IMG/VR virus record: IMGVR_UViG_2541047821_000007 | Strand: one strand, 5' to 3' | Length of the DNA stretch: 41,934 nucleotides | From: a virus | Taxonomy: Duplodnaviria > Heunggongvirae > Uroviricota > Caudoviricetes | Shown here: one piece after another, positions 1 through 41,934 of the stretch | Position numbering within the stretch: the stretch's first letter is position 1 | How the letters are laid out: every line of letters begins with the position of its first letter | The notes under the pieces: model-generated | The model's database searches: none | The model's input: only the letters and a program-made list of their open reading frames with translations | What the model was told of the DNA's origin: nothing | Program-made: the position numbers and the translations under genes

Positions 1-1284
1 TTACAGACTTCTTGAAGGTTGCGCAGCTGTTACAACACGCGGTTGATCTTCCGCGGCATCTTCCAGTGCACTTAAATCACGGTCTCTCACTTCTGGCATT
101 TTCAGCGCAGAGATTAAACCAATCACTGAATATGCCATGATCATAATGGCGATCGGATACCAGGATTCCGTCATGGTGCAGAAAATACCCGCCAGGATAG
201 GACCAAAACCGGAAGCGATAAGACCACCAATTTCTTTAGAAATCGCCATCCGGGTAAAGCGGTTTTTACAGCCGAACATTTCTGCCATGGTAATGTTTTC
301 CAGAGCAAATAATCCCAGCACCGCACAGTTATGAATCACAATCAGTGCAACCATAATGGTGCTCGGGGCATAGCTTTTATCTACGATGATAGAAAGCATT
401 GGCCACGCCAGCACAATCGCAGAGGTATTCATAATAATATACGGGATCCGGCGACCTATTTTATCGGATAACCAACCAAGGAACGGAATGGTCATAAAGC
501 CGAGAATCGAACTGATCATCAATGCATCTGTTGGAATTGCTTTGTTAAACAATAACGTCTGCACTAAATAGCCTGCAAGGAAAGTCTGAATTAAACCGGA
601 GTTACCAGCCTGACCAAAACGCAGCCCTGTTGCCAGCCAGAAGGATTTGCTCTGGAACATGCTACCAGCAGGTGCAGGTTTTGCTGTCGGTTGGTTGCTG
701 TCGTTAACCTTCTCAAAGACCGGGCTTTCTTTCAGATTCATACGCAACCAGATAGCAAAGACCATCACGACAACGCTCGCCAGGAACGGTATACGCCATC
801 CCCACGCAAGCAGTTCCTCTTTACTGAGAATGAAGAACATAAAGGCCCAGATTGCCGTTGCGCTCAAGGTTCCGCAGTTAGTCCCCATAGCAACAAATGA
901 GGAGATAATTCCGCGCTTACCTTTTGGTGCATATTCCGCCAGCATCGTGCCGGCACCGGAAATTTCCGCGCCTGCCCCCAGCCCCTGAATAATACGCAGC
1001 GTCACCAGCAAAATTGGCGCAAACACACCAATTTGTGCATAGGTCGGCAGCACACCAATTAAGGTAGTACAGATCCCCATCATAGTGATGGTAATAAAGA
1101 GCACTTTTTTACGCCCGATTCTGTCGCCCATTTTGCCGAAAATAAATGCTCCGACAATACGCGCCACATAACCTGCACCGTAGGTTCCCATTGCCAGAAT
1201 TAACGCCATTGCCGTTGATGATTCAGGAAAAAATATTTCATGAAACACTAACGCTGCGCCGAGCGAATATAACTGGAAATCCAT
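1..1284 (-). CDS. ydfJ: MFS transporter, 5'-truncated at the prophage junction (about 40 N-terminal residues of a normal MFS protein missing)
   Basis: 427-aa ORF reaching the window edge with stop at bases 1-3; the MFS loop 2-3 motif GKMGDRIGRKK appears after only one complete TM helix; multiple hydrophobic helices and a second DKIGRR loop. Confidence 0.75.
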   Translation of the reverse strand: MDFQLYSLGAALVFHEIFFPESSTAMALILAMGTYGAGYVARIVGAFIFGKMGDRIGRKKVLFITITMMGICTTLIGVLPTYAQIGVFAPILLVTLRIIQGLGAGAEISGAGTMLAEYAPKGKRGIISSFVAMGTNCGTLSATAIWAFMFFILSKEELLAWGWRIPFLASVVVMVFAIWLRMNLKESPVFEKVNDSNQPTAKPAPAGSMFQSKSFWLATGLRFGQAGNSGLIQTFLAGYLVQTLLFNKAIPTDALMISSILGFMTIPFLGWLSDKIGRRIPYIIMNTSAIVLAWPMLSIIVDKSYAPSTIMVALIVIHNCAVLGLFALENITMAEMFGCKNRFTRMAISKEIGGLIASGFGPILAGIFCTMTESWYPIAIMIMAYSVIGLISALKMPEVRDRDLSALEDAAEDQPRVVTAAQPSRSL

Positions 1285-1887
1285 AATTCACAGGTGTTTT
1301 TTCCCATCCTGTGGTTTCCTTGGCGTTTTCTAGGTTTTTTCAGATAGTTGCATTTTTTAAAAAGCATCCTAAGTTCGATCTCAGTGTCTATCTGGGGCCT
1401 ATTTCTGTCCCATATATGCCCCAAAAAAACTCCCCAACAGATAAGTAGTTTTTTCATGGATTTATGCGTAAAATCAAGAACGGCTGGAAATCATTCAATA
1501 CTCACACTATCGAAAAATTTACCAGCCAACCGCAGCACGTTCTTGCATAAGGCGTGTCTGCGGTTTTTCAACTATTCAGATACATCACTCCCATCACATT
1601 CATTCCTCCGCATCAAAGGCATATAGGCTATATCACCTTGATATTTTTCTTCTTCAGATAAAAACTGTTATCTATGTATACTTTTAAACCCAATCCGTGT
1701 AGAGTCTCTGCATAAGATAGTTTGCAGTTGCCGCTTCAGCTTGCGCCATAAACCGCCTGATTTTTGCTGCCACCTGTTAGCATTCCTGTATACCTGAAAC
1801 GACAATGTTTATCTACGAACTTTAAGAACACCCAAGATAAAAATTGTCAACTATATCATATATAACACATTACTAATTCGAGGCTAT

Positions 1888-2001
1888 ATGAACAGCATAC
1901 TGATAATCACTTCTCTCCTTATCATATTCAGCATTTTTAGTCATGCCCTAATAAAATTAGGGATTGGCATATCCAATAACCCAGACAAAACCGATGTATA
2001 A
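1888..2001 (+). CDS. small hydrophobic 37-aa ORF, putative single-TM membrane peptide
   Basis: ATG at 1888 preceded by GAGG (4-nt spacing); translation [37 protein letters not shown]; below the 60-aa cut-off of the ORF track. Confidence 0.25.
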
Positions 2002-2069
2002 GCCAACATATCCTGAATCAGACATACAATATCGCAATGAAAATCAATAATATTTTAAGGAATATCTTC

Positions 2070-2303
2070 ATGAAATCAAAAGACACCCTAAAGTGGTTCC
2101 CTGCGCAGCTTCCTGAAGTAAGAATTATCCTAGGGGATGCTGTAGTGGAAGTAGCAAAACAGGGAAGACCTATCAATACCAGAACATTGCTTGATTACAT
2201 TGAAGGAAACATAAAGAAAAAATCATGGCTGGATAACAAAGAATTATTACAAACAGCGATATCAGTTCTTAAAGACAACCAAAATTTAAATGGTAAAATG
2301 TAA
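2070..2303 (+). CDS. ydfK: YdfK/YnaE-family cold-shock-associated prophage protein (77 aa)
   Basis: Internal ATG at 2070 with AAGGA 8 nt upstream; MKSKDTLKWFPAQLPEV... recognised as YdfK-like; sits beside pin as in Qin/Rac. Confidence 0.65.
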   Translation: MKSKDTLKWFPAQLPEVRIILGDAVVEVAKQGRPINTRTLLDYIEGNIKKKSWLDNKELLQTAISVLKDNQNLNGKM

Positions 2304-2619
2304 TATAATAAACTTACTTTTTTATCATTTTTCCACTTTAACAACATTTTGCTCCACTTTTCCACGACCAAACAACTTGAAATCTGGTTAAAATAACACG
2401 CAACACTATTCTTCTTCCTTGAGTCCGCCCGGAACTCGAAAAACAAACCGAGTTAAAGCCATTTTTCACAAAATCGATTTTGGGTCTCACCAAAATTACG
2501 GGGTTGCATACGCATTCGTTTATTTTCGAACGTGTACATACAAATATGTACAAAAATAATCAAAATTATTTTCTGAGATGCATTATGATATGAACACCAA
2601 TTTCGTATAGAATCTCACT

Positions 2620-3210
2620 ATGTCTCGAATTTTTGCTTACTGTCGGATATCAACGCTGGATCAGACCACCGAAAATCAACGCCGGGAAATCGAAAGTGCA
2701 GGTTTTAAAATCAAACCTCAGCAAATAATCGAAGAACACATTAGCGGCTCAGCAGCAACCAGTGAGCGTCCTGGTTTTAACCGGTTGCTTGCTCGCCTGA
2801 AATGTGGTGATCAATTGATTGTGACAAAACTGGATCGCCTTGGTTGTAATGCAATGGATATCAGGAAAACAGTGGAACAACTGACCGAAACAGGTATCAG
2901 AGTGCATTGCTTAGCATTGGGGGGCATTGACCTGACCAGTCCAACAGGAAAAATGATGATGCAAGTAATTTCAGCAGTCGCTGAATTTGAACGAGACCTT
3001 TTACTTGAACGCACTCATTCCGGGATAGTAAGAGCCCGCGGCGCAGGGAAACGTTTTGGTCGACCACCTGTGTTAAATGAAGAACAGAAACAGGTGGTAT
3101 TCGAACGAATTAAGTCAGGTGTAAGTATAAGTGCCATTGCCCGGGAATTCAAAACCTCGCGGCAAACCATTTTAAGAGCCAAAGCAAAACTTCAGACACC
3201 TGACATATAA
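2620..3210 (+). CDS. pinQ: serine recombinase, DNA invertase (Pin/Gin/Hin family)
   Basis: 196 aa; N-terminal catalytic region with Ser in [10 protein letters not shown]-terminal HTH ([15 protein letters not shown]); adjacent to tfa/stf as in Qin and Rac. Confidence 0.85.
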
Positions 3211-3307
3211 AAAATAATCTCGGTGTGAGATGCTTTACGTCTTCCAAGCCCCCTTCCTTGCCGTAAATGGAAAGATACATCTAATTATAGAATTTATATG
3301 TTTTACC

Positions 3308-3883
3308 CTACGGCAGTGCTGGCCATTCAATATCCTGTGCAGTTGACGTATCAACACGGTTCAGCAATACCCGATACTTTTTCCATGCTTCCAGCAACGA
3401 GATTTCTTCCTCCGTTGCAATTTCCAGATCTGCAGCATCCTGAAGCGGCGCAATATGCTCACTGGCTACCTGCATCAGGTTGTTTTTTGTTTCTTCCGCC
3501 TCCCGGATCCGGAACAGTTTTTCTGCTTCCGTATCCTTCACCCAGGCTGTGCCGTTCCACTTCTGAAACTCCCCTTCCGGGGATAACCAGGTGACATTTT
3601 CCGGTAATGGGCCAAGTTCAGAAATAAATAACGCGTCGCCGGAAGCCACGTCATAGACGGTTTTACCCCGATGATCTTCAACGAGATGCCACGATGCCTC
3701 ATCACTGTTGAAAACAGCCACGAAGCCAGCCGGAATATCTGGCGGTGCAATATCGGTACTGTTTGCTGGCAGACCTGTATGAGGCGGAATATATGCGTCA
3801 CCTTCACCAATAAATTCATTAGTTCCTGCCAGCAGATTATAAATTTTTATGGTCCGTGGTTGTTCACTCATTCTGAATGCCAT
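3308..3883 (-). CDS. tfaQ: tail fibre assembly protein (Tfa)
   Basis: 191 aa, [26 protein letters not shown]...; start overlaps stf stop; conserved Tfa C-terminus. Confidence 0.85.
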
Positions 3884-6798
3884 TATGCAAGCCTCACAAT
3901 GTAGTTAAATGCGATGTTTTTGACAGTGTTTTCCGCGTTACCAGCAGCGTTAACGGTGATGGTGTGTCCATGTGAGCCAATCGCAACAGAGTGCGTATGA
4001 GCACCAATACCGACAGTATGTGCGTGAGCACCTGCAGATGCAGCTGTGCCGCTGACACTATGAGTGTGCGCTCCTGCAGCACTTGTATTCACACTGGCCG
4101 CAGACACTACCTTATGTACTGACCCATTTTGTGACCACTGGCTGACTGCTGATGCGCCTGTGACACTATGAGTATGGTTTCCGGCACTTGCGGCTGTACC
4201 GCTCACACTGTGCGTATGCGCCCCGGTGTTATTCGTGGATTTAGTGCCGTAATCAAACGACGATGTGGTTTTCGTCCCCAAATCCGTACTGGATGCACTG
4301 GCGCTGTGGGTGTGCGATTTAATGCCGTCCTGTTCCTGAGACAATACGGCCCGACCACTGGCAGGTTTGCCCTTAATCGTCCAGCCACGCATATCAGGGA
4401 TCACGCCTGACGGATAAGCGGTTGCAAGTTTCGGGTAAGCGGATTTGTCAAAAGTCTGCCCCTGCATCAGGGCATAACCAGACGGAACGGTATCTGATGG
4501 CCACGGGATTGGTGCGCCAGGCGGATAAAACTGCTCTGATGGCGTATAGAGTGAATAAACTGTACCGTCCGTTAACCCTTCCGGCTTATTAGCAGAATAT
4601 GCTGGTGACGTATGAATAGTCACGCTGGCATTACTGGTATAATCCCATTGAATATTTACACCAGTCGCATAATTTCCGATTGCAACGTAAATATCGTAAG
4701 TATCACCAGATGTATTGACCCAGGCAAAATTTGTAAACCCTGTCGATGTGCGCTGCCATAAAGCACCAGTAATCCCCTTCGGATTACCATTACCTGCACG
4801 CAAAACAAGTTCAGATATACCTGCCTGTTGAGGTGACCCCACGTTAAATCCCGCGCCACCAATCAACGTAATTGAAACAACAGAACTCGCCTGTGGCATG
4901 GTTACCGTTGCTAATTTGAACCAACCAGCACCACCGCTGAATGACATTGTTGTTGAGTTAAGCGTACCAATATCTTTCGGCGTCAGTGTTATATCCGCTG
5001 AAAGCGCCTTACCATTCACCTTACGGGCAGAAGGTACCCGACCATTCGCATTATCATTAGCTGCTTTCACTGCTTTCGGTGTCGCGGCAAGCGTTTCAGA
5101 TGCGCTGTTGGTTGCACTACTGAGCTGGACAATTCCTTTTTGTGCTGTCGTAGCGTCCTGAGCAGTATATTTCCCGTTAGCAAGGTCATAGGCTGCCTTT
5201 ACCGACTTTGGCGTTGCCGCCAGCATTTCAGATGTGCTGTTGGTCGCGCTGCTGAGCTGAACTATCCCTTTTTGTGCTGTCGTTGCATCCTGTGCGGTGT
5301 ATTTCCCGTTAGCCAGCTCATACGCGGCCTTAACGGCTTTTGGCGTTGCCGCCAGTGACTCGGAAGTGCTGTTAGTCGCACTGCTGAGCTGTACTATCCC
5401 CTTTTTCGTCGTGCTCGCATCCTCAAGCGCCACGGCGGATGCAATATCCTCTGCCCGTTTTGCCGCTGTCTCGGCGCGCGTTGCCGCGGATTCCGCCGTA
5501 CTTTTGCTCTGAGCTGCCGCCGTCGCACTGCCAGCTGCCTCTGTCGCCTTCGTGGATGCCGTCGTGGCGCTGCCCTTTGCTGCTGACGCCTGTCTGGTCG
5601 CCTCATCTTTTGAAGCAGACGCAGATGATGCCGATGACGCCGCCGAACTGGCGGACGATGCGGCAGCCGTTTTTGAGGATTCTGCGCTGGTTTCCGACGC
5701 TTTCGCGTTCGTCTCGGATGTCTTCGCTGCGGAAGCAGACCTCGCTGCTGCGCTGGCCTGTTCAGTGGCTTCGCCAGCCTTCGTTGTGGCTGTTGAAGCG
5801 GACGATGCGGCGCTTTCTGCCGATTTTCCGGCAGCGGTGGCACTGGCTGAGGCCTGCCCGGCACTTGTTGACGCGGCACTGGCAGACGACGCAGCCGCTG
5901 TTTTTGAGCCTGCCGCAGCTGAGGCGCTCTGTCCCGCTGCCGTCTCAGAAGACCTGGCGTTCGTCTCGGACGTTTTTGCCGCCTTCGCGGAATTTGCTGC
6001 CGCCGTTGCCGAGGAAGCTGCGCTACTGGCGCTCGAGGATGCGTTCGTTTCTGATGATTTTGCCGCCTCTTTTGAAGCCGACGCATCCCGGGCTGAGGTG
6101 GCAGCTTCTGACGCTTTCGTGGTCGCGGTGGATGCAGAAGTGGCGGCTGATTGTTGTGACGCTGCAGCATTCGTTTCTGACGTTTTCGCGGCAGCGGCAC
6201 TGGTAGCTGCCGCGCTTTTTGAGGACTCTGCAGCGGCAGCACTTTTTTCCGCTTCAGTGGCCTTTGTTGATGCCGTTCCTGCGCTGGAAGACGCTGACTG
6301 AGCCGACGAAGCGGCCTGTCCGGCTGACGTGCTGGCTGCACGTGCTGAATCTGCAGCATCAGTCGCATGGGTTGCCGCCTCACGGGCAGATGTGCCGGCA
6401 TCACTGGCTGACTTCTTCGCGGCTGCCGTGTTCTGTGCCACCACGGACGCGTTACGCGCCACCTCTTCCACCATCTGTTCAAAACGGCGCAGTGCCTCCG
6501 GACGGGCATCATCCTCCGTCATGGCACCGAGAAAATCATTCAGCGTACCGGGTTGAGAATCTTCATACACGGTGATGGTCCCGGCATGTGACGGCGGGAA
6601 TCCTTCCACCAACAGAATAACGCTGTACTGCCCGTACTCAACGTCCATGCTGTAACGCCCGGCTTCATCCGGATTTTCTGAGGCCAGCGTGTTCACCACC
6701 ACCGTGGTGCTGTTACGTTTTGCTTTCAGCTGGATTGTGCAGTTCTGTACCGGTTTTCCTGTGCCGTCTTTCAGTACACCTGAAATCTTTACTGCCAT
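3883..6798 (-). CDS. stf: side tail fibre protein (Stf) with Ala/Ser-rich low-complexity stalk, three 44-aa tandem repeats and His-rich C-terminal domain
   Basis: Track ORF begins at GTG 6804; ATG at 6798 preceded by GGGGTG; N-terminus [27 protein letters not shown] is lambda Stf-like; follows lom and precedes tfa. Confidence 0.85.
5037..5410 (-). repeat. three tandem ~132-bp in-frame repeats inside stf
   Basis: Protein repeats [15 protein letters not shown](S/M/T)LAATPK(A/S)[18 protein letters not shown] at residues 468, 512 and 556; matching DNA repeat visible directly. Confidence 0.8.
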
Positions 6799-6807
6799 AT
6801 TCACCCC

Positions 6808-6836
6808 ACAAAAAAGCCCGCCTGAACCGGCGGGCT
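6808..6836 (-). terminator. intrinsic terminator downstream of lom, abutting the stf RBS
   Basis: Minus-strand hairpin AGCCCGCC-GGTTCA-GGCGGGCT followed by TTTTTTGTGG. Confidence 0.6.
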
Positions 6837-6862
6837 GTCATAACACTGTGTTACCTGGCTAA

Positions 6863-7462
6863 TCAGAACTTATAACCGACACCCACGATGAAACCGTCAG
6901 TGCGCCAGTCGCCACTGCCGGAGCCTTCATAAGCAATATCAATGGCCACGGATTCGGTCGGGTTAAACTGCACGCCAGCTCCCCACGCCAGAGACGTGTT
7001 GCTGTGGCGACCGTCATCACTTCCGGTCAGCACGTCGTGCGTTTTCCCCTTGTTGTCAGTTACGCGGAGATAATCCCCGGAGAAAGTCGACACACGGCTG
7101 TAAGCCATACCCGCCATCGCATACGCGCTGAACCATTCATTCACGCGCACAGACGGCCCCACCATCACGCTGAACCAGCGGTTACGCACGGAATCTTCAT
7201 GCCAGCGGGTATCGCTGTAACGGGTAAGCTGGCGATTCTTGTCTCCTGCATAGCTGAATGACGTCACCAGCCCCAGTGTGTCCGTAAACTCATAACGGTA
7301 TTTCACGTTAATCCCGTTCAGATCATCACTGCCGGGAACGTTCGTCCGGGCATGAAGATACCCCGCGCTCAGCGTGGACTGATGTTCAGACGCCCATGCA
7401 GGCGCACCGGATACGGCCAGACAAATGGCTGCGGACAAAATGGCGGCATAAAGTTTACGCAT
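6863..7462 (-). CDS. lom: Lom/Ail/OmpX-family outer-membrane beta-barrel protein (moron)
   Basis: 199 aa; signal peptide [24 protein letters not shown]; C-terminal aromatic residue (…GVGYKF); between J and stf as in lambda. Confidence 0.85.
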
Positions 7463-7485
7463 AATTACCTCTCGCTTTTCTGCAA

Positions 7486-7510
7486 TAAAAAAGGCGTCAT
7501 TTCTGACGCC
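7486..7510 (-). terminator. intrinsic terminator between J and lom
   Basis: Minus-strand hairpin GGCGTCA-GAAA-TGACGCC followed by TTTTTTATT, about 20 nt after the J stop. Confidence 0.6.
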
Positions 7511-7528
7511 CGTTCTGGGTTATAAAAT

Positions 7529-10930
<3,402 letters not shown>

Positions 10931-10987
10931 TCACGCTCCATAAACGATAAAACCGCCCGGAGGCGGTTTCACATAAAACATTTTGCA

Positions 10988-11635
10988 TCAGCGACCAATC
11001 ACCACAACCTGACCACCATCCCCTTCGTCTGCCGTGCTGATCTCCTGAGAAACCACACGTGACCCCACGCGCATTTCACCGTACAGAACAGGCAGAACAT
11101 TGCCCTGGGCAACCATGTTATCCAGTGAGGAGAAATAGGTGTTCTGTTTGCCGTTATCTGTACTGGCTGCCGTGGGCGTCCTGGCTTTCGGTGCCAGCAT
11201 CTGCGCCACTCCGCCCAGGATCATACTGGCCCCTGCCGCATACATGCCCGATACAGCCGCGGCCCCCAGCCAGCCCACAGGGTTCCACCATGCCACCGCA
11301 ATCAGCGCCGCCCCAAGCACCACCTGAAACACACCGCCACTTTTAGCTCCCGCCAGACGCGGCACGATGTGGATCACGGCACCATTTGCCAGCGGCTCAT
11401 TAAGACGGGCAGATAATTCATTTTCGCCTGCATCACGCCCGGCAATGCGCACCTGATACCAGCCCTCATTCAGTTTCTGACGAAACACCGGGAGCTGTGT
11501 GGCCAGTGCCCGGATGGCTTCAGCCCCCGTTTTCACACGAAGGTCGATACGGCGACCAAATCGTTGCAAATCCCCGTAAAGGCAGATGCGTGCCATGCCC
11601 GGTGACGCCAGAGGGAGTGTGTGCGTCGCTGCCAT
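10988..11635 (-). CDS. I: tail assembly protein I
   Basis: 215 aa, MAATHTLPLASPGMARICLYGDLQRFGRRIDLRV...; C-terminus SRVVSQEISTADEGDGGQVVVIGR; start overlaps K by ~100 bp. Confidence 0.85.
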   Translation of the reverse strand: MAATHTLPLASPGMARICLYGDLQRFGRRIDLRVKTGAEAIRALATQLPVFRQKLNEGWYQVRIAGRDAGENELSARLNEPLANGAVIHIVPRLAGAKSGGVFQVVLGAALIAVAWWNPVGWLGAAAVSGMYAAGASMILGGVAQMLAPKARTPTAASTDNGKQNTYFSSLDNMVAQGNVLPVLYGEMRVGSRVVSQEISTADEGDGGQVVVIGR

Positions 11636-12285
11636 TTGTCGGTGTACCTCTCTCGTTTACTCAGTTGTTCAGGAATATGGTGCAGCAGCTCGCCGTCGCC
11701 ACAGTAAATGGCGGCATGATTCGGCACCGATGAACCAAAACAGCACAGCAGCACATCGCCCGGCTGGGCCGCTGACAACGGCACCTGATACAACCCCGTT
11801 GCCTCCATATTATCCAGATAGAGATTCTGGCCGTGACGCCACCAGTCATCCCCGCGATGAAAATCCGGCATCTCAATTCCCGCCAGATGGTAAGCGTCCC
11901 GGAACAGCGTGTAACAGTCCGTCACCCCGTGCTCAAAGCGCCGCCCGGTGAGATGCGGCACACAGCGGAATTTATGAATCGCCCCCCGGCAGACCAGCCA
12001 CCACGGCAAATCACTCTGCACCTGCAGCCGCCGGTCGGCCTCACTCAGCCAGGGCAGACCACCGGGGTGGCTGTGGACCAGCGCCACAATCTCTCCCTGC
12101 ATTTCTGCACTCAGCCAGTCCTCCGGCGACATCCGGAAATACGCCTCCGGCTCACCAGAGATATTCACGCAGGGAAAATATCTTTCCCCCTCCGGTGTTC
12201 TCACCACGAAGCCGCACGACTCCGCTGGCGCACATCGCCGGGCGTGCGCCAGAATCGCTGATTCTGTCTCTGTCATGGGATTCAC
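11533..12285 (-). CDS. K: tail assembly protein K (JAB/MPN and NlpC/P60-like)
   Basis: 250 aa; HSHPGG metal-binding motif (…VALVHSHPGGLPWLSEADR); start overlaps L stop by 4 nt. Confidence 0.85.
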   Translation of the reverse strand: MNPMTETESAILAHARRCAPAESCGFVVRTPEGERYFPCVNISGEPEAYFRMSPEDWLSAEMQGEIVALVHSHPGGLPWLSEADRRLQVQSDLPWWLVCRGAIHKFRCVPHLTGRRFEHGVTDCYTLFRDAYHLAGIEMPDFHRGDDWWRHGQNLYLDNMEATGLYQVPLSAAQPGDVLLCCFGSSVPNHAAIYCGDGELLHHIPEQLSKRERYTDKWQRRTHSLWRHRAWHASAFTGICNDLVAVSTFV

Positions 12286-12980
12286 TGCGAAAGTTTGTTA
12301 ATGGAAAGGAAGCCGCCAAAGTTGCCGACGTTATTGCGAAACTTACAGCCGCTCAGGCATTTGCTGCATTTATCCTTCGTGATATCGGACGTCGGCTGAT
12401 CATATTCATCCGCGACCGCCGGACCGTGATAACCGCACTCGTCACCGCGATAGGTCCAGGTGCAGGTGTTGGCCAGCATGATGCGCCCCGGAAAAACGGC
12501 ACCGTCCGTTTCCGTCGGCGTGGACAGTACAAAAGAGGCACTCACCGCGCTCAGTTCGCTGCACTGCTCGATGCGCCAGCGGCTGATCACCTCCTGCTCA
12601 GGATCGGCGTCACTGTTTCCGTTGACGAAGTTCACCGCATCCAGAAAACGGGCGTAAACCTTACGCCTGACCACCGTTCCGCCGACCAGACTCTGCAGAT
12701 CTTCCGCCATCCCGGTGACCATGCCGTGCAGGTTAGAAACCGTCAGTGTCGGACGGGCAGCACTGCCCTTGCCATTCAGTTCAAATCCCGTCCCCTGAAT
12801 GGGGTATGCCTGATACTGCCGCCCCTGCCAGGTAACCGGCTCACCTTTTTCGTTCTGCTCATTACAGAAAAAATAACGTTCACCACCGACCTCTGTCAGA
12901 TCGATTTCCCAGAGCACCACCTGGGCTGACTGAGTGAGGCGTGTCGTCTCATGATGTGTTTCCTGTGGAATATCCTGCAT
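12282..12980 (-). CDS. L: minor tail protein L
   Basis: 232 aa, lambda L length; C-terminal Cys cluster (CSKCLSGCKF). Confidence 0.85.
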   Translation of the reverse strand: MQDIPQETHHETTRLTQSAQVVLWEIDLTEVGGERYFFCNEQNEKGEPVTWQGRQYQAYPIQGTGFELNGKGSAARPTLTVSNLHGMVTGMAEDLQSLVGGTVVRRKVYARFLDAVNFVNGNSDADPEQEVISRWRIEQCSELSAVSASFVLSTPTETDGAVFPGRIMLANTCTWTYRGDECGYHGPAVADEYDQPTSDITKDKCSKCLSGCKFRNNVGNFGGFLSINKLSQ

Positions 12981-12989
12981 CAGAGCCTC

Positions 12990-13319
12990 CTATGCCACGA
13001 CCTGTTCAAAATCTGCCGTTATGGTTACCCACAACGCCCCCACGCTTGCCGACCATTTACGACAAACCACCCTGATCGGCTTCCAGTCATAAGGTGGCGT
13101 CCACTGAAATGCGCGGACGCCACCGTGCCGTTCCAGAAAGGCTTTTAAAGATGGGTGTTCACATTTACGAACACGTATCGTCACGCTGTAAGTCGACAAC
13201 TGGTTATTCAGTCCCGCCGCACGACGCTGTTCATAACCATCGCCAAGCTTCACTGTCACCACTTTCGGCTCTGATACCACATTCATATCCGGGCGCACTT
13301 TCCAGTGAAACGTCTCCAT
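12990..13319 (-). CDS. M: minor tail protein M
   Basis: 109 aa, lambda M length; start overlaps H stop. Confidence 0.85.
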   Translation of the reverse strand: METFHWKVRPDMNVVSEPKVVTVKLGDGYEQRRAAGLNNQLSTYSVTIRVRKCEHPSLKAFLERHGGVRAFQWTPPYDWKPIRVVCRKWSASVGALWVTITADFEQVVA

Positions 13320-16300
13320 TACCGATATGCTCCACTTAACCGACCACCATCACGGGCCTGCTGTTGCATAAAGTCCGCTGCCGCTTTTTTCCCGAGGTCA
13401 TAAACCGCCTTCAGGGCAGCCGGACCTATCTGCCCGTTCGTGCCATCGTTATTGATCTCGATGTTGTACTGCGGGGAAAACATCGCCATACCTGAACCCC
13501 CAATATCCGCCACAACCCCCAGCTTACCGTCAGCACCACGACGCAATGGCAGAATGGCTTCAGGTCCCGCTTCCCCCATCACACCCGCGCCTTTTGCAAA
13601 AGCAAAAAACGTCGGACGGTTAACCACCGTGCCACTGTAACGACTCAAATCAGCAGACTGATAAATCCCCCCATTGGCATTCAGGGAAAGGCTGCTGAGA
13701 TCAAATCCCAGCACACTGCCAATCCCTTTTATCGATTTCATCATGGTTGCCTGCGCCAGGATTTTCGCCATATCTGACAGCACAGAAGAGGTGAAGGATT
13801 TGAAATTGAGTTTGCCGGTAGTGACAAAAGTTGCCAGGCCATTTCCCATGTTGCTGAAGGCTGACGAGAACACCTGTTCTGCTGTTCCTGCCGTATTATC
13901 TGCATCCACGGTAAAATCCTGAAATGCACGCAGGACTCCGTTTTTCCAGTTACCCTGCACAACTTCAAGCTGTTGCCAGTAACGGCGATTCTCATTCAGT
14001 TGTCGGTTCAGGCTCTCCGTCAGCGCCTGCTCGGCCTTTCTGTAGTCATCCGTGTTATATGTTCCTTTCTGCTCACTATCCCGCCTCAACTGCTCCAGCT
14101 GTTGCTGGTATTTCTGGCGAAGACTCAGTTGTACCTGATATCGCTGCCGCTGCTGATCACCCATACCCACCGTGGCGATATCCAGGTCATGTTGCTGACG
14201 CTGAGCGCGCTCTTCTTCAGCCAGTTGACTGGTCAGCTGAATTGTTTTTTTCTTCAGCTCGTTGAGTGCCGTCTGTTTCTGAAGCTCCTGCTGTTTTACA
14301 TCCAGCAGCGTCAGTGCCTGAATCAGTTCATCTTTACGGGCCAGCACACTCTTTTCATCTGCCGTCAGTTTTTTCCCGTCCAGGTCGCTGATGCGCTGCT
14401 GCAGAGCCAGAAGCTGTTTATGCGCTTCTGTCATCCTTTCCGTGGCAATGCCTGCTGACTGTCTGGCAGCAGCAATCTGTCCTTCCACCTGTGCCTGTTG
14501 CTGACTGTACTGCAGCAATAACCGGGTGGCCTCATCATTACGGGGTTCGCGTGTTTTTTTCTTACCGGATGCCAGGGCTTTCTCGTAACGTTCATTTTCA
14601 CGTTGTATCGCTGCATCCCTGACAGCCTGATCGGCGTACTGCATGGAATTAATACGCGCAATTTCACGCTGATGTCGTGCTGCTTCCGTTTCATTCATCC
14701 GGTTCAGTGCAGCATTTTCAGCATTACGTCGTTTCTGTTGCTCCTGATAATTCCGCTCTGCCTGCTCTTTTGCATCCTGCAAATCCTTCTGGCGTTTTTT
14801 CTCCTGAAGATCGTTAAGACGCTGCTGATCGTATTCAACCTGAGAAGATGATGCCGTCCAGGGGAGTCTTTTCGCCCGCGACACTTTCTCCTGTAAAGCG
14901 GCAATCTGTTCATCCAGCGAGTCTTCACGACCAATATTCATGGCCGCATCCCAGAAACGACTCCACAAATCAGACAGATACTTCAGCGTACTGCCAAGCG
15001 CATTGAGGTTATTATCAATATCCGCAGTACGCCGACCGGTTTCCTCTGCCAGTGCAGACATGGCTATCCGTGCAGCATCACTGGACCGTCCCTGATCCCC
15101 AAGGACACGTATCTGCTCAAGCTGAGTGGCAGTAAGAAAATGCAGCTCATTGTCCAGAGCCTTCGCGGCATTTACAGGATCATCCTTCAGCCGCTTAAAC
15201 TGATTTATGGTATCGCTGACCGACTGGCCAACCGATCGCTCCATCTGTGCGGCAGCTCTCGCCACCATACCGATATCGTTTCCACGAAATGCACCACTCC
15301 CCACCACCTGAGCCAGCGCACCGGCTGCAGCATGTTGCGTGATACCATTCCCGGAAATAGCACGACTGAGCGTCCACAGCTGCCCGGCAGTGACTCCGGC
15401 ATAATGCCCCGTCAGCGACAACTGGCGGTTAAATTCTTCCCCCTCCTTCTGACCGTCATACCAGGCTTTACCCAGACCATAGACGGACGCGGCAATACCG
15501 CCAATAACCCCGCCAAGCATCATGCCTTTCGGTGACATCAGAGTGTCTATCCATCCGGCACGGTTAGCCAGCGTTATCCCGGATCCCCTCAGCGCCCCTA
15601 AATTGCCGCGGGCCAGTTCACCTATCAGAACGCCAATCTCCTGGCGGGCCGCTGCACTTTTCAGACCCAGCGAATGCGTGGCTTTTCCTGCCTGCTCCAT
15701 TTTGCGGATATACACTTCTGCAGCACTGCTTACCCCCAGCTGGGCAGCCTTAGCACGAAGCAACTCAGAAGAAGAAAGATTCTGGCGGGTTGCCTGCTCT
15801 TTAAGCTGACGGATAAACGCCACTTTCTGTCGGGTAGCCTCTTCCTCAGCCTGCGTAAGAACACGGGTTTTCGCCGTAACCTCAGAAATCAGCGCCAGAT
15901 AATCCTGCTGACCAATCCCGCCACTGTTTCTGGCCTGTCGGATCTGCTGCTGAATACGCTGTAATTCCTGCAGCCCCGCACTGGCCTGTTTCACACTGTC
16001 AATCTGACGATAAAACGCGGCAGCCGCTTTATCCTGAGCCTCCGCCAGAGCCATGGCCTGCGCCTGTTCCTCGCGCATTTTCTGGCTCAGTGCCTCCATA
16101 CGCTGGCGGGTTTGCTCCACCTCGCGGGCCATGCGTTCATGAGCCTGTGCGCTCTTCTCCACCGTCTGCGCATGGACGGATGCGGCTGTTGCAGCCGAAG
16201 AAGCCGCCTGCATTGTCTGCCGGGCGGCCTGAGTCTGACGCTCCATAAAACGCTGCATACGGGCAGAAGACCGTTCTGCATCGCTGGCTGCACCATTCAG

Positions 16301-16384
16301 AAGGTTTTTGATACGGGGAATTTCATTTTTAAACTCTGCCGCATCAATCCCCAAATCAATGACCAGGTTGGCTATCTGGTCCAT
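13319..16384 (-). CDS. H: tail tape measure protein H
   Basis: Over 1000 aa, coiled-coil rich, C-terminal NNDGTNGQIGPAALKAVYD motif shared with lambda H; start ambiguous (track first start 16414, internal ATG 16384). Confidence 0.85.
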   Translation of the reverse strand: MDQIANLVIDLGIDAAEFKNEIPRIKNLLNGAASDAERSSARMQRFMERQTQAARQTMQAASSAATAASVHAQTVEKSAQAHERMAREVEQTRQRMEALSQKMREEQAQAMALAEAQDKAAAAFYRQIDSVKQASAGLQELQRIQQQIRQARNSGGIGQQDYLALISEVTAKTRVLTQAEEEATRQKVAFIRQLKEQATRQNLSSSELLRAKAAQLGVSSAAEVYIRKMEQAGKATHSLGLKSAAARQEIGVLIGELARGNLGALRGSGITLANRAGWIDTLMSPKGMMLGGVIGGIAASVYGLGKAWYDGQKEGEEFNRQLSLTGHYAGVTAGQLWTLSRAISGNGITQHAAAGALAQVVGSGAFRGNDIGMVARAAAQMERSVGQSVSDTINQFKRLKDDPVNAAKALDNELHFLTATQLEQIRVLGDQGRSSDAARIAMSALAEETGRRTADIDNNLNALGSTLKYLSDLWSRFWDAAMNIGREDSLDEQIAALQEKVSRAKRLPWTASSSQVEYDQQRLNDLQEKKRQKDLQDAKEQAERNYQEQQKRRNAENAALNRMNETEAARHQREIARINSMQYADQAVRDAAIQRENERYEKALASGKKKTREPRNDEATRLLLQYSQQQAQVEGQIAAARQSAGIATERMTEAHKQLLALQQRISDLDGKKLTADEKSVLARKDELIQALTLLDVKQQELQKQTALNELKKKTIQLTSQLAEEERAQRQQHDLDIATVGMGDQQRQRYQVQLSLRQKYQQQLEQLRRDSEQKGTYNTDDYRKAEQALTESLNRQLNENRRYWQQLEVVQGNWKNGVLRAFQDFTVDADNTAGTAEQVFSSAFSNMGNGLATFVTTGKLNFKSFTSSVLSDMAKILAQATMMKSIKGIGSVLGFDLSSLSLNANGGIYQSADLSRYSGTVVNRPTFFAFAKGAGVMGEAGPEAILPLRRGADGKLGVVADIGGSGMAMFSPQYNIEINNDGTNGQIGPAALKAVYDLGKKAAADFMQQQARDGGRLSGAYR

Positions 16385-16706
16385 AACGCACACCTCCGGA
16401 AATACCTTCCCCAAGATGCATCAGTTCTTCGTCCGTTCGCTCCGGTATCCCGTTCTCTTCCGGTAAAAGGCTGAAATCAGCCACCGCAGCATCACTGCTA
16501 CCGGACACCATTCTCACGATCAATGCCTTCAGCGAGGCAAACTGCGCATCCATCCACACATCACTGAAGCTCTGCATCCGGAAATAATCGCCCCACTCAC
16601 CAAGCTCAGTGGCCGACATTTCCGACAGCATCCGCCGCCAGTCTGCCCGCCGGAACTCCCGGGCAAGCCGCATGACAAACTGCATTTCCCGCGTCAGGAC
16701 TTTTCC
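16356..16706 (-). CDS. T: T portion of the G-T tail assembly chaperone, reached by -1 frameshift from G
   Basis: -1 frame stays open from 16718 through a ~22-nt overlap with the G 3' end (16697..16718); position between G and H as in lambda. Confidence 0.7.
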   Translation of the reverse strand, partial: GKVLTREMQFVMRLAREFRRADWRRMLSEMSATELGEWGDYFRMQSFSDVWMDAQFASLKALIVRMVSGSSDAAVADFSLLPEENGIPERTDEELMHLGEGISGGVRYGPDSQPGH

Positions 16707-17083
16707 GGCGTCAGCACCTCATGCTCCAAATCCCCGGCATTCTCAATGACTCCCATACCGCTCAGCGACAGAACCATCTCCGCCCCCGCTCCCAGGGCAT
16801 CATACGACCATGTTGTAATAACGGATGCGCAAAGCGTCTCAACATCCTGAGACTGTTCCGCATTCCACAGTGAGCGGGAAACCAGCCAGGCATTGATATC
16901 CATCCCCATCCGCAGAAAAGCAATCTGTCGTTCAGCCTCCGGCAGTTCTCCCTCTTCGGCATCAAACTTTGCCGTTCGCTGCTGAACAAACGCCAGATAT
17001 TCAATTCTCTGCAGCCCGGACAGCTCACTGAGCACCACGGACTGCTTTTCATAATTAAACGTGCCCTGTTTCAGAAACATCAT
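16694..17083 (-). CDS. G: tail assembly chaperone G
   Basis: MMFLKQGTFNYEKQSVVLSELSGLQRIEYLAF resembles lambda G N-terminus; GGTGGAG SD before the ATG pair at 17083/17080. Confidence 0.8.
   Translation of the reverse strand: MMFLKQGTFNYEKQSVVLSELSGLQRIEYLAFVQQRTAKFDAEEGELPEAERQIAFLRMGMDINAWLVSRSLWNAEQSQDVETLCASVITTWSYDALGAGAEMVLSLSGMGVIENAGDLEHEVLTPEKS
16700..16707 (-). promoter_or_regulatory. candidate -1 programmed frameshift site for G-T
   Basis: mRNA CCG GAA AAG UCC UGA; an A_AAG lysine slip 2 codons before the G stop enters the T frame. Confidence 0.5.
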
Positions 17084-17096
17084 GTTCTCCACCTGC

Positions 17097-17120
17097 AAAA
17101 AAGCCCCGGATAACCGGGGC
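17097..17120 (-). terminator. terminator-like hairpin in the V-G intergenic region
   Basis: Minus-strand GCCCCGG-TTAT-CCGGGGC followed by TTTTTT, directly before the G RBS. Confidence 0.55.
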
Positions 17121-17140
17121 AAATGATGAGTATCGTCCTG

Positions 17141-17890
17141 TTAACCTGCGGCGCTGACAGCCACCGCAGCCACTGCCACAAAATCGCCGTCAGAAGTCAT
17201 GCCCACAATGCTGACACTGCCCTGCTTCACGCCTTTCACCGTGGCCACAAGCCCGTTCAGGGTCACCGTGGCAGTCTGTGGATCTGTCGAATGCACACTG
17301 ATCGCTTTGTCACTGGCTCCGTCAGGTTTTACTGTAAAGGTCAGCGTGGTGGTTGCTCCCACTTTTACACTGGCAGATGCCGGTGCCACCGTCAGCCCGG
17401 TAACGCTCACTGTTTCAGTGCCTTCCTCTGCCAGATACGGACGCCCCACACCGCTGATTTTCACTGTGCGGGTCATCACGTCTTTTGAGGCAATGGTTTT
17501 ACCCAGTGAGCTCAGCCAGCCACGGAAAACATCAACAGTGCCGTTGGGATATTTGATACGAAACGCGCAGACTTCACCGGAGTCGAACAACTGAACCAGT
17601 TTTTTCTGCCCGCTGTCACCCGGACGCCAGGCCAGCGTCGCCGAAGTATCACCGACGGATTTCTGCCCCTGGGTTGTCGTTTTCCAGTCTGCATCTTCAT
17701 CATCGAGATAAGTGTCATCTTCTGCATCAGCGGTCATTTCGCCAGGTTGCAGATCCTTCACCATCGCAAGACGCAGCCAGTCAGTGTCCGATAAAGGGTT
17801 CGCAAACGCATCGCCCTTGCCGGTGTACATCCAGAACGTCGTTCCCGCACCTTTCGTTTTTGCCAGTGGATTTGGTGTGGTCATTGCCAC
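17141..17890 (-). CDS. V: major tail protein V with C-terminal Ig-like domain
   Basis: 249 aa; KGAGTTFWMYTGKGDAFANPLSD and YLDDEDADW match the lambda V pattern. Confidence 0.9.
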   Translation of the reverse strand: MAMTTPNPLAKTKGAGTTFWMYTGKGDAFANPLSDTDWLRLAMVKDLQPGEMTADAEDDTYLDDEDADWKTTTQGQKSVGDTSATLAWRPGDSGQKKLVQLFDSGEVCAFRIKYPNGTVDVFRGWLSSLGKTIASKDVMTRTVKISGVGRPYLAEEGTETVSVTGLTVAPASASVKVGATTTLTFTVKPDGASDKAISVHSTDPQTATVTLNGLVATVKGVKQGSVSIVGMTSDGDFVAVAAVAVSAAG

Positions 17891-17895
17891 CTCCT

Positions 17896-18297
17896 TTAAT
17901 TCGTGTACGTGATCTGGTACGTGATTTCCGCCATCGCCCAGGTGGCCATCTCATTATCACGTTGATAGTTAAAACCGAGAGGGATCAGGGTGTCGATGAG
18001 TCCGGAAAGTGCCGGTATATCATTCAGGGCCGGGAAAATGGTGCTCTCCATCCACATATCCAGCTCTGAATCCGGTGCCTGTGCCCGGATGAAGACAGCA
18101 ATATGCAGAACAGCCTGCCAGTCATCTTCATCCGTCATTTTTCCGGTGTACTGAGCATCACTCAGCCACACCGCCACGGCAGGCAGTTCCTGCGCATCAA
18201 TAAATGCCGGAAGCCCGTCAAAAAACGTGGCGCTGTCTCCACACTGTTCCCGAAGGCGTGCCAGTACGGCCTGGCGGATTTGTGTATGTCGGTTCAT
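17896..18297 (-). CDS. U: tail terminator protein U
   Basis: ATGA start/stop overlap with Z; ATFFDG and PDSELDMWMES motifs as in lambda U. Confidence 0.85.
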   Translation of the reverse strand: MNRHTQIRQAVLARLREQCGDSATFFDGLPAFIDAQELPAVAVWLSDAQYTGKMTDEDDWQAVLHIAVFIRAQAPDSELDMWMESTIFPALNDIPALSGLIDTLIPLGFNYQRDNEMATWAMAEITYQITYTN

Positions 18298-18872
18298 CGG
18301 GTCAGCCATAACCTCAGTTGTTGTTTCAGTGCATACCCCAGCTGTTTCGGCATTTCCGCAGCAATAATGCGGTCGCGGGCATCTTCAAATGCCTGTGTCA
18401 GCGGTCCGGACAGCGGGACTTTCACCACATCAATGGGGTAACGATTTTTGCCATCAATACGCCGCATCACATGCCAGCGACCATTCGCCAGTTGCTGAAT
18501 AAACGCATCCCGGAAAAGATATTTACCCACCTTCAGCACACTGCCACGGTACTGCAGTTTTCCACCACGCCGGGCCAGTCTGACCCGGGCTGTCCCCAGC
18601 TTAATAGCGGGCAGATTGCCCCGGTTAACGCGGATCCTGGCCGTCATTTTTCCTGACGGACTGGCTTTAAACACCCGGACACGCTGACGTACCAGTTTCA
18701 GGGGGATCCCTTTCACCTGGTTATCTCCCGCAACGGTATTCCCGGCAACCTGCCGGGTGGCGACCGAGACCGCTTTCTGTGCCACACGGTTTATCGCCCA
18801 TGCGCTGGCCTGTGGCACCATACGGGTATCAAGGCTGTTCAGATTACGGATGGCATTCTCAAGCCCCTTCAT
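18294..18872 (-). CDS. Z: tail completion protein Z
   Basis: 192 aa, lambda Z length; GRWHVMRRIDGKNRYPIDVVK motif. Confidence 0.85.
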   Translation of the reverse strand: MKGLENAIRNLNSLDTRMVPQASAWAINRVAQKAVSVATRQVAGNTVAGDNQVKGIPLKLVRQRVRVFKASPSGKMTARIRVNRGNLPAIKLGTARVRLARRGGKLQYRGSVLKVGKYLFRDAFIQQLANGRWHVMRRIDGKNRYPIDVVKVPLSGPLTQAFEDARDRIIAAEMPKQLGYALKQQLRLWLTR

Positions 18873-18883
18873 CCCACACCTCT

Positions 18884-19159
18884 TTACTCAATAAAGATCA
18901 TTGGCTTACCGTTAAAACGTTCATGCCGTGTGACCGTCCATTGTTGTCCGTCATAAACAACGCGATCCCCGCGCCGTGGGCGGTATCCCGAAGAAAACAC
19001 CACCAGAGAGACCGCAGGTCCGGACAGAGCATTCAGCTCTGCCAGTGTTTCTCCCGGGATCACAGTCATATCGACATCATTAATCGAGGCTGTCTTTCCC
19101 ATCTTTCTGACCGTGATAGCATCCATACGCGCTGCCAGCCGGGAAAAGGGATCAGACAT
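18884..19159 (-). CDS. head-tail joining protein, FII-like
   Basis: 91 aa at the FII position between FI-like and Z. Confidence 0.6.
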   Translation of the reverse strand: MSDPFSRLAARMDAITVRKMGKTASINDVDMTVIPGETLAELNALSGPAVSLVVFSSGYRPRRGDRVVYDGQQWTVTRHERFNGKPMIFIE

Positions 19160-19475
19160 TGAGTTTTACCGGCACTTCTTCTGCACTGGTTCCGGCATCT
19201 GCCCAGACAACCCCGACCAGCGGATCAGAGCCGCTGTTAGTCAGCTGAACTTTTCCGGACTTCAGATAAACCTTCTTACCCGTTTTCATGTCATCCGTTT
19301 TCAGCTTAGGCAGCATAAACACACCTTCGGTCATGCCGTCGCCTGTTTCACCCTGTGGAATATCGGTCAGCGCCACCGCAAAAACATCGCCCACCTGCAC
19401 CAGATCTCCGCTGCTGATGGCTGCACTGGCAACAATCGCCACCGTTTTTCCTTCTTCTACAAAATTCTTTGCCAT
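19152..19475 (-). CDS. small head protein at the FI position (decoration or packaging accessory)
   Basis: Internal ATG 19475 with GGAG 6 nt upstream; follows the capsid gene. Confidence 0.5.
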   Translation of the reverse strand: MAKNFVEEGKTVAIVASAAISSGDLVQVGDVFAVALTDIPQGETGDGMTEGVFMLPKLKTDDMKTGKKVYLKSGKVQLTNSGSDPLVGVVWADAGTSAEEVPVKLNV

Positions 19476-19561
19476 AACTGTCTCCGCACAGCCCCGTTCA
19501 GGGGCTGATTTCAGGTACAAAAAAAGCCCTTACGGGCCATCAGAGTTGTTGTCTGCGACGT

Positions 19562-21520
19562 TTACGCCGTACATTTCACCAGACCGCGGTGATCAACTGG
19601 CGCGACACCGGCGTCAATACGCACTTTCGTTGTCACGCCATCCACACTGAAGCCCTCCATCTGATCAATATATGGCGTATCCACACCGTTGAGATAAGCC
19701 ACTTCAATCGTATCGGAGCCTTTTGACGCAGCCAGGTAGAAGGTGGTCTGGCTGTTATCATCAAGACGAGGCTCTGCAATAACGGTCGCAAAATCTTTCA
19801 CCGGGTTAATAATACCGGCGTTAATGTCAGCCCCCTTGACACTTGAGGAGCGAATGACCTGGTTAGCAACAGACTCCATCGCCGTCGGTACCAGTACGAA
19901 CGCAGGACGAATATTCAGATGACGCTCCCCCTCTTTCTGAACGCGCATCAACTGGCGGGCTTTATCCAGCGATGCCACGTCCATTGCAGCGCTCTCCAGT
20001 ACGTTTGCATGTTTCGCTTTATCGAACAGACTTACATTATCTGTGGAGATTTTCGGGTTAGACGTCAGAATGGCATAAACCAGATCGGCAATAGTGGATT
20101 TCGCCGCACGGCCCAGTTTCATCGGGACATCGGTCAGCATATTCAGATCATCATTGATAATGGCCTGACGGGTGATACTGAACAGCTCGCCATAGGTCGC
20201 CAGTGCAATAGTGGCCTGTTTATCTCCGGTGGTGACGTATTTATATTCCGCCCCTTCACGCACCTGACGTAGAGCACTGAAGCCCCCCATACCCACACGA
20301 TGGGCAATTTTAAAATCAGACAACTGACCTTTCCGCGTCCACTGTTCATAGGTTTCAGGGGCATCTTCCCAGCCCTGCAGAATGGCTTTGTTCGCAACAT
20401 CCAGCAGAATATTACCGAAGTCAGACGTACTGTGTGTGAACGCCGCACCGACCATCTGCATCGGGTTATAACCGGAAACCCCAATACCCCGTTCAGTTAG
20501 TGACATACGGGCATATTCACGCAGGGTCATCCCGTTGTAGACATTATCACGTTCGGTTTTTTCAAATCCGGCACGCGCCATCAGCGCCTGGCGAATCCCG
20601 TCCCCCACAAAATTACCGTTACCGGCATAAATATGAGCCGGGGTATTTTTATTGGATGGCGTGGACTCGCGCCCCATCTCGTTCAACAGCTTTTCACGGG
20701 CCTGCTCCAGCGAACATTCAGGATCGGCAAGACACTGGGCCTGCAGCGTCTGATAACGCCCGCCAAACATGGCAAACAGATCATTAATACCGTTTACACG
20801 CGCTTTTTGCTCTGCCAGTACCTGCGCACGGATACTGTTTTCATCCACCACGGGTGCTGCTGCCTGCACTGGCGTCCGGGAGGCTGCAGGTTCATCATCC
20901 TGTACGCGTGGAGCACTGTTGCGTGGCGGAGTAATCATGTTTCGAATGGATTCCGGCATCTTTTTAAATTCCTCTGTACGTTTTGACTGAATACATGCCA
21001 TTGCCTTAACGGCTGGTGTCACCTGATCAGCAAATCCCTGTGCCAGACATTCGGCACCGGACATCCAGGTCTCATCCGCCAGCATGGCAGCAATTTCATC
21101 GGTGGTTTTCCCGGTTTTCTGTGCATAAGCGGGTAACAGAACCGCCTCAACTTTATCGAGCAGGTCGGCATAGGTGCGCATGTCCTCCGCATCACCGCCC
21201 GTAAAGCCAAATGGTTTATGAATCATCATGAAGGAGTTTTCCGGCATAATGACCGGGTTTCCCACCATCGCAATGACCGACGCCATTGACGCCGCCACAC
21301 CGTCGACATAAACGGTAATGGACGCACCATGTGTTTTCAGTGCATTAAAAATGGCGATGCCTTCAAAGACATCGCCACCCGGTGAATTAATATGGAGATT
21401 AATGTGGGTGATATCGCCCAGTGCATTCAGATCACTGATAAACTGCTTCGCTGTAACACCCCAGAAACCAATCTCGTCATAAATATAAATATCCGCGTCA
21501 CTCTGGTGACCTGCCTGCAT
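19562..21520 (-). CDS. prohead protease (ClpP-like) / scaffold / major capsid fusion protein
   Basis: Trimmed to ATG 21520 (MQAGHQSDADIYIYDEIGFWG) so it no longer overlaps portal; N-terminal ClpP-type fold motifs, C-terminal ~300 aa capsid-like. Confidence 0.75.
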   Translation of the reverse strand: MQAGHQSDADIYIYDEIGFWGVTAKQFISDLNALGDITHINLHINSPGGDVFEGIAIFNALKTHGASITVYVDGVAASMASVIAMVGNPVIMPENSFMMIHKPFGFTGGDAEDMRTYADLLDKVEAVLLPAYAQKTGKTTDEIAAMLADETWMSGAECLAQGFADQVTPAVKAMACIQSKRTEEFKKMPESIRNMITPPRNSAPRVQDDEPAASRTPVQAAAPVVDENSIRAQVLAEQKARVNGINDLFAMFGGRYQTLQAQCLADPECSLEQAREKLLNEMGRESTPSNKNTPAHIYAGNGNFVGDGIRQALMARAGFEKTERDNVYNGMTLREYARMSLTERGIGVSGYNPMQMVGAAFTHSTSDFGNILLDVANKAILQGWEDAPETYEQWTRKGQLSDFKIAHRVGMGGFSALRQVREGAEYKYVTTGDKQATIALATYGELFSITRQAIINDDLNMLTDVPMKLGRAAKSTIADLVYAILTSNPKISTDNVSLFDKAKHANVLESAAMDVASLDKARQLMRVQKEGERHLNIRPAFVLVPTAMESVANQVIRSSSVKGADINAGIINPVKDFATVIAEPRLDDNSQTTFYLAASKGSDTIEVAYLNGVDTPYIDQMEGFSVDGVTTKVRIDAGVAPVDHRGLVKCTA

Positions 21521-21533
21521 CCTGAACCAGGAA

Positions 21534-23042
21534 TTATTCTTCGGACTGGTCGTCGGTGTGCTGCGGCTCCTGTCGTTTCGTTGCGGCACTGCTGCCTCCT
21601 TTATCACTGGCCGGATCGGTATCAAATACCAGATCCAGCTTGCGGTTTTCATCAATTTCGGCCTTGCGCCGACGTTTGACATCATCCGGATTACGACCAC
21701 CTGCACGTACCCAGTCTGATTCTGTCGCCGCTCCACCACGAATCTGAATTTTCCAGGCCTCAGCCTCCTTAACAGGGTCAATCCACGGCATCACCGGTCC
21801 GGAATACACCGCGGTATACAGTGAAGAACGATCAAGATCGCGGGGTAGCCTGATAACACCGGATGCCACAGCCTGTTTCAGCCAGGCACGATACATCGGG
21901 CGGGTGACGGCACCAATAAACCAGTCCTGCAGGATCAGGTAGCCATCAGTGGATTCAACCAGCTCCTGACGCTGGGCGCTGTAAGTGCCGTTATAGTTGC
22001 GTGCCGTACTGGAAAAACTCAGACGACTGCCCGCCGCCACGGCACGCAACTGACCATTACGAAAAGTTTCAAGGTTAGGATTGGGACGATCCGACTTCAC
22101 CATTCCGATTTCTTCGCCGGGTTTCAGATCGTCGTAAATAATGCCTGGCTGAATGGTAAGCTCGCGTTCATTCTCCTTGCTGCCATTACCATCCGGTTCA
22201 TAGCTCTGCCCGTCGCCTTTCCGGATGTACATCCCCAGAGCAGCGGCGATCCTTGCTGCAGTCAGCTCAGAATCTTCATACTCTTTCAGGGCACTGAGGC
22301 GGATCAGCACACCGGACAACAAAGACGTCCCGCGCATCTGGTGCAGACGGCGAACAAATTTAAGATGCAGCATTCGCTCTGCATCCACTTCTTTGGTTTC
22401 CATCTGCCGCCCGGATACGGGACGGCTTTTATACACCAGATATTTTTCGGGACGCCCCCAGTCATCAACAAACACGCCCTGATTCAGCCTGTTGCTCTCA
22501 TCACTGGTCATGGGAATAAAGTCCGGCTCGAGCGCCTCCAGCCAGAAATGAACACCGGCAGAAGGCGTCAGGCTGTTTATGCGCCCGGAAACCATCTGGG
22601 CAAACACCTCACCATCGCGCAGCCAGGTACGCAGCATCAGACGTTCCAGCATCGGACGGGTAAACTGCCCGGTGACTTCCGGACTGACAGACCATTCACT
22701 CCATCGGGTGCGTATCTCCGCTGCCAGATCACGGGCAATGGCCCCATTGCGTAATACCGGATGTGGCTCGACAATAATCCCGTTTTTCCCCACCACCCGT
22801 TCTTCCAGCTTGTCAAATACACCAATAACCAGATCGTGGTTGTTATCAAGGTAACGGGCCTGCTCACGTAACGACACGGCCCCGTACTGGCTTAACTGGT
22901 CGGCAGTTCGGTTTTCCCGCCGGGCTTTGTGTGTCCGTGTCGTTTTTACGGCCTCATAAGCCTGGATCACCGCACGGGAACGCAGCCTTGCCGCTTTCCA
23001 TCCTGGTGAAAAAACGCCAATCACATCATCAAGAATTGCCAT
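21534..23042 (-). CDS. portal protein
   Basis: Start MAILDD at 23042 overlaps the W-like stop (TGATG); ~500 aa, between W-like gene and protease/capsid. Confidence 0.85.
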   Translation of the reverse strand: MAILDDVIGVFSPGWKAARLRSRAVIQAYEAVKTTRTHKARRENRTADQLSQYGAVSLREQARYLDNNHDLVIGVFDKLEERVVGKNGIIVEPHPVLRNGAIARDLAAEIRTRWSEWSVSPEVTGQFTRPMLERLMLRTWLRDGEVFAQMVSGRINSLTPSAGVHFWLEALEPDFIPMTSDESNRLNQGVFVDDWGRPEKYLVYKSRPVSGRQMETKEVDAERMLHLKFVRRLHQMRGTSLLSGVLIRLSALKEYEDSELTAARIAAALGMYIRKGDGQSYEPDGNGSKENERELTIQPGIIYDDLKPGEEIGMVKSDRPNPNLETFRNGQLRAVAAGSRLSFSSTARNYNGTYSAQRQELVESTDGYLILQDWFIGAVTRPMYRAWLKQAVASGVIRLPRDLDRSSLYTAVYSGPVMPWIDPVKEAEAWKIQIRGGAATESDWVRAGGRNPDDVKRRRKAEIDENRKLDLVFDTDPASDKGGSSAATKRQEPQHTDDQSEE

Positions 23043-23260
23043 CAGAACCTCGCCAGCCGGTACCCGGGATGCCCCCGTCGTCGTGTAATCAGAGCCGCAA
23101 GGCGGCGCTCCCACTCCTGCCGTCCCTGCCGGATCTCAGATAAGTTTTCCATGGTCATCTGCTGACCATTAAAGGTGACGGATTTTCCGTCCAGCACCGC
23201 CATTTCAGCTTCCGTATAACGCTGAATCATGGCTTCGATATCATTCTGGTTCATAACCAT
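23042..23260 (-). CDS. head-tail connector, gpW-like
   Basis: 72 aa between terminase large subunit and portal; C-terminal RRRGHPGY resembles lambda W. Confidence 0.6.
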   Translation of the reverse strand: MVMNQNDIEAMIQRYTEAEMAVLDGKSVTFNGQQMTMENLSEIRQGRQEWERRLAALITRRRGHPGYRLARF

Positions 23261-25353
23261 CCTCCGGAAGTCAGCCAGGGGTTAACATCGTCAGTTACTG
23301 TTTTCTTCCGTTTTTGTTTTTTAACAGGCGTGGATACCGGTTCCGGTGTGGGTGACGGTTCGGTACTGTCCGGGACACACTCCAGCCAGGTTTCCCGGCT
23401 CGCCCACTCCGGTGCATCCGGCCAGCGGATCTTTTCGTATCCATGCAGAATGACCAGAGCCTCGGCATACACCATCAGGTCAAAAGCTTCGTTGGCACCG
23501 CGACCCGGCTTACTCCATTTCCCGTCACTGCTCCGCTCTTCATACGTCAGTTCGTCGTAAAACCAGCTCCCCAGCCAGTCAGGGAAATGCACATAGCCGG
23601 GACCTGGCGAGTCACGCCATAACGCGTTATTCACCCGGTCTTTCAGGGCATCCGTCTGAAGAAGCCAGAGCGGCACATCACCTGCGGCCTGCGCCCGGCG
23701 GCCCGTTCGTCCGGTGTTATCAGGGAATGTACGGCTGATCAGTTTTGCGCGCCGGATGCTGTCACCCTTAAACAGGTAAATACGTTTACCAAGGCCATCA
23801 CGACGGCAACGACGCCAGAATTTATAGGCATTATCAGTGACCCCGTCTTCACCGCCGGAGTCCACCGCCATTGCCATCAGTCGCATTTGTTGAGAAGGAT
23901 CGGAGGCCAGCGGCCAGCTTTTATGAAAAACATCCGTCAGCAGGACATCCCAGTCTTCCGGATAGCTGGCCGGATCAATTCGCTGGCTCTCCCCGTCGCT
24001 GTCACCGCGCAATGACTGCGTGATGTTGTAACGATCAATAATCCAGCGTTCGCCACGGCTGCCATAGCCCGTTACCTGAACCACAAAACGGCGATGACGT
24101 CCCGCCTGCACATCCACTGTCGCCACAAGGAAATTAACGCCATCCGGCACACTGCGGGAAGGAACTGGCTCTGCCCGCTGCTCAAGCAATTCACTTTTTC
24201 GTTGCTCCATGCTGGCGCGGGGAAGATAAGGTAATCCCCAGTCGGTATTGATAACCGTCTTGAGTGTCTCTTCACTTCCGGTTGTCTCGTATTCCTGTTC
24301 TGCAGTAAGCAGTTTGTAAACGAGTTGCGAGAGTGTCTGATAAGCAGCTGCCGGACCCTCCATCCAGAATGACGCAATACGTGAACGCCGGGGATCACCA
24401 TAACGACTGCCATCTGCATTGATGGATTCACCATCCCGTAACCAGACCCCACGTCCGTTCAGCTCGCGTTTTTGTTCAGGCAAAATCCGTCCTGAACAGG
24501 AAGGACACTGAATATAAGCCGCCTCACTTGCCAGCACAGGATCGGCAATATCACGGAAACCAGCAACCACATCGCCGCAGGGCTGAAAATACTCACCACA
24601 GTGTGGACAGGGCCAGTACCAGCGACGGCGATCGCCACGGTTATAGAGCGACAGGATCCCCGTGGTTGGTGGAGCCTCATGCGGTGAAGTCCGTCGCCAT
24701 TTCACATCCTTCACATCCCTGCCGGGGGAACTCTCCACCAGCGTCATACCACTGGACATAAATGTGGTGGTACGTTTTGAGGCAAGAGAGAAGGCATCCC
24801 CCTCACCATCAATATCTTCCGGAAAACGGTCATAATCCGTCAGCGCCACGCATTTATAATCTGATGAAGACATGATATTGACTGACGGCCAGCCGATTTT
24901 CAGGTAGTTGCCAGCAAGGAATGTTCTGTCATAAACGTTGTTGTCATTTTTGTTCGGACTCAGGCGACTGACCACTTCCGGGCTGACGCGAAACGTTCTG
25001 GCGAGTCGTTTTTTGGAGTGTTCGCGGGCTTTTTCCTCCGTCATCTGAATGATCAGCATATCAGCAGGATCGCAAATCACGTTGTAAATCACCCAGCCGT
25101 CAATCAGGCCGATAGTCTTGCCGGTTCGTGCCGGGCCAACAAATATCACTGCGTCGTATTCACGCGAGGCCAGGCAGTTCATAGGCTCAATAACATACGG
25201 TGCCACCAGCGGATCCCACGGGACTGAGTTCCCTGCCCCCATAGGCACCCGCATATACTGAGCAACGGCATCAGCAACCCGCATTCGTCTCGGTGCGCGA
25301 AGGATATAACCTGAATCGGTTCGTGCTGCCTTTGCGGTTTCCTGATTCAGCAT
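23251..25353 (-). CDS. terminase large subunit (lambda gpA-like)
   Basis: 700 aa; Walker A-like VGPARTGKT; start overlaps small-subunit stop. Confidence 0.9.
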   Translation of the reverse strand: MLNQETAKAARTDSGYILRAPRRMRVADAVAQYMRVPMGAGNSVPWDPLVAPYVIEPMNCLASREYDAVIFVGPARTGKTIGLIDGWVIYNVICDPADMLIIQMTEEKAREHSKKRLARTFRVSPEVVSRLSPNKNDNNVYDRTFLAGNYLKIGWPSVNIMSSSDYKCVALTDYDRFPEDIDGEGDAFSLASKRTTTFMSSGMTLVESSPGRDVKDVKWRRTSPHEAPPTTGILSLYNRGDRRRWYWPCPHCGEYFQPCGDVVAGFRDIADPVLASEAAYIQCPSCSGRILPEQKRELNGRGVWLRDGESINADGSRYGDPRRSRIASFWMEGPAAAYQTLSQLVYKLLTAEQEYETTGSEETLKTVINTDWGLPYLPRASMEQRKSELLEQRAEPVPSRSVPDGVNFLVATVDVQAGRHRRFVVQVTGYGSRGERWIIDRYNITQSLRGDSDGESQRIDPASYPEDWDVLLTDVFHKSWPLASDPSQQMRLMAMAVDSGGEDGVTDNAYKFWRRCRRDGLGKRIYLFKGDSIRRAKLISRTFPDNTGRTGRRAQAAGDVPLWLLQTDALKDRVNNALWRDSPGPGYVHFPDWLGSWFYDELTYEERSSDGKWSKPGRGANEAFDLMVYAEALVILHGYEKIRWPDAPEWASRETWLECVPDSTEPSPTPEPVSTPVKKQKRKKTVTDDVNPWLTSGGWL

Positions 25354-25847
25354 TACTCCTCCTGCTGTAATTCCTCCTCATCATCCGCACCTGCTTCAGT
25401 CACCCGCAGGGCTATCTGATCGCGCAGATCATCAATAATGGACTGAACACGGCTCACAGCGGCAGGCTGCAGACCGCAGTCACGTTCAAGAATATCCGGT
25501 AATGTCTCCAGCACCTGCACGACCGCTTTTGCCCAGATGGCAAACTCCCGTCTGACATCACTGGCCGGAATGAGTTGTGCCGTTTCCTGTTCGAACTTAA
25601 GACGCTCACGTTCAGACTGATACCAGGCTTTGCGCTCATGCGCGTCCATTTCGCCTTCTGCAACCGGCGGTGGTAATGCCAGAAATGCCGACACAATATC
25701 AACCACCCGATAAAGCTTGAGGTTGCTTTCATGCCCCCCTGCAACGGGTAGATTTTGCAGCCTTGCCGCAGCAGTCTGGCGATGTACACCTGACAATGCC
25801 GCCAGTTGACTGATATTCAGCGTCAGATTTTTTAACTCTCGATCCAT
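25353..25847 (-). CDS. terminase small subunit (Nu1/Noh family, N-terminal HTH)
   Basis: 164 aa; HTH LNISQLAALSGVHRQTAAARLQNL; acidic C-terminus; directly upstream of terminase large. Confidence 0.8.
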   Translation of the reverse strand: MDRELKNLTLNISQLAALSGVHRQTAAARLQNLPVAGGHESNLKLYRVVDIVSAFLALPPPVAEGEMDAHERKAWYQSERERLKFEQETAQLIPASDVRREFAIWAKAVVQVLETLPDILERDCGLQPAAVSRVQSIIDDLRDQIALRVTEAGADDEEELQQEE

Positions 25848-26065
25848 ACCCGCTCCAGAATGTTTTAAACATGCATCTTGCGAACAACTTTAGGCAAACG
25901 GTGTTAGTGATGAACAAAAAACAATCAGAATCGACACCATAAAAATAAATCCACTGTAATATCAATCAATTACAGTAGTGGTGATGACGAATAAAATTTC
26001 AAAAACTAGCCTTTTTCCGCGACGCTCCCGCCCCGTGGCAGGGGCCCCCACCGGGAGGACCCGAC

Positions 26066-26092
26066 AGCCTGACAGCCTGACAGCCGTGACGA
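26066..26092. repeat. three tandem copies of GACAGCC(T/G) in a GC-rich block upstream of the terminase genes (candidate cos/terminase-binding region)
   Basis: cgacagcctgacagcctgacagccgtgac; nearby palindrome CCACTGTAAT-8 bp-ATTACAGTAGTGG at ~25950-25980. Confidence 0.4.
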
Positions 26093-26221
26093 GCATCTGA
26101 TACAGCGCTTTACATAATGGCATAGGAATAATTCAGAAGGACATCACAGCATGCCCACACAAATTAGTGTGAGTGTCCTGTTTCTTCCTACGCACAGGAC
26201 TGACGAGCATGAGGGGAAAAT

Positions 26222-26389
26222 ATGCGAACCATAAATGCCTCATCTTCAGCAATGCAGCCGGCATCCGAACAGGACGATATTGTAAATTCACCTAATTACG
26301 AGGACATTGCAGTAGTTGAATTGCAGCTCTGTATTAGCCTGACAGTGACAGAATGCGATATTGACTCTGTCACAGGTGAAATAGTTTGA
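26222..26389 (+). CDS. hypothetical 55-aa acidic protein
   Basis: ATG 26222 preceded by GAGGGG at 5-nt spacing; not in track (<60 aa). Confidence 0.25.
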   Translation: MRTINASSSAMQPASEQDDIVNSPNYEDIAVVELQLCISLTVTECDIDSVTGEIV

Positions 26390-26409
26390 ATGATTAGCAG
26401 TTATGGTGC

Positions 26410-26616
26410 TCAGTCAACCACCAGGGAATAATCCTTCGAATTCTTATCGTGCTTCACCAACGCTGCCTCAATTGCCCTGAATGCTTCCAGAGACACCTGA
26501 TGTTCTATACATGCAATTACAACATCCGGGTAACTCATAGAAATGGTGCTATTAAGCATATTTTTTACACGAATCAGATCCAACGAGAGTTCATCAGCAG
26601 ATTGTTCTTTATTCAT
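26410..26616 (-). CDS. hypothetical 68-aa protein
   Basis: Track ORF; convergent with the 26222 ORF; position suggests a Qin-type moron. Confidence 0.35.
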
Positions 26617-26916
26617 TTTGTCGCTCCATGCGTTTGCTCGTCATCTAGCGGTTAAAATATTACTTCAAATCTTACTGCATAAAAGAGGAAAAGTATGAAA
26701 GTTTGAGTACATCGACCTTACATACATCTGTCGGTTGCATATCCCTCCTGGATGCCAGCAAGGCTCAATTTTGTTACGCAATCAACACTATTCATTAAAA
26801 ACAGGCTTAATATTTGACATAAATCATCAACAAAACACAAAGAGGTCAGACCAGATTAAAACAATAAACACGATAATGCAAACTACGCGCCATCGTATCA
26901 CATGGAAGGTTTACCA

Positions 26917-27327
26917 ATGGCTCAGGCTGCCATTTTTAAAGAAATATTCGATCAAGTGCGTAAAGATTTAAACTGTGAATTATTTTATTCTGAGCTAAAA
27001 CGTCACAATATCTCACTTTATATTTACTATTTAGCCACAGATAATATTCACATTGTGTTAGAAAACGACAACATAGTGTTAGTAAAAGGACTCAAAAAGG
27101 TTGTAAATGTTAAATTCTCCAGAAACAAACATCTTATAGAGACCTCCTATAATAAGTTGAAATCAAAAGAAATCACATTTCAACAATACAGGGAAAATCT
27201 TGCTAAAGCAGGAGTTTTCCGATGGGTTACAAATATCCAGGAACACCAAAGATATTACTATGCCTTTGATAACTCATTACTATTTACTGAAAGCATCCAG
27301 AAAACTACACAGATCTTACCACGCTAA
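26917..27327 (+). CDS. ydfO: DUF1398-family prophage protein YdfO
   Basis: [33 protein letters not shown] recognised as YdfO-like; internal ATG 26917. Confidence 0.7.
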
Positions 27328-27478
27328 ACCATAACGTCCGGCTTCTCTCACTCCTGAGCCGGACTGCATTGGTTTAATAAAAACCATCAACAATTGTGAT
27401 TTAGATATTCGGAACCATTCAAATATAACAAAACCCCGTAAAAACGAGGTTTATGGATAAATTTTATTATTGAATACA

Positions 27479-27655
27479 TCAGATTAAATTAATCTTGACA
27501 TCATAGCTTTCAAGACCCGTCATTTTTTCCCGTGCGGTAAACTGAATACTGGTAACTTCTTTCCCGGTCTTTTTCTTAAGTTCAATAATTTTTTTTGTTA
27601 TATATTCAGAAATATCTGCTTCTGCTTTTGTTTTTAAGTTTTCAATATTCATCAT
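27479..27655 (-). CDS. gnsB: GnsA/GnsB-family small protein
   Basis: 58-aa ORF (not in track): MMNIENLKTKAEADISEYITKKIIELKKKTGKEVTSIQFTAREKMTGLESYDVKINLI; AGGA SD. Confidence 0.7.
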   Translation of the reverse strand: MMNIENLKTKAEADISEYITKKIIELKKKTGKEVTSIQFTAREKMTGLESYDVKINLI

Positions 27656-27823
27656 TTCCTCTTTTAGTCTGTTATGACTTTCCAGTTACACAGTAAGTCG
27701 ATTATATGGTGCAAACGTGTAAAAGATAAGATGAAACATCGCAATAATCAACATACGATAGTCTAAATTTTACACAAACAGACAAAGAGAATTTTCCTGA
27801 ATTATCAATACAATAGCATCAAA

Positions 27824-28054
27824 TCAACTCAAGAGCCTTATTGCTGCTTCCAGAATTTCTTCTGAAGTAACATGTCGATCCGCGGCTACATAAATGACTT
27901 TATGATCTCCGGTCAGAGATGGAAACCCTGCGGCCATTACAGTAAGGTGTGTTTTTTCGCCATTTGGATATTCACGCATGATGGTGTTAACTCCAGTCAT
28001 CGCTGGCACTACCACTGCTGGTTCAGAGTTAAAAAAAACTATGATTTTTTTCAT
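27824..28054 (-). CDS. small prophage protein, possibly YnfN-like
   Basis: Track ORF trimmed to internal ATG 28054 (MKKIIVFFNSEPAVV...); between gnsB and cspI as in Qin. Confidence 0.45.
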   Translation of the reverse strand: MKKIIVFFNSEPAVVVPAMTGVNTIMREYPNGEKTHLTVMAAGFPSLTGDHKVIYVAADRHVTSEEILEAAIRLLS

Positions 28055-28325
28055 GATGTTACCGTAGTATGTGAGTATCCATCGAATAGATACCAAGCAA
28101 AAAAGCTCCCGAAGGAGCCTTCATTTTCACTTTTTTAAATCCAACGACAGACGGCTGGCATTTAAGTATTGTGAAATATTATCAAATGTAATCATCATTG
28201 ATTTACAAAAGATACATTTTGCCCCGAAAGGATTCATGTCAGAAACATCAAAAGATGATGTTCTATACTGGGAACCATGACAACACGGGCATCTAAAGTG
28301 AATATGGTTTGTAATATTGTCTACC

Positions 28326-28538
28326 TCAAAGCGCCACTACATGAACAGCGGCAGGACCTTTAGGTCCGTTCTCAATACCAAATTCAACTTCCTGATTCTC
28401 AGTTAATGTTTTGAAATCGTTGCTCTGAATTGCTGAGAAATGGACAAACACATCTTTGCTGCCATCTTTCGGCGTGATGAAACCAAAACCTTTTTCAGGG
28501 TTAAACCATTTCACTAAACCAGTCATTTTGTTAGACAT
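28326..28538 (-). CDS. cspI: cold-shock protein CspI
   Basis: 70 aa; KGFGFI and VFVHF RNA-binding motifs. Confidence 0.9.
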
Positions 28539-28901
28539 AATTATTACCTTTTGAAGAAATTAGCCCTTGGGCAGAATGGTCCGAAAAAAAATATCAGAGA
28601 GAAAAACCAACAAGGAAATCTCAAGAGGTACAAATAATAAAATTATAACAATGACTGCTTCAGATAAATTTGTAACAAACCAGAACACCATTAACGCATG
28701 ATTAACCACCCATAGCAAGGATTACTTTTGTAAAGAAAAACACAGCAATGAAAGAATAGCTTTATTTATTAATAATAACGTGTCATTCTGATTAAGACCT
28801 TTTATCTTACCCTTAAGATTTCAGGAATTTTGGCTCATGGAAGAGTCCTTTTTATTTAAATTTTACATTCCGCGATGTAAATGTTCCGATTTAATATTAC
28901 C

Positions 28902-29925
<1,024 letters not shown>

Positions 29926-29929
<4 letters not shown>

Positions 29930-30213
29930 ATATATTTATGATGAGGACGCTCGTGCTTATTGGCAGGATTTTCAATCTTAAAGGAGTACTGATGCTGCAG
30001 ATAAGACTCAACTTTTTCTGACAATTTTTCTGCTACTTCCAGGAAGACTTGCCGGACGCTCCTTCTGGCTGCTGCCTCATAAAACTCCAGCGCAGCTCCT
30101 TCAACACGGTCCATGGCGACATCCAGGTCAAAAATTTCACCGTCAAAGCGTTCTTTGTCCTGTAAGGCTACAGTTACCGTAACTTTATTCTCAAAATTAC
30201 GGACTCCTTTCAC
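29926..30213 (-). CDS. ydfR: YdfR-like protein between holin and endolysin
   Basis: 95 aa; ATGA overlap with endolysin start. Confidence 0.55.
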
Positions 30214-30241
30214 AACCAGTTCATAGTCTTGAGTCGTTGGA

Positions 30242-30457
30242 TTACTCTCCTCTCGCAGCCTTACGCCTGTCTTCTTTAATCTTGAAATAAAGATTTGTCA
30301 GATACGTCAGCAGGCCAAAAACCAGGCTACCCAGCACACCGATTGCAGCCCACTGTGACGGAGTTACTTTATCGAGTAACTGCAATGCCCAGAAACCAGC
30401 ATTACCCGCCGATGTGCCATAGGCAACACCTGTTGTTAACTTATCCATTGATTTCAT
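30242..30457 (-). CDS. essQ: pinholin (phage 21 S-like), dual-start motif
   Basis: 71 aa from MKSMDK (Met1 and Met4); two TM helices; C-terminal [11 protein letters not shown]. Confidence 0.85.
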
Positions 30458-30676
30458 ATCCTCACCCCGATGTACACGGATGGTGCAATATGTTTGAAAA
30501 GATCGGAGTCTACGGGGTAGTTTTGACAGCACACGTTGTTCTCAACGGCGCTAAAAAAACATACACATTAAAAATGTGGGTAATTATTTTGAAAGAAAGT
30601 CATATATAAAATAATAATACGAGAAATGTTTTCATATTTAGTGTACTGTATACGGCCATTTATACAGGAAAAGCCT

Positions 30677-30847
30677 ATGTCAGAACGTAAAAACTCAAAA
30701 TCACGCCGTAATTATCTCGTTAAATGTTCCTGCCCAAACTGCACCCAAGAGTCAGAACACAGTTTTTCAAGAGTACAAAAAGGTGCCCTTTTGATCTGCC
30801 CTCATTGCAACAAAGTATTCCAGACAAATCTTAAAGCTGTAGCCTGA
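30677..30847 (+). CDS. small zinc-ribbon protein (C4)
   Basis: 56 aa from ATG 30677 (GGAAAA SD); CSCPNC and CPHC pairs. Confidence 0.5.
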   Translation: MSERKNSKSRRNYLVKCSCPNCTQESEHSFSRVQKGALLICPHCNKVFQTNLKAVA

Positions 30848-30904
30848 TTGATTTTATTAGTAACAAGTATTTTTTATATTTTAATAATATATTTAAAGCA
30901 GATA

Positions 30905-30930
30905 ATAAAAAACCCGCCTGAGCGGGTTTG
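30905..30930 (-). terminator. intrinsic terminator, strongest on minus strand
   Basis: AAACCCGC-TCAG-GCGGGTTT followed by TTTTTTATT on the minus strand. Confidence 0.6.
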
Positions 30931-31210
30931 AGATTGTGGTGCTTTTTGTGGGAGTCATCCACTTACGCACTTTGTTTTGCCATGCCAGCAGTTAGCTTCT
31001 GCTGTAAAACTATTCATGCAGCAAACCTGCACTTCACCACAATGGTTAGCATACTTTTCCTGATTAAGATTTTGCCAAATATGCTAGCCATTGTTTCATG
31101 TATTGGACCTCCTTACTTTTTATTAAAGAGATCCAATATTCACTACTCTGTCCGTATCTCTACTCAGGCATCAGCCTTCTTCGTTATCGTATACAGACGA
31201 GCGATGAATT

Positions 31211-31426
31211 TTAATCAGTAATGATGACATTTGCTGCTGCAGGACCTTTAGCACCACTCTCTATAGAGAAGGTAACCTTTTGACCTTCAAATAAGGTTCG
31301 ATAATTATCATTCTGAATCGCAGAAAAATGCACAAACACATCTTTACTACCATCAACAGGAGAAATAAAGCCGAAACCTTTATCAGCGTTAAACCATTTT
31401 ACTAAACCAGTCATTTTATTTGACAT
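31211..31426 (-). CDS. cspB: cold-shock protein CspB
   Basis: 71 aa; [23 protein letters not shown]... Confidence 0.9.
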
Positions 31427-31726
31427 TCTACATTCCTTAACTTGAGCCTTTCGGCATAAATGGTTTGCATAACAGAAACGACTTCGTACTTAATTGGAGA
31501 GACTCAAAGAAGGAATAAGTGAATAACACCTGAAATGAGAACTGCTTTAGTAAACTACTTCGTATATCGTCTGTTCTTCAAACCGACGCAATCATTAACG
31601 CATAGTTGAACATATGAAGCAATGTTTATTTTAGACATCCAGCCATCTTCAACCCCATCAAAAAACTATAGCTTTCTTCAGGAACGTGTGTATAGTGCGC
31701 CAAGTTATCAGTATTAAGGAATTTTT

Positions 31727-31939
31727 TTGTCCCGTAAAATGACAGGAATTGTCAAAACCTTTGACGGCAAAAGCGGCAAGGGTCTTATCACCCCATCCGA
31801 TGGTCGTATCGATGTCCAGCTTCATGTTTCAGCGCTCAATCTCCGCGATGCAGAAGAAATTACCACCGGATTACGCGTGGAATTTTGCCGGATAAATGGT
31901 CTGCGTGGCCCTTCAGCTGCCAATGTTTACCTTTCATGA
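31727..31939 (+). CDS. cspF: cold-shock protein-like CspF
   Basis: 70 aa; [23 protein letters not shown]... Confidence 0.85.
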
Positions 31940-32227
31940 GCTATATTAAAGCTTTAATTTCAGGCCCCATCGGATCACACATGGAGAGTTTTTATGAATA
32001 ACCCCGTCTGTCTTGATGACTGGTTGATTGGCTTTAAAAGCTTATGCTGTACTTTGGCCGTAATAGCTCTGCTAATAATATAATAAGCAGACTCATTGTG
32101 TTTAGGGACATTGTACTGGAAGAAAATATTTTAAACATCAGGCAAATAACCAAGTCACCAGCTAAATAATAAGTTAACAGACATGAGTCCCGGGATGAGA
32201 TTCAACATTACCATTGCCCCATTTAAA

Positions 32228-32255
32228 GCACAAAACCCGCTCATCAGCGGGTTTT
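32228..32255 (-). terminator. tR'-like intrinsic terminator after the late promoter
   Basis: AAAACCCGCTGATGAGCGGGTTTT then GTGCTTT on the minus strand, about 40-60 nt after the predicted start site. Confidence 0.6.
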
Positions 32256-32300
32256 CTACTTTTTCTTAACGTCGGGTATACAAAGCCCATCGTTGAAAAA

Positions 32301-32329
32301 ATTTTATCCATATTTTTTGAAAAATGCAA
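32301..32329 (-). promoter_or_regulatory. pR'-like late promoter
   Basis: Minus-strand -35 TTGCAT (32329..32324), 17-nt spacer, -10 TAAAAT (32306..32301), immediately after the Q stop. Confidence 0.6.
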
Positions 32330-32360
32330 ACATCATGTCGCCATCTTCAGCAAAAATCAT

Positions 32361-33113
32361 TTATCTCGTCACCTTCCTCAATTGCGCTTCCGCGTATGCT
32401 TCTTCCTGCCAGCACTTTGTTACCAGTTTATCAATGACGTCCGCATACCCCTTATACCACTGATAATCGGTCAGGTCTGGTACCAGCTTCTGGACATGAC
32501 GTCGTGCCAGCGTGGTCGGTAAACGACTAAATCGGTTTCCATTACAACGCCCACAAATCTTATATACCGGTACGCCATGAAACCGGGTTCTTTTTTCATC
32601 CAGAACAATCCCTTTACCCTTACACCCTCTGCACGCTGTGCTGACTTCGCCCTTACCATGGCAATGCTGACATAGTTCCTTCACCCATTCTTCCTTGATT
32701 ACAGATTCCCCGCGTCTGTAGTGTTTCACCACTTCGCGCAATACATTATAAAATCCCGTACCTGAACAATGCTCACAGCGAGCCTTACTTGCCGCAGACC
32801 TGGAGTAATCAGCAAAGGCAAAATTCACAAGGTAAGGAATAATCTGTAACCGGATTTCTTCACTCAATTTGTTCAATGTCGGGTTATCCAGTGCCATCGC
32901 GTAATTTAGCAGGCCTTCAATCGCAAACTGAGGGTCCTGAACACCAACTTTTGCCAGAAATAAGGCCAACCCAAGTGGTGCTTTCGACTGCACCATCCCC
33001 TGCGCTGCCATTACATCCGTAATTGTTAAACAACCGGTGCCTGTCGCTGGAGCGTCATCGCTCAATTTTGGAGATTTTGGGGAGTAATATTTTGGTAAGG
33101 CTTCAAGGTTCAT
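32361..33113 (-). CDS. quuQ: late-gene antiterminator Q (phage 21/82 type)
   Basis: 250 aa; Cys/His clusters (CEHCSGTG, CQHCHGKGE, CRGCKGKG, CGRCNG). Confidence 0.8.
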   Translation of the reverse strand: MNLEALPKYYSPKSPKLSDDAPATGTGCLTITDVMAAQGMVQSKAPLGLALFLAKVGVQDPQFAIEGLLNYAMALDNPTLNKLSEEIRLQIIPYLVNFAFADYSRSAASKARCEHCSGTGFYNVLREVVKHYRRGESVIKEEWVKELCQHCHGKGEVSTACRGCKGKGIVLDEKRTRFHGVPVYKICGRCNGNRFSRLPTTLARRHVQKLVPDLTDYQWYKGYADVIDKLVTKCWQEEAYAEAQLRKVTR

Positions 33114-33126
33114 GCTCGTTCTCCAC

Positions 33127-34215
33127 TTACGCCAGTACGCCAGTTGCCAGCGCGCGATCGATAAAACGAAATATCAGCTCCAGTTGGGAGCCATACTTCT
33201 CTTCAAATGCCACTGTATCCGTATGCAGCTCGTTGTGATGCTTTCTGCACAAAGGCAACACAAAGAGATCATGTGCTTTTGTTCCCATTCCGCCCTGCCC
33301 GTGACCAATCAGATGATGCGGATCGTCGGCTGGCATACCGCAGCAAGCACACGGCTGTGTCTTAACCCAACGAGTGTATTTCTCCTTAACCCAGCGGCGA
33401 CGTTTAGGCAGCTTCATGAAAGATTCCGGAGACTCTGGATCAACGGTGATGCTTACCACCGTCTTTTCCTGTGGTGGTTTTTGTTGCTGGTGGGCGTAAG
33501 GCAACGGTGCAAGATTTTCTGTGCGTTGTTTCAATATGCTGGTGGCGGTCTGCTCTCCCTGTACGATGTCGCTTTCGCGGTACACCGAGCAGATTTTTTC
33601 CGCTGGTAATCCCAGCGAACGACGCGATACAGCCTCAGGTAGTGCATCCACCACCTGATTGCAGACCGCCCACCAGGATAATTCAGCCAAAGATAATTCC
33701 CGCTCCTGCGTACCGCTTATTGCGTGACGGATGACGTCAATCACCCATGCTGTCAGATTTTGTTGAGCAAGCAGCTCCAGTGATTCCGATGTCTGGTCAC
33801 GCAGTTGGTTGTCGCAGTGCCAGCACAACACCATTGCGCCGGTACCATAACGGTGAATGACTGTTTCAGTGTGATGGTAATCGCCATTAGGCCACTGGCA
33901 GGATGTAACATGACGTAATAGCCAGTCAGACAATGCGCCAACGCCGCCAGTAGCACGAATCACCCGTTCGTTACTAAAAAACGGCAGCAATGTTTTGTCT
34001 TCTGCCAGCGGCTGGCGAACGGCAGGAACGACTCCGGATGGCAGATTTCGCATGCTTTTTGGTTCCGGTTCCACCAGCACTCGAGGATTATGAAATATCT
34101 GTATGGATTCACGGCCCGGCTTAAGGACCACCAGCCCAAGCTCAGGCACCAGAACAGGTCTAAGTAATACCCGCACGTTACCTCCAGATCCGTTGCTGGA
34201 AAGTGCGGGACGCAC
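33127..34215 (-). CDS. ydfU: DUF968-type prophage protein YdfU with C-terminal HNH-like Cys/His motif
   Basis: 362-aa ORF; C-terminus PCACCG...HHLIGHGQGG...CRKHHNELH; real start may be an internal Met. Confidence 0.65.
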   Translation of the reverse strand: MRPALSSNGSGGNVRVLLRPVLVPELGLVVLKPGRESIQIFHNPRVLVEPEPKSMRNLPSGVVPAVRQPLAEDKTLLPFFSNERVIRATGGVGALSDWLLRHVTSCQWPNGDYHHTETVIHRYGTGAMVLCWHCDNQLRDQTSESLELLAQQNLTAWVIDVIRHAISGTQERELSLAELSWWAVCNQVVDALPEAVSRRSLGLPAEKICSVYRESDIVQGEQTATSILKQRTENLAPLPYAHQQQKPPQEKTVVSITVDPESPESFMKLPKRRRWVKEKYTRWVKTQPCACCGMPADDPHHLIGHGQGGMGTKAHDLFVLPLCRKHHNELHTDTVAFEEKYGSQLELIFRFIDRALATGVLA

Positions 34216-34456
34216 GTGGTGGGCGTTCGGAATAAGGCAGCCTGACAGAGATTATCCAGTGCCGATAGTCGAGACTGAGAGCTTTCTTAACCTCGAACCC
34301 GCGCCTGCGGTAAGAATGAATCAGCCATTCGGCCTGTTCTGCAGTGCATGGAGGGTGCTGGAACCATTCAGACTTGAATGCGTGAGAATACCGCCCGTGC
34401 GTGCAGGCAAGAACGGGCGAATTATCAGAATTGTAATATTTTACGTTGCGTGCCAT
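34178..34456 (-). CDS. rem: Rem-like small prophage protein
   Basis: 92-aa ORF between ydfU and the hok region; 3' end overlaps the ydfU 5' extension. Confidence 0.5.
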   Translation of the reverse strand: MARNVKYYNSDNSPVLACTHGRYSHAFKSEWFQHPPCTAEQAEWLIHSYRRRGFEVKKALSLDYRHWIISVRLPYSERPPRASRTFQQRIWR

Positions 34457-34522
34457 CGGTTTTCTCCGGTGGCACGGTGTTACTCAGCGGGAGTTCAGCC
34501 CCGCGCAAGATTGTAGATGAGT

Positions 34523-34774
34523 TTATTCTTCTGCAAAAGCAGAAAAGCCAGCTTTTATTCCGATCTCTTTCAATGCCTGTAATGAAGTGACAAACTCACC
34601 TTCGCGCAAGATAAATCCGTCCGTCACTCGGGCATCCACAAAATTAATTAACGCAGCCCCATTCTTTCGCAAACACATAATGCGGTAATGACTAACAAGA
34701 TTTCCATTTTCAACGCACACAGCATAGAGGCCATCTTCACAAAAAATTTTACGCAGTTCTTCGATGTTCATCAT
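34523..34774 (-). CDS. hypothetical 83-aa protein
   Basis: Double ATG with AAGGA 5 nt upstream; no recognised motif. Confidence 0.45.
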   Translation of the reverse strand: MMNIEELRKIFCEDGLYAVCVENGNLVSHYRIMCLRKNGAALINFVDARVTDGFILREGEFVTSLQALKEIGIKAGFSAFAEE

Positions 34775-34890
34775 CAGAATCCTTCCGGATAATTAGCTCT
34801 CCCCTTTAAGGGACCATCCCTCTTATCCCTGCGCGCTACTTAAGTATTTTTGATTCTATTCCGGCACCGTCCAGATCTTCAAACGCGTTG

Positions 34891-34922
34891 AAAATAAAAA
34901 CAAAAACCCGCCGAAGCGGGTT
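34891..34922 (-). terminator. intrinsic terminator downstream of hok
   Basis: AACCCGC-TTCG-GCGGGTT followed by TTTTGTTTTTATTTT on the minus strand. Confidence 0.65.
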
Positions 34923-34961
34923 AAGTGCGGGTGCGTTGAGGATGCCTGCCACATCAGAGGT

Positions 34962-34983
34962 GGCGAGGGATTTCTCCCTCGCC
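34962..34983 (-). promoter_or_regulatory. perfect palindrome stem-loop just after the hok stop
   Basis: GGCGAGGGA-TTTC-TCCCTCGCC. Confidence 0.5.
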
Positions 34984-34990
34984 GGGTCTC

Positions 34991-35146
34991 TTACTCCTCA
35001 GGTTCGTAAGCTGTGAAGACAGCGACCTCCGTCTGGCCGGTTCGGATTCGTACCTCGCAGAGGTCTTTCCTCGTTACCAGTGCCGTCACTATGACGGTTA
35101 AACAGATGACGATCAGGGCGATTAACATCGCCTTTTGCTGCTTCAT
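34991..35146 (-). CDS. hokD: Hok-family type I toxin
   Basis: 51 aa: MKQQKAMLIALIVICLTVIVTALVTRKDLCEVRIRTGQTEVAVFTAYEPEE; GGAG 9 nt upstream. Confidence 0.85.
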   Translation of the reverse strand: MKQQKAMLIALIVICLTVIVTALVTRKDLCEVRIRTGQTEVAVFTAYEPEE

Positions 35147-35361
35147 AGCCTGCTTCTCCTTGCCTTTCGGCTCGTAAGAGGCTAACCTACATGTGTCTAG
35201 CATGAAATTGGCCTCAGATTAATGTTAAGCGTCTTGCAGGACGCGTAATGTTAACTGGGGCTTTTCTCTATCTGCCTTTGGTGTTCATGCCCGAGGCAGA
35301 TAGCCTCAAGCACCCGCAGCCATTCTACTTAACTACCGTTACCTCGCCAATATGAAATCAG

Positions 35362-35565
35362 TCAGAAAGGCGATCCATAAGAACAATAGCAAGACAATAA
35401 ATCGCCATTACAGCCGTAATAGCCAGCGCACATTTGAGAACCAGCACCACAACCTCCTGTATTGGACGTAGACCAGTCCTGATGAATATGAGGCTGTCTC
35501 GTCAGTGATTCAATACAACTATTGGGTATAGTTTCTCTGATTTTTTCTGTGGAAATGGGGCACAA
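35362..35565 (-). CDS. hypothetical Cys/Gly-rich 67-aa ORF
   Basis: Track ORF only; 7 Cys and Gly-rich tail; no clear RBS. Confidence 0.2.
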   Translation of the reverse strand: MCPISTEKIRETIPNSCIESLTRQPHIHQDWSTSNTGGCGAGSQMCAGYYGCNGDLLSCYCSYGSPF

Positions 35566-35879
35566 CCACTAGTCACCACCAGCACTTCTTTTAATACGCA
35601 AAGTCCGACACAAGCTAACCTTCTAGTCCGCTTTGAGCGAAAAACAGCCATAATTTAGTGCCACGTATATAATGATAGAGCTATTCAAGCTAGCAATTCA
35701 CATGTAAAAATTCAGAGGGTAGAAGCACATAGTTATAAATGTTGGCTCCATCGACAAATTGCGGTCTCAAGTACATTTATTAATGTTGCCCCCGCATTAA
35801 CAAATCATCAAGGTGACGACATGGGGTGATGCTGCCAACTTACTGATTTAGTGTATGATGGTGTTTTTGAGGTGCTCCA

Positions 35880-36155
35880 GTGGCTTCTGTTTCTATCAGC
35901 TGTCCCTCCTGTTCAGCTACTGACGGGGTGGTGCGTAACGGCAAAAGCACCGCCGGACATCAGCGCTATCTCTGCTCTCACTGCCGTAAAACATGGCAAC
36001 TGCAGTTCACTTACACCGCTTCTCAACCCGGTACGCACCAGAAAATCATTGATATGGCCATGAATGGCGTTGGATGCCGGGCAACCGCCCGCATTATGGG
36101 CGTTGGCCTCAACACGATTTTCCGCCATTTAAAAAACTCAGGCCGCAGTCGGTAA
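35880..36155 (+). CDS. insA: IS1 InsA
   Basis: 91 aa, [46 protein letters not shown]... Confidence 0.95.
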
Positions 36156-36577
36156 CCTCGCGCATACAGCCGGGCAGTGACGTCATCGTCTGCGCGGAAA
36201 TGGACGAACAGTGGGGATACGTCGGGGCTAAATCGCGCCAGCGCTGGCTGTTTTACGCGTATGACAGGCTCCGGAAGACGGTTGTTGCGCACGTATTCGG
36301 TGAACGCACTATGGCGACGCTGGGGCGTCTTATGAGCCTGCTGTCACCCTTTGACGTGGTGATATGGATGACGGATGGCTGGCCGCTGTATGAATCCCGC
36401 CTGAAGGGAAAGCTGCACGTAATCAGCAAGCGATATACGCAGCGAATTGAGCGGCATAACCTGAATCTGAGGCAGCACCTGGCACGGCTGGGACGGAAGT
36501 CGCTGTCGTTCTCAAAATCGGTGGAGCTGCATGACAAAGTCATCGGGCATTATCTGAACATAAAACACTATCAATAA
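36074..36577 (+). CDS. insB: IS1 InsB (made as InsAB' by -1 frameshift at the A6C motif)
   Basis: 167-aa ORF overlapping insA; slippery TTAAAAAACTC at ~36124-36135. Confidence 0.9.
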
Positions 36578-36596
36578 GTTGGAGTCATTACCCGAC

Positions 36597-38384
36597 ATGG
36601 ACGATATTAATATCAGCCTCGACGAACTTAACACTATTGATTTATCCCCCTTAATCCAGAGTAAGCTGCCAGTTACCTGCTTTGATATCACAAAGTATCT
36701 TTCTAGCCTAGGTGATGGAAGAGCGGAGATAAGACTGCTAACCCATATTTGCGGTTTTCACTTTCGTCCCGAAAATCCACAGGTACCATTTGGTCCGTGC
36801 TTTCAAAGCAGCCAAGGTAGATCTGCAATTCCGGATGACATTAACGGGTTGTCGCTGGAGGTACTTTCTCAATTTTGCCCGACGATAGAGCTACCCGAAC
36901 TTCAAGCTCGTATTGCTGATACACTTTGGGTTCGTAAAATTGGTGGAATCCGTTTTCCTTTGCTGGCAGTCCGTGCTTATTATGCGTCCAGTATAGCTAT
37001 TATGACATCGCAAGGGACGTGGGTTAGTGCTTTAGAACGCCTAGAGCGTGCGCTTAGGCTGTGTTGTTTTTTTCGAAAGAATACTGATTTCAGGGATGAA
37101 TTTGATCAGCTTTCGGCACATCTACTAGCAGAGTATGAACGTACCAGAGAACAAGGCGATTCACCTTATCCGCTGCGACTCCTGCAACTCGATATCGACT
37201 GTAAAGTGAGTGAGCCATCTTTTATTGCCCAGGAACTCCTGTTTCTGACAAAAAACTATCTGGCTCAAAAATTATTTTCATTTGCCGTCGATGCCTGTAA
37301 AACCGCAATCACGATTGCGAATAGGTGCTGTGACAGAGATACACAGTTTGAATTCTGGCGGCTTCTTGCCGATACACATCTGGAAGAGTCAAAATTCCAA
37401 GATGGCGGTATGATTTCGGCAGCCTGCATGCAGAATGCTATTGAAGCACTGGCTAATATTCCAGGAACCCGAATAGAACGTCTTGCGCTGTATGAAGAAA
37501 TGCGTGATTACCAAATCGAATCCCGTCACCAGATGTCTATCCTTCAGTCTCCCCCTCAAGATATTAGTGAGATTGTCCATCAAGCCAAGAGTCGGGTAGT
37601 CGGAAGAGATATGTTTGATATGGTTTTCAGACTTGCGATGCTGGTCTGTCGGCCAACCAGCATTGAGAGACTTAAGGCTCAAGCAATAGAACAAAAGGCC
37701 AACAGCATAGCTTGGATGTTTGGATCAACACATATTGATCATGAGGGAATGACACTTGCTCGCATACCCGCAGGATTGGGGATTGATGATGCAAATGGGG
37801 CAGTTATTTGGCCCATAATGATGACGAGAATGCGTATCGACCATGAGTTGGCAGTAGCTGGGCAAATTATTCCTGCTACAGATGAGATCACAATGAAATA
37901 TCCAATCTCGGAGGCGTTTTTTCGCGATATGTTCATCAATCATCCCTTCATCCCGTTTGGGCATGAAGAGTTTTTCATCAAGGGTATGGTTTGCGGTTTC
38001 AATGGAGATTTTATGACGGCATGCCACGTGTTGATTCCCCAGATCGAAAATAGTCTGAGATATGTGGCTAAAATTAAAGGTGAGGAACCATCGCAGCTTC
38101 ACGGGGACGGTTCGCAAGAGCGAAATGGACTCAAGGGATTACTAGATAATCCACTGATTATTGAAGCTTTCGGCGTAGACATAATTGGCAATCTTCAGGC
38201 CTTACTGGTAGATAAAATCTATGGTGATTTACGAAATCAACTAGCTCACGGATATGTGCCTGCCGGTTACTACAATCAACCTCCCTGCATTTTTGCATGG
38301 TGGCTTGTATTGCACATTCTAATGAACCCTACGGCGAGATACTGGCAAGCCACTTATGGCCAAGAGAGTGAGGCTCAGACTTAA
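36597..38384 (+). CDS. 595-aa protein of unknown function with C-terminal HEPN-like R-x4-H motif; candidate abortive-infection/defence protein
   Basis: ATG 36597 lies inside the IS1 target duplication (track start is a TTG inside IS1); LRNQLAHG at 38232-38249; mostly helical composition, no Walker A; opposite strand to the early operon. Confidence 0.6.
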   Translation: MDDINISLDELNTIDLSPLIQSKLPVTCFDITKYLSSLGDGRAEIRLLTHICGFHFRPENPQVPFGPCFQSSQGRSAIPDDINGLSLEVLSQFCPTIELPELQARIADTLWVRKIGGIRFPLLAVRAYYASSIAIMTSQGTWVSALERLERALRLCCFFRKNTDFRDEFDQLSAHLLAEYERTREQGDSPYPLRLLQLDIDCKVSEPSFIAQELLFLTKNYLAQKLFSFAVDACKTAITIANRCCDRDTQFEFWRLLADTHLEESKFQDGGMISAACMQNAIEALANIPGTRIERLALYEEMRDYQIESRHQMSILQSPPQDISEIVHQAKSRVVGRDMFDMVFRLAMLVCRPTSIERLKAQAIEQKANSIAWMFGSTHIDHEGMTLARIPAGLGIDDANGAVIWPIMMTRMRIDHELAVAGQIIPATDEITMKYPISEAFFRDMFINHPFIPFGHEEFFIKGMVCGFNGDFMTACHVLIPQIENSLRYVAKIKGEEPSQLHGDGSQERNGLKGLLDNPLIIEAFGVDIIGNLQALLVDKIYGDLRNQLAHGYVPAGYYNQPPCIFAWWLVLHILMNPTARYWQATYGQESEAQT

Positions 38385-38602
38385 AGTGAATAAGTTTACG
38401 AAGTTGGCACTTCCGGATGCATGTCCATATGAGTTGAGGCGATTTGGTTAATAAGGTTGAGTGCTGCTGAAATTATTCGATGTCCGCTTTTGGCACAAAG
38501 CGGACAACCACGCCAGATCTACCCTGTGCCATGAAAAATGAGAATGTCAATTCACTCCTGAACTAATGCTTTTTAATCTAGTAACGTCTAAAATACCTAA
38601 CA

Positions 38603-39004
38603 TTATCCCTGATAAAATGCCAGTATGCGCTGCATAACTTCACTCATCCGGCACTCGCGACAGATTATGTTTAGGCGACTGTCGTAGCGACGTATTTCTC
38701 CATCAGGTAACGACCAGATAAGGTCCGGATCAACCACAGCTGTTTTCTTCACCTTTGCCCTCGAGAGTTTTTTGCGGGCGTTTTGCCAGTCCTTACGCGC
38801 CTGTTCAGACGGGAATAACCCGTAGCCGGAGTTGTATACATCGCCACTGGCTACCAGCTCTCTGGCAAGAACGCTCATCAGATATCTAGTCGCACCTGTT
38901 TTAGCTTCCAGTTGCCGTAACGTCTCACGACCGCTCTGGCGCACGAGTTCCACCACCTGCCCTTTAATTTTTTCCCGCTCTTCTTGTGTAAAAACTTTTG
39001 CCAC
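38603..39004 (-). CDS. hypothetical 133-aa protein downstream of the replication initiator
   Basis: Track ORF; basic central region; convergent with the 595-aa gene. Confidence 0.45.
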   Translation of the reverse strand: MAKVFTQEEREKIKGQVVELVRQSGRETLRQLEAKTGATRYLMSVLARELVASGDVYNSGYGLFPSEQARKDWQNARKKLSRAKVKKTAVVDPDLIWSLPDGEIRRYDSRLNIICRECRMSEVMQRILAFYQG

Positions 39005-39044
39005 AAGTCCCCCTTAAAATTACCTCATGACCTGAAATCAAAAC

Positions 39045-40010
39045 TTATCCTCTGAAACCAGGCGGAATTTCTGTATCCGGTTCAGAAATATGATTAACAC
39101 AACGCTGTACAGGTGAACGCCCCAGGCGGATGACCAGTTCGTCCCATTTTTCGCGGAGCTTTGACGGGCTCATGATGTTTTTTACCCAGAATGGATCCCG
39201 CTGTACCCGACCAAACATTTCACAAATTTGTCTGTGGCTTCTGCCATCCAGCATCCGCATTGTGCGCACATCATTGGCCCAGACAGTCCAGTTAGGCTCT
39301 TTTGGTCGCATGATCTCGCCATCATCACTGGCGGCCTGTTCGTAGAGACCCACGATCCGCCCCCATATCCACTGCGCACACGCCAGATCCTCCTGGCTAC
39401 CCCACTGGCGTTTTTTCGCACTAAACACAACTGCGCCAGGGTGCCGGATTAAAAAATCCTGTTCAGCCGTCTGCGGGTCCGGTTGCGAAGCTTCCGGACG
39501 AAAAGTGTTTTTATTCTCTGTAGTAATCTCTGTTGTATTCTCTGTAGGATCATCGGGCCATTTTGACCCGATGACATTGGGTCGTTTTGAACCAATGGAG
39601 CGTTTCATTTTGACCTCTTCCATCGTGTCATTTTGACCTGATGGAGCGGCGCATTTTGAACCGATGGATTCGCTCAATTTGCCATCATCTAAAAGCTCGC
39701 TTCCATAGTTAATCGTGTAGAAATTGGTCATATCGCGCTTTGATTTATTGAGCTTTTCACAACGCAAAAGCCCCAGCGTTTTCAGACTTGCAAACGCGCG
39801 CTTTAACGTTGACTCTGACCAGAATGGGAACTGTTCCAGCCATTGTTCCGTTGTGTTGTAAATCCAGCGAACACCATCACATTCCATGCCGGAATTGGTA
39901 TCTCTCAACCAGTAATGCAACTGCTGCAACACAATGGCTTCATTTAAGCCAATCTTCATCGCAAGCTGTGTGTTTATAACCAGTGGGCGTTCAGCAAAAA
40001 GAAGGCTCAT
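39045..40010 (-). CDS. replication initiator, phage O/DnaD-like, with internal origin iterons
   Basis: N-terminus MSLLFAERPLVINTQLAMKIGLNEAIVLQQLHYW typical of phage replication proteins; iterons inside the coding region; track start 40064 is TTG, ATG at 40010. Confidence 0.7.
   Translation of the reverse strand: MSLLFAERPLVINTQLAMKIGLNEAIVLQQLHYWLRDTNSGMECDGVRWIYNTTEQWLEQFPFWSESTLKRAFASLKTLGLLRCEKLNKSKRDMTNFYTINYGSELLDDGKLSESIGSKCAAPSGQNDTMEEVKMKRSIGSKRPNVIGSKWPDDPTENTTEITTENKNTFRPEASQPDPQTAEQDFLIRHPGAVVFSAKKRQWGSQEDLACAQWIWGRIVGLYEQAASDDGEIMRPKEPNWTVWANDVRTMRMLDGRSHRQICEMFGRVQRDPFWVKNIMSPSKLREKWDELVIRLGRSPVQRCVNHISEPDTEIPPGFRG
39559..39672. repeat. five iterons, consensus CATTTTGA(A/C)C(C/T)GATGG, 22-24 bp period (candidate ori)
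   Basis: Copies at 39560, 39584, 39608, 39630, 39653; encode repeated (S)IGSK in the protein; three TCTCTGT(A/T)G repeats at ~39514-39546. Confidence 0.7.
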
Positions 40011-40512
40011 AATTCCATCCAGCTTTTTGTTGGTATTGCTGTCGATACGCAAGTTTGAAAGCAATTGCTTTTTCTATAAGTTCGTCAGTTTCACGATCCA
40101 CTACGGCAGGATCAGCAAAAAGCAGTCCGGACTCCACCACATCGCCATATTCTTTGTTTAACCCGGCGATCATGTACGTGATGCTTTTTCCGTCACTAAT
40201 TTCACGATACAACCTGAAATCATTAATCCGGATAGCCTCCATAATTGCAGGCACTAGCGCCGTGAACTTTTCACGCTTATCCCTGGTGTCGATAGCCTTC
40301 CAGCGTTCGAATATCTTCACTCGATTAACGCCAAGCGCTCGCTGATCAACCGCGCCACCTTCATCTGTGACACGCTGAACATCGATGTTCGGGCGCTCTT
40401 TCAAAGCCCAGAATGCTTCAGTGATTAATATCGTCGCCTGCTCCTGTGTCATTCCTGGTCGACATATCCAGGCATCCAGAGCCTCACGAGCCTGTTCAGG
40501 AGTGATTTTCAT
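39991..40512 (-). CDS. YdaT-like early protein
   Basis: 173 aa; KIFERW...ALVPAI pattern resembles Rac YdaT; follows the Cro-like gene. Confidence 0.5.
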   Translation of the reverse strand: MKITPEQAREALDAWICRPGMTQEQATILITEAFWALKERPNIDVQRVTDEGGAVDQRALGVNRVKIFERWKAIDTRDKREKFTALVPAIMEAIRINDFRLYREISDGKSITYMIAGLNKEYGDVVESGLLFADPAVVDRETDELIEKAIAFKLAYRQQYQQKAGWNYEPSFC

Positions 40513-40723
40513 TGTTCAACCGCCCCGCCCGCTTCGTCTTACGATATTCGTCATAAACCTTGGGATCATACAGAAGCTCGCCGCCAGATGCCTCCTGTAG
40601 ACGCATCGCGCGACCTTCAGGAACCAGCTCTTGCCATTGAGAAACAGCAGATGGGTCAACGCCAGCAGCTTTCGCTACTTTGGCTTTCGTACCGTAAAAA
40701 TTAATTACGTCTGATTTAAACAT
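40496..40723 (-). CDS. dicC: DicC/YdaS-like Cro-type regulator
   Basis: ~75 aa from ATG 40723 (GGAGGTG SD); divergent from the repressor. Confidence 0.7.
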   Translation of the reverse strand: MFKSDVINFYGTKAKVAKAAGVDPSAVSQWQELVPEGRAMRLQEASGGELLYDPKVYDEYRKTKRAGRLNNENHS

Positions 40724-40735
40724 CGCACCTCCAGT

Positions 40736-40751
40736 ATTGAGTTTTCTCAAT
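40736..40751. promoter_or_regulatory. operator-like inverted repeat in the dicC-dicA intergenic region
   Basis: ATTGAG-TTTT-CTCAAT; the 11-mer AGTTTTCTCA(T) recurs at 41273-41285 and inverted at 41309-41319. Confidence 0.5.
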
Positions 40752-40800
40752 GCTAATCACTCAAGGAATCTCAAGTCAAGGGTTATTAAGATATCTAAAT

Positions 40801-41208
40801 ATGAACGAGAAAACTTTAGGTCAACGCATTAGAGAAAGACGTAAGCAGGTAGGTTTAAGTCAAAACGGTTTAAGCAAAGCTGCTGGCGTATCTGGCTCAT
40901 CAATTTCATTATGGGAAAGTGACCATACAGCCCCGCGCGGGCAAAATTTGCATCGCCTCGCCGAGGTATTGCAATGTTCACCAACCTGGATACTGTTTGG
41001 CGACGAGGACAAAACACCAGCTCCCCCTGTTTCACTCGATAGTGCCTTAGACTTATCGGAAGATGAGTTAGAGATGCTGCGTTTGTATCGCGCACTTCCT
41101 AAATCAGAGCAACAAGCACAACTCAGCGAACTCCGCGCCCGCGTTGAGAATTTTAATCGCCTGTTCACCGAGCTATTAGAGGCTCGCAAACGCAACAAGC
41201 ATCAATAA
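40801..41208 (+). CDS. dicA: DicA-like XRE-family repressor
   Basis: 135 aa from ATG 40801; HTH LSQNGLSKAAGVSGSSISLWE; VLQCSPTWILFGDEDK motif. Confidence 0.8.
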   Translation: MNEKTLGQRIRERRKQVGLSQNGLSKAAGVSGSSISLWESDHTAPRGQNLHRLAEVLQCSPTWILFGDEDKTPAPPVSLDSALDLSEDELEMLRLYRALPKSEQQAQLSELRARVENFNRLFTELLEARKRNKHQ

Positions 41209-41272
41209 TCATCCCTTCACAAAATTTTAAAGCCTTACATTTCAATGTATTGGCTTTATCTTGCGCCAATAC

Positions 41273-41324
41273 TTGAGTTTTCTCATCAAAAAGCCTTGAC
41301 GAAAAATAATGAGAAAACTAAATT
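41273..41324 (+). promoter_or_regulatory. candidate promoter with flanking operator half-sites for the ydfA-ydfB-ydfC operon
   Basis: TTGAGTTTTCTCA (41273-41285), -35 TTGACG (41296-41301), 17-nt spacer holding inverted copy ATGAGAAAACT (41309-41319), -10 TAAATT (41319-41324). Confidence 0.5.
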
Positions 41325-41400
41325 ACCTCCATCAACACACCGCACGGTGTTCTCAGCAAACAGTTCCGCTACCCCGGCGTTAAGGGGAAATGAGGTCAGC

Positions 41401-41556
41401 ATGGATACTATCGATCTTGGCAACAACGAATCTCTGGTGTACGGCGTGTTTCCAAACCAGGACGGCACGTTCACCGCAATGACGTATACCAAAAGCAAAA
41501 CGTTTAAAACCGAAAATGGTGCCCGTCGCTGGCTGGAAAGAAACTCAGGTGAGTGA
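41401..41556 (+). CDS. ydfA: YdfA-like small protein (51 aa)
   Basis: ATG 41401 with GAGGT SD. Confidence 0.6.
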   Translation: MDTIDLGNNESLVYGVFPNQDGTFTAMTYTKSKTFKTENGARRWLERNSGE

Positions 41557-41557
41557 T

Positions 41558-41686
41558 ATGGATTTCGACACAATCATGAAAAAGGCTTACGAAGAATACT
41601 TCGAAGGCCTTACCGAAGGCGAAGAAGCTCTCAGCTTCAGTGAGTTTAAACAGGCGCTTTCCAGCTCGGCAAAATCTAACGGCTGA
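41558..41686 (+). CDS. ydfB: YdfB-like small protein (42 aa)
   Basis: ATG 1 nt after the ydfA stop; not in track (<60 aa). Confidence 0.5.
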   Translation: MDFDTIMKKAYEEYFEGLTEGEEALSFSEFKQALSSSAKSNG

Positions 41687-41715
41687 TAAGCGAAGCAGCA
41701 CCGCGAGGAATCAGT

Positions 41716-41934
41716 ATGCAGAAACGAGAACCCGTCATCATCGCGCCAGACTATACCGATGATGAACTTTATGAGTGGATGCGCCAGAAAATTAATGCAG
41801 CGCAGGATCTGAAATGGGCCAATGAAGCCAGGGCTAAGCAGGCTGAAAATCTGTCCGCTCTGGAGCAGGATATCACCAGGCTGGAAAAAGCAGCGGCATT
41901 AAGCATTGCCAGAATGATTACATACCAGCGTTAA
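41716..41934 (+). CDS. ydfC: YdfC-like protein (72 aa)
   Basis: Complete ORF ending at the window edge with TAA; coiled-coil C-terminal half. Confidence 0.55.
   Translation: MQKREPVIIAPDYTDDELYEWMRQKINAAQDLKWANEARAKQAENLSALEQDITRLEKAAALSIARMITYQR

Follow-up and report, generated by a model that had tools for sequence, protein, structure and literature searches.

A lom cassette behind a resident terminator-like hairpin in the J–stf interval of a lambda-like phage

Introduction

The lom locus is a stock example of a moron, and hundreds of lambdoid and Stx phage sequences carry it as an annotated locus. The position of lom between two terminators is already known and is ordinary lambda biology, and the Q-dependent read-through of internal terminators is a textbook mechanism. 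In phage lambda (NC_001416, 18.9–19.7 kb), J, a hairpin, lom, a second hairpin and stf (orf-401) follow one another in this order, with TTTTATT after the J–lom hairpin and TTTTTT after the lom–stf hairpin. The late genes of lambda are carried on a single mRNA of ~27 kb that starts at pR′, in which lom, stf and tfa form a dispensable distal cluster (PMC10695390). Q antitermination switches on lambdoid late operons (PMC2629481), and terminators further downstream are read through by the Q-modified polymerase (10.1101/2024.10.31.621285; PMC8065619).

Morons are said to carry their own promoter and terminator (PMC3594210; PMC7067206), and lom has been reported as expressed in lambda lysogens (PMC3594210; PMC7067206; PMC1151598). 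One array study of a lambda lysogen, however, did not detect lom and called its promoter little known (PMC2147009). As summarised in PMC3594210 and PMC2629481, the morons of HK97 and HK022 (Juhala et al., 2000) resemble lom in being extra genes between genes that are adjacent in relatives, with their own terminator, a host-benefit type of protein and a site in the late operon. P22-like phages have a comparable variable moron slot just 5′ of the tailspike (receptor-binding) gene, again in the last part of a late operon that depends on Q (PMC2629481), although this slot differs from that of lom in gene content (antirepressor and others) and in virion type.

Here we describe the lom locus in a DNA stretch of 41,934 nucleotides (IMG/VR record IMGVR_UViG_2541047821_000007), hereafter the window. 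We delimit the unit that is present or absent between J and stf, and ask which of the two hairpins around lom belongs to it.

Results

The window is a lambda-like (mEp460-like) prophage or phage, and its J–lom–stf region is the lambda lom locus. The phage most closely related to the window is mEp460_ev081, with 97.8% identity over 90% of bases 1–25000. According to the open reading frames and the sequence, the minus strand carries J, a hairpin (T1), lom, a second hairpin (T2), stf and tfa in this order. J (7529..10927, minus strand), the tail-tip host-specificity protein, has 1132 aa and the Pfam domain set PF13550, PF24421, PF24801, PF24489, PF09327 and PF12421. The lom gene (6863..7462, minus strand) encodes an Ail/Lom-family outer-membrane beta-barrel protein of 199 aa that matches PF13505 and, over residues 1–199 of 199, PF06316 (Ail_Lom; E = 2.3e-119, 396.8 bits against a cut-off of 23). 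By eye, its translation has an N-terminal signal peptide and a C-terminal aromatic residue (...GVGYKF). The Lom annotation is also carried by many deposited phages that are 97–99% identical across the lom stretch. The side tail fibre gene stf (3883..6798, minus strand) encodes 971 aa from the ATG at 6798, with a PF08400 N-terminal domain, PF03406 and PF07484, and is followed by the tail fibre assembly gene tfa (3308..3883, minus strand; 191 aa, PF02413). The Pfam matches for J, PF06316, PF08400 and PF02413 thus agree with the gene assignments of the initial annotation.

Several further features were observed in the window. A serine recombinase gene of the Pin/Gin-like type (196 aa; PF00239 and HTH_7) at 2620–3210 on the plus strand is convergent with tfa (3308–3883, minus strand). 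A search of 2400–7000 gave neither convincing inverted crossover repeats nor an alternative fibre segment, and the gene may be the remnant of an invertible tail-fibre switch. The tfa coding region itself contains a full-length match to the Rfam RNA family IS009 (3342–3540, minus strand; 220.9 bits). Three other Rfam-type matches, two to the cspA thermoregulator and one to the sok antitoxin RNA, are located at 31195–31587, 28299–28684 and 35141–35315 (all minus strand), which implies that the prophage has cold-shock-protein genes within or close to the late/lysis region, as well as a hok/sok-type module. The early region contains, on the other strand, an ORF of 601 aa with DUF7380 and DUF4209 (36579–38384, plus strand) that could be an accessory or defence gene.

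The late genes (lysozyme, terminase, protease-capsid fusion, tail tube, tail chaperone, J, lom, stf and tfa) all lie on the minus strand. The gene for the late antiterminator Q is found on the same strand at 32361..33113, ~25 kb upstream of the lom locus (250 aa; PF03589, E = 7.7e-55). Downstream of Q are a pR′-like promoter (TTTGCA-18-TAAAAT; 32330..32301, minus strand) and a tR′-like hairpin followed by the T-rich tail TTTTGTGCTTT (32255..32232, minus strand), both putatively assigned by position and by analogy with lambda. The window thus has the layout of a Q-dependent lambdoid late operon, with Q, a promoter and a terminator, and then co-oriented lysis and morphogenesis genes. Two additional strong co-oriented hairpins resemble internal terminators, one after the tail-tube gene V (GCCCCGGTTATCCGGGGC then TTTTTT; 17120..17103, minus strand) and the other after the protease-capsid fusion gene (GGCCCGTAAGGGCT then TTTTTTT; 19538..19525, minus strand).

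A terminator scan combined with folding placed both hairpins around lom. T1 (GGGCGTCAGAAATGACGCCT; 7511..7492, minus strand) begins 18 nt past the J stop codon and has an 8 bp stem (5 G-C), a 4-nt GAAA loop and a folding energy of −13.0 kcal/mol. Its U-tract TTTTTATT (7491..7484), read with the preceding residue as (T)TTTTTATT, directly follows the stem, and T1 ends 29 nt ahead of the lom ATG. T2 (AGCCCGCCGGTTCAGGCGGGCT; 6836..6815, minus strand) begins 26 nt past the lom stop codon, after a 3′ UTR (6862..6837) that contains a small A/U-rich hairpin of its own. It has an 8 bp stem (7 G-C), a 6-nt loop and a folding energy of −17.6 kcal/mol, with the U-tract at 6814..6810 (TTTTT, or (T)TTTTTGTGG); the stf ATG at 6798 lies 16 nt beyond the end of the hairpin.

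T1 and T2 were the two best-scoring sites in the scan of 3000..12500. Under strict criteria (a stem of at least 7 bp, at least 4 G-C pairs and at least 6 T in the next 7 nt), eight sites were found in the whole 41.9-kb window, compared with 0.35 ± 0.57 expected from 100 Markov-1 random sequences. Seven of the eight are on the minus strand, and T1 and T2 are among them. Since both hairpins are correctly located and lie far above the chance expectation, we regard the reported pair of minus-strand hairpins bracketing lom as real. Read on the plus strand, the sequence has no T-run beside T1 or T2, so both would act in one direction only in this window, along late transcription. Neither hairpin has a match in Rfam.

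The U-tract was retained in all 30 variants of T1 and in all 23 variants of T2. Covariation in T1 was examined in 23 distinct variants with 500 column shuffles and a control in which the partner column was slid. In these variants, 93.5% of the cells were paired, against 35–58% with the slid partner; both sides changed in three of the eight pairs (G-C/A-U, C-G/U-A and A-U/U-A), and the observed covariation score was reached by 0 of the 500 shuffles. Such compensatory changes, together with a wholly different sequence at the same place in lambda, point to selection on the structure of T1 rather than on its sequence identity. T2 is nearly invariant, with 23 variants among 245 copies; its stem substitutions are almost all C-to-T changes that retain G.U pairing, and changes in the loop are tolerated. 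A structure-preserving constraint on T2 is therefore suggested by weaker evidence than that for T1, as only G.U-preserving changes were seen. In both cases, the data support conserved structures that resemble intrinsic terminators, with covariation in T1. In two IMG/VR loci (L037 and L224), the T1 loop is inverted (GGCGCCATTTCTGGCGCC in place of GGCGCCAGAAATGGCGCC), which looks as if the palindromic hairpin had flipped.

Lom-less relatives provide the boundaries of the lom unit. In an Escherichia ruysiae prophage (L259), the J stop codon is followed by T1, TTTTTTATT and directly by TGTGGAGTGAAT and the stf ATG. The same junction, T1 TTTTTTATT TGTGGAGTGAATATG stf, was also present in 60 IMG/VR contigs, of which 59 have the J C-terminus upstream and all 60 the stf N-terminus downstream, with lom between them in none. 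T1 adjoins the same stf ribosome-binding site in these relatives, and the stf start codon is no more than 20 nt beyond. The translation-initiation region of stf in the window (GTGGGGTGAAT; 6799..6809, minus strand) is identical to the leader that lies directly 3′ of T1 in lom-less phages. Alignment of the two states places the indel at ~7483..6811 of the window, with 2–3 T of microhomology at both joints; the joints fall within the two T-runs and are precise to 2–3 nt. Because the lom-less relatives keep T1 against the stf ribosome-binding site, the mobile unit corresponds to ~7483..6811.

As delimited by this comparison, the lom cassette consists of a 21-nt leader, the lom ORF, the 26-nt spacer or 3′ UTR, and T2. 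The leader (GCAGAAAAGCGAGAGGTAATT; 7463..7483, minus strand), read from the sequence as the 5′ end of the cassette, contains the Shine-Dalgarno motif GAGAGGT at 7473..7467, and it is conserved in lom-bearing loci and missing from the lom-less junctions. T1 is present where lom is absent and is thus not part of the lom moron; the comparison identifies it as the resident intrinsic-terminator hairpin of the recipient operon, located after J and before stf. Both hairpins bracket lom as described, but of the two only T2 lies inside the cassette.

Distant lom-less relatives also have a single terminator, which suggests that the lom-less state may be the ancestral one. The same stf allele (MAVQISG...) is found in every one of the 60 lom-less contigs, which may therefore stem from a single event, and the lom-less joint could also be explained by a single deletion across the two T-runs, which would leave an identical joint. 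The 80 closest stf loci in IMG/VR all contain lom and hence offer no lom-less contrast, and the scan of genome_contigs gave only ~15 usable loci, many of its matches being lambda contamination. The contigs concerned (L241–L257, L261, L262, L264 and L270) carry a lambda-identical stf at low coverage in unrelated genera, including Pseudomonas, Shewanella, Bacillus relatives, Bradyrhizobium and others, and are most likely assemblies contaminated with lambda DNA.

Three Lom types, of 199, 206 and 207 aa, were found among the IMG/VR and other loci fetched, each with T1 upstream; the J 3′ ends vary among alleles while T1 and lom stay constant. Two loci (L208 and L210) carry the third lom type with a different T2 hairpin, so that other lom alleles too have a terminator downstream. 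We also observed rearranged loci. In L336 (IMG/VR, 520–2500), a composite locus, a segment of J′, T1, lom and T2 runs into another J 3′ fragment with T1 and stf, so that lom-bearing and lom-less junctions are both present, 1.2 kb apart. Two other IMG/VR loci (L184 and L188) have an insertion in place of the T2 region directly after lom, and by eye the ORF downstream of the insertion looks like an IS21-family istA transposase gene. In L199, lom is followed by a different terminator and by an ORF that, by eye, looks like an NleG-type effector.

HK97 was considered as a lom-less comparator and set aside, as its J–stf gap is 207 nt with a long inverted repeat and its Stf has no lambda-type N-terminal domain. 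The repeat (GGAAGGTGCGAATAAGT...ACTTATTCGCACCTTCC, ~100 nt apart; L163, 5040–5160) is unannotated in the record. Likewise rejected were the stf homologues of PY54, Yersinia and Limnobaculum, in which stf directly follows another ORF, with no terminator and no J–terminator–stf junction. Unrelated hairpins ending 16–20 nt before the stf ATG were found in PhiR12_2_star, which is without lom, in L208 and L210, and in two Serratia prophages (L276 and L278).

Two moron features were thus found for lom: it is an insertion between genes that are adjacent in related phages (L259 and the 60 IMG/VR contigs), in agreement with its original designation as a moron, and its own factor-independent terminator, T2, is predicted inside the indel. 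A deviant base composition was not observed. The G+C content is 0.53–0.58 in lom, 0.46–0.49 at the J 3′ end and 0.55–0.62 at the stf 5′ end, and with no clear step at the borders of lom the profile was dropped as a moron signature. Nor was a sigma-70 promoter of its own found, the cassette having just 21 nt before the lom ATG. Compared with the HK97 and HK022 morons (Juhala et al., 2000, as summarised in PMC3594210 and PMC2629481), lom differs in having no detectable promoter of its own and no distinct G+C content, and in that its upstream terminator belongs to the recipient operon.

A consensus scan revealed no sigma-70 promoter on the minus strand between 8100 and 6800. A relaxed scan, which demanded a −10 hexamer with A in its second and T in its sixth position together with a usable −35 hexamer, and which included extended −10 sites, gave only background-level candidates, none of which would start transcription downstream of T1. 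Neither sigma-E-like nor PhoP-box-like motifs were seen by eye in the T1–lom interval, and the −10-like TATTAT/TATAAA that follows T1 in lambda is not conserved in the window. The independent expression proposed for lom is therefore not supported by the sequence, in which no sigma-70-like promoter was found in the 21-nt leader or in the 600 nt upstream; it would be an expectation carried over from the lambda literature, which concerns a different lom allele. The reported transcription of lom in lambda lysogens (PMC1151598; PMC7067206) would imply a promoter that the present scans do not see, and a lom promoter of a non-consensus kind is conceivable. As T1 lies between J and lom, a transcript begun inside J would halt before reaching lom, and any Lom made in a lysogen would depend on a weak promoter that escaped recognition or on polymerase leaking past T1. 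The microRNA-size RNA 24B_1 described “downstream of lom” in the Stx phage Phi24B was set aside, because its genomic surroundings differ and, according to its authors, the corresponding region of lambda does not have it (PMC4426718).

For stf and tfa, either antiterminated read-through or a promoter of their own had been suggested. Between T2 and the stf ATG there are just 16 nt, which leaves no room for a separate promoter, and no promoter-like site was found in them. With no space for a promoter and with Q ~25 kb upstream on the same strand, stf and tfa would be reachable only by antiterminated read-through, so that the first of the two suggestions stands and the second does not.

In lambda, the order of genes and hairpins is the same as in the window, and a block of ~160 nt that comprises the lom 3′ end (~120 nt of it), T2 and the first stf codons is almost invariant between the two. 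The hairpin in the T1 position of lambda is, in contrast, unrelated in sequence (GGGCGTCAGAAATGACGCC against CGTCCGGGAACGGGCG). Lambda Lom has 206 aa, compared with 199 aa in the window, and the two share ~46% identity. Stf is intact in the window, with its 971 aa, whereas the lambda record has two ORFs at this place, orf-401 and orf-314; a frameshift of stf in laboratory lambda has been cited (PMC10695390). The Q of the window is of the PF03589 type. Like lambda with its tR′, 6S RNA and Q antitermination, the window has a pR′-like promoter and a hairpin terminator just downstream of Q. Unlike tR′, the predicted terminators T1 and T2 are located ~25 kb into the operon.

Discussion

The locus as a whole is best explained, and in our view quite probably, by a resident T1, an inserted lom cassette that carries T2, and Q-dependent transcription of lom, stf and tfa. 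The late operon would run along the minus strand from Q through the lysis, head and tail genes to J, lom, stf and tfa, and the cassette would have been inserted exactly between the T1 U-tract and the stf ribosome-binding site. An insertion at this point that has its own T2 at the end would recreate the junction of terminator, ribosome-binding site and stf. During lytic growth, polymerase modified by Q at pR′ would ignore T1 and T2, as well as the terminators after the capsid and tail-tube genes, and would transcribe lom, stf and tfa. In the repressed prophage, stray transcripts would be stopped at T1 and T2, and stf and tfa would consequently be silent. T1 and T2 would then belong to a group of internal terminators through which no polymerase but an antiterminated one passes; termination at the two hairpins and their read-through under Q are both inferred from the sequence and from the operon layout.

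Lom could alternatively be a self-contained moron, with a promoter in the J 3′ end or overlapping T1 that is constitutive in the lysogen; T2 would then be the terminator of lom, and T1 would merely insulate lom from upstream transcription. Reviews that report lom expression from the prophage and describe morons as owning a promoter and a terminator (PMC3594210; PMC7067206; PMC1151598) favour this explanation, and T2 suits the role of a moron terminator. We nonetheless consider it rather unlikely, since the cassette offers just 21 nt before the lom ATG, the consensus scan found no minus-strand promoter in 8100–6800 and the relaxed scan no usable site starting past T1, while the −10-like TATTAT/TATAAA of lambda is not conserved. 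The J 3′ ends moreover differ between alleles where T1 and lom are constant, and the array of a lambda lysogen failed to detect lom (PMC2147009).

The remaining alternatives give the hairpins another function, and the evidence on them turns on what is conserved. The hairpins could act mainly in the stability or processing of the late mRNA, for example by blocking 3′ exonucleases and so adjusting how much J, lom and stf message is present relative to one another. Under Q read-through they would remain within the mRNA, and hairpins of this kind are also found after the capsid and tail-tube genes, the structural genes of highest abundance. Each hairpin is, however, directly followed on its 3′ side by a run of 5–6 U that is kept in every variant; such a run is the hallmark of termination and would be unneeded for an exonuclease barrier. 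A role mainly in stability is thus improbable, although stability and termination are not mutually exclusive. Less probable still is that the hairpins and their flanks are chiefly recombination joints, as at lambdoid module boundaries, with an incidental resemblance to terminators. Exchange does cluster here: J alleles switch just upstream of T1, lom types switch in the interval from T1 to the final ~120 nt of lom, lambda and the window hardly differ from the 3′ end of lom through T2 to the 5′ end of stf, and the cassette joints lie in the two T-runs. Against this, the pairing of T1 is kept by compensatory changes, and in lambda by a wholly different sequence, which indicates selection on structure, and in other phages the place in front of stf is taken by terminators that are not homologous. 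A role as recombination joints would in any case be complementary to termination rather than exclusive of it.

What the analysis adds to the known biology of the lom locus is modest: the boundaries of the cassette, the residence of T1 in the recipient operon, and the finding that terminators of several non-homologous kinds stand in front of stf. Its importance beyond housekeeping is slight. It is often stated that lom possesses a promoter of its own; the sequence of the window shows no basis for this. A lom cassette that is defined to the base, with T1 assigned to the recipient operon, is useful for engineering the J–stf interval, which is a popular payload site.

We tentatively raise a broader reading, which we hold to be possible though short of an even chance, in which a promoter-less lom cassette of ribosome-binding site, gene and terminator is inserted in a conserved gate made up of a terminator, a ribosome-binding site and stf. 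If this is true, the stf module of lambdoid phages and some Serratia prophages would always lie 16–20 nt behind a terminator of any sequence, and the expression of stf and tfa would be strictly dependent on antitermination. The slot would accept only insertions that bring a replacement terminator, and the Lom of lysogens would come from leakage through T1, with no dedicated promoter.

What the first reader, a model, noticed from the sequence alone, without database searches (positions are those of the whole stretch)
16697..16718. Conserved G-T programmed -1 frameshift window
G and T overlap in the arrangement expected for the lambda G/GT chaperone pair; the only slippery element in the 22-nt overlap is an A_AAG lysine slip (GGAAAAG) two codons before the G stop, which differs from the lambda GGGAAAG heptamer.
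Basis: partly seen in the sequence, partly recalled or inferred. Interest (0 to 1): 0.4.

Follow-up and report, generated by a model that had tools for sequence, protein, structure and literature searches.

The report
Lambda-type G/GT tail chaperone frameshift
This is the well-known low-level -1 ribosomal frameshift that lambda-like phages use to make a small amount of a G-T fusion chaperone for tail assembly; the "unusual" slip sequence GGAAAAG turns out to be the commonest form in this gene family and is already marked as the slip site in public records for other phages, so the finding is real but ordinary.

Summary
On the minus strand, a lambda gpG homologue (17083..16694) ends at TGA 16696..16694. 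A lambda gpT homologue lies in the -1 frame, open from 16718, so the overlap is 22 nt (16718..16697). The only slip-prone element in it is G_GAA_AAG (16706..16700), and AAG is the second-last sense codon of G.

The window is a mEp460/Ayreon/cdtI-type lambdoid coliphage with gene order V-G-T-H-M. The modelled fusion passes NCBIfam's lambda G and lambda T equivalog models.

Among 51 unique G/T junctions from roughly 25 enterobacterial genera, all carry in-phase GG[A/G]AAAG. GGAAAAG occurs in 43 and lambda's GGGAAAG in 8, while neighbouring wobble positions vary freely. Three further loci carry A_AAA-type motifs abutting the stop.

No T-frame start codon is conserved. The same heptamer is already annotated as the slip site in phages N15 and LLS.

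No downstream RNA structure stands out. An upstream SD-like GAGGUG is present here but is not conserved across the family.

Verdict: already known and low interest. The one practical point is that public records for this phage group, including RefSeq annotations found in 1847 E. coli genomes, call T from an internal ATG instead of joining G and T.

The parts
17141..17890 (-). Context: major tail tube gene (lambda V-like, with a C-terminal Ig-like domain), immediately upstream of G.
   Evidence: Pfam PF16461 Phage_TTP_12 at 6e-67 and Big_2 at 2e-11. ORF listed.
17103..17120 (-). Context: terminator-like hairpin (GCCCCGG-TTAT-CCGGGGC followed by a T run) between V and G. It probably lowers transcription into G, T and H relative to V.
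   Evidence: Terminator scan. The equivalent site is annotated as a terminator in the Ayreon, mEp460 and N15 records.
16694..17083 (-). G gene, the zero-frame tail assembly chaperone: 129 aa from ATG 17083, or 128 aa from ATG 17080. Stop TGA at 16696..16694.
   Evidence: Translation. PF06894 at 7e-40. TIGR01674 equivalog at 187 bits. SD-like CAGGTGG lies 5-8 nt upstream of the start.
16715..16720 (-). SD-like GAGGTG inside G, 8 nt 5' of the heptamer. A possible lineage-specific enhancer of the shift; unproven.
   Evidence: -9.2 kcal/mol against the anti-SD, the strongest such match in its own G ORF. It reads GAGGCG in mEp460-type relatives and is absent in N15, phi80 and lambda; the family-wide test gives p = 0.058.
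16719..16721 (-). TGA in the -1 (T) frame, which sets the 5' limit of the frameshift window.
16697..16718 (-).
16700..16706 (-). Slippery heptamer G_GAA_AAG. tRNA-Lys re-pairs from AAG to AAA, and tRNA-Glu re-pairs from GAA to GGA.
   Evidence: Sequence. Conserved in phase in all 51 unique family junctions as GGRAAAG. The same heptamer is annotated as the slip site in N15 and LLS.
16356..16700 (-). T segment in the -1 frame, read from base 16700 (re-read after the slip) to the stop at 16358..16356. With 17083..16700 it gives a 242-aa GT fusion.
   Evidence: The modelled fusion translates without a stop. PF06223 at 5e-15. TIGR01715 at 134 bits over residues 133-239. phrog_32165, annotated minor tail protein, matches the fusion across residues 2-238.
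13319..16384 (-). Context: tape measure gene (lambda H-like). Its start overlaps the end of T by 29 nt.
   Evidence: PF06791, PF09718 and PF24622. Strong SD GGAGGTG 5 nt upstream of the ATG, -13.3 kcal/mol.

Best explanation
This is the lambda-type G/GT programmed -1 ribosomal frameshift of a mEp460/Ayreon/cdtI-like lambdoid coliphage.

Most ribosomes translate G (17083..16694) to its TGA and make the 129-aa chaperone. A small fraction slip back one base when GAA (Glu) is in the P site and AAG (Lys) is in the A site of G_GAA_AAG (16706..16700):
- tRNA-Lys re-pairs perfectly on AAA.
- tRNA-Glu re-pairs on GGA, with Watson-Crick pairs at codon positions 1 and 3 and a G.U pair in the middle.

Translation then continues in the -1 frame (GTC CTG ACG...) to 16356. 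The product is a 242-aa G-T fusion with the junction ...LTPEK|VLTRE....

By analogy with lambda, many G molecules and a few GT molecules coat the tape measure protein, and the T domain recruits the tail tube protein. Neither protein ends up in the virion.

What is shown here: the anatomy, the homology, the gene order, the conservation of the heptamer and the lack of a conserved T start. What is inferred: that the shift actually happens, its rate, the P-site contribution and the assembly role.
For: Anatomy and homology:
- The anatomy is exact.
- G and T pass Pfam and NCBIfam equivalog thresholds.
- The TIGR01715 match starts at fusion residue 133, upstream of the annotated ATG codon (residue 134).
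- Gene order is V-G-T-H-M, as in lambda.

Conservation:
- In an alignment of fusion proteins from the window, Gifsy-2, N15, phi80 and lambda, the slip-site Lys is invariant and conserved T-frame residues follow immediately.
- In-phase GG[A/G]AAAG is present in all 51 unique junctions from roughly 25 enterobacterial genera (43 GGAAAAG, 8 GGGAAAG). The wobble positions just upstream have a commonest base at only about 0.3-0.5 frequency.
- Heptamer base 1 is G in 51 of 51 although it is the third base of GCG, CCG, CTG, GTG, TTG or ACG.
- GAA is never replaced by the synonymous GAG, and AAG is never AAA, in these 51.
- The 3' neighbour is always a pyrimidine. The review PMC5009743 reports that a 3' C or CC favours shifting.

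No independent T start:
- The T-frame codon aligned with the window's ATG is start-capable in only 7 of 55 unique homologues.
- Its SD-like match is weak and abuts the ATG, at -4.3 kcal/mol against -7.0 for G and -13.3 for the tape measure gene.

Precedent:
- N15 and LLS annotate this exact heptamer as the -1 slip site. Gifsy-2, at 54% identity with the same CCGGAAAAGTCCTGA, is annotated as a G+G' frameshift hybrid.
- Lambda G-T shifting, the 30:1 ratio and the assembly roles are established (PMC5009743).
- A_AAG is the most shift-prone tetramer in E. coli (PMC4066793).
Against: - No protein or reporter data exist for this phage. I also found no open-access paper that measures shifting on G_GAA_AAG.
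- The heptamer is not canonical, since XXX is GGA. Sharma et al. 2014 tested only heptamers with identical XXX. They found bare tetramers barely above background without a strong stimulator.
- No stimulator is evident. Downstream folding is no better than shuffled sequence (z = -0.96 and +0.09), and the upstream SD-like element is not conserved. The rate could therefore be well below lambda's.
- Conservation counts come from related sequences and are not independent events.
Confidence: 0.9

Rival explanations
1. Single-tRNA slip. Only tRNA-Lys shifts at the tetramer A_AAG (or slips in the P site while TCC or the nearby stop is slowly decoded). The P-site tRNA-Glu does not re-pair. Adequate efficiency would then come from flanking context: the upstream SD-like GAGGUG, the pyrimidine 3' neighbour and the stop 3 nt away. 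The protein product is identical to that of the main explanation.
For: - A_AAG alone supports -1 shifting in E. coli. Hexanucleotide sites such as CGA_AAG are used naturally, by IS1222 and in Bacillus cdd (PMC5009743).
- GAGGUG lies 8 nt upstream, inside the 6-17 nt range in which SD-like stimulators were searched for (PMC4066793).
- In some relatives the heptamer abuts the stop codon.
Against: - Heptamer base 1 is G in 51 of 51 unique junctions across six different codons, which a pure tetramer model does not require.
- Tetramers without a strong stimulator were at background.
- The SD-like element is absent from many family members that carry the same heptamer.
- No downstream structure stands out.
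Confidence: 0.25
2. T is made on its own from the ATG at 16685, as current public annotations have it. One route would be termination-reinitiation after the G stop 8 nt upstream. On this reading the frame arrangement is incidental.
For: - An ATG exists 8 nt after the G stop.
- PGAP, mEp460 and Tritos annotate a 109-aa T from it.
Against: - That position is start-capable in only 7 of 55 unique homologues; most have CTG, CTT or CGT there.
- The SD-like match is weak and abuts the ATG (-4.3 kcal/mol, zero spacing).
- T-frame conservation and the TIGR01715 match begin upstream of the ATG.
- The in-phase heptamer would have no reason to be invariant.
- In lambda, T is known only as part of the GT fusion (PMC5009743).
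- Some free T made in addition to GT cannot be excluded.
Confidence: 0.04
3. The shift is made at the RNA level. RNA polymerase slips on the A4 run and produces mRNAs with one extra A (or two fewer), which encode the fusion directly.
For: Transcriptional slippage is used by some IS elements and phages as an alternative route to trans-frame products (PMC5009743).
Against: - By my own knowledge, the run is only four A's, and known slippage sites use much longer homopolymer runs.
- The family conserves the whole phased heptamer, including the flanking G's, rather than run length.
- Lambda's site is established as ribosomal.
Confidence: 0.01

Closest known systems
Bacteriophage lambda gpG / gpGT (Levin, Hendrix and Casjens 1993; Xu, Hendrix and Duda 2004, 2013, 2014, as cited in PMC5009743)
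   Same: Homologous G and T proteins (about 35% identity over the fusion). Same position between the tail tube and tape measure genes. T in the -1 frame. The slip is on a phased heptamer ending in A_AAG, with the Lys at the junction.
   Different: The heptamer is G_GAA_AAG rather than G_GGA_AAG, so the P-site codon is Glu GAA rather than Gly GGA. The G stop is 3 nt after the heptamer rather than 15 nt. The overlap is 22 nt rather than 61 nt. The T part is shorter (114 residues after the junction Lys against 144 in lambda, from the fusions modelled) and lacks lambda's C-terminal repeat.
Phage N15 gp14/gp15 (AF064539) and phage LLS genes 11/12 (PQ299149), with phi80 gp13/gp14
   Same: Identical heptamer GGAAAAG in the same phase. 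It is explicitly annotated as the -1 slippery sequence in N15 and LLS, and LLS has a joined CDS.
   Different: Only 36-40% protein identity. The G stop is 15 nt downstream. There is no SD-like element upstream. The phi80 record itself does not annotate the shift.
Salmonella prophage Gifsy-2 STM1039 / STM1041.1n
   Same: The closest annotated relative outside the E. coli group, at 54% identity. It has the same ...ACGCCGGAAAAGTCCTGA junction with the stop 3 nt after the heptamer. It is annotated as part of a G+G' frameshift hybrid.
   Different: A different upstream sequence (AGAGGA rather than GAGGTG). There is no ATG at the position of the window's T-frame ATG.
Hexanucleotide NNA_AAG sites (IS1222 G_CGA_AAG; Bacillus cdd A_CGA_AAG) and G_GAN_NNN heptamers of eukaryotic RNA viruses
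   Same: These are shift sites where the A-site Lys slip on A_AAG does most of the work, or where X_XX is the imperfect G_GA (PMC5009743).
   Different: Those are in unrelated genes. The IS sites depend on strong downstream structures, and none is seen here.

Membership tests
Lambda-type G/GT tail assembly chaperone pair with -1 frameshift | The upstream ORF is a gpG-family chaperone. | tested here: met
   PF06894 at 7e-40. TIGR01674 equivalog at 186.6 bits against a cutoff of 74.45. phrog_42.
Lambda-type G/GT tail assembly chaperone pair with -1 frameshift | The downstream segment is a gpT homologue in the -1 frame, with no conserved start of its own. | tested here: met
   PF06223 at 5e-15. 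TIGR01715 at 134.1 bits against a cutoff of 77.35, starting upstream of the ATG. Frame relation shown. Start codon not conserved: 7 of 55.
Lambda-type G/GT tail assembly chaperone pair with -1 frameshift | The pair lies between the major tail tube gene and the tape measure gene. | tested here: met
   V-like 17890..17141, G, T, then tape measure 16384..13319 and M-like 13319..12990.
Lambda-type G/GT tail assembly chaperone pair with -1 frameshift | A phased slippery sequence lies in the overlap and is conserved among homologues. | tested here: met
   G_GAA_AAG at 16706..16700. GGRAAAG is in phase in all 51 unique junctions, and flanking wobble positions vary.
Lambda-type G/GT tail assembly chaperone pair with -1 frameshift | The fusion protein is made at a low fixed ratio to G (about 1:30 in lambda). 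| not testable with these tools
   This needs a reporter assay, a western blot or mass spectrometry.
Lambda-type G/GT tail assembly chaperone pair with -1 frameshift | G and GT are both required for tail assembly and are absent from virions. | not testable with these tools
   This needs genetics and virion proteomics.
Canonical X_XXY_YYZ tandem-slip heptamer | XXX are three identical bases, allowing cognate P-site re-pairing. | tested here: not met
   X_XX is G_GA. GAA to GGA leaves a G.U at the middle position. The A-site part, A_AAG, is canonical.
dnaX / IS911-type stimulated -1 frameshift | An internal SD-like sequence lies 6-17 nt upstream of the shift site. | tested here: inconclusive
   GAGGTG lies 8 nt upstream at -9.2 kcal/mol in this window. 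It is GAGGCG in close relatives and absent in the N15/phi80/lambda types; p = 0.058.
dnaX / IS911-type stimulated -1 frameshift | A stable hairpin or pseudoknot lies a few nt downstream. | tested here: not met
   The 60-nt and 100-nt downstream segments fold no better than shuffles (z = +0.09 and -0.96).

The most novel reading that the evidence does not exclude
G_GAA_AAG would be a selected, non-canonical tandem-slip heptamer. On this reading tRNA-Glu re-pairs on GGA through a central G.U pair, and the site is the preferred one (43 of 51 junctions) of the enterobacterial lambda-type G/T family, chosen over the canonical G_GGA_AAG to set a particular G:GT ratio. In this lineage an internal SD-like GAGGUG 8 nt upstream, and a stop codon 3 nt downstream, might tune it further. 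This heptamer class was not covered by the systematic E. coli survey, which tested only heptamers with identical XXX.
Probability: 0.35. Interest if true: 0.3.

Novelty: already known. Interest (0 to 1): 0.1.

Why it matters
There is little new biology here. The G/GT frameshift is a textbook recoding event, and this exact heptamer is already annotated as the slip site in N15 and LLS.

The practical value is annotation. This module is present in 1847 of 5426 complete E. coli genomes and in phages such as mEp460, Ayreon, Tritos and cdtI. There T is called from an internal ATG and the essential GT fusion is not annotated.

A minor mechanistic point may be worth a reporter assay. The family prefers the imperfect G_GAA_AAG to lambda's G_GGA_AAG and keeps the first G invariant. 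That suggests near-cognate P-site re-pairing tunes the G:GT ratio.

Tried and rejected
- Downstream stimulatory structure: the 60 and 100 nt after the heptamer fold no better than shuffled controls. Rejected.
- Family-wide upstream SD-like stimulator: the site windows are not significantly stronger than other windows of the same G ORFs (p = 0.058), and the element is absent in N15, phi80 and lambda types. Kept only as a lineage-specific possibility.
- Other shift sites in the overlap: no other in-phase position allows A-site re-pairing.
- Independent initiation of T: weak, badly spaced SD-like match and no conserved start.
- Enrichment of the bare heptamer in the window: not significant, so it is not used as evidence.
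- Literature searches for GGAAAAG or G GAA AAG together with phage frameshifting found nothing relevant in the open-access library.
- Licznar et al. 2003, on NNA_AAG context, is not held, so I could not check where GAA ranks among P-site codons.
- The phi80 Tai paper does not discuss G/GT.
- No solved structure matches the fusion by sequence.
- My first regex-based locus parser missed about 10 loci. A second parser anchored on the T motif recovered most of them.

Full report
**What is in the sequence.** The finding lies on the minus strand. Reading that strand, an ORF from ATG 17083 (a second ATG is at 17080) runs to TGA 16696..16694. It encodes a 129-aa protein ending ...GDLEHEVLTPEKS. The frame one base behind it has a TGA at 16721..16719 and is then open from 16718 to a stop at 16358..16356. 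Within it the zero-frame codons are GTG CTG ACG CCG GAA AAG TCC. The only place where an A-site tRNA could re-pair one base back is G_GAA_AAG at 16706..16700.

**What the genes are.**
- The upstream ORF matches Pfam PF06894 (lambda tail assembly chaperone G, 7e-40). The -1 frame segment matches PF06223 (minor tail protein T, 5e-15).
- A modelled fusion (zero frame through AAG, then base 16700 re-read) is 242 aa with no internal stop.
- The fusion passes NCBIfam's equivalog models for lambda G (186.6 bits, residues 2-129) and lambda T (134.1 bits, residues 133-239).
- It also matches phrog_32165, annotated minor tail protein, across residues 2-238.
- The neighbours are a lambda V-like tail tube gene upstream, then a tape measure gene and an M-like minor tail gene downstream. 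That is the lambda order V-G-T-H-M.

**Where the window comes from.** The window is a mEp460-like lambdoid coliphage or prophage. The G-T region is 99.7% identical to phage Ayreon and 98% identical to mEp460 and cdtI. The rest of the window matches the same group. The G-T module occurs in 1847 of 5426 complete E. coli genomes.

**Is it more than chance?** In a single sequence the evidence is only modest. The bare heptamer is not enriched in the window (11 matches against 6.5 expected). An in-phase N_NNA_AAG occurs at 8 of 2979 codon positions in this phage's structural ORFs. The chance of one falling in a 22-nt overlap is therefore about 1.6%, and about 0.2% for GGRAAAG.

The comparative evidence is decisive. 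I collected G/T loci from viral contigs and from one genome per species and anchored them on the frame arrangement.
- Among 51 unique junction contexts from roughly 25 enterobacterial genera, at 33-66% protein identity to the window, every one has GG[A/G]AAAG in the same phase. GGAAAAG occurs 43 times and GGGAAAG 8 times.
- Wobble positions of the codons just upstream have a commonest base at only about 0.3-0.5 frequency. The heptamer positions are essentially invariant.
- Heptamer base 1 is G in all 51, although it is the third base of six different codons (GCG, CCG, CTG, GTG, TTG, ACG) that encode five amino acids.
- In these 51, GAA is never the synonymous GAG and AAG is never AAA.
- The base after the heptamer is always a pyrimidine.
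- Three further loci carry related motifs abutting the stop (G_GCA_AAA TAG and G_GGA_AAA TAG). In Proteus and Providencia the heptamer abuts TAG directly.
- These counts come from related sequences and are not independent events, but the contrast with neighbouring synonymous sites is clear.

**Does T have its own start?** The window has an ATG at 16685, 8 nt after the G stop, and public records use it or a later one. In the family, that codon is start-capable in only 7 of 55 unique sequences; it is usually CTG. No other early T-frame position has a conserved start. Conserved T-frame residues begin before it: Glu at +5 in 45 of 55, and Phe at +8 in 55 of 55. The best SD-like match upstream of this ATG is weak (-4.3 kcal/mol) and abuts the start codon. 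The corresponding values are -7.0 for G and -13.3 for the tape measure gene. Some reinitiation after the G stop cannot be excluded in this lineage, but it cannot be the conserved route to T.

**Mechanism.** The best-supported model is a low-level -1 ribosomal slip with GAA in the P site and AAG in the A site.
- E. coli's single tRNA-Lys re-pairs perfectly on AAA. A_AAG is the most shift-prone tetramer in E. coli (PMC4066793; PMC5009743).
- tRNA-Glu can re-pair on GGA with a central G.U pair. The invariance of the first G argues that this re-pairing contributes, so the site acts as an imperfect heptamer rather than a bare tetramer.
- That matters because Sharma et al. found tetramers at background level without a strong stimulator. 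They report about 0.3% for the three best V_VVA_AAG heptamers without one, rising to about 3.7% in the best 3' context.
- I found no stimulator that is a family feature. Downstream RNA folds no better than shuffled sequence (z = -0.96 and +0.09). An upstream SD-like element is not significantly enriched across the family (p = 0.058).
- In this window a GAGGUG does lie 8 nt upstream (16720..16715). At -9.2 kcal/mol it is the strongest anti-SD match in its G ORF. It reads GAGGCG in the mEp460-type relatives, so it is at most a lineage-specific enhancer.
- The always-pyrimidine 3' neighbour agrees with the reported 3'-context effect (PMC5009743).
- The assembly role is inferred from lambda. There G and GT coat the tape measure protein, the T domain recruits the tube protein, and the ratio is about 30:1 (PMC5009743).

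**Comparison with what is known.** The arrangement is homologous to lambda G/GT. It differs in the heptamer (G_GAA_AAG against G_GGA_AAG), in the distance to the G stop (3 nt against 15 nt) and in overlap length (22 nt against 61 nt).

The heptamer itself is not new:
- The N15 record (AF064539) marks GGAAAAG as the 'slippery sequence for -1 translational frameshift'.
- The LLS record (PQ299149) marks 'minus-one programmed translational frameshift site GGAAAAG' and has a joined CDS.
- phi80 has the same site.
- Gifsy-2, with the same CCGGAAAAGTCCTGA junction, is annotated as a G+G' frameshift hybrid.
- Imperfect G_GA-type heptamers are also recognised in several eukaryotic virus groups (PMC5009743).

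**Verdict.** The element is an ordinary, already known member of the lambda G/GT frameshift family, and its heptamer is the family's commonest form. Interest is low. Two points remain. First, public annotation of this very common E. coli prophage module omits the GT fusion. Second, a small mechanistic question is open: why does the family prefers the imperfect G_GAA_AAG, and does the first G act through P-site re-pairing? A handful of synonymous mutants in a reporter would settle it.

Noticed in passing
window 17103..17120 (minus strand): A terminator-like hairpin GCCCCGG-TTAT-CCGGGGC followed by a T run sits between the tail tube gene and G. The equivalent site is annotated as a terminator in the Ayreon, mEp460 and N15 records. 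It probably attenuates transcription into G, T and H relative to V.
   Followed up: partly
window 16715..16720 (minus strand): An SD-like GAGGTG lies inside G, 8 nt upstream of the heptamer, and overlaps the -1 frame TGA (TGAGGTG). It is the strongest anti-SD match in its G ORF (-9.2 kcal/mol). It reads GAGGCG in mEp460-type relatives and is absent in N15, phi80 and lambda.
   Followed up: yes
window 16356..16685; L001, L002, L003, L169: Public records for this phage group (Ayreon, mEp460, Tritos, and RefSeq PGAP annotation of E. coli prophages) call T as a separate CDS from an internal ATG, with no ribosomal-slippage join. The module is in 1847 of 5426 complete E. coli genomes, so the GT fusion is systematically under-annotated.
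   Followed up: yes
L140-L151 (genome contigs): Lambda-type G/T loci that share one junction sequence and the same 38% match to the query, identical to lambda over the 77 nt compared. They sit on short or low-coverage contigs of unrelated taxa: Kitasatospora, Neobacillus, Oceanobacillus, Shewanella, Leeuwenhoekiella, Pseudomonas, Paenibacillus and Chromatium. The most likely cause is lambda DNA contamination of those assemblies.
   Followed up: no
L089 and L131 (genome contigs): Two MAGs carry enterobacterial lambdoid G/T modules. One is labelled Bacillota bacterium and is 98% identical to the window's GT. The other is labelled Geobacteraceae and has a phi80-like junction. These are probably mis-binned contigs.
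   Followed up: no
L097, L099, L137; L105, L110-L112, L118, L154: Variant junctions occur in the same family. G_GCA_AAA is directly followed by TAG in Kluyvera and Ewingella. G_GGA_AAA is directly followed by TAG in Providencia rustigianii. GGAAAAG directly abuts TAG in Proteus and other Providencia. This suggests that the adjacent stop codon may help the slip in some lineages.
   Followed up: partly
window 16356..16384 (minus strand): The tape measure gene starts at ATG 16384, with a strong SD GGAGGTG 5 nt upstream, inside the 3' end of the T frame. The overlap is 29 nt, so tape measure initiation occurs within the GT coding region, as in lambda.
   Followed up: no
window 19562..21781 (minus strand): A single long ORF (listed as 739 aa from an upstream TTG) lies between the portal and head-tail genes. 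Related phage records annotate the corresponding region as a ClpP-like protease/scaffold protein, a head maturation protease or a major head protein. I did not examine it further.
   Followed up: no

Follow-up and report, generated by a model that had tools for sequence, protein, structure and literature searches.

Intra-operon terminators in the late operons of lambdoid phages were discussed by Casjens and co-authors in their paper on phage L, in which such elements are described as common and their roles as 'not known'. Two options were considered there, namely that the hairpins bring about partial termination or that they stop transcription proceeding without antitermination. The hairpins of phage L and the P22-like phages, and those of lambda (at D–E, E–FI and I–J and after lom), are GC-rich tetraloop structures, with or without a U-tract, that lie inside one Q-antiterminated operon, as does the element described here. 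They occupy junctions other than that between the major tail gene V and the tail assembly chaperone gene G, and lambda has none after V.

The intercistronic hairpins of malEFG and puf are 3' stabilizers that set stoichiometry. It has been published that leaky terminators balance the expression of phage genes, as in the case of the weak terminators of LUZ7 and of T-phi, which follows the capsid gene of T7, and that terminators raise the abundance of the mRNA upstream of them. In T7, LUZ7, malEFG and puf the hairpin comes after that gene of a polycistronic unit whose product is the more abundant, and message is more plentiful upstream than downstream, as might be envisaged for V and G. The effect in these systems, exerted via partial termination and/or exonuclease protection, is experimentally supported, whereas at V–G it is a prediction from sequence. 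The same order of a major tail gene, a hairpin with a T-rich tail and the tail chaperone genes is also found in Cluster O mycobacteriophages (Corndog gene 49). These are, however, unrelated siphophages that differ in host and sequence, have a stem of 12 bp and are not known to use Q-type antitermination.

The DNA that we analysed, hereafter the window, comprises 41,934 nucleotides (IMG/VR record IMGVR_UViG_2541047821_000007). Its tail region is 97–99.7% identical to those of phages Ayreon, cdtI and mEp460 and their relatives, and the remainder matches a Qin-like lambdoid prophage. The V–G element is not new; it is of an ordinary, well-known kind and has already been annotated in a near-identical phage. 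The GenBank entry for mEp460 (JQ182728) carries a 'rho-independent terminator' at 8751–8774, where the major tail gene gives way to the G homologue, a label that represents a sequence prediction and not an experiment. The locus is the same, the flanking 1.7 kb are 97.9% identical and the U6 tract is shared; the mEp460 stem (GCCCCGG/UCGGGGC) differs by one G–U wobble, which is nothing of substance. Another 'rho-independent terminator' is placed by the same entry at 9389–9406, inside the T coding region, suggesting that an automatic predictor lies behind such features. Of 5,426 complete E. coli genomes, 1,824 contain the 121 nt that span the junction, and the V–G gap of O157:H7 strain TT12A is identical to that of the window. 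Taken alone the V–G element is of little importance, and its class is routinely noted in phage genome papers.

The V–G junction

The features that make up the junction are as follows.

17141–17890, minus strand: gene V, major tail tube protein (PF16461, E 6e-67, and a C-terminal Big_2 domain), with the stop codon TAA at 17143–17141
17084–17140, minus strand: V–G intergenic gap, 57 nt to the first ATG of G or 60 nt to the second (17080)
17103–17120, minus strand: hairpin with 5' arm GCCCCGG (17120–17114), loop UUAU (17113–17110) and 3' arm CCGGGGC (17109–17103)
17097–17102, minus strand: U6 tract abutting the 3' side of the stem (5–7 U in close relatives)
17087–17090, minus strand: GGAG, the Shine–Dalgarno sequence of G, 6 nt past the U-tract; in extended form AGGUGGAG, 17094–17087
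16694–17083, minus strand: gene G, tail assembly chaperone (PF06894), with ATG at 17083–17081 and a second ATG at 17080–17078

A sequence-only reading of the window had drawn attention to a 7-bp GC stem and a tract of six U residues immediately before the ribosome-binding site of G, in a V–G gap of 57 bp. This description is confirmed, including the length of the gap (17140–17084). The stem is perfect, with all seven of its pairs G–C, it begins 20 nt past the V stop codon, and the six U residues that follow are separated from GGAG by GCAGGU. Read on the minus strand, the junction is TAA-CAGGACGAUACUCAUCAUUU-GCCCCGG-UUAU-CCGGGGC-UUUUUU-GCAGGUGGAGAAC-AUGAUG. RefSeq starts gpG of the identical O157:H7 copy at the second ATG, giving the 60-nt gap, and the V start annotated in mEp460 corresponds to the ATG at 17884.

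The hairpin has a predicted energy of −15.0 kcal/mol alone and of −16.2 kcal/mol as the centroid of a 76-nt fold, a centroid in which it is the only structure. The stem is GC-rich and, like the loop, falls within the limits for an intrinsic terminator (5–14 bp and 3–8 nt, respectively), and the U-rich tract abuts it on the sense strand past the stop codon of V. On the plus strand the same stem is present and the T-tract is absent, such that the element is unidirectional; a plus-strand or bidirectional terminator is thereby discounted. Agreement with the GC(U)7RU terminator rule for bubble-edge dinucleotides, under which GC at −2/−1 can work (preprint 10.64898/2026.05.29.728758), is partial: the stem ends in GC as it should, but the U-run is of six residues rather than seven and is followed by GC, not R-U. 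By its sequence, then, the V–G module is of the canonical intrinsic-terminator type and sits at the 3' end of V, on the sense strand, inside a lambdoid late operon; termination itself is a prediction.

Operon context

Four further features bear on how the junction would be transcribed and translated.

32361–33113, minus strand: Q-type late antiterminator gene, ydfT-like (PF03589, E 8e-55; RefSeq annotation of an identical prophage)
to 16356, minus strand: T frame, overlapping G (PF06223)
16706–16700, minus strand: probable G–T −1 slip site, G GAA AAG, leading into the T frame (from sequence and translation)
13319–16414, minus strand: gene H, tape measure (PF06791, PF09718), the first low-copy tail gene downstream

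The gene labels V, G, G-T and H, previously assigned from the sequence, are right according to the Pfam matches. The slip site, for which the lambda counterpart is G GGA AAG, lies 4 nt ahead of the G stop codon and the T frame is open from there; in the mEp460 entry T is annotated as a separate ATG-initiated gene.

The Q gene is located about 15 kb upstream of the V–G gap and shares the minus strand with all of the lysis, head and tail genes. The V–G element is thus downstream of Q in one co-directional block, which is the layout of a Q-antiterminated late operon. Lambdoid Q proteins allow late transcription to pass intrinsic terminators, a point also made in the phage L paper, and so, with a Q gene upstream on the same strand, the default expectation is that Q-modified polymerase would read through the V–G site. 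The roles proposed in the sequence-only reading, attenuation after V or read-through only by Q-modified polymerase, are plausible from the arrangement of the sequence; they are the same as those published for phage L and would not be peculiar to this junction.

Motif and RNA family searches

A strict motif was defined as a stem of 7 bp or more, with six or more GC pairs, and six or more T among the 8 nt that follow it; both strands were counted. The 41.9-kb window has two such sites, in the V–G gap and after lom, both on the late strand. The expectation is 0.08 per dinucleotide-shuffled window, and 6% of shuffles have any. A consensus scan ranked the V–G site as the top terminator-like site in 19 kb. 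The fold of the 76-nt V–G segment is unremarkable relative to shuffled sequences (z = −0.70) because any GC-rich segment folds.

When up to three mismatches were allowed, no other copy of the element was found in the window. This uniqueness excludes a REP or other dispersed palindromic repeat. A riboswitch or attenuator-type switch was also considered; by reading, the flanks hold no second copy of either arm, and no competing structure was found. Rfam gave no family at the V–G site at either gathering or permissive thresholds, the sole hit being a chance one at E=0.7.

The Rfam result bears on the idea that the hairpin and U-tract form the 3' end of an Hfq-binding small RNA derived from the 3' end of V. 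A GC hairpin followed by poly-U is the standard Hfq-binding 3' module, and phage terminators do yield RNAs of this kind, for example lambda PreS at tL2a and StxS at tR'. Nevertheless, we regard this origin as highly improbable. In addition to the lack of an Rfam match, a promoter-like site sought just upstream was not found, no literature report of such an RNA was found, and the relatives that have the hairpin only are without the U-tail needed for Hfq. A known RNA, sRNA-17 of E. coli K1, does come from an mEp460-like prophage, but it maps to an intergenic region of more than 1 kb and not to the V–G gap.

Survey of V–G junctions

Homologues of V from GTDB genomes and IMG/VR provided 203 V–G junctions with 77 distinct gap sequences. 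A first scan of IMG/VR had yielded only copies that are 98–100% identical, and these served for the analysis of polymorphism only. A V gene 100% identical to that of the window occurs in a contig assigned to a 'Bacillota bacterium' MAG, and a tail module of Enterobacter type in a 'Geobacteraceae' MAG contig (both GTDB contigs of the L003/L016 set); in addition, 'Campylobacter phage CJLB-4' (MW057783.1) matches the lambda V region with an identity equal to that of the lambda records. In all three cases the probable explanation is mis-binning or contamination with DNA of enterobacterial phages.

The length of the gap is bimodal, with 24 distinct gaps of 3–23 nt and 53 of at least 34 nt. The short gaps contain the Shine–Dalgarno sequence only; lambda, with a hairpin-less gap of 15 nt, is of this type. 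A GC-rich hairpin with an energy of −7 to −16.5 kcal/mol is present in 52 of the 53 long gaps. The stems fall into four unrelated families.

Stem family 1 (that of the window): GCCCCG(G)/(C)CGGGGC
Stem family 2: (C)GGGGC/GCCCC(G), including the extended form GGCGGGGC
Stem family 3: AGCCACAC/GUGUGGCU
Stem family 4: GGCUCC/GGAGCC

The stem of the window's type is also found in a Citrobacter relative in which V is 74% identical and the flanks cannot be aligned. A hairpin with at least five GC pairs occurs within the 50 nt past the V stop codon at 50 of the 77 junctions, compared with a frequency of 6.6% for the average 50-nt bin of these loci. This measure of strict-hairpin density replaced an earlier post-stop control (−9 kcal/mol in 48-nt segments), which was non-discriminating in that 332 of 560 other ORFs passed it.

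Throughout the hairpin-bearing relatives the loops are hypervariable, with many GNRA and UUCG tetraloops among them, and neither the arms nor the GGAG downstream show variation. The hairpin always ends 12–20 nt before the G start, just ahead of the GGAG. A formal covariation test on the GGGGC-type family gave almost no signal, since the arms are invariant. Overall the support from covariation is thin, with arms that do not vary within a family and a compensatory change only at the outermost pair. The structural argument is therefore based on the variable loops and the unrelated stem families, not on covariation. Among 85 close relatives of the window's version of the junction, variation is confined to the loop and the two loop-proximal pairs, and the core GCCCC/GGGGC is always kept. 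Polymorphisms of the closing pair in the window's family include a change of G to A at nine loci, which breaks the pair on the sense strand; others preserve a G–U pair.

On the V protein tree, hairpin gain and loss require at least five changes, a figure that would suit a neutral relic, either a terminator that has outlasted the moron to which it belonged or a scar left by recombination where two modules meet. The element is dispensable, as lambda demonstrates, and in the window terminator-like hairpins flank the lom moron. We consider this origin quite unlikely all the same, since four unrelated stems recur at the one junction, a hairpin occupies all but one of the distinct long gaps, the arms remain invariant between the window type and L010 despite diverged loops and flanks, and none of the surveyed junctions has an inserted gene. 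The V–G hairpin is clearly real and selected, and the survey shows that a stable hairpin recurs at this junction in tail modules of the lambda type, in which it is facultative.

The U-tract behaves differently. It is strong (at least five T in eight) in 23 of the 53 distinct long gaps and weak or absent (three or fewer in eight) in 26, as in GCCCCG-CCCACGG and GCCCCG-UCCCGG, in which the hairpin has no usable U-tract; in some, the former among them, no tract is present. On these sequences the constant part of a long V–G gap is the hairpin, not the U-tract. This observation bears on the possibility of a purely transcriptional device, one that stops polymerase lacking Q and/or terminates a fixed fraction of transcripts and has no part in mRNA stability. 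Such a device would account for the textbook terminator anatomy with U6, the retention of U5–U7 in 85 of 85 close relatives and the U4–U6 tracts of three other junction families, and with a Q gene upstream it matches the options of Casjens and co-authors. However, among the distinct junctions with a hairpin, about half have kept it without a usable U-tract, and the close relatives are too similar in sequence for their U-runs to prove selection. A device acting on transcription alone is possible but, in our estimation, somewhat doubtful.

Intercistronic 3' stabilizers are characterized by a stable hairpin that closes the cistron with the higher expression and is conserved whether or not a U-tract follows, a description that the long V–G gaps fit. 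The frequent absence of the U-tract in relatives is no less suggestive of a post-transcriptional role, for example 3'-end protection, than of termination. In the extreme, the hairpin might be a modular post-transcriptional 'punctuation' cassette with a conserved job that does not involve termination, the U-tract being optional, and with either a ribosome-gated mode of action or a role as a processing barrier. We think this reading unlikely. If ribosome-gated, a stem between the V stop codon and GGAG could fix the amount of G made per V translation event; a processing barrier could give rise to discrete V-ending mRNAs or to an Hfq-binding 3' fragment.

Translation was also considered in its own right. 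The hairpin and its flanks might govern the access of ribosomes to the G ribosome-binding site, either uncoupling G from the heavily translated V or exposing the G Shine–Dalgarno sequence only when a ribosome terminating on V melts the structure. The constant placement of the hairpin just upstream of the invariant GGAG would suit such a gate. In the GGGGC-type junctions the stem starts 4–5 nt past the V stop codon, and the predicted accessibility of the Shine–Dalgarno sequence is 0.04–0.27, compared with 0.26–0.67 where there is no hairpin. The minimum-energy fold of the window, moreover, pairs UCAUCAUUU with AGGUGGAG. That extra helix contributes no more than about 3 kcal/mol, however, includes three G–U pairs and is lost in the L005-type variant; the Shine–Dalgarno sequence of the window is predicted to be about half accessible (0.45), and every class of junction provides G with its own strong ribosome-binding site. 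Sequestration of the G Shine–Dalgarno sequence by the hairpin flanks was set aside because in the window type it is weak and lacks conservation, and a gate or insulator of this sort is very unlikely to be the function of the V–G hairpin. Many relatives have hairpin-only junctions (L145, L187, L047 and L024, with gaps of 34–38 nt) that read (C)GGGGC-GNRA/UUCG-GCCCC(G), then a C/U-rich spacer and GGAG. On the modelled folds, a hairpin-only junction of the GGGGC type may be a translational coupling device.

Proposed role

The reading that we favour, with confidence that is evenly balanced, is that the V–G hairpin is an intra-operon step-down element, which would shield mRNA ending at V, stop unmodified polymerase and allow some termination to leak through. 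During lytic growth Q-modified RNA polymerase would mostly pass the V–G site, so that the hairpin would become part of the long late mRNA. Once that mRNA is cut further downstream, the hairpin would block 3'-to-5' exonucleases, such that message ending at V, together with that upstream, would outlast that for G-T-H-M-L-K-I-J. The U6 tract would cause a minority of Q-modified complexes to terminate and would halt at V–G any polymerase without Q, such as that engaged in spurious transcription in a lysogen. The net result would be to raise the message for V, a protein of which each tail needs about 190 copies, above that for the chaperones and the low-copy tail proteins, adding to differences in translation efficiency. 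Each half of this reading has published support in other systems, in the leaky phage terminators and in the effect of terminators on upstream mRNA cited above. Since the hairpin is kept even without a U-tract, at least part of the function must reside in the RNA structure alone.

There are bounds on what a step-down element would contribute. Lambda functions with its short V–G gap, from which it follows that the element would tune expression and is not essential. Together with lambda, about one third of the distinct junctions are hairpin-less, with gaps of 3–23 nt, and the element is therefore not needed for the V:G/GT/H ratio.

Between the same two genes there is a natural series consisting of junctions with no hairpin, with the hairpin only and with the hairpin plus U-tract. 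It is found in related and partly cultivable phages, namely mEp460, Ayreon, cdtI and lambda. A series at a single junction could make the role of intra-operon terminators in late operons directly testable. Furthermore, roughly one in three complete E. coli genomes carries the element, such that its role could be settled from transcriptomes already available.

Other hairpins in the window and in lambda

Further terminator-like hairpins occur in the late region of the window.

19519–19538, minus strand: hairpin GGCCC-GUAA-GGGCU with a U-run, immediately past the ClpP-protease/major-capsid fusion gene, which has its stop codon at 19562; a rho-independent terminator in the mEp460 annotation
7492–7511, minus strand: terminator-like hairpin with a T-rich tail (7/8 T), after gene J (motif scan)
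6815–6836, minus strand: terminator-like hairpin with U5, after lom (motif scan)

In lambda the late-operon hairpins follow D (with U7), E (with a UUCG loop), L, I and lom. The GC-rich tetraloop hairpins after D, E and I are located as follows.

Lambda 6097–6118: after D
Lambda 7163–7180: after E
Lambda 15460–15485: after I

Terminator-like hairpins within Q-driven late operons are thus the rule, and they often, though not always, follow the most abundant structural genes. The I and L proteins of lambda are not abundant, and D and E are required in equal numbers. As I and L are each followed by a hairpin and another separates D from E, a rule by which a hairpin after an abundant gene marks a step-down in expression is only partly true.

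The gap after the ClpP-protease/capsid fusion gene, of about 87 nt, contains two tandem hairpins (19489–19538, minus strand), the second of which, CAGCCCC-UGAAC-GGGGCUG, abuts the GGAG of the cement-protein gene. The hairpins at 7492–7511 and 6815–6836 bracket lom (Ail/Lom), which lies between J and the side tail fibre gene, in the classic layout of a moron; the lambda equivalent of the post-lom hairpin is at 19612–19633.

Elsewhere in the window, Rfam hits above gathering thresholds were obtained at four places, all typical of a Qin-like prophage.

3342–3540, minus strand: IS009 RNA
28299–28684 and 31195–31587, minus strand: two cspA-type thermoregulator leaders (cspI and cspB regions)
35141–35315, minus strand: sok antitoxin RNA (hokD/sokD)

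Follow-up and report, generated by a model that had tools for sequence, protein, structure and literature searches.

A compact lambda-type Q/pR'/tR' late cassette predicted downstream of the Q gene in a Qin-type lambdoid prophage

The stretch of viral DNA analyzed here (41,934 nt, called the window below) carries, just downstream of its Q gene, an element that is very probably the pR'/Q-loading site/tR' late cassette of a Qin/SfV-type lambdoid prophage. The cassette is a compact, previously uncharacterized example of the textbook lambda-type Q/pR'/tR' switch. An earlier note on this DNA, made from the letters alone, had already placed a pR'-tR' late promoter unit after Q. That claim is now supported by the family to which the Q protein belongs, by a pause element identical to that of lambda and by the conservation of the cassette among relatives. 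It is further supported by the lysis and structural genes that lie downstream on the same strand, and by a 3' end that was mapped by Term-seq right after the hairpin. Compact is a fair description, since the predicted terminated RNA measures 67 nt, versus 194 nt as counted on the lambda sequence and 258 nt in the Stx1 and Stx2a phages (PMC7547250). The features of the cassette and of the late region are listed here in the order in which the minus strand is read.

33113 to 32361, minus strand: Q gene of the quuQ/ydfT type, 250 aa (Pfam PF03589, BLASTP, PDB match, RefSeq annotation)
32337 to 32332, minus strand: CATGAT motif directly upstream of the -35, at least 90% conserved among 30 unique relatives and shared with lambda at the equivalent position
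32329 to 32324, minus strand: -35 element TTGCAT, from the sequence (4/6 versus lambda pR' TTGACT; TTGCA kept in relatives)
32323 to 32307, minus strand: 17-nt spacer TTTTCAAAAAATATGGA, candidate Q-binding element (11/17 versus the lambda pR' spacer)
32306 to 32301, minus strand: -10 element TAAAAT (5/6 versus consensus, 5/6 versus lambda TAAATT; TA[AG][AG]AT in relatives)
32294 to 32286, minus strand: putative pause element AACGAT (+1 to +6) with GGG discriminator (+7 to +9), 9/9 versus lambda pR' +1 to +9
32294 to 32268, minus strand: possible 5' stem-loop of the RNA (AACG/CGUU plus UGGG/CCCG), from the MFE fold and RNAalifold
32255 to 32232, minus strand: putative tR' hairpin AAAACCCGCU-GAUG-AGCGGGUUUU, core stem CCCGC/GCGGG at 32251-32236 (scan, fold, relatives)
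32231 to 32228, minus strand: RNA 3' end ...UUUUGUGC (Term-seq); a predicted RNA from 32294 to 32228 would be 67 nt long
30929 to 30910, minus strand: second terminator-like hairpin, palindromic, upstream of the holin gene (terminator scan)
30532 to 1, minus strand: late operon assigned to pR' (ORFs and annotation of the 118UI prophage)
30532 to 30242, minus strand: holin essQ, late operon
29929 to 29396, minus strand: lysozyme, late operon
29399 to 28902, minus strand: Rz, late operon

The logic of the cassette is taken to be that of lambda (PMC9388147, PMC5001585), and the steps from pausing onward are borrowed from lambda (PMC9388147). In the lysogen, sigma70-RNA polymerase would start at A32294. 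Sigma region 2 would then re-bind AACGAT and GGG (+1 to +9), and the polymerase would pause after scrunching, at about +13 to +17. If Q is missing, the polymerase would escape, terminate at the hairpin 32255-32232 (+67) and release a 67-nt RNA ending at C32228. Upon prophage induction, Q would be made from the gene directly upstream, bind to both the spacer of the promoter and the paused complex, and become a stable subunit. It would subsequently travel with the polymerase and suppress tR', the second hairpin (30929-30910) and later terminators. This read-through would lead to the transcription of the minus-strand genes for lysis and morphogenesis, which span about 30 kb. Both the pausing of the polymerase at AACGAT/GGG and the Q-dependent read-through of tR' are expected here by analogy with lambda.

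Setting in a Qin-type prophage

Positions 28001-35160 of the window share 99.55% identity with Qin, a cryptic prophage of E. coli K-12 MG1655. Strain 118UI carries a full-length lambdoid prophage of the Qin type, which matches window 12150-35824 and 36593-41658 with 99.94-99.96% identity. An IS1 insertion (window 35825-36592, with the InsA/InsB ORFs at 35880-36577) adjoins a DUF4209 gene and is the sole difference from the 118UI prophage there. The cassette sits on the minus strand between the Q gene (33113-32361) and two convergent genes of the plus strand, ynfS and cspF. Further downstream, the minus strand carries in order cspB, the holin gene essQ, ydfR, the lysozyme gene and Rz, followed by the terminase, portal, capsid and tail genes. 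According to the ORFs and the annotation, the lysis and morphogenesis genes are all located downstream of the cassette and on its strand.

The second hairpin (30910-30929), which lies in the moron region, may terminate transcripts in both directions. In K-12, Term-seq lists a plus-strand 3' end (1641060) at this hairpin, downstream of ynfU, and the annotations of the phages SfV and Ayreon place a terminator directly ahead of the holin gene. Four Rfam matches above threshold were found elsewhere in the window, all on the minus strand (31195-31587, 28299-28684, 35141-35315 and 3342-3540). These are the cspA-type thermoregulator leaders on cspB and cspI, the sok antitoxin RNA of hokD, and IS009. 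A 51-aa ORF (32329-32174) was rejected as coding, as its start lies inside the -35 and it has no Pfam match. Its frame and length, judged by eye, are not kept in relatives either.

Promoter, pause element and Q protein

The elements named in the earlier note (TTGCAT, a 17-nt spacer, TAAAAT and a GC hairpin) were all found in place when the minus strand was read directly. The label near-consensus, however, overstates the promoter, as TTGCAT matches TTGACA at three of six positions. In a hexamer scan the site scored 9/12 and was read as TTTGCA-18-TAAAAT. The hexamers alone are not above chance, because 13 sites scoring like pR' occur in 5 kb, versus 8.2 +/- 2.7 expected. This score and the weak -35 both speak against a pR' cassette. 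The composite pattern TTG-N20-TANNNT-N6-AACGAT, which adds the pause element to the hexamers, occurs once in the 41.9-kb window, at the cassette, with 0.01 occurrences expected.

On the minus strand, the -10 and AACGATGGGCTTTGTATACCCGACGTTAAGAAAAAGTAGAAAACCCGCTGATGAGCGGGTTTTGTGCTTT are separated by TTTTTC. In an ungapped alignment anchored on the -35, the sequence AACGATGGG, 6 nt past the -10, matches +1 to +9 of lambda pR' in both sequence and spacing. The AACGAT plus GGG element has a single occurrence in the window. A qut-like site between the -10 and the hairpin, which the earlier note had left to be searched for, is thus present as the lambda-identical AACGATGGG at +1 to +9. In lambda, AACGAT is a -10-like sequence that is re-bound by sigma70, with GGG at +7-9 as its discriminator, and the pause element causes the +16/+17 pause where Q loads (PMC5001585; PMC9388147). 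The lambda Q-binding element (QBE) lies in the pR' spacer (PMC9388147).

By homology with lambda, the transcription start is predicted to be the A at 32294 (K-12 1642422, minus strand). The promoter activity of pR' and the role of the spacer as a Q-binding site are likewise predicted from the sequence. Spacer positions TTCAAAAAA and TGG are kept in at least 90% of the relatives with a 250-252-aa Q, and the spacer differs in loci whose Qs are 40% identical. That the spacer changes alongside the most diverged Qs is what a Q-binding site within it would lead one to expect. The upstream CATGAT and the aligned pR' elements are common to lambda and the Qin-type cassette, which makes the two promoters look homologous and not merely analogous.

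In the supplementary data of Ettwiller 2016, Yan 2018 and Sun 2021, no 5' end was found at K-12 ~1642422 on the minus strand. This would fit a different explanation, in which the hexamers are inactive, the hairpin mainly stops upstream transcripts that run through Q (the early rightward operon), and the Term-seq 3' end is that of the Q mRNA. Such a role would also agree with the poor -35, with Term-seq reporting 3' ends only, and with the terminator scan, in which the hairpin is the first terminator past the Q stop codon. However, a lambda-identical pause element at the exact lambda distance from the -10 can be understood only if initiation occurs at that site, and promoter and pause element are kept across Qs of 40-100% identity. 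Furthermore, the curated table contains the 3' end although the cryptic prophage is repressed, which would be a better fit to a constitutive pR'. It is highly improbable that ending the Q mRNA is the main task of the hairpin. Some of the Term-seq signal could nevertheless belong to transcripts entering through Q, and this counts against the pR' cassette.

The Q protein itself matches Pfam PF03589 (E 7.7e-55). It shares 34% identity with lambda Q (BLASTP, E 2e-41) and matches the solved Q-lambda structures 7ubm and 7ubj (PDB 7ubm, E 5.7e-37), while the RefSeq annotation of the gene is ydfT, antitermination protein. The Q stop codon is located 32 nt ahead of the -35. Relative to lambda Q, the protein contains an insertion of ~48 aa (residues ~121-168) and four CxxC(xGxG) motifs (residues 113, 148, 161 and 187) versus two, and the CxxC region gives a sub-hit to Pfam DnaJ_CXXCXGXG. 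The insertion falls within the zinc-ribbon 'arm' (lambda residues 114-152). The four-CxxC insertion is kept in all 250-273-aa relatives except for the single-motif exceptions L024 and L081. Judged from these matches, the protein is a lambda-Q family member with an enlarged zinc-binding arm. In lambda, the arm contacts QBE positions 11-13 and the repositioned sigma region 4 (PMC9388147).

A second departure from lambda is found next to the pause element. The -35-like TTGACT that lies there in lambda is replaced by TTTTTT (3/6) in the Qin-type cassette, and this segment is T/C-rich and variable in relatives. According to the work of Nickels and Hochschild, the lambda TTGACT reportedly has a role with the repositioned sigma region 4, and this role is also covered in PMC9388147. 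Both its absence and the enlarged Q arm are points against a strictly lambda-like cassette. Because of these two differences, the geometry of Q loading may differ from that in lambda.

Terminator and terminated RNA

The inverted repeat AAAACCCGCT/AGCGGGTTTT at 32255-32232 pairs without mismatch across 10 bp, has a loop of 4 nt and is followed by TTTTGTGCTTT. The GC hairpin described in the earlier note is in place, but the minus-strand U-run after the stem counts just 4 (UUUUGUGCUUU, then GUGCUUU), and the terminator scan calls the hairpin (32255-32232) on the plus strand only. This U-run is the shortest of the family and is characteristic of the Qin lineage, which again weighs against the pR' cassette. 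Because 2H10 and all other relatives have U-runs of 5-7, tR' may be weaker in the Qin-lineage prophage.

An in vivo observation comes from the Term-seq study of Adams et al. 2021 on MG1655. The curated 3'-end table (Supplementary file 1, PMC7815308) covers LB at OD 0.4, LB at OD 2.0 and M63 glucose. It lists the minus-strand 3' end 1642356 three times, in the class 'orphan', with the flanking sequence ...GCGGGTTTTGTGC before and TTTAAATGGG after the end. With the offset of +1610128 from window to K-12 coordinates, fixed by those of ydfT, this end corresponds to window 32228, and the K-12 sequence is identical to the window across the cassette region. The lower boundary that the earlier note had given to the unit (32228) therefore coincides with an in vivo 3' end in K-12. 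The cassette, in turn, would explain this K-12 'orphan' as the tR' end of the late promoter of the Qin prophage. A further minus-strand 3' end (K-12 1642188, window 32060) appears once in the curated table. It lies 168 nt past tR', antisense to ynfS and beside a CTGCT/AGCAG hairpin. This end could reflect leakage past tR', which would count against the cassette, or a separate (antisense) RNA.

The earlier note had added that the hairpin may also terminate plus-strand transcripts. From the sequence this is plausible, as the scan calls AAAACCCGCTCATCAGCGGGTTTT followed by CTACTTTTTC terminator-like on the plus strand, but the Term-seq tables contain no plus-strand 3' end between K-12 1642000 and 1642699. 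Wherever cspF is convergent (11 unique variants), an A-rich AAAAGTAGAAAA directly precedes the stem, and the hairpin of the common L010/L026 type lies within ~50 nt of the cspF end. On the other hand, phages without cspF (SfV, sal3, Kosakonia) have a hairpin at the same place, and some cspF-less phages likewise have an A-rich linker (7-8 A of 12). A Rho-dependent plus-strand region antisense to ydfT is located further on, at 1643015. It could stem from plus-strand transcripts that pass the hairpin or from an internal promoter. A bidirectional terminator that primarily or additionally ends the convergent cspF-ynfS transcript is a possible but rather doubtful explanation. Plus-strand termination as the sole function of the hairpin is excluded. 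As an added function, bidirectional termination is possible but unsupported.

The predicted 67-nt RNA folds with -26.2 kcal/mol (z = -5.55), forming a stem-loop at its 5' end and an extended hairpin at the terminator. The 5' stem AACG/CGUU is present in 20 of 25 variants, with AACGA/UCGUU as its counterpart in lambda. Among the variants, however, the stem-loop displays one-sided changes only (transitions opposite an invariant G/U) and no compensatory changes, and 21% of shuffles fold as well.

A constitutive RNA of this kind could also be an unannotated regulatory RNA comparable to StxS or IsrK, for which such a role has been shown, acting in trans on host or prophage transcripts or on the read-through transcript. 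Both precedents are short RNAs that arise from constitutive termination shortly after a Q gene, StxS from the pR'-tR' of Stx1/Stx2a phage (PMC7547250) and IsrK downstream of antQ in Gifsy-1 (PMC4825925). The 3' end recorded in K-12 by Term-seq, the stable two-hairpin fold and an A-rich, ARN-like linker would agree with such a function. The linker is, however, the least conserved part among relatives, so that a conserved seed is lacking, and the alignment of relatives displays no conserved single-stranded segment outside the pause region. The 3' end UUUUGUGC also comes without a long terminal U-tail. The Qin-type RNA resembles neither StxS nor IsrK in sequence or by covariance model. A regulatory RNA is an improbable reading of the cassette; if true, possible targets would be the mRNA of the convergent cspF-ynfS genes or the late RNA made by read-through.

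No Rfam family was matched at threshold by the cassette RNA, either in the window or in 19 related loci. The sub-threshold resemblances (attenuator leaders, isrK and OrzO) are terminator-driven, and membership of isrK (RF01394) was rejected at 16.6 bits versus a cut-off of 50. The anti-sRNAs AgvB and AsxR were rejected as relatives, as they map elsewhere, at the moron site further downstream. In the literature on quuQ, ydfT and ynfS, no description of the cassette or its RNA was found, and the sequence matched only unrelated primers.

Conservation and comparison with known systems

Of 5426 complete E. coli genomes, 2436 contain a match to the 161-nt cassette region, as do 35 phage records, including SfV, Ayreon, mEp460, 2H10, a Salmonella phage and 15 Stx2c-converting phages. 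A search with the Q protein added loci with a Q identity of 71% down to 40%, from Entomohabitans, E. albertii and the six genera Kosakonia, Mangrovibacter, Phytobacter, Atlantibacter, Scandinavium and Buttiauxella. The resulting 105 loci were reduced to 37 unique variants, from E. coli, Shigella, Salmonella phages, Kosakonia, Mangrovibacter, Phytobacter, Atlantibacter, Scandinavium, Buttiauxella and E. albertii. In these 37 distinct relatives (Q identity down to 40%), the -35, the spacer core TTCAAAAAA..TGG, the -10 and AA[C/T]GAT[G/A]GG are kept. The pause element is near-invariant among 29 relatives that were aligned, with variation confined to +3 (C or T) and +7 (G or A).

Two loci deserve separate mention. 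In L020 (E. coli SCPM-O-B-8794), the pause element is altered to AAAGATGGG (AAAGAT) and the Q match starts at residue 76. Its Q may be truncated, and this copy of the cassette looks as if it is decaying. L012 (JAGZPX010000007.1) is labeled as a Veillonella parvula MAG and carries an E. coli prophage region with a Q of 99% identity; the label is probably due to a binning contaminant.

The terminator is conserved in a different manner. A hairpin followed by a U-run of 4-7 that starts at +48 to +68 was scored in 34 of the 37 unique relatives. From the remaining three, L017 and L095 have a clear hairpin by eye, which the fixed-length test missed, and the hairpin of L091 is weak. The stems differ among relatives (CCCGC/GCGGG, CCTCGC/GCGGGG, GACCTCGC/GCGGGGTC, GCCTCGC/GCGGGGC and AACCGC/GCGGTT). 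A structure and position that are kept while the stem sequence varies are as expected for a terminator. The hairpins were scored sequence by sequence instead of by RNAalifold on the MAFFT alignment, which missed the terminator because the CCCGC-type and CCTCGC-type stems were misaligned.

Compared to lambda pR'-qut-tR' (6S RNA), the order of Q gene, promoter, pause element, terminator and late genes is the same. The homologous Q (34%), the identical AACGATGGG at +1 to +9, the spacer (11/17), the -10 (5/6) and the upstream CATGAT are further shared. The Qin-type cassette differs in its shorter RNA, in its weaker -35, in the missing -35-like element and in a Q with the ~48-aa insertion and four CxxC motifs. 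Close systems are also found in SfV, Ayreon, mEp460, 2H10 and the Stx2c-converting phages, which contain a Q of the same 250-aa subfamily and a cassette of 79-100% identity. These phages differ from the Qin type in their U-run (5-7) and in the moron genes that follow. SfV, Ayreon, mEp460 and the Stx2c phages also lack a convergent cspF, with 2H10 as the exception. In SfV and Ayreon the homologous hairpin has been annotated as a putative rho-independent terminator, whereas a promoter or pause element is annotated in none of the records of these phages.

The cassette overturns nothing in the current understanding and is neither surprising nor new in kind. Its value lies in the predicted promoter, pause-site and terminator coordinates, which are now given for a biochemically unstudied Q subfamily. 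The combination of a lambda-identical pause element and a four-CxxC Q arm, without the lambda-type -35-like element, also offers a natural comparison for loading of the Q-lambda type. In the 15 Stx2c-converting phage genomes, the cassette follows Q with an identical pause element and ~82% identity. In these phages it would presumably gate the expression of toxin and late genes.

As in Stx phages, tRNA genes follow the cassette in L006 (4883-5112, Stx2c phages) and in the diverged prophages L023 (2467-2717) and L024 (2450-2523). Copies of the STnc100 sRNA are found downstream in L017 and L023.

What the first reader, a model, noticed from the sequence alone, without database searches (positions are those of the whole stretch)
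34891..35310. hokD-type toxin locus without relBE, with hok-style RNA structures
A 51-aa Hok toxin is present, but the genes on either side are an unassigned 67-aa Cys/Gly-rich ORF and an unassigned 83-aa ORF rather than relB/relE. Downstream are a perfect GC palindrome and an intrinsic terminator; the leader has a 10-bp inverted repeat (CTATCTGCCT ... AGGCAGATAG, ~35268-35303) and an in-frame upstream ATG (35203). This is consistent with a self-contained hok/sok-type module whose antisense Sok-like RNA would come from the plus strand near 35200-35300; I could not pin its promoter.
Basis: partly seen in the sequence, partly recalled or inferred. Interest (0 to 1): 0.5.

Follow-up and report, generated by a model that had tools for sequence, protein, structure and literature searches.

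The report
Complete prophage hok/sok toxin-antitoxin module
This is an ordinary, complete copy of the well-known hok/sok RNA-controlled toxin-antitoxin cassette in a Qin-like lambdoid prophage of E. coli, the usual intact form of the locus that laboratory K-12 carries in truncated form behind relBE.

Summary
A 51-aa Hok toxin, identical to K-12 HokD, lies at 35146-34991 (-). It has the in-frame upstream ATG (a 70-aa Mok-type frame), the 10-bp leader hairpin, the GC hairpin and the terminator.

The interpretation, a self-contained hok/sok module, is also right, and every canonical element can be placed:
- **hok promoter:** 35350-35322.
- **Leader:** full-length match to Rfam RF01794 (116 bits, cut-off 59).
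- **5'-3' closure:** the 5' end (tac, 35315-35304) pairs with the 3' end (fbi, 34941-34929).
- **Predicted switch:** removing the 3' end gives tac/ucb and SD/dcb pairing, as published for plasmid R1.
- **Sok-like antisense RNA:** 77 nt at 35195-35271 (+), promoter TTGCCT-17-TAACCT at 35160-35188, placed by homology to annotated sokC and to tested sokW.

Two details are wrong. The 83-aa neighbour is Rem, which flanks hokD in K-12 too. The 67-aa Cys/Gly ORF is frameshifted in relatives and probably not a gene.

The arrangement is common. The leader occurs in 4285 of 5426 complete E. coli genomes, and 77 of 80 viral contigs with identical HokD have it. It is 96% identical to the leader of the characterised hokW-sokW locus. 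The K-12 relBE-hokD layout is the derived exception, as already published. Already known; low interest.

The parts
35322..35350 (-). hok mRNA promoter: -35 TTGGCG (35350-35345), 17-nt spacer, -10 TAGAAT (35327-35322). The predicted start is near 35315.
   Evidence: Promoter scan. The -10 hexamer and the start region are conserved in hokW and hokC. The Rfam model begins at 35315.
34897..35315 (-). Predicted full-length hok mRNA, about 419 nt.
   Evidence: Bounded by the promoter and terminator. MFE -175.1 kcal/mol, z = -7.8. Across 65 related sequences, 96.6% of pair cells are paired, against 33-41% when the partners are slid.
35304..35315 (-). tac element: the 5' end GGGUGCUUGAGG. It pairs with fbi in the full-length RNA and with ucb after 3' truncation.
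   Evidence: Folds. The helix is 100% paired in 65 sequences, with 10 of 12 pairs invariant.
35268..35303 (-). First leader hairpin (CUAUCUGCCU ...
   Evidence: One pair shows a compensatory A-U to G-C change in 4 sequences.
35255..35263 (-). ucb, the anti-Shine-Dalgarno box (AAGCCCCAG). It sequesters the mok SD in the full-length fold and pairs with tac in the truncated fold.
   Evidence: Folds. The element names follow PMC9841398.
35212..35215 (-). mok Shine-Dalgarno GAGG, 8 nt upstream of the mok ATG.
   Evidence: Read from the sequence. Invariant in 65 related loci.
34991..35203 (-). mok-type reading frame: 70 aa, in frame with hok, the same layout as MokC and MokW.
   Evidence: ORF list. 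Annotated mokC has the same layout. PHROG 251 'MokW-like host killing', E = 7.6e-33. MokW and MokC alignment.
35178..35182 (-). dcb (GCCUC). It pairs with the mok SD region in the 3'-truncated fold.
   Evidence: truncations to 34950 and 34945.
34991..35146 (-). hok toxin gene: 51 aa, identical to K-12 HokD.
   Evidence: 47/51 identical to HokW and 28/52 to R1 Hok.
34962..34983 (-). GC-rich 9-bp hairpin just after the stop codon, the likely 3' end-protecting stem of the processed mRNA.
   Evidence: Its pairs stay paired through G-U, A-U and G-C changes. The role is inferred from R1 (PMC9841398).
34929..34941 (-). fbi, the fold-back inhibition element (CCUCAACGCACCC). It is complementary to tac with one bulged C.
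   Evidence: Pair table. 100% paired in 65 sequences.
34897..34922 (-). Intrinsic terminator of hok mRNA: stem 34922-34905 followed by a T run.
   Evidence: Compensatory changes occur in the stem.
35160..35188 (+). Sok promoter: -35 TTGCCT (35160-35165), 17-nt spacer, -10 TAACCT (35183-35188).
   Evidence: Alignment to the sokC upstream region and to R1. It matches the hokW probe sequence except for one spacer base. The hokW 'promoter-less' primers change this same hexamer (Table 2 of PMC8621323). The generic promoter scan missed it because -10 matches only 3 of 6.
35195..35271 (+). Predicted Sok-like antisense RNA, about 77 nt: a short free 5' tail over the mok start, a long stem-loop and a U-rich 3' end.
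   Evidence: The ends are mapped from the annotated K-12 sokC. Fold -30.5 kcal/mol, z = -5.25. It carries an 18-nt stem extension relative to sokC, shared with hokW.

Best explanation
The locus is a complete type I toxin-antitoxin cassette of the hok/sok family. It is the hokD/hokW allele carried in the early-right region of Qin-like and other lambdoid prophages. The proposed mechanism follows.

1. A weak-to-moderate promoter (35350-35322) makes a roughly 419-nt hok mRNA.
2. The 5' end of that mRNA (tac) pairs with a box near its 3' end (fbi). An upstream box (ucb) covers the mok ribosome-binding site, so the full-length RNA is inert.
3. Slow 3' trimming back to the GC hairpin removes fbi.
4. 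tac then pairs with ucb, the mok SD moves into a hairpin with dcb, and the RNA becomes both translatable and a target for Sok.
5. Sok is a roughly 77-nt unstable antisense RNA made from TTGCCT/TAACCT on the + strand (35195-35271). It pairs across the mok SD and start.
6. Blocking mok blocks the translationally coupled hok, and the duplex is degraded.
7. When Sok supply stops (loss of the element, or prophage induction), the stored processed mRNA is translated and the 51-aa Hok peptide damages the inner membrane.

Shown here: all sequence elements, their homology, and the two predicted alternative folds. Inferred from R1 and hokW work: transcription of both RNAs, 3' processing, mok-hok coupling, RNase III decay, and the biological role. 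That role is prophage retention and/or earlier lysis on induction, as reported for hokW-sokW.
For: - Toxin: Pfam HOK_GEF 81.6 bits. RefSeq names the identical protein HokD.
- Leader: Rfam RF01794 full-length hit at 35315-35141, 116 bits against a cut-off of 59. This compares with 118 bits for K-12 hokC and 87 bits for an R1-like plasmid locus, always on the hok-sense strand.
- Promoter and terminator.
- Full-length fold: tac nt 1-12 pairs with fbi at 34941-34929, and the mok SD pairs with ucb (z = -7.8).
- Truncated fold: cutting the 3' end at 34950 or 34945 gives tac/ucb and SD/dcb pairing. This is the published R1 switch (PMC9841398).
- Conservation: in 65 related sequences 96.6% of pair cells are paired, 7 pairs show double changes, and no shuffle out of 500 reaches either value.
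- Sok: its position and promoter come from alignment to annotated sokC. Its fold has z = -5.25.
- Closest tested relative: the leader is 162/168 identical and the toxin 47/51 identical to hokW-sokW. For that locus, toxicity, Sok-promoter dependence and induction-triggered HokW synthesis were shown experimentally (PMC8621323).
- Toxicity: HokD peptide served as a toxic control in bioRxiv 10.1101/2025.08.07.668861.
- Context: Qin-like lambdoid prophage, gene order Q-type antiterminator / DUF968 / rem / hokD / DUF4209 / DUF977 / replication / cro-cI.
Against: - No expression data exist for this window. The Sok promoter is a poor consensus match (-10 matches 3 of 6), and the generic scan did not call it.
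- The tac/fbi helix is invariant in the set examined, so it is conserved but carries no covariation of its own.
- Truncation at 34958 did not give tac/ucb pairing, so the predicted switch depends on where processing stops.
- Chromosomal hok loci tested by Pedersen and Gerdes did not mediate post-segregational killing (summarised), so activity of a chromosomal prophage copy is not guaranteed.
- The biological role reported for hokW (a two-fold effect on phage release) is modest and comes from one study.
Confidence: 0.92

Rival explanations
1. The locus is structurally complete but functionally silent. On this reading it is a decaying remnant like the K-12 chromosomal hok loci: it neither kills nor stabilises anything and is simply carried along with the prophage.
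For: Chromosomal hokA, hokB and hokC loci failed to mediate post-segregational killing or rifampicin activation (summarised in bioRxiv 10.1101/2025.08.07.668861). Other K-12 hok loci are regarded as inactivated (PMC12214031). The prophage here has taken an IS1 hit 500 bp away.
Against: No inactivating lesion is visible. The promoters, tac, ucb, SD, mok ATG, dcb, hok ORF, fbi and terminator are all intact. The module from about 35330 to 34905 is much more conserved than its flanks across 65 distinct loci. Base pairs are maintained by compensatory changes. The 96%-identical hokW-sokW leader drives a working system (PMC8621323).
Confidence: 0.06
2. The locus is a derivative of the K-12 relB-relE-hokD operon that lost relBE by deletion and acquired new neighbours. 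This is the reading suggested by the finding's title, 'hokD-type locus without relBE'.
For: The Hok protein is identical to K-12 HokD. The downstream flank (rem, the 92-aa ORF, ydfU, ydfT) is the same as in K-12. K-12 matches window 34850-35160 at 99.4%.
Against: The sequence upstream of 35160 is not novel filler. It is the canonical hok leader, homologous to hokC, hokW and R1, so it must predate the relBE junction. The K-12 hokD region gives no RF01794 hit. Of 80 viral contigs with the identical HokD, 77 have the leader and 2 have relE. The literature states that relBE integration truncated an ancestral hokD frame of about 70 codons (PMC6379469).
Confidence: 0.02

Closest known systems
hokW-sokW of Sakai prophage 5 / 933W-type Stx2 phages (Takada et al. 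2021, PMC8621323)
   Same: - Lambdoid-prophage location.
- 70-aa in-frame Mok-type frame.
- Leader 162/168 identical, including the 18-nt extension of the Sok stem-loop.
- Identical Sok -35 and -10 hexamers.
- Toxin 47/51 identical.

   Different: - The four C-terminal toxin differences: TAYEPEE here, VDYESEK in HokW.
- Six of the few leader differences cluster in the 19 nt around the mok start and Sok 5' tail: GGCCAATTTCATGCTAGAC here, GGCTCAATCCATGCTGAAC in hokW.
- The flanking phage genes and the sequence downstream of fbi differ.

K-12 hokD (relF) in the relB-relE-hokD operon of the Qin prophage
   Same: Identical 51-aa protein, identical 3' UTR (GC hairpin, fbi, terminator), and the same downstream genes rem / ydfU / ydfT. 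The two are 99.4% identical over window 34850-35160.
   Different: K-12 keeps only 14 nt upstream of the hok ATG. The hok promoter, tac, ucb, mok start, Sok gene and Sok -10 are replaced by the 3' end of a relBE cassette, and there is no RF01794 hit. K-12 hokD therefore depends on the relBE promoter and has no antitoxin RNA. The window copy is autonomous.
hokC/sokC (gef) of E. coli K-12
   Same: In-frame MokC layout, leader homologous throughout (118 of 140 aligned bases identical), RF01794 score 118 bits, and an annotated Sok RNA that maps onto 35195-35271. The toxin is 41/51 identical.
   Different: sokC lacks the 18-nt stem extension (59 nt against about 77 nt). In K-12 an IS186 sits just downstream of hokC, so the 3' part including fbi is missing from the alignment.
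hok/sok (parB) of plasmid R1
   Same: The same set of elements and the same predicted two-state RNA switch: tac/fbi plus SD/ucb, changing to tac/ucb plus SD/dcb. The Sok promoter sits at the same place (R1-like TTGCGC / TATCCT against TTGCCT / TAACCT). RF01794 hits both.
   Different: The toxin is only 28/52 identical. The replicon is a plasmid with a demonstrated post-segregational killing role. Here the element is a prophage, and that role is untested.

Membership tests
[quoted passage not shown] | Small hydrophobic toxin of the Hok/Gef family | tested here: met
   Pfam PF01848, 81.6 bits against a cut-off of 22. PHROG 251 'MokW-like host killing'. Identical to RefSeq HokD.
[quoted passage not shown] | Overlapping upstream mok reading frame with its own Shine-Dalgarno, through which hok is translated | tested here: met
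   ATG at 35203 with GAGG 8 nt upstream gives a 70-aa frame, as in annotated mokC. The ATG and SD are kept in the related loci, although in 11 of 76 the simple in-frame scan found no ATG. Translational coupling itself cannot be tested here.
[quoted passage not shown] | Conserved hok mRNA leader sequence and structure | tested here: met
   RF01794 positions 1-157 of 157, 116 bits against a gathering score of 59, E = 6.9e-26. Control hits on hokC and an R1-like locus, and no hit on K-12 hokD.
[quoted passage not shown] | Long-range 5'-3' pairing (tac/fbi) that closes the full-length mRNA | tested here: met
   In the minimum-energy and centroid folds, nt 1-12 pair with 34941-34929. The helix is 100% paired in 65 sequences, but it is nearly invariant, so there is no covariation.
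[quoted passage not shown] | Alternative tac/ucb and mok-SD/dcb pairing after 3' processing | tested here: met
   Predicted for 3' ends at 34950 and 34945, but not for 34958. This is prediction only. The real processing site is unknown.
[quoted passage not shown] | cis-encoded antisense Sok RNA with its own promoter inside the leader, complementary to the mok initiation region | tested here: met
   Homology to annotated sokC and to the R1 sok promoter. The hexamers are identical to those of the experimentally mutated sokW promoter. The fold is a stable terminator-type stem-loop with a U tail, z = -5.25. Transcription was not measured.
[quoted passage not shown] | Toxin kills or arrests the cell and Sok RNA neutralises it | not testable with these tools
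   Rests on published work: HokD peptide is toxic (bioRxiv 10.1101/2025.08.07.668861), and hokW-sokW was shown to be a working pair (PMC8621323).
K-12-type relB-relE-hokD (relBEF) operon | hokD lies directly downstream of relE, is transcribed from the relBE promoter, and has no hok leader or Sok gene | tested here: not met
   There is no relB or relE in the window near the locus. Homology to K-12 stops at 35160, and upstream is the canonical leader.

The most novel reading that the evidence does not exclude
Among prophage loci that encode the very same HokD peptide, the few nucleotides around the mok start, which form the free 5' tail of Sok, are one of two variation hot spots. There are 15 haplotypes in a 17-nt window against a leader median of 6. 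The local hairpin is kept by compensating changes. This could mean that co-resident lambdoid prophages diversify the Sok recognition tail into orthogonal specificity classes. Each prophage's antitoxin would then protect only against its own toxin mRNA, giving element-specific addiction or induction signalling. The evidence does not exclude this, but it is thin. The 3' GC hairpin is equally variable. Only two same-genome pairs could be compared, one with different tails and one with identical tails.
Probability: 0.25. Interest if true: 0.35.

Novelty: already known. Interest (0 to 1): 0.1.

Why it matters
It matters little as a discovery. The cassette type, its RNA mechanism and its presence in lambdoid prophages are all published.

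It has some practical value for annotation. RefSeq labels only the 51-aa hokD CDS here and leaves mok, the leader and the Sok RNA unannotated. The name hokD also invites the wrong expectation of a relBE partner.

The comparison gives a clean picture of the K-12 locus. It is a truncation whose junction lies 14 nt upstream of the hok ATG. The autonomous form is the common one, with the leader present in 4285 of 5426 complete E. coli genomes.

Tried and rejected
- **67-aa Cys/Gly-rich ORF (35565-35362) as a gene or partner:** rejected. It has no Pfam, PHROG or NCBIfam hit. It is not annotated by RefSeq in identical DNA. A 1-nt indel destroys the frame in three relatives at 91-93% identity. Its Cys/Gly richness is what one gets from reading the hydrophobic 30-aa ORF in another frame.
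- **83-aa ORF as a replacement for relBE:** rejected. It is Rem, PHROG 340, and lies downstream of hokD in K-12 as well.
- **'relBE was lost':** rejected in favour of 'relBE was inserted in K-12' (PMC6379469).
- **Generic promoter scan for the Sok promoter:** found nothing on the + strand. The promoter was placed by homology instead.
- **Covariation test of tac/fbi:** uninformative, because the helix is almost invariant in the 65 sequences, all chosen for a near-identical toxin. More divergent family members were not aligned.
- **Truncation at 34958:** did not reproduce the tac/ucb switch.
- **Family searches for the 30-aa hydrophobic ORF:** gave nothing.
- **Searches not spent:** the large protein-database searches, structure prediction, and the metagenome and genome scans. 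The identity was already settled.

Full report
**What is in the sequence**

On the minus strand there is a 70-codon open frame, 35203-34991. Its last 51 codons (35146-34991) are MKQQKAMLIALIVICLTVIVTALVTRKDLCEVRIRTGQTEVAVFTAYEPEE. This matches Pfam HOK_GEF at 81.6 bits against a cut-off of 22. RefSeq names the same protein HokD, WP_000813254.1, both in a strain with DNA identical to the window and in a K-12 laboratory strain.

- the upstream in-frame ATG at 35203;
- the 10-bp inverted repeat at 35303-35294 / 35277-35268;
- a 9-bp GC hairpin at 34983-34962;
- a terminator stem at 34922-34905 followed by a T run.

**The RNA part**

A scan of the whole window against Rfam gives a full-length match to RF01794 ('sok') at 35315-35141 on the minus strand, at 116 bits (gathering score 59, E = 6.9e-26).

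The strand needs a comment. The same model hits the hok-sense strand in the K-12 hokC/sokC locus, where sokC is annotated on the opposite strand. It also hits the hok-sense strand in an R1-like plasmid locus. The model therefore describes the hok mRNA leader, and the real Sok RNA is its complement. The K-12 relE-hokD region gives no hit.

A sigma-70-like promoter sits directly upstream of the model's first base: TTGGCG, 17 nt, TAGAAT, at 35350-35322. From there to the terminator the transcript is about 419 nt. It folds at -175.1 kcal/mol, z = -7.8 against shuffles.

**The two predicted RNA states**

In the minimum-energy and centroid structures of the full-length RNA:
- nt 1-12 (35315-35304, GGGUGCUUGAGG) pair with 34941-34929 (CCUCAACGCACCC);
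- the mok Shine-Dalgarno GAGG (35215-35212) is held by an upstream box at 35263-35255.

When the 3' end is cut back to 34950 or 34945, the predicted structure changes:
- the 5' end now pairs with that upstream box;
- the SD region pairs with GCCUC at 35182-35178.

These are the tac/fbi plus SD/ucb state and the tac/ucb plus SD/dcb state described for hok of plasmid R1 (PMC9841398). Cutting at 34958 did not give the switch, so the prediction depends on the true processing site.

**The antisense RNA**

Alignment of the plus strand to the annotated K-12 sokC and its upstream region maps the Sok 5' end to G35195 and the 3' end to about 35271. It places a promoter at TTGCCT (35160-35165), 17 nt, TAACCT (35183-35188). 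The R1-like locus has TTGCGC / TATCCT at the same place.

The hokW-sokW paper gives a probe covering this promoter that matches the window except for one spacer base. Its 'promoter-less' primers replace this same hexamer (Table 2 of PMC8621323).

The 77-nt candidate folds into a free 5' tail, a long stem-loop and a U-rich end, at -30.5 kcal/mol, z = -5.25. It covers the mok SD and start codon. The generic promoter scan did not call this promoter, because the -10 hexamer matches the consensus in only 3 of 6 positions. Its placement therefore rests on homology.

**Conservation**

I fetched 80 viral contigs that encode the identical HokD peptide. Of these, 77 carry this leader, 2 carry relE upstream and 1 is neither.

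Across 65 distinct sequences, the block from about 35330 to 34905 is strongly conserved while both flanks vary. This marks the cassette boundaries.

On an alignment of 65 sequences, the window's predicted structure is 96.6% paired, against 33-41% when the partners are slid. Seven pairs show changes on both sides, against 1.4 expected from shuffles. The compensatory changes fall in the first hairpin, the Sok stem-loop region and the terminator. The tac/fbi helix is 100% paired but almost invariant, so it is conserved without covariation. The structure was derived from one member of the set, which inflates the paired fraction, as the tool itself warns.

**Context and the relBE question**

The window is a lambdoid prophage of the Qin type. 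On the minus strand the gene order is cro/cI region, replication genes, DUF977, then DUF4209 (on the + strand), hokD, rem, a 92-aa ORF, ydfU (DUF968), a Q-type antiterminator, cspF/cspB and lysis genes. It is 99.96% identical to the prophage of E. coli 118UI apart from one IS1.

The K-12 hokD region matches the window at 99.4%, but only from 34850 to 35160. In K-12, 14 nt upstream of the hok ATG the sequence switches to the 3' flank of relE. K-12 thus lacks the hok promoter, tac, ucb, the mok start, the Sok gene and most of the Sok promoter.

The missing part is homologous to hokC, hokW and R1 leaders, so the window shows the original state and K-12 the rearranged one. This is already in the literature:
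- K-12 hok loci other than hokB are described as inactivated by insertion elements or genomic rearrangement (PMC12214031).

The 175-nt leader is found at 80% coverage or more in 4285 of 5426 complete E. coli genomes, with a median of two places per genome. None of the sampled hits has any annotation over it.

**The neighbours**

The 83-aa ORF (34774-34523) is Rem, a conserved phage protein of unknown function (PHROG 340). It is the downstream neighbour of hokD in K-12 as well.

The 67-aa Cys/Gly-rich ORF (35565-35362) has no family match and is not annotated in identical RefSeq DNA. It is frameshifted by a 1-nt indel in three relatives. I do not regard it as a gene.

**Closest characterised relative and likely role**

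The hokW-sokW locus of Sakai prophage 5 has a leader 162/168 identical and a toxin 47/51 identical to this one. For that locus the following were shown (PMC8621323):
- HokW is toxic;
- protection needs the sokW promoter and can be supplied in trans;
- sokW RNA disappears and HokW appears after mitomycin C in a RecA-dependent way;
- deleting the locus halves phage release.

By analogy, the most likely role here is coupling toxin release to prophage induction or loss. This step is inferred and was not tested here.

One further inference of mine concerns orientation. The module points the same way as the early-right operon, so read-through transcription on induction could both supply hok RNA and interfere with the convergent Sok promoter. 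Nothing here tests that.

**Verdict**

The Sok gene and both promoters can now be placed. The locus is a standard, very common and already described cassette, and the absence of relBE is the rule rather than an anomaly. Interest is low.

The only slightly open thread is the clustering of variation in the Sok 5' tail among loci with identical toxins. It might reflect specificity classes, but the 3' hairpin is equally variable and the sample is biased.

Noticed in passing
window 35358-35450 (-): A 30-aa strongly hydrophobic ORF (MVLVLKCALAITAVMAIYCLAIVLMDRLSD) has a perfect AGGAGG just upstream and ends 8 nt before the hok -35 hexamer. It stays open in all six relatives compared (87-100% identity), with mostly conservative substitutions. 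It has no Pfam, PHROG or NCBIfam match and is not annotated in RefSeq. It could be a small membrane protein of the phage early operon, or chance.
   Followed up: partly
window 35825-36592: An IS1 copy (768 bp) with an 8-bp target duplication CGACATGG is inserted exactly at the start codon of the DUF4209 gene (36597-38384, +). This separates the gene from its ribosome-binding site and promoter. E. coli 118UI has the same prophage, 99.96% identical, without the IS1.
   Followed up: partly
window 35141-35315 (-); L005 502-654 (-); L006 332-503 (+): The Rfam family RF01794, named 'sok antitoxin', matches the hok-sense strand in all three loci. One of them is K-12 hokC, where sokC is annotated on the other strand. 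The model therefore describes the hok mRNA leader, and an automatic 'sok' annotation from it would be on the wrong strand.
   Followed up: yes
window 35190-35206 and 34968-34986: Among 64 distinct viral loci encoding the identical HokD peptide, two short stretches are variation hot spots. One is the mok start and Sok 5' tail (15 haplotypes per 17 nt, against a leader median of 6). The other is the 3' GC hairpin (16 haplotypes). In the first, the local hairpin is kept by compensating changes.
   Followed up: partly
window 35006-35008 (-), within UUACGAA: The Tyr47 codon UAC of hok sits in a UACG context. This is the kind of site at which TadA A-to-I editing recodes Tyr to Cys in hok mRNAs. Editing of K-12 hokD mRNA at about 6% is reported in PMC12214031. 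It was not examined here beyond reading the sequence.
   Followed up: no
window 3342-3540 (-); 28299-28684 (-); 31195-31587 (-): Other Rfam matches in the window are an IS009 RNA (220.9 bits) in the tail-gene region and two cspA-type thermoregulator leaders. The latter belong to the cspB/cspF-like cold-shock genes, as in the Qin prophage.
   Followed up: no
L012, L022, L031, L034, L048, L063, L067, L088 (leader, about 75 nt upstream of hok ATG): A subgroup of related loci has a 2-nt deletion after the mok ATG plus a 1-nt insertion further on. The upstream ATG is then no longer in frame with hok, and the in-frame scan found no ATG in 11 of 76 loci. Mok may therefore be in frame or out of frame in different alleles of the same cassette.
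   Followed up: no

Follow-up and report, generated by a model that had tools for sequence, protein, structure and literature searches.

A complete IS1 element of the IS1B type has inserted, very recently, at the start codon of a candidate anti-phage defence gene, and both the element and the coding sequence of the gene are intact. The best explanation of this arrangement is that the predicted HEPN protein is probably lost or strongly reduced, the allele being in effect a natural knock-out or knock-down. The window is the whole 41,934-nucleotide stretch of viral DNA, and the features on which the argument draws are collected in Table 1.

Table 1. Features around the IS1 insertion, in window coordinates.
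Feature	Position	Strand	Basis or remark
Q-like antiterminator	32361-33113	-	PGAP and PHROGs
Upstream part of cassette, with native 5' region	35626-35816	+	homology to Enterobacter hormaechei prophage allele
TATAAT, perfect -10 hexamer, putative promoter	35668-35673	+	conserved in Enterobacter hormaechei allele
Native Shine-Dalgarno (SD) AGGTGA	35811-35816	+	conserved in Enterobacter hormaechei allele
Left copy of 8-bp duplication CGACATGG	35817-35824	+	
IRL	35825-35847	+	GGTGATGCTGCCAACTTACTGAT, exact left end of IS1
pIRL-like promoter	35832-35859	+	promoter scan
insA	35880-36155	+	Pfam Zn_ribbon_InsA and HTH_Tnp_IS1
A6C frameshift site	36131-36137	+	TTA-AAA-AAC
insB' frame	ends at TAA 36575-36577	+	Pfam DDE_Tnp_IS1
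IRR	36570-36592		reverse complement of GGTAATGACTCCAACTTATTGAT, exact right end of IS1
GGAG	36581-36584	+	inside IS1 right end, 12 nt before ATG 36597
Right copy of 8-bp duplication CGACATGG	36593-36600	+	ATG at 36597 still joined to ORF
Intact 595-aa ORF	36597-38384	+	own SD lost, only IS1 end precedes
Downstream end of cassette	38385-38505	+	121 nt; Enterobacter homology stops at hairpin
Perfect 10-bp hairpin	38481-38490 / 38497-38506		without clear T-run
Prophage early rightward operon	38603-40723	-	Cro-like, CII-like/YdaT, O-like replication protein, Ren-like DUF977; PGAP of identical IS1-free prophages and PHROGs

Structure, target site and age of the IS1 insertion

The element occupies positions 35825-36592 of the + strand, exactly 768 bp and in the same orientation as the gene it interrupts, as read directly from the sequence and reproduced by a scripted check. 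Over these 768 bp it is 100.0% identical to many copies annotated as "IS1-like element IS1B family transposase", which assigns it to the IS1B type. Features by which membership of IS1 is judged were found, namely a length of ~768 bp, imperfect terminal inverted repeats of ~23 bp, an InsAB' product made by frameshifting, near-identity to an isoform and a verified duplication of the 8-/9-bp class. The InsAB' frame is open for 232 aa after a -1 shift at TTA-AAA-AAC. The preliminary description of this DNA had called the element intact, with insA and insB, and the complete identity to IS1B, the Pfam domains of insA and the open InsAB' frame bear this out; the identity to active copies also suggests that this copy may be competent for transposition.

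The two copies of CGACATGG that flank the element are identical, as the preliminary description had proposed. Because the bases just outside them differ on both sides (A versus C on the left, G versus A on the right), the duplication is exactly 8 bp; a 9-bp duplication, the commoner outcome for IS1, was ruled out by the same mismatches. Duplications made by IS1 are 8 or 9 bp long (PMC10359306, PMC12903888), those of 8 bp accounting for ~22% of trapped events and for 362 of 1,345 natural events (PMC10359306); two fixed positions would share 8 bp by chance in 1 of 65,536 cases. We reconstructed the empty site as the window without IS1 and without one copy of CGACATGG, and queried 1200 bp of it against E. 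coli chromosomes. Among the matches listed, 40 of 40 records, from IS1-free E. coli, agreed at 100.0% over all 1200 bp, and at least 80% of the empty site was present in 147 genomes. Additionally, blastn of the window against one IS1-free genome returned two blocks whose overlap on the subject is exactly the 8 nt. At the level of sequence, the empty-site match is independent proof of the 8-bp duplication, and the direct-repeat boundaries given earlier were reproduced by the inverted repeats at the exact ends of the element, by the 8-nt overlap and by the fully matching empty site. These results also bear on the possibility that an assembler misplaced an IS1 repeat where no real insertion exists, a reading that would fit with IS1 being a multicopy repeat (median 11 sites per E. 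coli genome) and with this allele having been seen nowhere else in the collections searched. We consider such an artefact extremely improbable, as a perfect 8-bp repeat of a single-copy target flanks a full-length IS1 exactly at its inverted repeats, and a repeat-flanked IS1 is the signature of real transposition that a mis-join would not make.

The insertion was missing from 5,426 complete E. coli genomes searched with a full junction-spanning query. Its exact left junction was not found in a collection of species-representative genome contigs, nor its exact right junction in a collection of metagenome contigs, and none of the 24 contigs read that encode the 595-aa protein carried it. Comparison by blastn with an IS1-free prophage showed 6 SNPs across ~40.9 kb of flanking DNA. 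Because the surrounding ~41 kb is separated from IS1-free prophages by only these 6 SNPs, the insertion is very recent; the earlier suggestion of a recent event is upheld by this small divergence and by the absence from complete genomes. Other IS elements disrupt the same HEPN gene in other strains; at least four independent IS alleles of the gene were seen. The product names "DUF7380" and "DUF4209" were considered as a proxy for broken alleles and rejected, as 100%-identical intact genes bear either name.

The interrupted gene, its start codon and its prophage cassette

The 595-aa protein has the same sequence as WP_000340970.1, the product of IS1-free alleles. Its N-terminal DUF7380 is followed by a helical, TPR-like central part, and DUF4209/HEPN forms the C-terminal domain. 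PF13910 (DUF4209) matched residues 484-573 at 34 bits against a gathering cut-off of 22.3, and the DUF4209/C6orf70-like family has been placed in the HEPN superfamily (PMC3710099). The Rx4H motif, R546-x4-H551 (RNQLAH), is invariant in 23 sequences down to 25% identity, as are E484, N485, S486 and R488 across the same alignment. The AF2 model of the protein has a pLDDT of 87, and a whole-chain Foldseek search against the PDB returned weak TPR-like matches only (best E=3e-3, TM<0.25); no solved structure was found among its sequence relatives, and no NCBIfam model was found for it. The protein is predicted to be a HEPN RNase. It matched the PADLOC candidate PDC-S39 over residues 43-581 (PDLC05012, E=8.4e-103; PDLC05011, E=2.6e-102), and this candidate model, together with the HEPN homology, points to the gene as a candidate for anti-phage defence. 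What had been called a defence gene is supported to that extent and has candidate status only: a functional test of PDC-S39 was not located in the literature, and the papers found name it solely as a predicted candidate.

The ATG inside the duplication is the start that PGAP annotates for the 595-aa DUF7380 plus DUF4209 protein in IS1-free genomes. Upstream of this ATG the reading frame holds no ATG, GTG or TTG as far back as the stop at 35656; downstream, codon 85 is the next that could serve as a start. Homologues start within 2 residues of the ATG in 22 of 22 cases (25-97% identity), and the Pfam match to DUF7380 begins at residue 4. As the annotation, the logic of the ORF, the 22 homologues and the position of DUF7380 agree, they establish the ATG in the duplication as the true, and only possible, start of the gene, and the preliminary placing of that start within the duplicated 8 bp is confirmed by the IS1-free loci. 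An alternative start codon was excluded by the ORF logic and the homologue alignment.

The surroundings of the gene are best explained as a self-contained accessory cassette, or "moron", carried by a full-length lambdoid prophage that sits at the Qin/ydfJ locus. Homology to the Enterobacter hormaechei allele begins at 35626, which is 195 nt upstream of the ATG. The cassette stands after the Ren-like gene, in the same slot as in the E. hormaechei prophage, whose allele is 97% identical and adjoins a TIR_2 gene and a cloacin/immunity pair; in V. cholerae housekeeping genes flank the small variable islet that holds the gene. The mobile or defence-rich context looked for in PDC-S39 is represented here by the prophage moron slot, and the gene was unmatched in a sequenced-phage collection. 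In being self-contained and in following a Ren-like gene, the cassette resembles the morons and defence cargo that lambdoid prophages carry in the interval separating the replication genes from the Q module; it differs in running antisense to the early operon, and its defence function is only predicted. Between the convergent HEPN and Ren-like genes no canonical intrinsic terminator was found, the only candidate being the 10-bp hairpin without a T-run, which possibly serves as a terminator.

Expected effect on expression of the HEPN gene

The native SD was described earlier as being kept at the left copy of the duplication; this holds, with GGTGA at 35812-35816, although its spacing to the ATG is 4 nt and not 5. 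The duplex of AGGUGA with the anti-SD is calculated at -8.3 kcal/mol. From this position the left ATG (35821) reads ATG GGG TGA (35821-35829) into the IS1 end, as had been noted, and is a two-codon stub. Direct reading also confirmed that the right copy retains the ORF behind the IS1 end with GGAG as the element upstream of it, for which the duplex is -5.9 kcal/mol at 12 nt and which falls within a predicted small hairpin. A consensus promoter scan of 35626-35816 gave no full sigma-70 match, and we infer the native promoter to be at the TATAAT. Within IS1 the sole + strand promoter-like site in the scan was pIRL, at the left end, and no outward-facing promoter-like site was seen near IRR.

We propose that a resident IS1B copy transposed into the prophage cassette very recently in the lineage of the strain, that the staggered cut fell on CGACATGG, which holds the start codon, and that repair doubled the 8 bp. 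The coding sequence is untouched and the translation-initiation region is split, with the native promoter region and the strong SD now driving only the stub, which stops inside the IS1 end, and with the full ORF displaced 776 bp downstream, behind the IS1 right end. A transcript begun at the native promoter, or at pIRL, which is weak and repressed by InsA, would need to traverse the entire IS1, including ~420 nt of rarely translated insB' frame and a terminator reported in IS1 (Hubner et al. 1987, as cited in PMC12095673), after which ribosomes would have to begin at an AUG served only by a 4-nt GGAG lying 12 nt away. Silencing of the HEPN gene is the most likely outcome that we infer from this arrangement. 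The preliminary description had the gene cut off from both its promoter and its ribosome-binding site; the SD is indeed split off, whereas the promoter is separated by distance only and read-through is possible in principle.

Observations that run counter to silencing are that IS1 is co-oriented with the gene, making some read-through mRNA plausible, and that a fully intact ORF with GGAG and an in-frame TTG at 36579 leaves room for low-level translation. The gene might instead be rewired and not silenced, with some weak or newly regulated expression left to it: read-through from its own promoter and from pIRL would supply the mRNA, translation would begin at the GGAG or by re-initiation after insB' (at TTG 36579 or ATG 36597), and expression would depend on the activity of IS1 and on repression by InsA. 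We regard this as unlikely. The shared orientation, the wholly intact ORF, the presence of GGAG with its duplex, the TTG located 1 nt past the insB' stop codon and in frame with the gene, and the fact that IS1 sometimes activates neighbouring genes (PMC12903888) are all consistent with it, but a 12-nt spacing with a 4-nt SD is poor, insB' is reached by rare frameshifting only, which would make any coupling very weak, a terminator has been reported within IS1, no outward promoter-like site was found, and the IS1-specific 601-aa product initiated at the TTG occurs in no assembly on record.

A hybrid or outward IS1 promoter driving the gene was also considered. Hybrid promoters can draw their -35 element from an IS1 end (Prentki et al. 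1986, cited in PMC12095673), and in the hybrid or fusion promoters described in those citations, including activation of bgl and flhDC (PMC12095673, PMC12903888), an IS1 end likewise lies directly upstream of an intact ORF. Here, in contrast, the AUG is 4 nt from the IS1 end and the target provides neither a -10 nor a leader; with so little room, activation is unlikely, and the candidate was rejected on this ground and on the lack of any such site near IRR.

Under the preferred reading, in which the HEPN protein is lost or strongly reduced, the IS1 allele may be either selected or neutral. It seems hardly probable that the HEPN gene carries a cost or is self-toxic, that IS elements repeatedly shut it, and that the IS1 allele is a selected and potentially reversible "off" state. 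Were this so, rare precise excision between the 8-bp repeats could restore the gene, a trickle of protein could persist through low-level expression coupled to read-through of IS1 and to termination of InsB', and IS1 would be a switch on a prophage defence gene and not a dead-end mutation.

Prophage transcription and comparison with known insertions

IS1 had also been described as standing in the way of early transcripts heading for Q. The geometry of this claim is right, while an added effect of IS1 is conjectural: on the - strand the order is cro, cII-like, O-like, ren-like, the antisense HEPN gene with IS1, hokD, rem, ydfU and Q-like, and transcripts of the early operon follow this order leftward, being antisense where they pass the HEPN gene and IS1 on their way to hokD and the genes up to Q-like. 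Before they meet IS1 they already cross ~1.8 kb of the HEPN gene, a stretch that is antisense, C-rich and untranslated. Any effect of IS1 on prophage Q expression is at most suggested by this geometry. We judge it improbable that the prophage effect is the relevant one, with IS1 acting as a polar block on the early - strand transcript after the replication genes and before the Q-like gene, lowering late-gene expression and helping the prophage to stay locked in. Such a block would accord with the gene order, which puts the antisense HEPN gene and IS1 between the ren-like gene and the genes from hokD to Q-like, with one C-rich/G-poor window on the - strand RNA at the far end of IS1 (35902-35803), and with a weak terminator-like hairpin at 35965-35951. 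However, the transcript of IS1-free prophages already crosses ~2.4 kb without a - strand ORF, many C-rich/G-poor windows lie between 38500 and 37000 together with the hairpin at 38481-38506, in IS1-free prophages too, and nothing similar was found in the sequenced-phage collection. Because this ORF-free stretch of ~2.4 kb precedes it, Q must already depend on antitermination or on another promoter, either of which would cope with IS1.

An IS1 insertion of this sort is a real, ordinary and already-known event that involves no new mechanism. The effects reported for IS1 are gene inactivation and, less often, activation via fusion promoters (PMC12903888), and IS insertions are known to inactivate defence genes (PMC10359306). 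The present case shares with classical insertional or polar mutations, such as nfsA::IS1R in clinical isolates (PMC8767348), a full-length, reference-identical 768-bp IS1, a short direct repeat and an expected loss of function. Unlike in nfsA::IS1R, the coding sequence is unbroken and the SD is split from the ORF by duplication of the start codon; moreover, the repeat is 8 bp and not 9 bp, a known minority outcome seen in ~22-27% of events (PMC10359306). Insertions of IS1 and IS10 into cas genes (PMC10359306) likewise involve a resident IS in an anti-MGE gene, here a candidate one, and were likewise identified by target-site duplication, whereas the gene here is a prophage-borne, single-gene candidate, PDC-S39, with a candidate defence role only, and not CRISPR-Cas.

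The insertion would add one more example of IS elements disabling defence genes, and in the source strain an uncharacterised single-gene HEPN defence candidate would already be knocked down naturally. Near-isogenic IS1-free relatives exist, differing by 6 SNPs in 41 kb of prophage, so that the function of PDC-S39 could be probed at little cost by comparing how the strain and these relatives respond to phage or to prophage induction. Furthermore, the ORF appears intact and is called as a normal gene, so that PADLOC or DefenseFinder inventories would tally the system as present although its expression is probably lost.

Structure, target site and age of the IS1 insertion

Direct reading of 35500-37200, together with a script check, delimited a 768-bp IS1 whose left edge is the left inverted repeat (GGTGATGCTGCCAACTTACTGAT) and whose right edge is the complement of the right repeat (GGTAATGACTCCAACTTATTGAT). 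From end to end, the element was 100.0% identical to many E. coli copies that bear the annotation 'IS1-like element IS1B family transposase', and the presence of the insA and insB' domains together with an InsAB' frame that is open after the -1 shift shows that it is intact, as the preliminary description had held.

The octamer CGACATGG abuts IS1 on both sides, and in a script comparison the bases flanking its two copies differed outward, so the repeat is 8 bp long. Documented IS1 duplications measure 8 or 9 bp (PMC10359306; PMC12903888), with 8 bp seen in about 22% of trapped events and in 362 of 1,345 natural ones (PMC10359306); the length found here is therefore a normal one. A 1200-bp search with the empty site (the window minus IS1 and one octamer copy) returned 100.0% matches over the full length in 40 of the 40 E. 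coli chromosomes listed, and at least 80% of that sequence was present in 147 genomes. The blastn alignment with one of these genomes (L003, strain WP7-S17-ESBL-01) consisted of two blocks, 1-35824 and 36593-41655, with just 4+2 mismatches over about 40.9 kb and with subject ranges overlapping by exactly the octamer's 8 nt; the direct-repeat boundaries were thus reproduced independently, a test that had been set beforehand. The first five bases of IS1 (35825-35829) repeat the native SD, GGTGA, which lies 13 nt upstream of where IS1 inserted; this match may be due to chance. Older literature noted short stretches homologous to the IS1 ends close to sites of insertion.

None of 5,426 complete E. 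coli genomes carried IS1 at the octamer site, with the HEPN gene present at ≥99% identity in 151 of them; the IS1 junctions were absent from species-representative genome and metagenome collections, and none of the 24 examined contigs encoding the HEPN protein contained IS1. Along with the perfect duplication, the 100% IS1B identity and the near-identical flanks, this absence elsewhere identifies the event as very young and lineage-private, in agreement with the recent origin originally proposed. The insertion is a textbook IS1 event, of a kind already well known.

Features of the window and of comparison loci
Feature	Position	Strand	Remarks
Native SD	35812-35816	+	GGTGA
Octamer, left copy	35817-35824		
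IS1	35825-36592	+	IS1B type
insA ORF	35880-36155	+	GTG start; two InsA Pfam domains
A6C slippery site	36131-36137	+	-1 shift gives open 232-aa InsAB'
insB' frame	within IS1	+	Pfam DDE_Tnp_IS1
Octamer, right copy	36593-36600		
HEPN gene	36597-38384	+	after Ren-like/DUF977
Early operon		-	Cro-like, CII-like/YdaT, O-like, Ren-like/DUF977 (38603-39004)
Genes past HEPN gene		-	hokD/sok, rem, small ORF, ydfU, Q-like antiterminator (32361-33113)
IS009 RNA and two cspA-type leaders	3342-3540, 28299-28684, 31195-31587	-	Rfam
E. hormaechei prophage allele	L007 7843-9909		
IS-broken HEPN alleles of other strains	L002 5040-6346; L008 3694-3723; L010 1522-1550		

Start codon and expression of the HEPN gene

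In IS1-free alleles, the PGAP start of the 595-aa 'DUF4209 domain-containing protein' (WP_000340970.1) is the ATG within the octamer. In the empty-site sequence TAG at 35656 is the nearest in-frame stop before the octamer ATG; the interval between the two holds no in-frame ATG, GTG or TTG, and on the downstream side no other in-frame start occurs until codon 85. The Pfam DUF7380 match begins at residue 4 (profile position 4), and all 22 full-length homologues (97% down to 25% identity; drawn from Enterobacter, Citrobacter, Vibrio, Aeromonas, Shewanella, Pseudomonas and cyanobacteria) start no more than 2 residues from the octamer Met. Taken together, these results confirm that the duplicated octamer holds the gene's ATG; an alternative start in IS1-free homologous loci was looked for and not found.

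The native SD (AGGUGA; -8.3 kcal/mol for its duplex with the 16S 3' end, AUG 4 nt away) serves only the two-codon stub ATG-GGG-TGA after the insertion, and the AUG of the ORF now stands behind the IS1 end, whose strongest anti-SD pairing comes from a GGAG (-5.9 kcal/mol, 12 nt off) within a small predicted hairpin; stub and GGAG were both seen in the sequence as originally described. A promoter scan of IS1 gave pIRL at the left end (35832-35859) as the sole plus-strand promoter-like site, with no outward-facing one near the right inverted repeat, and a hybrid promoter at the IS1 end is ruled out by the merely 4 nt between IS end and AUG. The HEPN mRNA must therefore cross all 768 nt of IS1, including the rarely translated insB' frame; an IS1 terminator has been reported (Hubner et al., 1987, as cited in PMC12095673). 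The native SD would thus be spent on the stub and the HEPN ORF would depend on read-through across IS1 and the weak GGAG; expression is most likely lost or strongly reduced. Residual expression may persist, since IS1 is co-oriented with the gene and the ORF is intact. An in-frame TTG at 36579 lies 1 nt past the insB' stop, and translational coupling from insB' to the HEPN ORF would hinge on rare frameshifting. The interpretation in the preliminary description is essentially correct and the finding real.

Prophage context and transcription toward Q

A full-length lambdoid prophage at the Qin (ydfJ) locus makes up the window; several E. coli isolates carry prophages 100% identical to it over 24.9 kb. 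On the minus strand IS1 is indeed placed between early operon and Q, as had been noted; that it blocks early transcription on its way to Q is an unproven and minor alternative, because the early transcript of IS1-free prophages already crosses about 2.4 kb without a minus-strand ORF (38385-35204; antisense of the HEPN gene plus the intergenic region) to reach rem, ydfU and Q. In a simple C/G scan many C-rich, G-poor 80-nt windows fell within 38500-37000, ahead of IS1, and a single such region at IS1, at its far end. Related prophages have no annotated N-like gene to the right of the repressor, and whatever permits normal Q expression (antitermination or another promoter) would probably cope with IS1 too.

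In a lambdoid prophage of Enterobacter hormaechei the HEPN gene is 97% and the cassette DNA 94% identical, with homology beginning at 35626, 195 nt upstream of the ATG, and stopping at ~38505, 121 nt past the stop codon, at a perfect 10-bp hairpin. The HEPN gene is thus a self-contained travelling cassette ('moron', 35626-38505), and this mobility and the shared homology limits imply that its own promoter must fall within 35626-35816. A perfect TATAAT (35668-35673) is common to both alleles, and a second candidate -10 (35734-35739) lies in a 44-nt segment (35733-35776) missing from Enterobacter; the promoter at the conserved TATAAT is only putative, since a consensus scan gave no full match upstream of the gene. 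The two 5' leaders are a 44-nt indel and a 7-nt duplication apart. The Enterobacter cassette is co-oriented with the early genes and neighbours a TIR_2-domain gene, two acetyltransferases, DinI and a cloacin/immunity pair.

Positions 41656-41934, at the window's right end, are without match in the otherwise near-identical prophages L001 and L003 and resemble the K-12 Qin-type ydfA-ydfB-ydfC arrangement (best match 99.2%), which indicates a mosaic junction within the gene after ydfA. The hokD toxin gene (34991-35315, minus strand; Rfam sok/hok-leader match at 35141-35315, 116 bits; promoter-like site at 35350-35322, minus strand) is without relBE genes, unlike in K-12 Qin. Rfam hits above gathering score also included an IS009 RNA, located in the tail-fibre/pinQ region, and two thermoregulator leaders of cspA type that precede the prophage's cold-shock genes, cspI and cspB.

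Other disrupted alleles and the HEPN protein

In three complete genomes IS1203 interrupts the HEPN gene at ~38036 (window numbering), and in two short-read assemblies HEPN homology ends at an IS end, at ~37605 in ERR3955984 (IS629/IS1203-like end, TGAACCGCCCCGGGAATCC...) and at ~37703 in SRR23075504 (a different IS3-family-like end, TGATCCTACCCACGTAATATGG...); a few genomes carry deletions in the gene. Counted for the HEPN gene alone, there are at least 4 independent IS alleles, the window's IS1 included. IS elements have thus struck this gene repeatedly, in keeping with their known role in disabling defence genes (PMC10359306). The window's strain would have practical value as a natural knock-down of the HEPN defence candidate, and caution is warranted as defence-system finders still count the intact-looking ORF.

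The HEPN protein matches DUF7380 (E=2e-34) and DUF4209 (E=3e-8) in Pfam; in PADLOC, its residues 43-581 match both PDC-S39 profiles at about 1e-102. DUF4209 is the C6orf70-type family within the HEPN superfamily; catalytic activity is predicted for it, and fusions to TPR repeats are frequent (PMC3710099). R546-x4-H551 (RNQLAH) and E484/N485/S486/R488 are invariant in the homologue alignment. AlphaFold gives a confident, nearly all-helical model (pLDDT 87); whole-chain Foldseek against the PDB gave weak TPR-like matches only, and no solved structure of a sequence relative was found. Because PDC-S39 appears in the literature solely as a prediction, 'candidate defence gene' is an accurate label, at candidate strength. 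A V. cholerae homologue (L004-L006, gene 8001-9785; 45% identical) occupies an islet flanked by two housekeeping genes, tauE-like and carB, so the family is not restricted to prophages; the islet also holds one small unannotated ORF.

What the first reader, a model, noticed from the sequence alone, without database searches (positions are those of the whole stretch)
36597..38384. Large orphan protein with C-terminal HEPN-type R-x4-H motif: candidate new defence gene
A 595-aa ORF with no identity I can assign sits between the replication module and the hok/Q region, on the strand opposite to the early operon; this is the classic position and orientation of lysogen-expressed anti-phage cargo. 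Its C-terminus carries LRNQLAHG (R552-x4-H557 in track numbering, DNA 38232-38249), the signature of HEPN RNase domains; a weaker RMRIDH lies at 37827-37844. It is absent from the K-12 Qin layout as I recall it, where relBE/flxA occupy this region.
Basis: partly seen in the sequence, partly recalled or inferred. Interest (0 to 1): 0.8.

Follow-up and report, generated by a model that had tools for sequence, protein, structure and literature searches.

The report
Catalogued prophage HEPN gene, IS1-hit
The 595-residue gene is real and does end in a conserved HEPN RNase-type domain, but it is not an orphan: it belongs to a large, already catalogued and still untested family of candidate anti-phage genes, and in this copy an IS1 element has cut it off from its promoter.

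The parts
36597..38384 (+). CDS of 595 aa plus stop; identical to RefSeq WP_000340970.1 (annotated as DUF4209- or DUF7380-domain-containing protein)
36606..37094 (+). DUF7380 domain (aa 4-166): N-terminal cap plus the first helical repeats; carries the conserved motifs PELxARxAD and ERALRL
   Evidence: Pfam PF24098, E 2.1e-34; conserved columns A104 R105 D108 Y128 R151 A152 L153 L155
36846..37535 (+). TPR-like alpha-helical solenoid (aa ~84-313), the presumed sensor or interaction module
37959..38381 (+). C-terminal HEPN-fold domain (aa ~455-595); the Pfam DUF4209 match covers aa 484-573 (nt 38046-38315)
38037..38060 (+). PQIENSLR helix motif (aa 481-488); Q482, E484, S486 and R488 are invariant; probably the polar partner of the HEPN active site
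   Evidence: used as the search pattern that retrieved 157 relatives in GTDB genomes
38232..38249 (+). RNQLAH = R546-x4-H551, the HEPN catalytic signature; invariant R, H and G552, near-invariant N547
37827..37844 (+). RMRIDH (aa 411-416): a chance R-x4-H; R411 is not conserved, and the stretch sits in a long helix before the HEPN domain
35825..36592 (+). IS1 (768 bp; insA 35880-36155, insB frame 36074-36577), in the same orientation as the gene and inserted at its start codon
   Evidence: absent from the otherwise 100% identical locus in 144 complete genomes
35817..35824 (+). Left copy of the 8-bp target duplication CGACATGG. With the native SD AAGGTGA (35810-35816), the old start now reads ATG-GGG-TGA, a 2-codon stub
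36593..36600 (+). Right copy of the target duplication CGACATGG, which supplies the ATG of the intact CDS. The nearest SD-like GGAG (36581-36584) lies in the IS1 end, 12 nt upstream
35648..35816 (+). Native 5' region specific to this gene cassette. Homology with other Qin-like arrangements ends at about 35640-35647. It presumably holds the native promoter, which is now 768 bp further from the CDS
   Evidence: no sigma-70 site beyond chance in the scan

Best explanation
The ORF is an intact copy of a widespread single-gene family with three parts: DUF7380, a TPR-like solenoid, and a DUF4209/HEPN domain. The family is the bacterial branch of the 'C6orf70' HEPN family and is PADLOC candidate PDC-S39. 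Here it is carried as opposite-strand cargo in the variable nin-region slot of a Qin-like lambdoid prophage.

Shown:
- Family membership and domain layout.
- A HEPN-like C-terminal fold.
- Invariance of R546 and H551, and of Q482, E484, S486 and R488.
- Occurrence of relatives in prophage cargo sites, in the P2 old/tin hotspot, inside a type I R-M operon, and next to other defence genes.

Inferred mechanism:
- The protein is a latent, metal-independent HEPN endoribonuclease.
- The N-terminal DUF7380/TPR module holds it inactive until it binds a trigger, probably a protein of an infecting phage.
- Activation probably works by dimerisation, which juxtaposes two R-x4-H motifs as in other HEPN RNases.
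- The active enzyme cleaves cellular or phage RNA (target unknown; tRNA or mRNA) and aborts the infection.

Specific to this window: IS1 inserted exactly at the start codon. This separates the CDS from its native Shine-Dalgarno sequence and promoter, so this copy is probably silent or weakly expressed. Any expression would depend on read-through from IS1 and a poorly spaced GGAG.
For: - Family matches: Pfam DUF7380 E 2e-34 and DUF4209 34 bits against a cutoff of 22.3; PADLOC PDC-S39 E 8.4e-103 over aa 43-581.
- Identical annotated protein in 152 of 5426 complete E. coli genomes.
- 7193 cluster representatives at E <= 1e-3 and 2725 at E <= 1e-30; the 150 best listed are all ~550-670 aa and match nearly full length.
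- Invariant R546, H551, G552, Q482, E484, S486 and R488 across 35 sequences down to 25% identity.
- DUF4209 is classed as a predicted active HEPN family that 'occurs in R-M related operons' (PMC3710099).
- TPR-like middle region.
- Contexts of relatives: between Q and the holin in an Enterobacter prophage; at the edge of a Citrobacter prophage; beside CBASS and transposases in Oleispira; between gpA and gpQ of P2-like phages; HsdM-HsdS-[gene]-HsdR in L044. Neighbour ORFs hit type I R-M, MADS, Hma, PD-T4-6 and other PADLOC models.
- The slot next to hokD is variable: relBE in K-12, other cargo elsewhere.
- IS1 and its target duplication.
Against: - No experiment exists for this family. The 145 PDC systems are explicitly untested (bioRxiv 10.1101/2024.01.29.577857).
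- The only tested relative is the P2-hotspot 'Putative HEPN' pFR103. Tested from its native promoter, it gave no protection against eight coliphages (PMC9122126 Table S2B). A sister P2-hotspot protein (ORF612) is 21% identical to the window protein over its full length.
- Foldseek against the PDB gave nothing significant. The top hit was a HEPN protein, but at E 1.9.
- Many homologues sit among housekeeping genes or at a position conserved within a genus (V. cholerae, Nostoc). That fits a non-defence role equally well.
- No promoter was identified.
- Dimerisation, trigger and RNA target are pure inference.
Confidence: 0.55

Rival explanations
1. It is a HEPN RNase or RNA-binding protein with a host or prophage physiological role rather than a phage-triggered defence. 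Examples would be stress-induced RNA decay, a toxin-like addiction or stabilisation module, or RNA quality control as proposed for eukaryotic ERMARD/C6orf70.
For: - The tested P2-hotspot relative gave no phage protection.
- V. cholerae copies lie between tauE and carAB. Nostoc copies keep the same neighbours across many genomes.
- A large subfamily is translationally coupled to a PIN toxin gene and carries an antitoxin-like tail, which is toxin-antitoxin logic.
- In K-12 the same prophage slot holds relBE.
Against: - Patchy distribution (2.8% of E. coli genomes).
- Location in prophage cargo sites, in the P2 defence hotspot, and inside a type I R-M operon.
- An eight-phage panel is too small for the negative result to be informative.
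- The E. coli gene has no antitoxin-like partner.
Confidence: 0.25
2. It serves the prophage's own lytic or competitive programme. It might degrade host RNA or counter host defences, or exclude superinfecting phage through a direct rather than abortive mechanism. In that case it is not a host-protective suicide nuclease.
For: - It is carried by phages: PHROGs 5183 and 31613 and P2-like phages.
- It sits next to a Ren-like exclusion gene.
Against: - It is transcribed opposite to the early operon, with its own upstream region.
- Most of the related loci examined are chromosomal and outside recognisable phages.
Confidence: 0.1
3. In this genome it is simply a dead or dying passenger. The prophage is decaying and the IS1 hit has inactivated the gene, so it has no current function here.
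For: - IS1 sits at the start codon.
- Other genomes show independent IS4, IS3 and ISEc23 insertions inside the gene.
Against: - The CDS is intact and 100% identical to the common allele, so the insertion is recent.
- Same-direction read-through from IS1 could still give some expression.
- This concerns only this copy's expression and does not explain what the family does.
Confidence: 0.1

Closest known systems
Pfam DUF4209 (PF13910) / 'C6orf70' (ERMARD) HEPN family of Anantharaman et al. 2013, with DUF7380 (PF24098)
   Same: Direct profile matches. The R-N-x3-H signature is conserved, and the fusion to TPR-like repeats matches the 2013 note 'Fused to TPR'. Bacterial members were reported in R-M related operons, which is reproduced here in L044.
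   Different: Eukaryotic ERMARD is an ER-membrane protein with transmembrane segments. The E. coli protein has only a 13-residue hydrophobic run, and that run forms the last HEPN helix in the model. No member has been characterised biochemically.
PADLOC phage defence candidate PDC-S39 (Payne et al. 2024, 'guilt-by-embedding')
   Same: Near full-length HMM match (E 8e-103). It is a single-gene system.
   Different: PDC-S39 is an untested candidate, not a validated system. Here the gene is in a lambdoid prophage slot, not embedded in R-M, BREX, DISARM or Hma.
P2 old/tin hotspot 'DUF4209 / Putative HEPN' proteins (Rousset et al. 2022, systems 13 and 55; P2-EC46 ORF612)
   Same: Same length and architecture. 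ORF612 (system 55) aligns over the full length (21% identity, E 2e-22). The PQxE..R and R-x4-H motifs are conserved, and the gene is likewise prophage cargo.
   Different: Very divergent paralogues in a different phage family and locus. System 13 (pFR103) showed no activity against eight phages.
Single-protein or toxin-type HEPN RNases in phage defence (ApeA, PrrC/RloC anticodon nucleases, RnlA/LsoA, AbiD/F, HEPN-MNT toxins, HEC-08)
   Different: There is no sequence-profile match to any of them (PADLOC returned only PDC-S39). There is no ABC ATPase, MNT or antitoxin partner. The DUF7380 plus TPR N-terminus is different.

Membership tests
DUF4209 / C6orf70-type HEPN family | Profile match to PF13910 above the curated cutoff | tested here: met
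   34.0 bits against a cutoff of 22.3, aa 484-573. Precomputed PF13910 is recorded on most homologues.
DUF4209 / C6orf70-type HEPN family | Conserved R-x4-6-H catalytic motif | tested here: met
   R546 and H551 are invariant and N547 near-invariant in 35 sequences and in the 22-sequence C-terminal alignment.
DUF4209 / C6orf70-type HEPN family | HEPN alpha-helical bundle fold | tested here: inconclusive
DUF4209 / C6orf70-type HEPN family | Endoribonuclease activity | not testable with these tools
   No biochemical data were found for any member.
PADLOC PDC-S39 (candidate defence system) | Match to the PDC-S39 HMMs as a single-gene system | tested here: met
   PDLC05012 E 8.4e-103 and PDLC05011 E 2.6e-102. 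No conserved partner gene was seen in the gammaproteobacterial loci examined.
PADLOC PDC-S39 (candidate defence system) | Demonstrated anti-phage activity | not testable with these tools
   The 145 PDCs are described as untested. A distant P2-hotspot relative was negative on eight phages.
HEPN-MNT and RnlA/LsoA type toxin-antitoxin systems | Adjacent cognate antitoxin gene (MNT nucleotidyltransferase, RnlB/LsoB) | tested here: not met
   The neighbours are IS1 and hok/sok upstream and a convergent Ren-like gene downstream. There are no profile hits to these families.
Known HEPN Abi/defence families (ApeA, AbiD/F, AbiJ, AbiU2, AbiV, PrrC, RloC) | Profile match to the family model | tested here: not met
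   A PADLOC scan at E <= 1 returned only PDC-S39. Pfam returned only DUF7380 and DUF4209, plus a sub-threshold MreB hit. NCBIfam returned nothing.

The most novel reading that the evidence does not exclude
DUF7380-TPR-HEPN proteins (more than 7000 sequence clusters) could be a major unrecognised class of single-protein, trigger-gated abortive-infection RNases. Their DUF7380/TPR scaffold could be a reusable sensor. In gammaproteobacterial prophages it would gate its own HEPN domain. In cyanobacteria the same scaffold carries a fused antitoxin-like tail and is translationally coupled to a PIN toxin gene. That would mean one sensor wired to two different RNase effectors.
Probability: 0.3. Interest if true: 0.55.

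Novelty: already known. Interest (0 to 1): 0.28.

Why it matters
If the family were shown to be an anti-phage RNase, a computational candidate (PDC-S39) would become a validated, very widespread single-gene defence system. An easy model is available, because an intact allele is present in E. coli ATCC 25922. It would also give a function to the bacterial relatives of human ERMARD. For this window, the practical points are as follows:
- The gene is already catalogued.
- Its HEPN nature was predicted in 2013.
- This particular copy is probably switched off by IS1.

Tried and rejected
- Sequence search of PDB chains: no relative.
- NCBIfam: no hit.
- Foldseek against the PDB on the C-terminal model: nothing significant. 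The AFDB library was unavailable.
- Literature searches for DUF7380, WP_000340970, ERMARD plus HEPN, HEPN-TPR and PF24098: nothing.
- PDC-S39 appears only in inventories. It was not found in the held supplements of the Payne preprint.
- Promoter and terminator scan: no sites beyond chance.
- 'DUF7380-only' annotations looked at first like truncated alleles. They are the same intact protein under a newer name, so IS or frameshift disruption is rare (3 of 152 genomes) and is not evidence of counter-selection.
- The RMRIDH motif was rejected as a chance occurrence.
- The idea of a transmembrane C-terminus was considered because Phobius predicted '1 TM' for the P2 relatives in Rousset Table S5B. 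It is judged unlikely: the hydrophobic run is 13 residues and is modelled with high confidence as the last HEPN helix. This was not tested further.

Full report
**Observation**

The window contains an ORF at 36579-38384 (+). It is 601 aa from a TTG, or 595 aa from the ATG at 36597. RNQLAH (R546-x4-H551, numbered from the ATG) maps to nt 38232-38249, and RMRIDH to 37827-37844.

The gene is convergent with the early-right operon on the minus strand:
- cro/dicC-like, 40496-40750
- cII-like / YdaT family, 39991-40512
- O-like replication initiator, 39045-40064
- Ren-like DUF977, 38603-39004

An R-x4-H motif alone is not informative. Shuffles of this protein contain 0.90 such motifs on average.

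**The gene is not an orphan**

- Pfam gives DUF7380 (aa 4-166, E 2e-34) and DUF4209 (aa 484-573, 34 bits against a cutoff of 22.3).
- PADLOC gives PDC-S39 at E 8e-103 over nearly the whole length.
- The protein is identical to RefSeq WP_000340970.1, annotated as a DUF4209- or DUF7380-domain-containing protein. It is found in 152 of 5426 complete E. coli genomes, including ATCC 25922, always in this Qin-like prophage context.
- A word-indexed search found about 150 relatives in Enterobacterales, Vibrio, Shewanella, Pseudomonas and cyanobacteria, nearly all ~600 aa with both domains.
- A profile search of 1.84 billion cluster representatives found 7193 hits at E <= 1e-3 and 2725 at E <= 1e-30. 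The 150 best listed are ~550-670 aa and match nearly full length.

**HEPN assignment**

Anantharaman et al. 2013 (PMC3710099) placed DUF4209 in the HEPN superfamily as the 'C6orf70' family. They predicted it to be catalytically active, noted fusion to TPR, and noted that bacterial members occur in R-M related operons.

In my alignment of 35 homologues (25-81% identity to the query), the invariant columns include R546, H551 and G552, and the helix motif Q482, E484, S486 and R488. N547 is near-invariant. R411 of RMRIDH is not conserved.

- Las1, LsoA, RnlA and MtlR lower down

Foldseek against the PDB gave nothing significant. Its best hit was also a HEPN protein, at E 1.9. I take the HEPN fold as well supported but not proven.

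**Context and defence association**

The slot between the Ren-like gene and hokD is variable among E. coli Qin-like prophages:
- relBE, ydfV and flxA in K-12
- queH plus a methyltransferase fragment in REL606
- a 340-aa hypothetical protein in strain 1428
- nin-like small genes in A1.S1.18

Homology with those arrangements ends about 180 bp upstream of the ATG. The gene therefore comes as a cassette with its own 5' region.

Relatives elsewhere are found in these places:
- between Q and the holin of an Enterobacter prophage
- at the edge of a Citrobacter prophage
- between transposases near CBASS in Oleispira
- in housekeeping neighbourhoods in V. cholerae and Pseudomonas
- as 21-24% identical, full-length paralogues between gpA and gpQ of P2-like phages, which is the old/tin hotspot
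- in a Nitrospirae MAG as HsdM-HsdS-[family gene]-small ORF-HsdR (L044), reproducing the 'embedded in R-M' pattern

Among 179 neighbour ORFs from 47 de-replicated loci, PADLOC hits included type I R-M subunits, MADS, HmaC, PD-T4-6, QatC, GajA and other PDCs. I did not run a matched control, so this is qualitative.

**What is known experimentally**

Nothing was found for this family.
- PDC systems come from 'guilt-by-embedding', and the 145 candidates are stated to be untested (bioRxiv 10.1101/2024.01.29.577857).
- Rousset et al. 2022 list two DUF4209 systems in the P2 hotspot (193 and 76 occurrences). They cloned one as pFR103 'Putative HEPN' with its native promoter. It appears in Table S2B, the additional tested systems not among the validated ones, so no defence against their eight phages was reported.
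- Other papers only list PDC-S39 in inventories.

**IS1**

It ends 4 nt before the ATG and is flanked by an 8-bp direct repeat, CGACATGG (35817-35824 and 36593-36600).

Alignment with the uninterrupted locus of strain 118UI shows the native sequence AAGGTGA-CGAC-ATG-GAC. IS1 therefore inserted inside the start codon region. The consequences are:
- The native SD and ATG now open a two-codon stub (ATG GGG TGA).
- The intact CDS keeps a duplicated ATG, but its nearest SD-like sequence is a GGAG in the IS1 end, 12 nt away.
- The native upstream region is displaced by 768 bp.

No complete E. coli genome in the collection has this insertion. Three have other IS elements inside the gene: IS4, IS3 and ISEc23. 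I infer reduced or absent expression in this strain. This is not shown.

**Mechanism (inferred)**

I propose a latent HEPN endoribonuclease whose DUF7380/TPR module senses a trigger. Activation, probably by dimerisation that pairs two R-x4-H motifs as in other HEPN RNases, would lead to RNA cleavage and abortive infection or exclusion.

Rival explanations:
- a non-defence physiological or toxin-like RNase
- a role in the phage's own programme
- a silenced passenger

**Side observation**

About 25 of the 80 GTDB loci share an extra feature. Most are cyanobacterial, and one is from Chthoniobacterales. They encode family members with a ~40-aa C-terminal extension (SDPWVKFAGMFKDDPLFDEFVEDM..YRRELD). 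Each is followed by a 140-146 aa ORF whose start overlaps the stop by 4 nt. Eight of the ten such ORFs tested are PIN-domain proteins. This looks like a VapB-like tail fused to the HEPN protein with a VapC-like toxin. It places the family in toxin/conflict-system territory.

**Verdict**

The feature is real and the HEPN reading is correct. The gene is already catalogued: it is RefSeq-annotated, it belongs to a 2013 HEPN family, and it is a PADLOC candidate. Its defence role is plausible but untested, and one distant relative was negative. This copy is probably disabled by IS1. Novelty and interest are low.

Noticed in passing
window 35825-36592 (IS1), with repeats at 35817-35824 and 36593-36600: IS1 inserted exactly at the start codon of the gene, with an 8-bp target duplication CGACATGG. 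The 601-aa TTG-start ORF includes 6 codons from the IS1 end and the duplication. None of 5426 complete E. coli genomes has this insertion.
   Followed up: yes
L010, L055, L057, L058, L067, L071, L079, L093, L052 and about 15 further loci: A mostly cyanobacterial subfamily has a ~40-aa antitoxin-like C-terminal extension. It is followed by a 4-nt-overlapping 140-146 aa ORF, and 8 of 10 of these tested are PIN-domain (VapC-like) proteins. This is a possible fused-antitoxin arrangement.
   Followed up: partly
window 38603-35204 slot; L020-L024: The region between the Ren-like DUF977 gene and hokD is a variable cargo slot in Qin-like prophages. It holds relBE/ydfV/flxA in K-12, queH plus a methyltransferase fragment in REL606, a 340-aa hypothetical in strain 1428, and nin-like genes in A1.S1.18.
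   Followed up: partly
L002 (NZ_CP070048), NZ_CP045712, L019 (NZ_CM149556), L003 (NZ_CP053247): There are independent IS insertions in or next to the same gene in other E. coli genomes: IS4 and IS3 inside it, ISEc23 truncating the HEPN end at nt 1593, and IS5 just downstream. This is too few (3 of 152 inside the gene) to argue for counter-selection.
   Followed up: partly
window 34991-35315 (-): An intact hokD-type toxin gene (34991-35203) with a sok antisense RNA (Rfam RF01794, 116 bits, 35141-35315) lies directly upstream of the cassette.
   Followed up: no
window 38603-39004 (-) and 39991-40512 (-): The convergent downstream neighbour is a Ren-like exclusion protein (PHROG 142, DUF977). The cII-like gene (PHROG 163) is annotated in RefSeq as 'toxin YdaT family protein', so the two sources disagree.
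   Followed up: no
window 38482-38505: A 9-bp-stem hairpin (GTCCGCTTT-TGGCAC-AAAGCGGAC) lies in the 218-bp gap between the two convergent genes. It could be a shared terminator, but no T-run follows on the + strand and the scan did not pick it up.
   Followed up: no
L025 (JAEWTL010000124.1, 'Bacillota bacterium' MAG): A 5-kb contig of a Bacillota MAG carries a 100% identical copy of this E. coli gene. It is most likely a mis-binned Enterobacterial contig.
   Followed up: no
L074 (Armatimonadota MAG) 8001-11623: Two family genes lie in tandem. The downstream 643-aa ORF also matches PDC-S39.
   Followed up: no

Follow-up and report, generated by a model that had tools for sequence, protein, structure and literature searches.

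The initiator gene and its surroundings

The window, by which we mean the whole stretch of 41,934 nucleotides that was analyzed, carries on its minus strand a gene (39045..40010) for a protein of 321 amino acids that starts from the ATG at 40010 in the ORF list and the PGAP coordinates; the mechanical ORF is longer, reaching a TTG at 40064. The product is named "hypothetical protein" by PGAP/RefSeq (WP_000054487.1), and a Pfam search of it found no domain. Its match to PHROG 391, "replication initiation O-like" (E 3.5e-92), is near full-length (residues 35-339 on profile positions 11-298 of 298), and we refer to it here as the initiator.

The genes on the same strand are arranged in the order Cro-like, YdaT/CII-like, initiator, and DUF977, with a DicA-like repressor gene running divergently. 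The YdaT/CII-like gene (39991..40512, minus; Pfam YdaT_toxin; PHROG 163, "CII-like") overlaps the start of the initiator gene by 20 nt, and the DUF977 gene (38603..39004, minus; Pfam DUF977, E 6e-27; PHROG 142, "Ren-like" in PHROGs) lies where lambda has P. The sole sigma-70-like match on this strand (40750..40779, minus), a consensus match only, precedes the Cro-like gene and is presumably the equivalent of pR; therefore, transcription of an origin within the initiator gene would, as in lambda, come from a pR-like promoter, and the presumed transcript would cover cro, the cII/ydaT-like gene, and the initiator gene together with the origin.

The window is 100% identical to many Escherichia coli chromosomes, in which it lies at the ydfJ locus as a prophage annotated with terminase, portal, capsid, tail, lysis, and Q genes and with one IS200. 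The prophage looks like a complete relative of the cryptic Qin prophage of strain K-12. K-12 Qin lacks window positions 35161-40232, a span that includes the entire initiator gene; it still has dicA and dicC, as well as the beginning of the YdaT-like gene (ydfX). An earlier note on this DNA had suggested that the replication module is intact here, unlike in K-12 Qin; the contrast with K-12 stands on this missing span, but the word "intact" needs qualification because the module has no P-, DnaC-, or DnaB-type gene. The order Cro, CII-like, initiator, DUF977 is also that of phage HannyBb, whose deposited 45-kb genome comes from an environmental sample, with 97% protein identity.

Codons 1 to 107 of the initiator gene (39690..40010, minus) specify an N-terminal domain that is predicted from AlphaFold topology and Foldseek to be winged-helix-like and is the presumed reader of the iterons described below. 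Amino acids 108 to 182 (39465..39689, minus) form an interdomain linker, predicted to be disordered from pLDDT and translation, whose coding sequence contains the iterons and the 12-mers. A helical C-terminal domain homologous to that of the lambda, 434, 21, and 933W O proteins (39120..39464, minus) was identified by tblastn, BLASTP, hhalign, and pLDDT, and the last 20 codons (39048..39107, minus), QRCVNHISEPDTEIPPGFRG, are a copy of the C terminus of DnaT by alignment, hhalign, and NCBIfam.

The AlphaFold model of the initiator is of low confidence overall (mean pLDDT, 55). Residues 11-101 were modeled as an H-H-b-b-H-H-b-b unit (pLDDT 55-70), residues 101-175 as disordered (pLDDT ~25), and residues 183-297 as a helical domain (pLDDT ~80); the disordered stretch is the part that the iterons and 12-mers encode. 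The top Foldseek matches in the PDB were all winged-helix DNA-binding domains, the first being the winged-helix initiator domains 4pql and 5kbj ("Rep-DNA complex"), which we take to be RepA_N proteins; none of these matches was significant (best E, 0.12), so the winged-helix assignment is a hint only. RepA_N origins are located inside rep. Pfam searches of the initiator and 41 relatives found no family for the N-terminal domain and no RepA_N, only weak DeoR/PadR hints, and a sequence search of the PDB with the family profile gave one low-complexity chance match only.

The C-terminal half is another matter. Residues 188-333 match the O C-terminal domain of lambda, 434, 21, and 933W (tblastn, 36% identity, E 6e-17), and BLASTP aligned the initiator with 434 O at 32% identity over 169 amino acids (E 3e-27). 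When a profile of 41 diverse relatives was compared with the single sequence of 434 O by hhalign, the C-terminal domain aligned and no similarity was found in the N-terminal domain; in lambda O, the latter belongs to the Pfam family Phage_rep_O. As far as such comparisons can detect, the initiator is O-like in its C-terminal half only, and its N-terminal domain has no similarity to that of lambda-type O.

Iterons and 12-mers within the gene

A general repeat finder and TRF agreed on an array with a 23-bp period at 39551-39689 and on one with a 12-bp period at 39512-39547. The repeats that the earlier note had described were thus recovered by repeat finders in the same place, far above chance. 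It had counted five direct repeats at about two helical turns; the tandem array and its period were confirmed, and the count was revised to six 23-bp units (39551-39689, no strand assigned; repeat finders, motif search, and TRF). The 15-mer from which the five had been recognized, CATTTTGAMCYGATG, occurs exactly at 39559, 39629, and 39652 and with 2 and 3 mismatches at 39583 and 39606, respectively, so that five matches, all on the plus strand and spaced 23-24 bp apart, fall within 108 bp. The other four matches (2-3 mismatches) are scattered in the 41.9-kb window, where ~5 are expected by chance, and a motif search of the window found no second cluster of the iteron motif.

In the sense of the gene, the units are u1 (39667-39689, GATGATGGCAAATTGAGCGAATC), u2 (39644-39666, CATCGGTTCAAAATGCGCCGCTC), u3 (39621-39643, CATCAGGTCAAAATGACACGATG), u4 (39598-39620, GAAGAGGTCAAAATGAAACGCTC), u5 (39575-39597, CATTGGTTCAAAACGACCCAATG), and u6 (39551-39573, CATCGGGTCAAAATGGCCCGATG). 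Each has dyad symmetry centered on TCAAAAYG, and the inverted arms are clear in four of the six: u3 and u5 are clear inverted repeats and u6 is the best palindrome of the set, the two degenerate units being u1 and u4, the latter in its arms. The core is of the GGNCAAWWTGNCC type, here GGTCAAAATGNC, within CATCNG...CGATG arms. Translated, the array reads SIGSK, PSGQN, SIGSK, VIGSK, and then TENTTEITTENK, which bears out the repeated (S)IGSK coding that had been proposed. The units occupy nt 322-460 of the 966-nt gene, after the coding sequence for the N-terminal domain and before that for the C-terminal domain.

The shorter repeat, TCTCTGTWG, is present in three copies in the whole window (0.47 expected), all of them at 39515-39547 with 12-bp spacing. 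Three such copies had been reported just upstream of the iterons; their number was correct, and "upstream" holds for the plus strand alone. In the direction of the gene, which is on the minus strand, the 12-mers come after the iterons, as does the AT-rich region of lambda. The three 12-mers (39512-39547, no strand assigned; sense CTACAGAGAATA, CAACAGAGATTA, CTACAGAGAATA) are a candidate DNA-unwinding element. They coincide with the least stable 40-bp duplex (39508-39547) of the 2.1-kb module at 38600-40760, with a dG of -44.6 kcal/mol against a mean of -54.9 and a standard deviation of 3.6 kcal/mol for 40-bp duplexes across the module, and the 15 windows starting at 39498-39512 rank 1 to 15 in duplex instability among the 926 windows in the initiator gene. 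With 30% G+C, the 12-mer stretch is only moderately AT-rich; the corresponding region of lambda is more so. An Rfam search of 36000-41934 gave no match.

Conservation of DNA rather than peptide

The repeats lie within a coding sequence, and conservation was compared by codon position between the window and six Enterobacterales relatives with units at identical positions. Mean pairwise identity at positions 1, 2, and 3 was 0.90, 0.95, and 0.60 in the N-terminal domain; 0.84, 0.90, and 0.82 in the iteron array; and 1.00, 0.79, and 0.96 in the 12-mers. Third positions are therefore free in the N-terminal domain yet held in the repeats, which indicates that selection acts there on the DNA and not on the protein. 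Furthermore, some copies of CAGAGAnTAC, the word contained in the 12-mers, are spaced by 11 bp in several relatives (L034, L047, L050-52, L055, L058, L068, and L070), with the consequence that the same DNA word is read in two or three frames, for example, as DRDYPETTQRK in L052. On this sequence comparison, what is conserved is the DNA word and not the TENT/TEIT peptide.

The same design in a large initiator family

Residues 1-107 are common to the initiators of phages mEp460, Pseudomonas AF, Erwinia PEp14, and Staphylococcus 42E and 96, and the domain is also found in the initiators of the Bacillus phage TP21-L and the Lactobacillus phage mv4. An exhaustive search placed 10,269 representative clusters in the N-domain family at E<=1e-3 and 4,523 at E<=1e-10.

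We surveyed 80 family loci on contigs from one genome per species; array counts refer to 72 distinct family ORFs. At the same position in the gene, these loci carry an array with a 22-24-bp period and a lineage-specific core, followed by CAGAGAnTAC repeats, and relatives with this layout range from the Enterobacterales to the Bacillota. The cores include GGTCAAAATGACC in Escherichia and Citrobacter, GGGCAAATTGCAC in Pantoea and Pseudomonas, GGATCAAAATGATCC in Limosilactobacillus, and GATCAATCTGCGCAC in Photobacterium, as well as GGACAATCTGTCC, for which no lineage is named; the general form of the iteron across the family is the palindrome GGNCAAWWTGNCC. Stringent TRF settings detected a 21-25-bp tandem array starting at gene nt 270-560 in 36 of the 72 ORFs, compared with 4 arrays in 384 kb of flanking DNA. 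At least two copies of CA(G/A)AGA with 11-12-nt spacing were present at nt 280-640 in 52 of the 72 ORFs (4 occurrences in 768 kb of flanks, both strands), and at least three copies were present in 39 of the 72 (1 occurrence in the same 768 kb, both strands). The CAGAGAnTAC repeat with its 11-12-nt period is near-universal across the initiator family. An open-access literature search for the literal motifs of the family and for PGFRG returned unrelated primers and papers only.

The symmetry of the iteron is also a property of the family. In 61% of 232 phased sites, the bases next to the core in the two half-sites are complementary, compared with 32 +/- 3% when right halves were shuffled (1000 shuffles; maximum, 41%), and all four complementary half-site types were seen (T/A, 55; G/C, 63; A/T, 20; C/G, 4). 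Such complementarity is the signature of a two-fold symmetric binder.

Several variants show how the parts of the design move. Phage Kati keeps the C-terminal domain and the tail and has an unrelated N-terminal domain, 15-bp iterons (TCTGACCCGTCAAAA, 4.3 copies), and no CAGAGA repeats, so the N-terminal domain, its iterons, and the CAGAGA repeats move as a single cassette. A 290-amino-acid variant (P0020) has lost 93 bp in frame by a clean crossover between u2 and u6 at a shared ATCGG, and one additional 12-mer is present in each of L006 and P0100; the classical ori-minus deletions of lambda are the same kind of event as this crossover. The design is not confined to phages: it adjoins parA/copG on a 15-kb Paracaedibacter plasmid and is also found on a 16.4-kb plasmid of Bacillus weihaiensis, both of them without another annotated Rep, a provisional statement since the PLSDB gene tables are incomplete.

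A residue of the N-terminal domain covaries with an iteron base

Among the alignment columns of the N-terminal domain, that of Ser67 has a mutual information of 1.41 of 1.55 bits with iteron type. The residue (codon checked at 39810..39812, minus) stands at the start of a predicted helix (residues 66-78), is next to the invariant T68 and R71, and covaries, in each iteron half-site, with the base on the 5' side of CAA, which makes it a candidate specificity residue. Where the iteron base is T, the residue is Ser in 16 of 20 cases; with G, it is Asp (12/12); with A, it is Lys or Arg (6/6); and with C, it is His (1/1). Two Lys "exceptions" in the T class belong to hybrid sites, GGT...TGTCC, whose right half is of the A type.

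These counts ignore shared ancestry, a concern that is lessened by four independent residue/base switches in separate lineages, each seen against a background of 60-90% identity in the rest of the N-terminal domain. In Pantoea, L020 has Lys (A-type right half-site) and L025 has Asp (G), at 90% identity; in Staphylococcus, L047 has Ser (T) and L074 has Arg (A), at 74%; in the Lactobacillaceae, L055 has Ala (T) and L079 has His (C), at 72%; and in the Moraxellaceae, L048 has Asp (G) and L082 has Arg (A), at 60%. The covariation of residue and base within a predicted recognition helix supports, on comparative grounds, the view that it is the N-terminal domain that reads the iterons.

A loader-less module and a DnaT-like tail

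Searches with Pfam and PHROGs and the PGAP annotation revealed no P, DnaC-like, or DnaB-like gene after the initiator gene or elsewhere in the early-right region of the window. Within the family, what comes after an initiator that lacks the C-terminal tail is a lambda P homologue (L007), an IstB/DnaC-like ATPase (L026, L037, L047, L055, and L068), or a DnaB-like helicase (L048 and L072); where the initiator ends in ...IPxGF(R/K)G, nothing but small DUF977- or PerC-like proteins comes next. The next ORF is at least 200 amino acids long after 1 of 23 tail-bearing initiators versus 27 of 46 tail-less ones (Fisher p 6e-6, ignoring ancestry).

The tail QRCVNHISEPDTEIPPGFRG is identical to residues 160-179 of E. 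coli DnaT at 14 of 20 positions (70%) and similar at 18 of 20. DnaT and the initiator both end in IPPGFRG, and nothing else in the two proteins aligns. The NCBIfam model for DnaT was the only match, scoring 16.2 bits against a cutoff of 201 and covering positions 160-179 only. The idea that the whole C-terminal domain is DnaT-like was rejected, as hhalign aligned 21 tail columns only. For DnaT itself, PMC13377028 and PMC4132743 define no role for residues 154-179 beyond a contribution to cooperative binding of single-stranded DNA, and they state that how DnaT recruits DnaB/DnaC is unknown. We propose that, with this tail, the initiator may draw on the loading machinery of the host instead of on a loader of the phage.

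A probable replication origin

The anatomy of the locus, the constraint at the DNA level, the family-wide design, the covariation of residue and base, and the homology of the C-terminal domain are established here, and on this basis positions 39512-39689 are very probably the theta-type origin of a Qin-like lambdoid prophage, bound by its own initiator. In these terms, the entity is a lambdoid in-gene origin in which a non-lambda cassette of N-terminal domain and iterons appears to be set on a lambda-type C-terminal domain.

For iteron binding, melting, helicase loading, and replication itself, we infer the following course. Dimers of the winged-helix-like N-terminal domain would bind the six dyad-symmetric 23-bp iterons, and the helix starting at Ser67 would read the base beside the CAA/TTG core. 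As the iterons are spaced by about two helical turns, the bound proteins would lie roughly on one face, so that an O-some-like complex is possible. This complex, together with transcription from the pR-like promoter, would melt the adjacent low-stability CAGAGAnTA 12-mers, at which the host helicase would then be loaded. In the absence of a helicase-loader gene, the lambda scheme is not transferable whole: without a phage P, DnaC-like, or DnaB-like gene, recruitment would have to use host factors, and the candidate recruiters are the lambda-O-type C-terminal domain and the DnaT-like tail.

Other explanations for the repeats have to be weighed. They may be real initiator sites that serve mainly in regulation, whether in autoregulation, as a transcriptional roadblock, or in the titration or exclusion of a superinfecting relative, with the true origin lying elsewhere. 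Iterons of other replicons also act in copy-number control, and PMC3349717 describes the inhibition of related phages by fragments of the lambda replication region. We consider a mainly regulatory role improbable, however, because the 41.9-kb window has no second motif cluster, because the adjacent low-stability phased repeats are needed by an origin and not by a regulatory site, because position and order match the mapped origin of lambda, and because the two small plasmids offer no candidate replicon other than this design.

It is very unlikely that the locus is an origin by descent only and is an inactive relic in this prophage, as in many cryptic prophages. Many E. coli genomes carry the gene, its six units, and its 12-mers in intact form and with 100% identity; in the deposited phage HannyBb, protein identity is 97%; and the annotation lists intact head, tail, lysis, and Q genes. 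Against these observations stand the cryptic state of Qin in K-12, the IS200 carried here, the circulation of variants with only two units, and the lack of an encoded helicase loader. That the repeats are a feature of the protein only, a low-complexity, slippage-prone linker (SIGSK, TENT) with no DNA function, is hardly credible and was rejected: the region does encode a predicted disordered linker, and its copy number does shift by clean in-frame events (the 93-bp deletion and the extra 12-mer), but third codon positions in the repeats are conserved like first and second positions while being free in the flanking N-terminal domain, the CAGAGAnTAC word is retained in whatever frame the 11-bp spacing puts it, the iteron half-sites are palindromic and change together, and a residue elsewhere in the protein, that of the Ser67 column, tracks the iteron base.

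If 39512-39689 is the origin, then one has been located for a widespread E. coli prophage whose initiator is a "hypothetical protein" in RefSeq, and the comparison also shows its loss in K-12 Qin. The analysis also defines a very large family of initiator N-terminal domains without a Pfam model, provides a rule for finding such origins (inside the gene, a 23-bp GGNCAAWWTGNCC array and, after it, CAGAGAnTAC repeats), and proposes a candidate recognition code of one residue and one base. The DnaT-like tail on loader-less initiators would offer a handle on the recruitment of DnaB/DnaC by DnaT. The points that a specialist might not expect, all put forward on computational grounds, are the family-wide CAGAGAnTAC element, the one-residue rule, and the DnaT-like tail.

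The CAGAGAnTAC element may be read by a conserved face of the uncatalogued N-terminal domain, perhaps as single-stranded DNA in the manner of DnaA/TrfA elements. Two linked readings, namely, that CAGAGAnTAC is a sequence-specific element and more than an AT-rich spacer and that the DnaT-like tail is a host-loading motif, are offered jointly as a tentative possibility, less likely than not. If they were true, CAGAGAnTAC would show where the helicase is loaded in thousands of initiators of phages and plasmids, from Proteobacteria to Bacillota, and the tail would be a short motif by which DnaT, and loader-less Enterobacterales phages, engage the host helicase-loading machinery.

Comparison with known systems

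An origin inside the initiator gene is textbook for lambda. The earlier note had likened the repeats to lambda ori within O, and the parallel has been borne out by the homology of the C-terminal half, the matching position in the gene, the TCAAAAYG dyads, and the DNA-level constraint. The lambda-type site ATCCCTCAAAACGAGGGA and the window unit CATCGGGTCAAAATGGCCCGATG are both dyads centered on TCAAAAYG, and BLASTP aligned the AT-rich segment of lambda, NTKDTNTKENRKDY, with the 12-mer segment of the window, TENTTEITTENKNT. The 434 record annotates four gpO sites within nt 349-433 of O, and these are spaced 20, 24, and 23 bp apart. As in lambda, 434, 21, and the Stx phages, the window origin would lie in the linker-coding middle of the initiator gene and consist of several dyad sites about two turns apart; as in lambda-type origins, transcription would next reach a low-stability stretch, the C-terminal domains are homologous, and iterons can be lost by an in-frame crossover.

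The differences from lambda are equally clear. The window has six 23-bp units, whereas lambda has four sites of 18-19 bp; its N-terminal domain, for which Pfam has no model, shows no detectable relationship; its presumed melting stretch is made up of three ordered 12-mers; and it has no P gene, whereas its initiator carries a DnaT-like C-terminal tail.

Phage SPP1 provides a second parallel, since its G38P protein binds repeats embedded in its own gene, and the same has been proposed for ORF20 of 80-alpha (PMC5499656). As with SPP1 G38P/oriL, the origin in the window would lie inside the initiator's own gene, a likeness of layout. In the Bacillota members of the N-domain family, DnaC/IstB-like loaders or DnaB-like helicases come next.

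The in-gene layout is thus classic, and by its sequence the same design runs across a very large and uncatalogued initiator family. In combining iterons with phased short repeats in the melting region, it also resembles the iteron plasmids (RK2 TrfA and F RepE, with their 13-mers) and the RepA_N plasmids. PMC4081077 describes phased short repeats in the unwinding element of iteron plasmids, as well as Rep proteins that bind one strand of the plasmid unwinding region in a sequence-specific manner; such one-strand binding by Rep may serve as a model for the conserved CAGAGAnTAC word.

The initiator and its relatives

The last 20 residues of host DnaT are nearly copied at the end of the initiator, with 14 of 20 identical (window 39048-39107, minus strand) and with the ending IPPGFRG common to both proteins. 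Among relatives of the initiator, the presence of this tail accompanies the absence of a downstream P, DnaC-like, or DnaB-like gene: the next open reading frame (ORF) reaches at least 200 amino acids in 1 of 23 tail-bearing relatives versus 27 of 46 relatives that lack the tail. This DnaT-like tail may serve as the motif for bringing in the host's helicase-loading machinery. The sole tail-bearing initiator followed by a large ORF (250 amino acids) is encoded at locus L013, 4007-4759; that ORF product begins VIHFHGGPITPD and, by inspection, does not seem to resemble a helicase loader.

The N-terminal domain (window 39690-40010) belongs to a very large family, comprising 10,269 representative clusters at an E value of ≤1e-3, for which there is no Pfam model. 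Some members, proteins of 400 to 880 amino acids with two matched stretches each, carry a tandem double N-terminal domain. In the initiator of phage Kati (locus L167, 1232-2173), another N-terminal domain is fused to the same C-terminal domain and DnaT-like tail, and the gene contains iterons of its own, 4.3 copies of the 15-bp unit TCTGACCCGTCAAAA, which encode SDPSKSDASK repeats.

Natural alleles differ in the number of repeats. Of the six 23-bp iteron units (u1 to u6; window 39551-39689), u2 to u5 are deleted in locus L166, 1380-2252 (protein P0020), and also in P0018-P0023, through an inter-iteron crossover that removes 93 bp in frame and leaves one good and one degenerate unit; the prophages carrying these alleles are candidates for being origin defective. 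The copy number of the 12-mer repeats (window 39512-39547) is also variable, since L006 (gene nucleotides 466 to 511), protein P0100, and L116 carry at least one extra 12-mer, encoding an extra TENT. Outside the initiator genes, the control flanks of loci L003-L082 contained four runs of CA(G/A)AGA and four tandem arrays with repeat units of 21 to 25 bp, which could represent second origins or chance occurrences.

Genomic context

The YdaT/CII-like gene overlaps the start of the initiator gene by 20 nucleotides (window 39991-40010), which suggests that the two genes are translationally coupled. Apart from an IS200C-family transposase gene (window about 6984-7442), an insertion that separates the tail-fibre gene from the lom-like gene, the prophage looks complete. 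Within the early-right operon, between the DUF977 gene and hokD, lies a 601-amino-acid DUF4209 gene (window 36579-38384, plus strand); it is oriented opposite to the operon and looks like an inserted accessory gene. In K-12, by contrast, this place is occupied by relBE, ydfV, and flxA.
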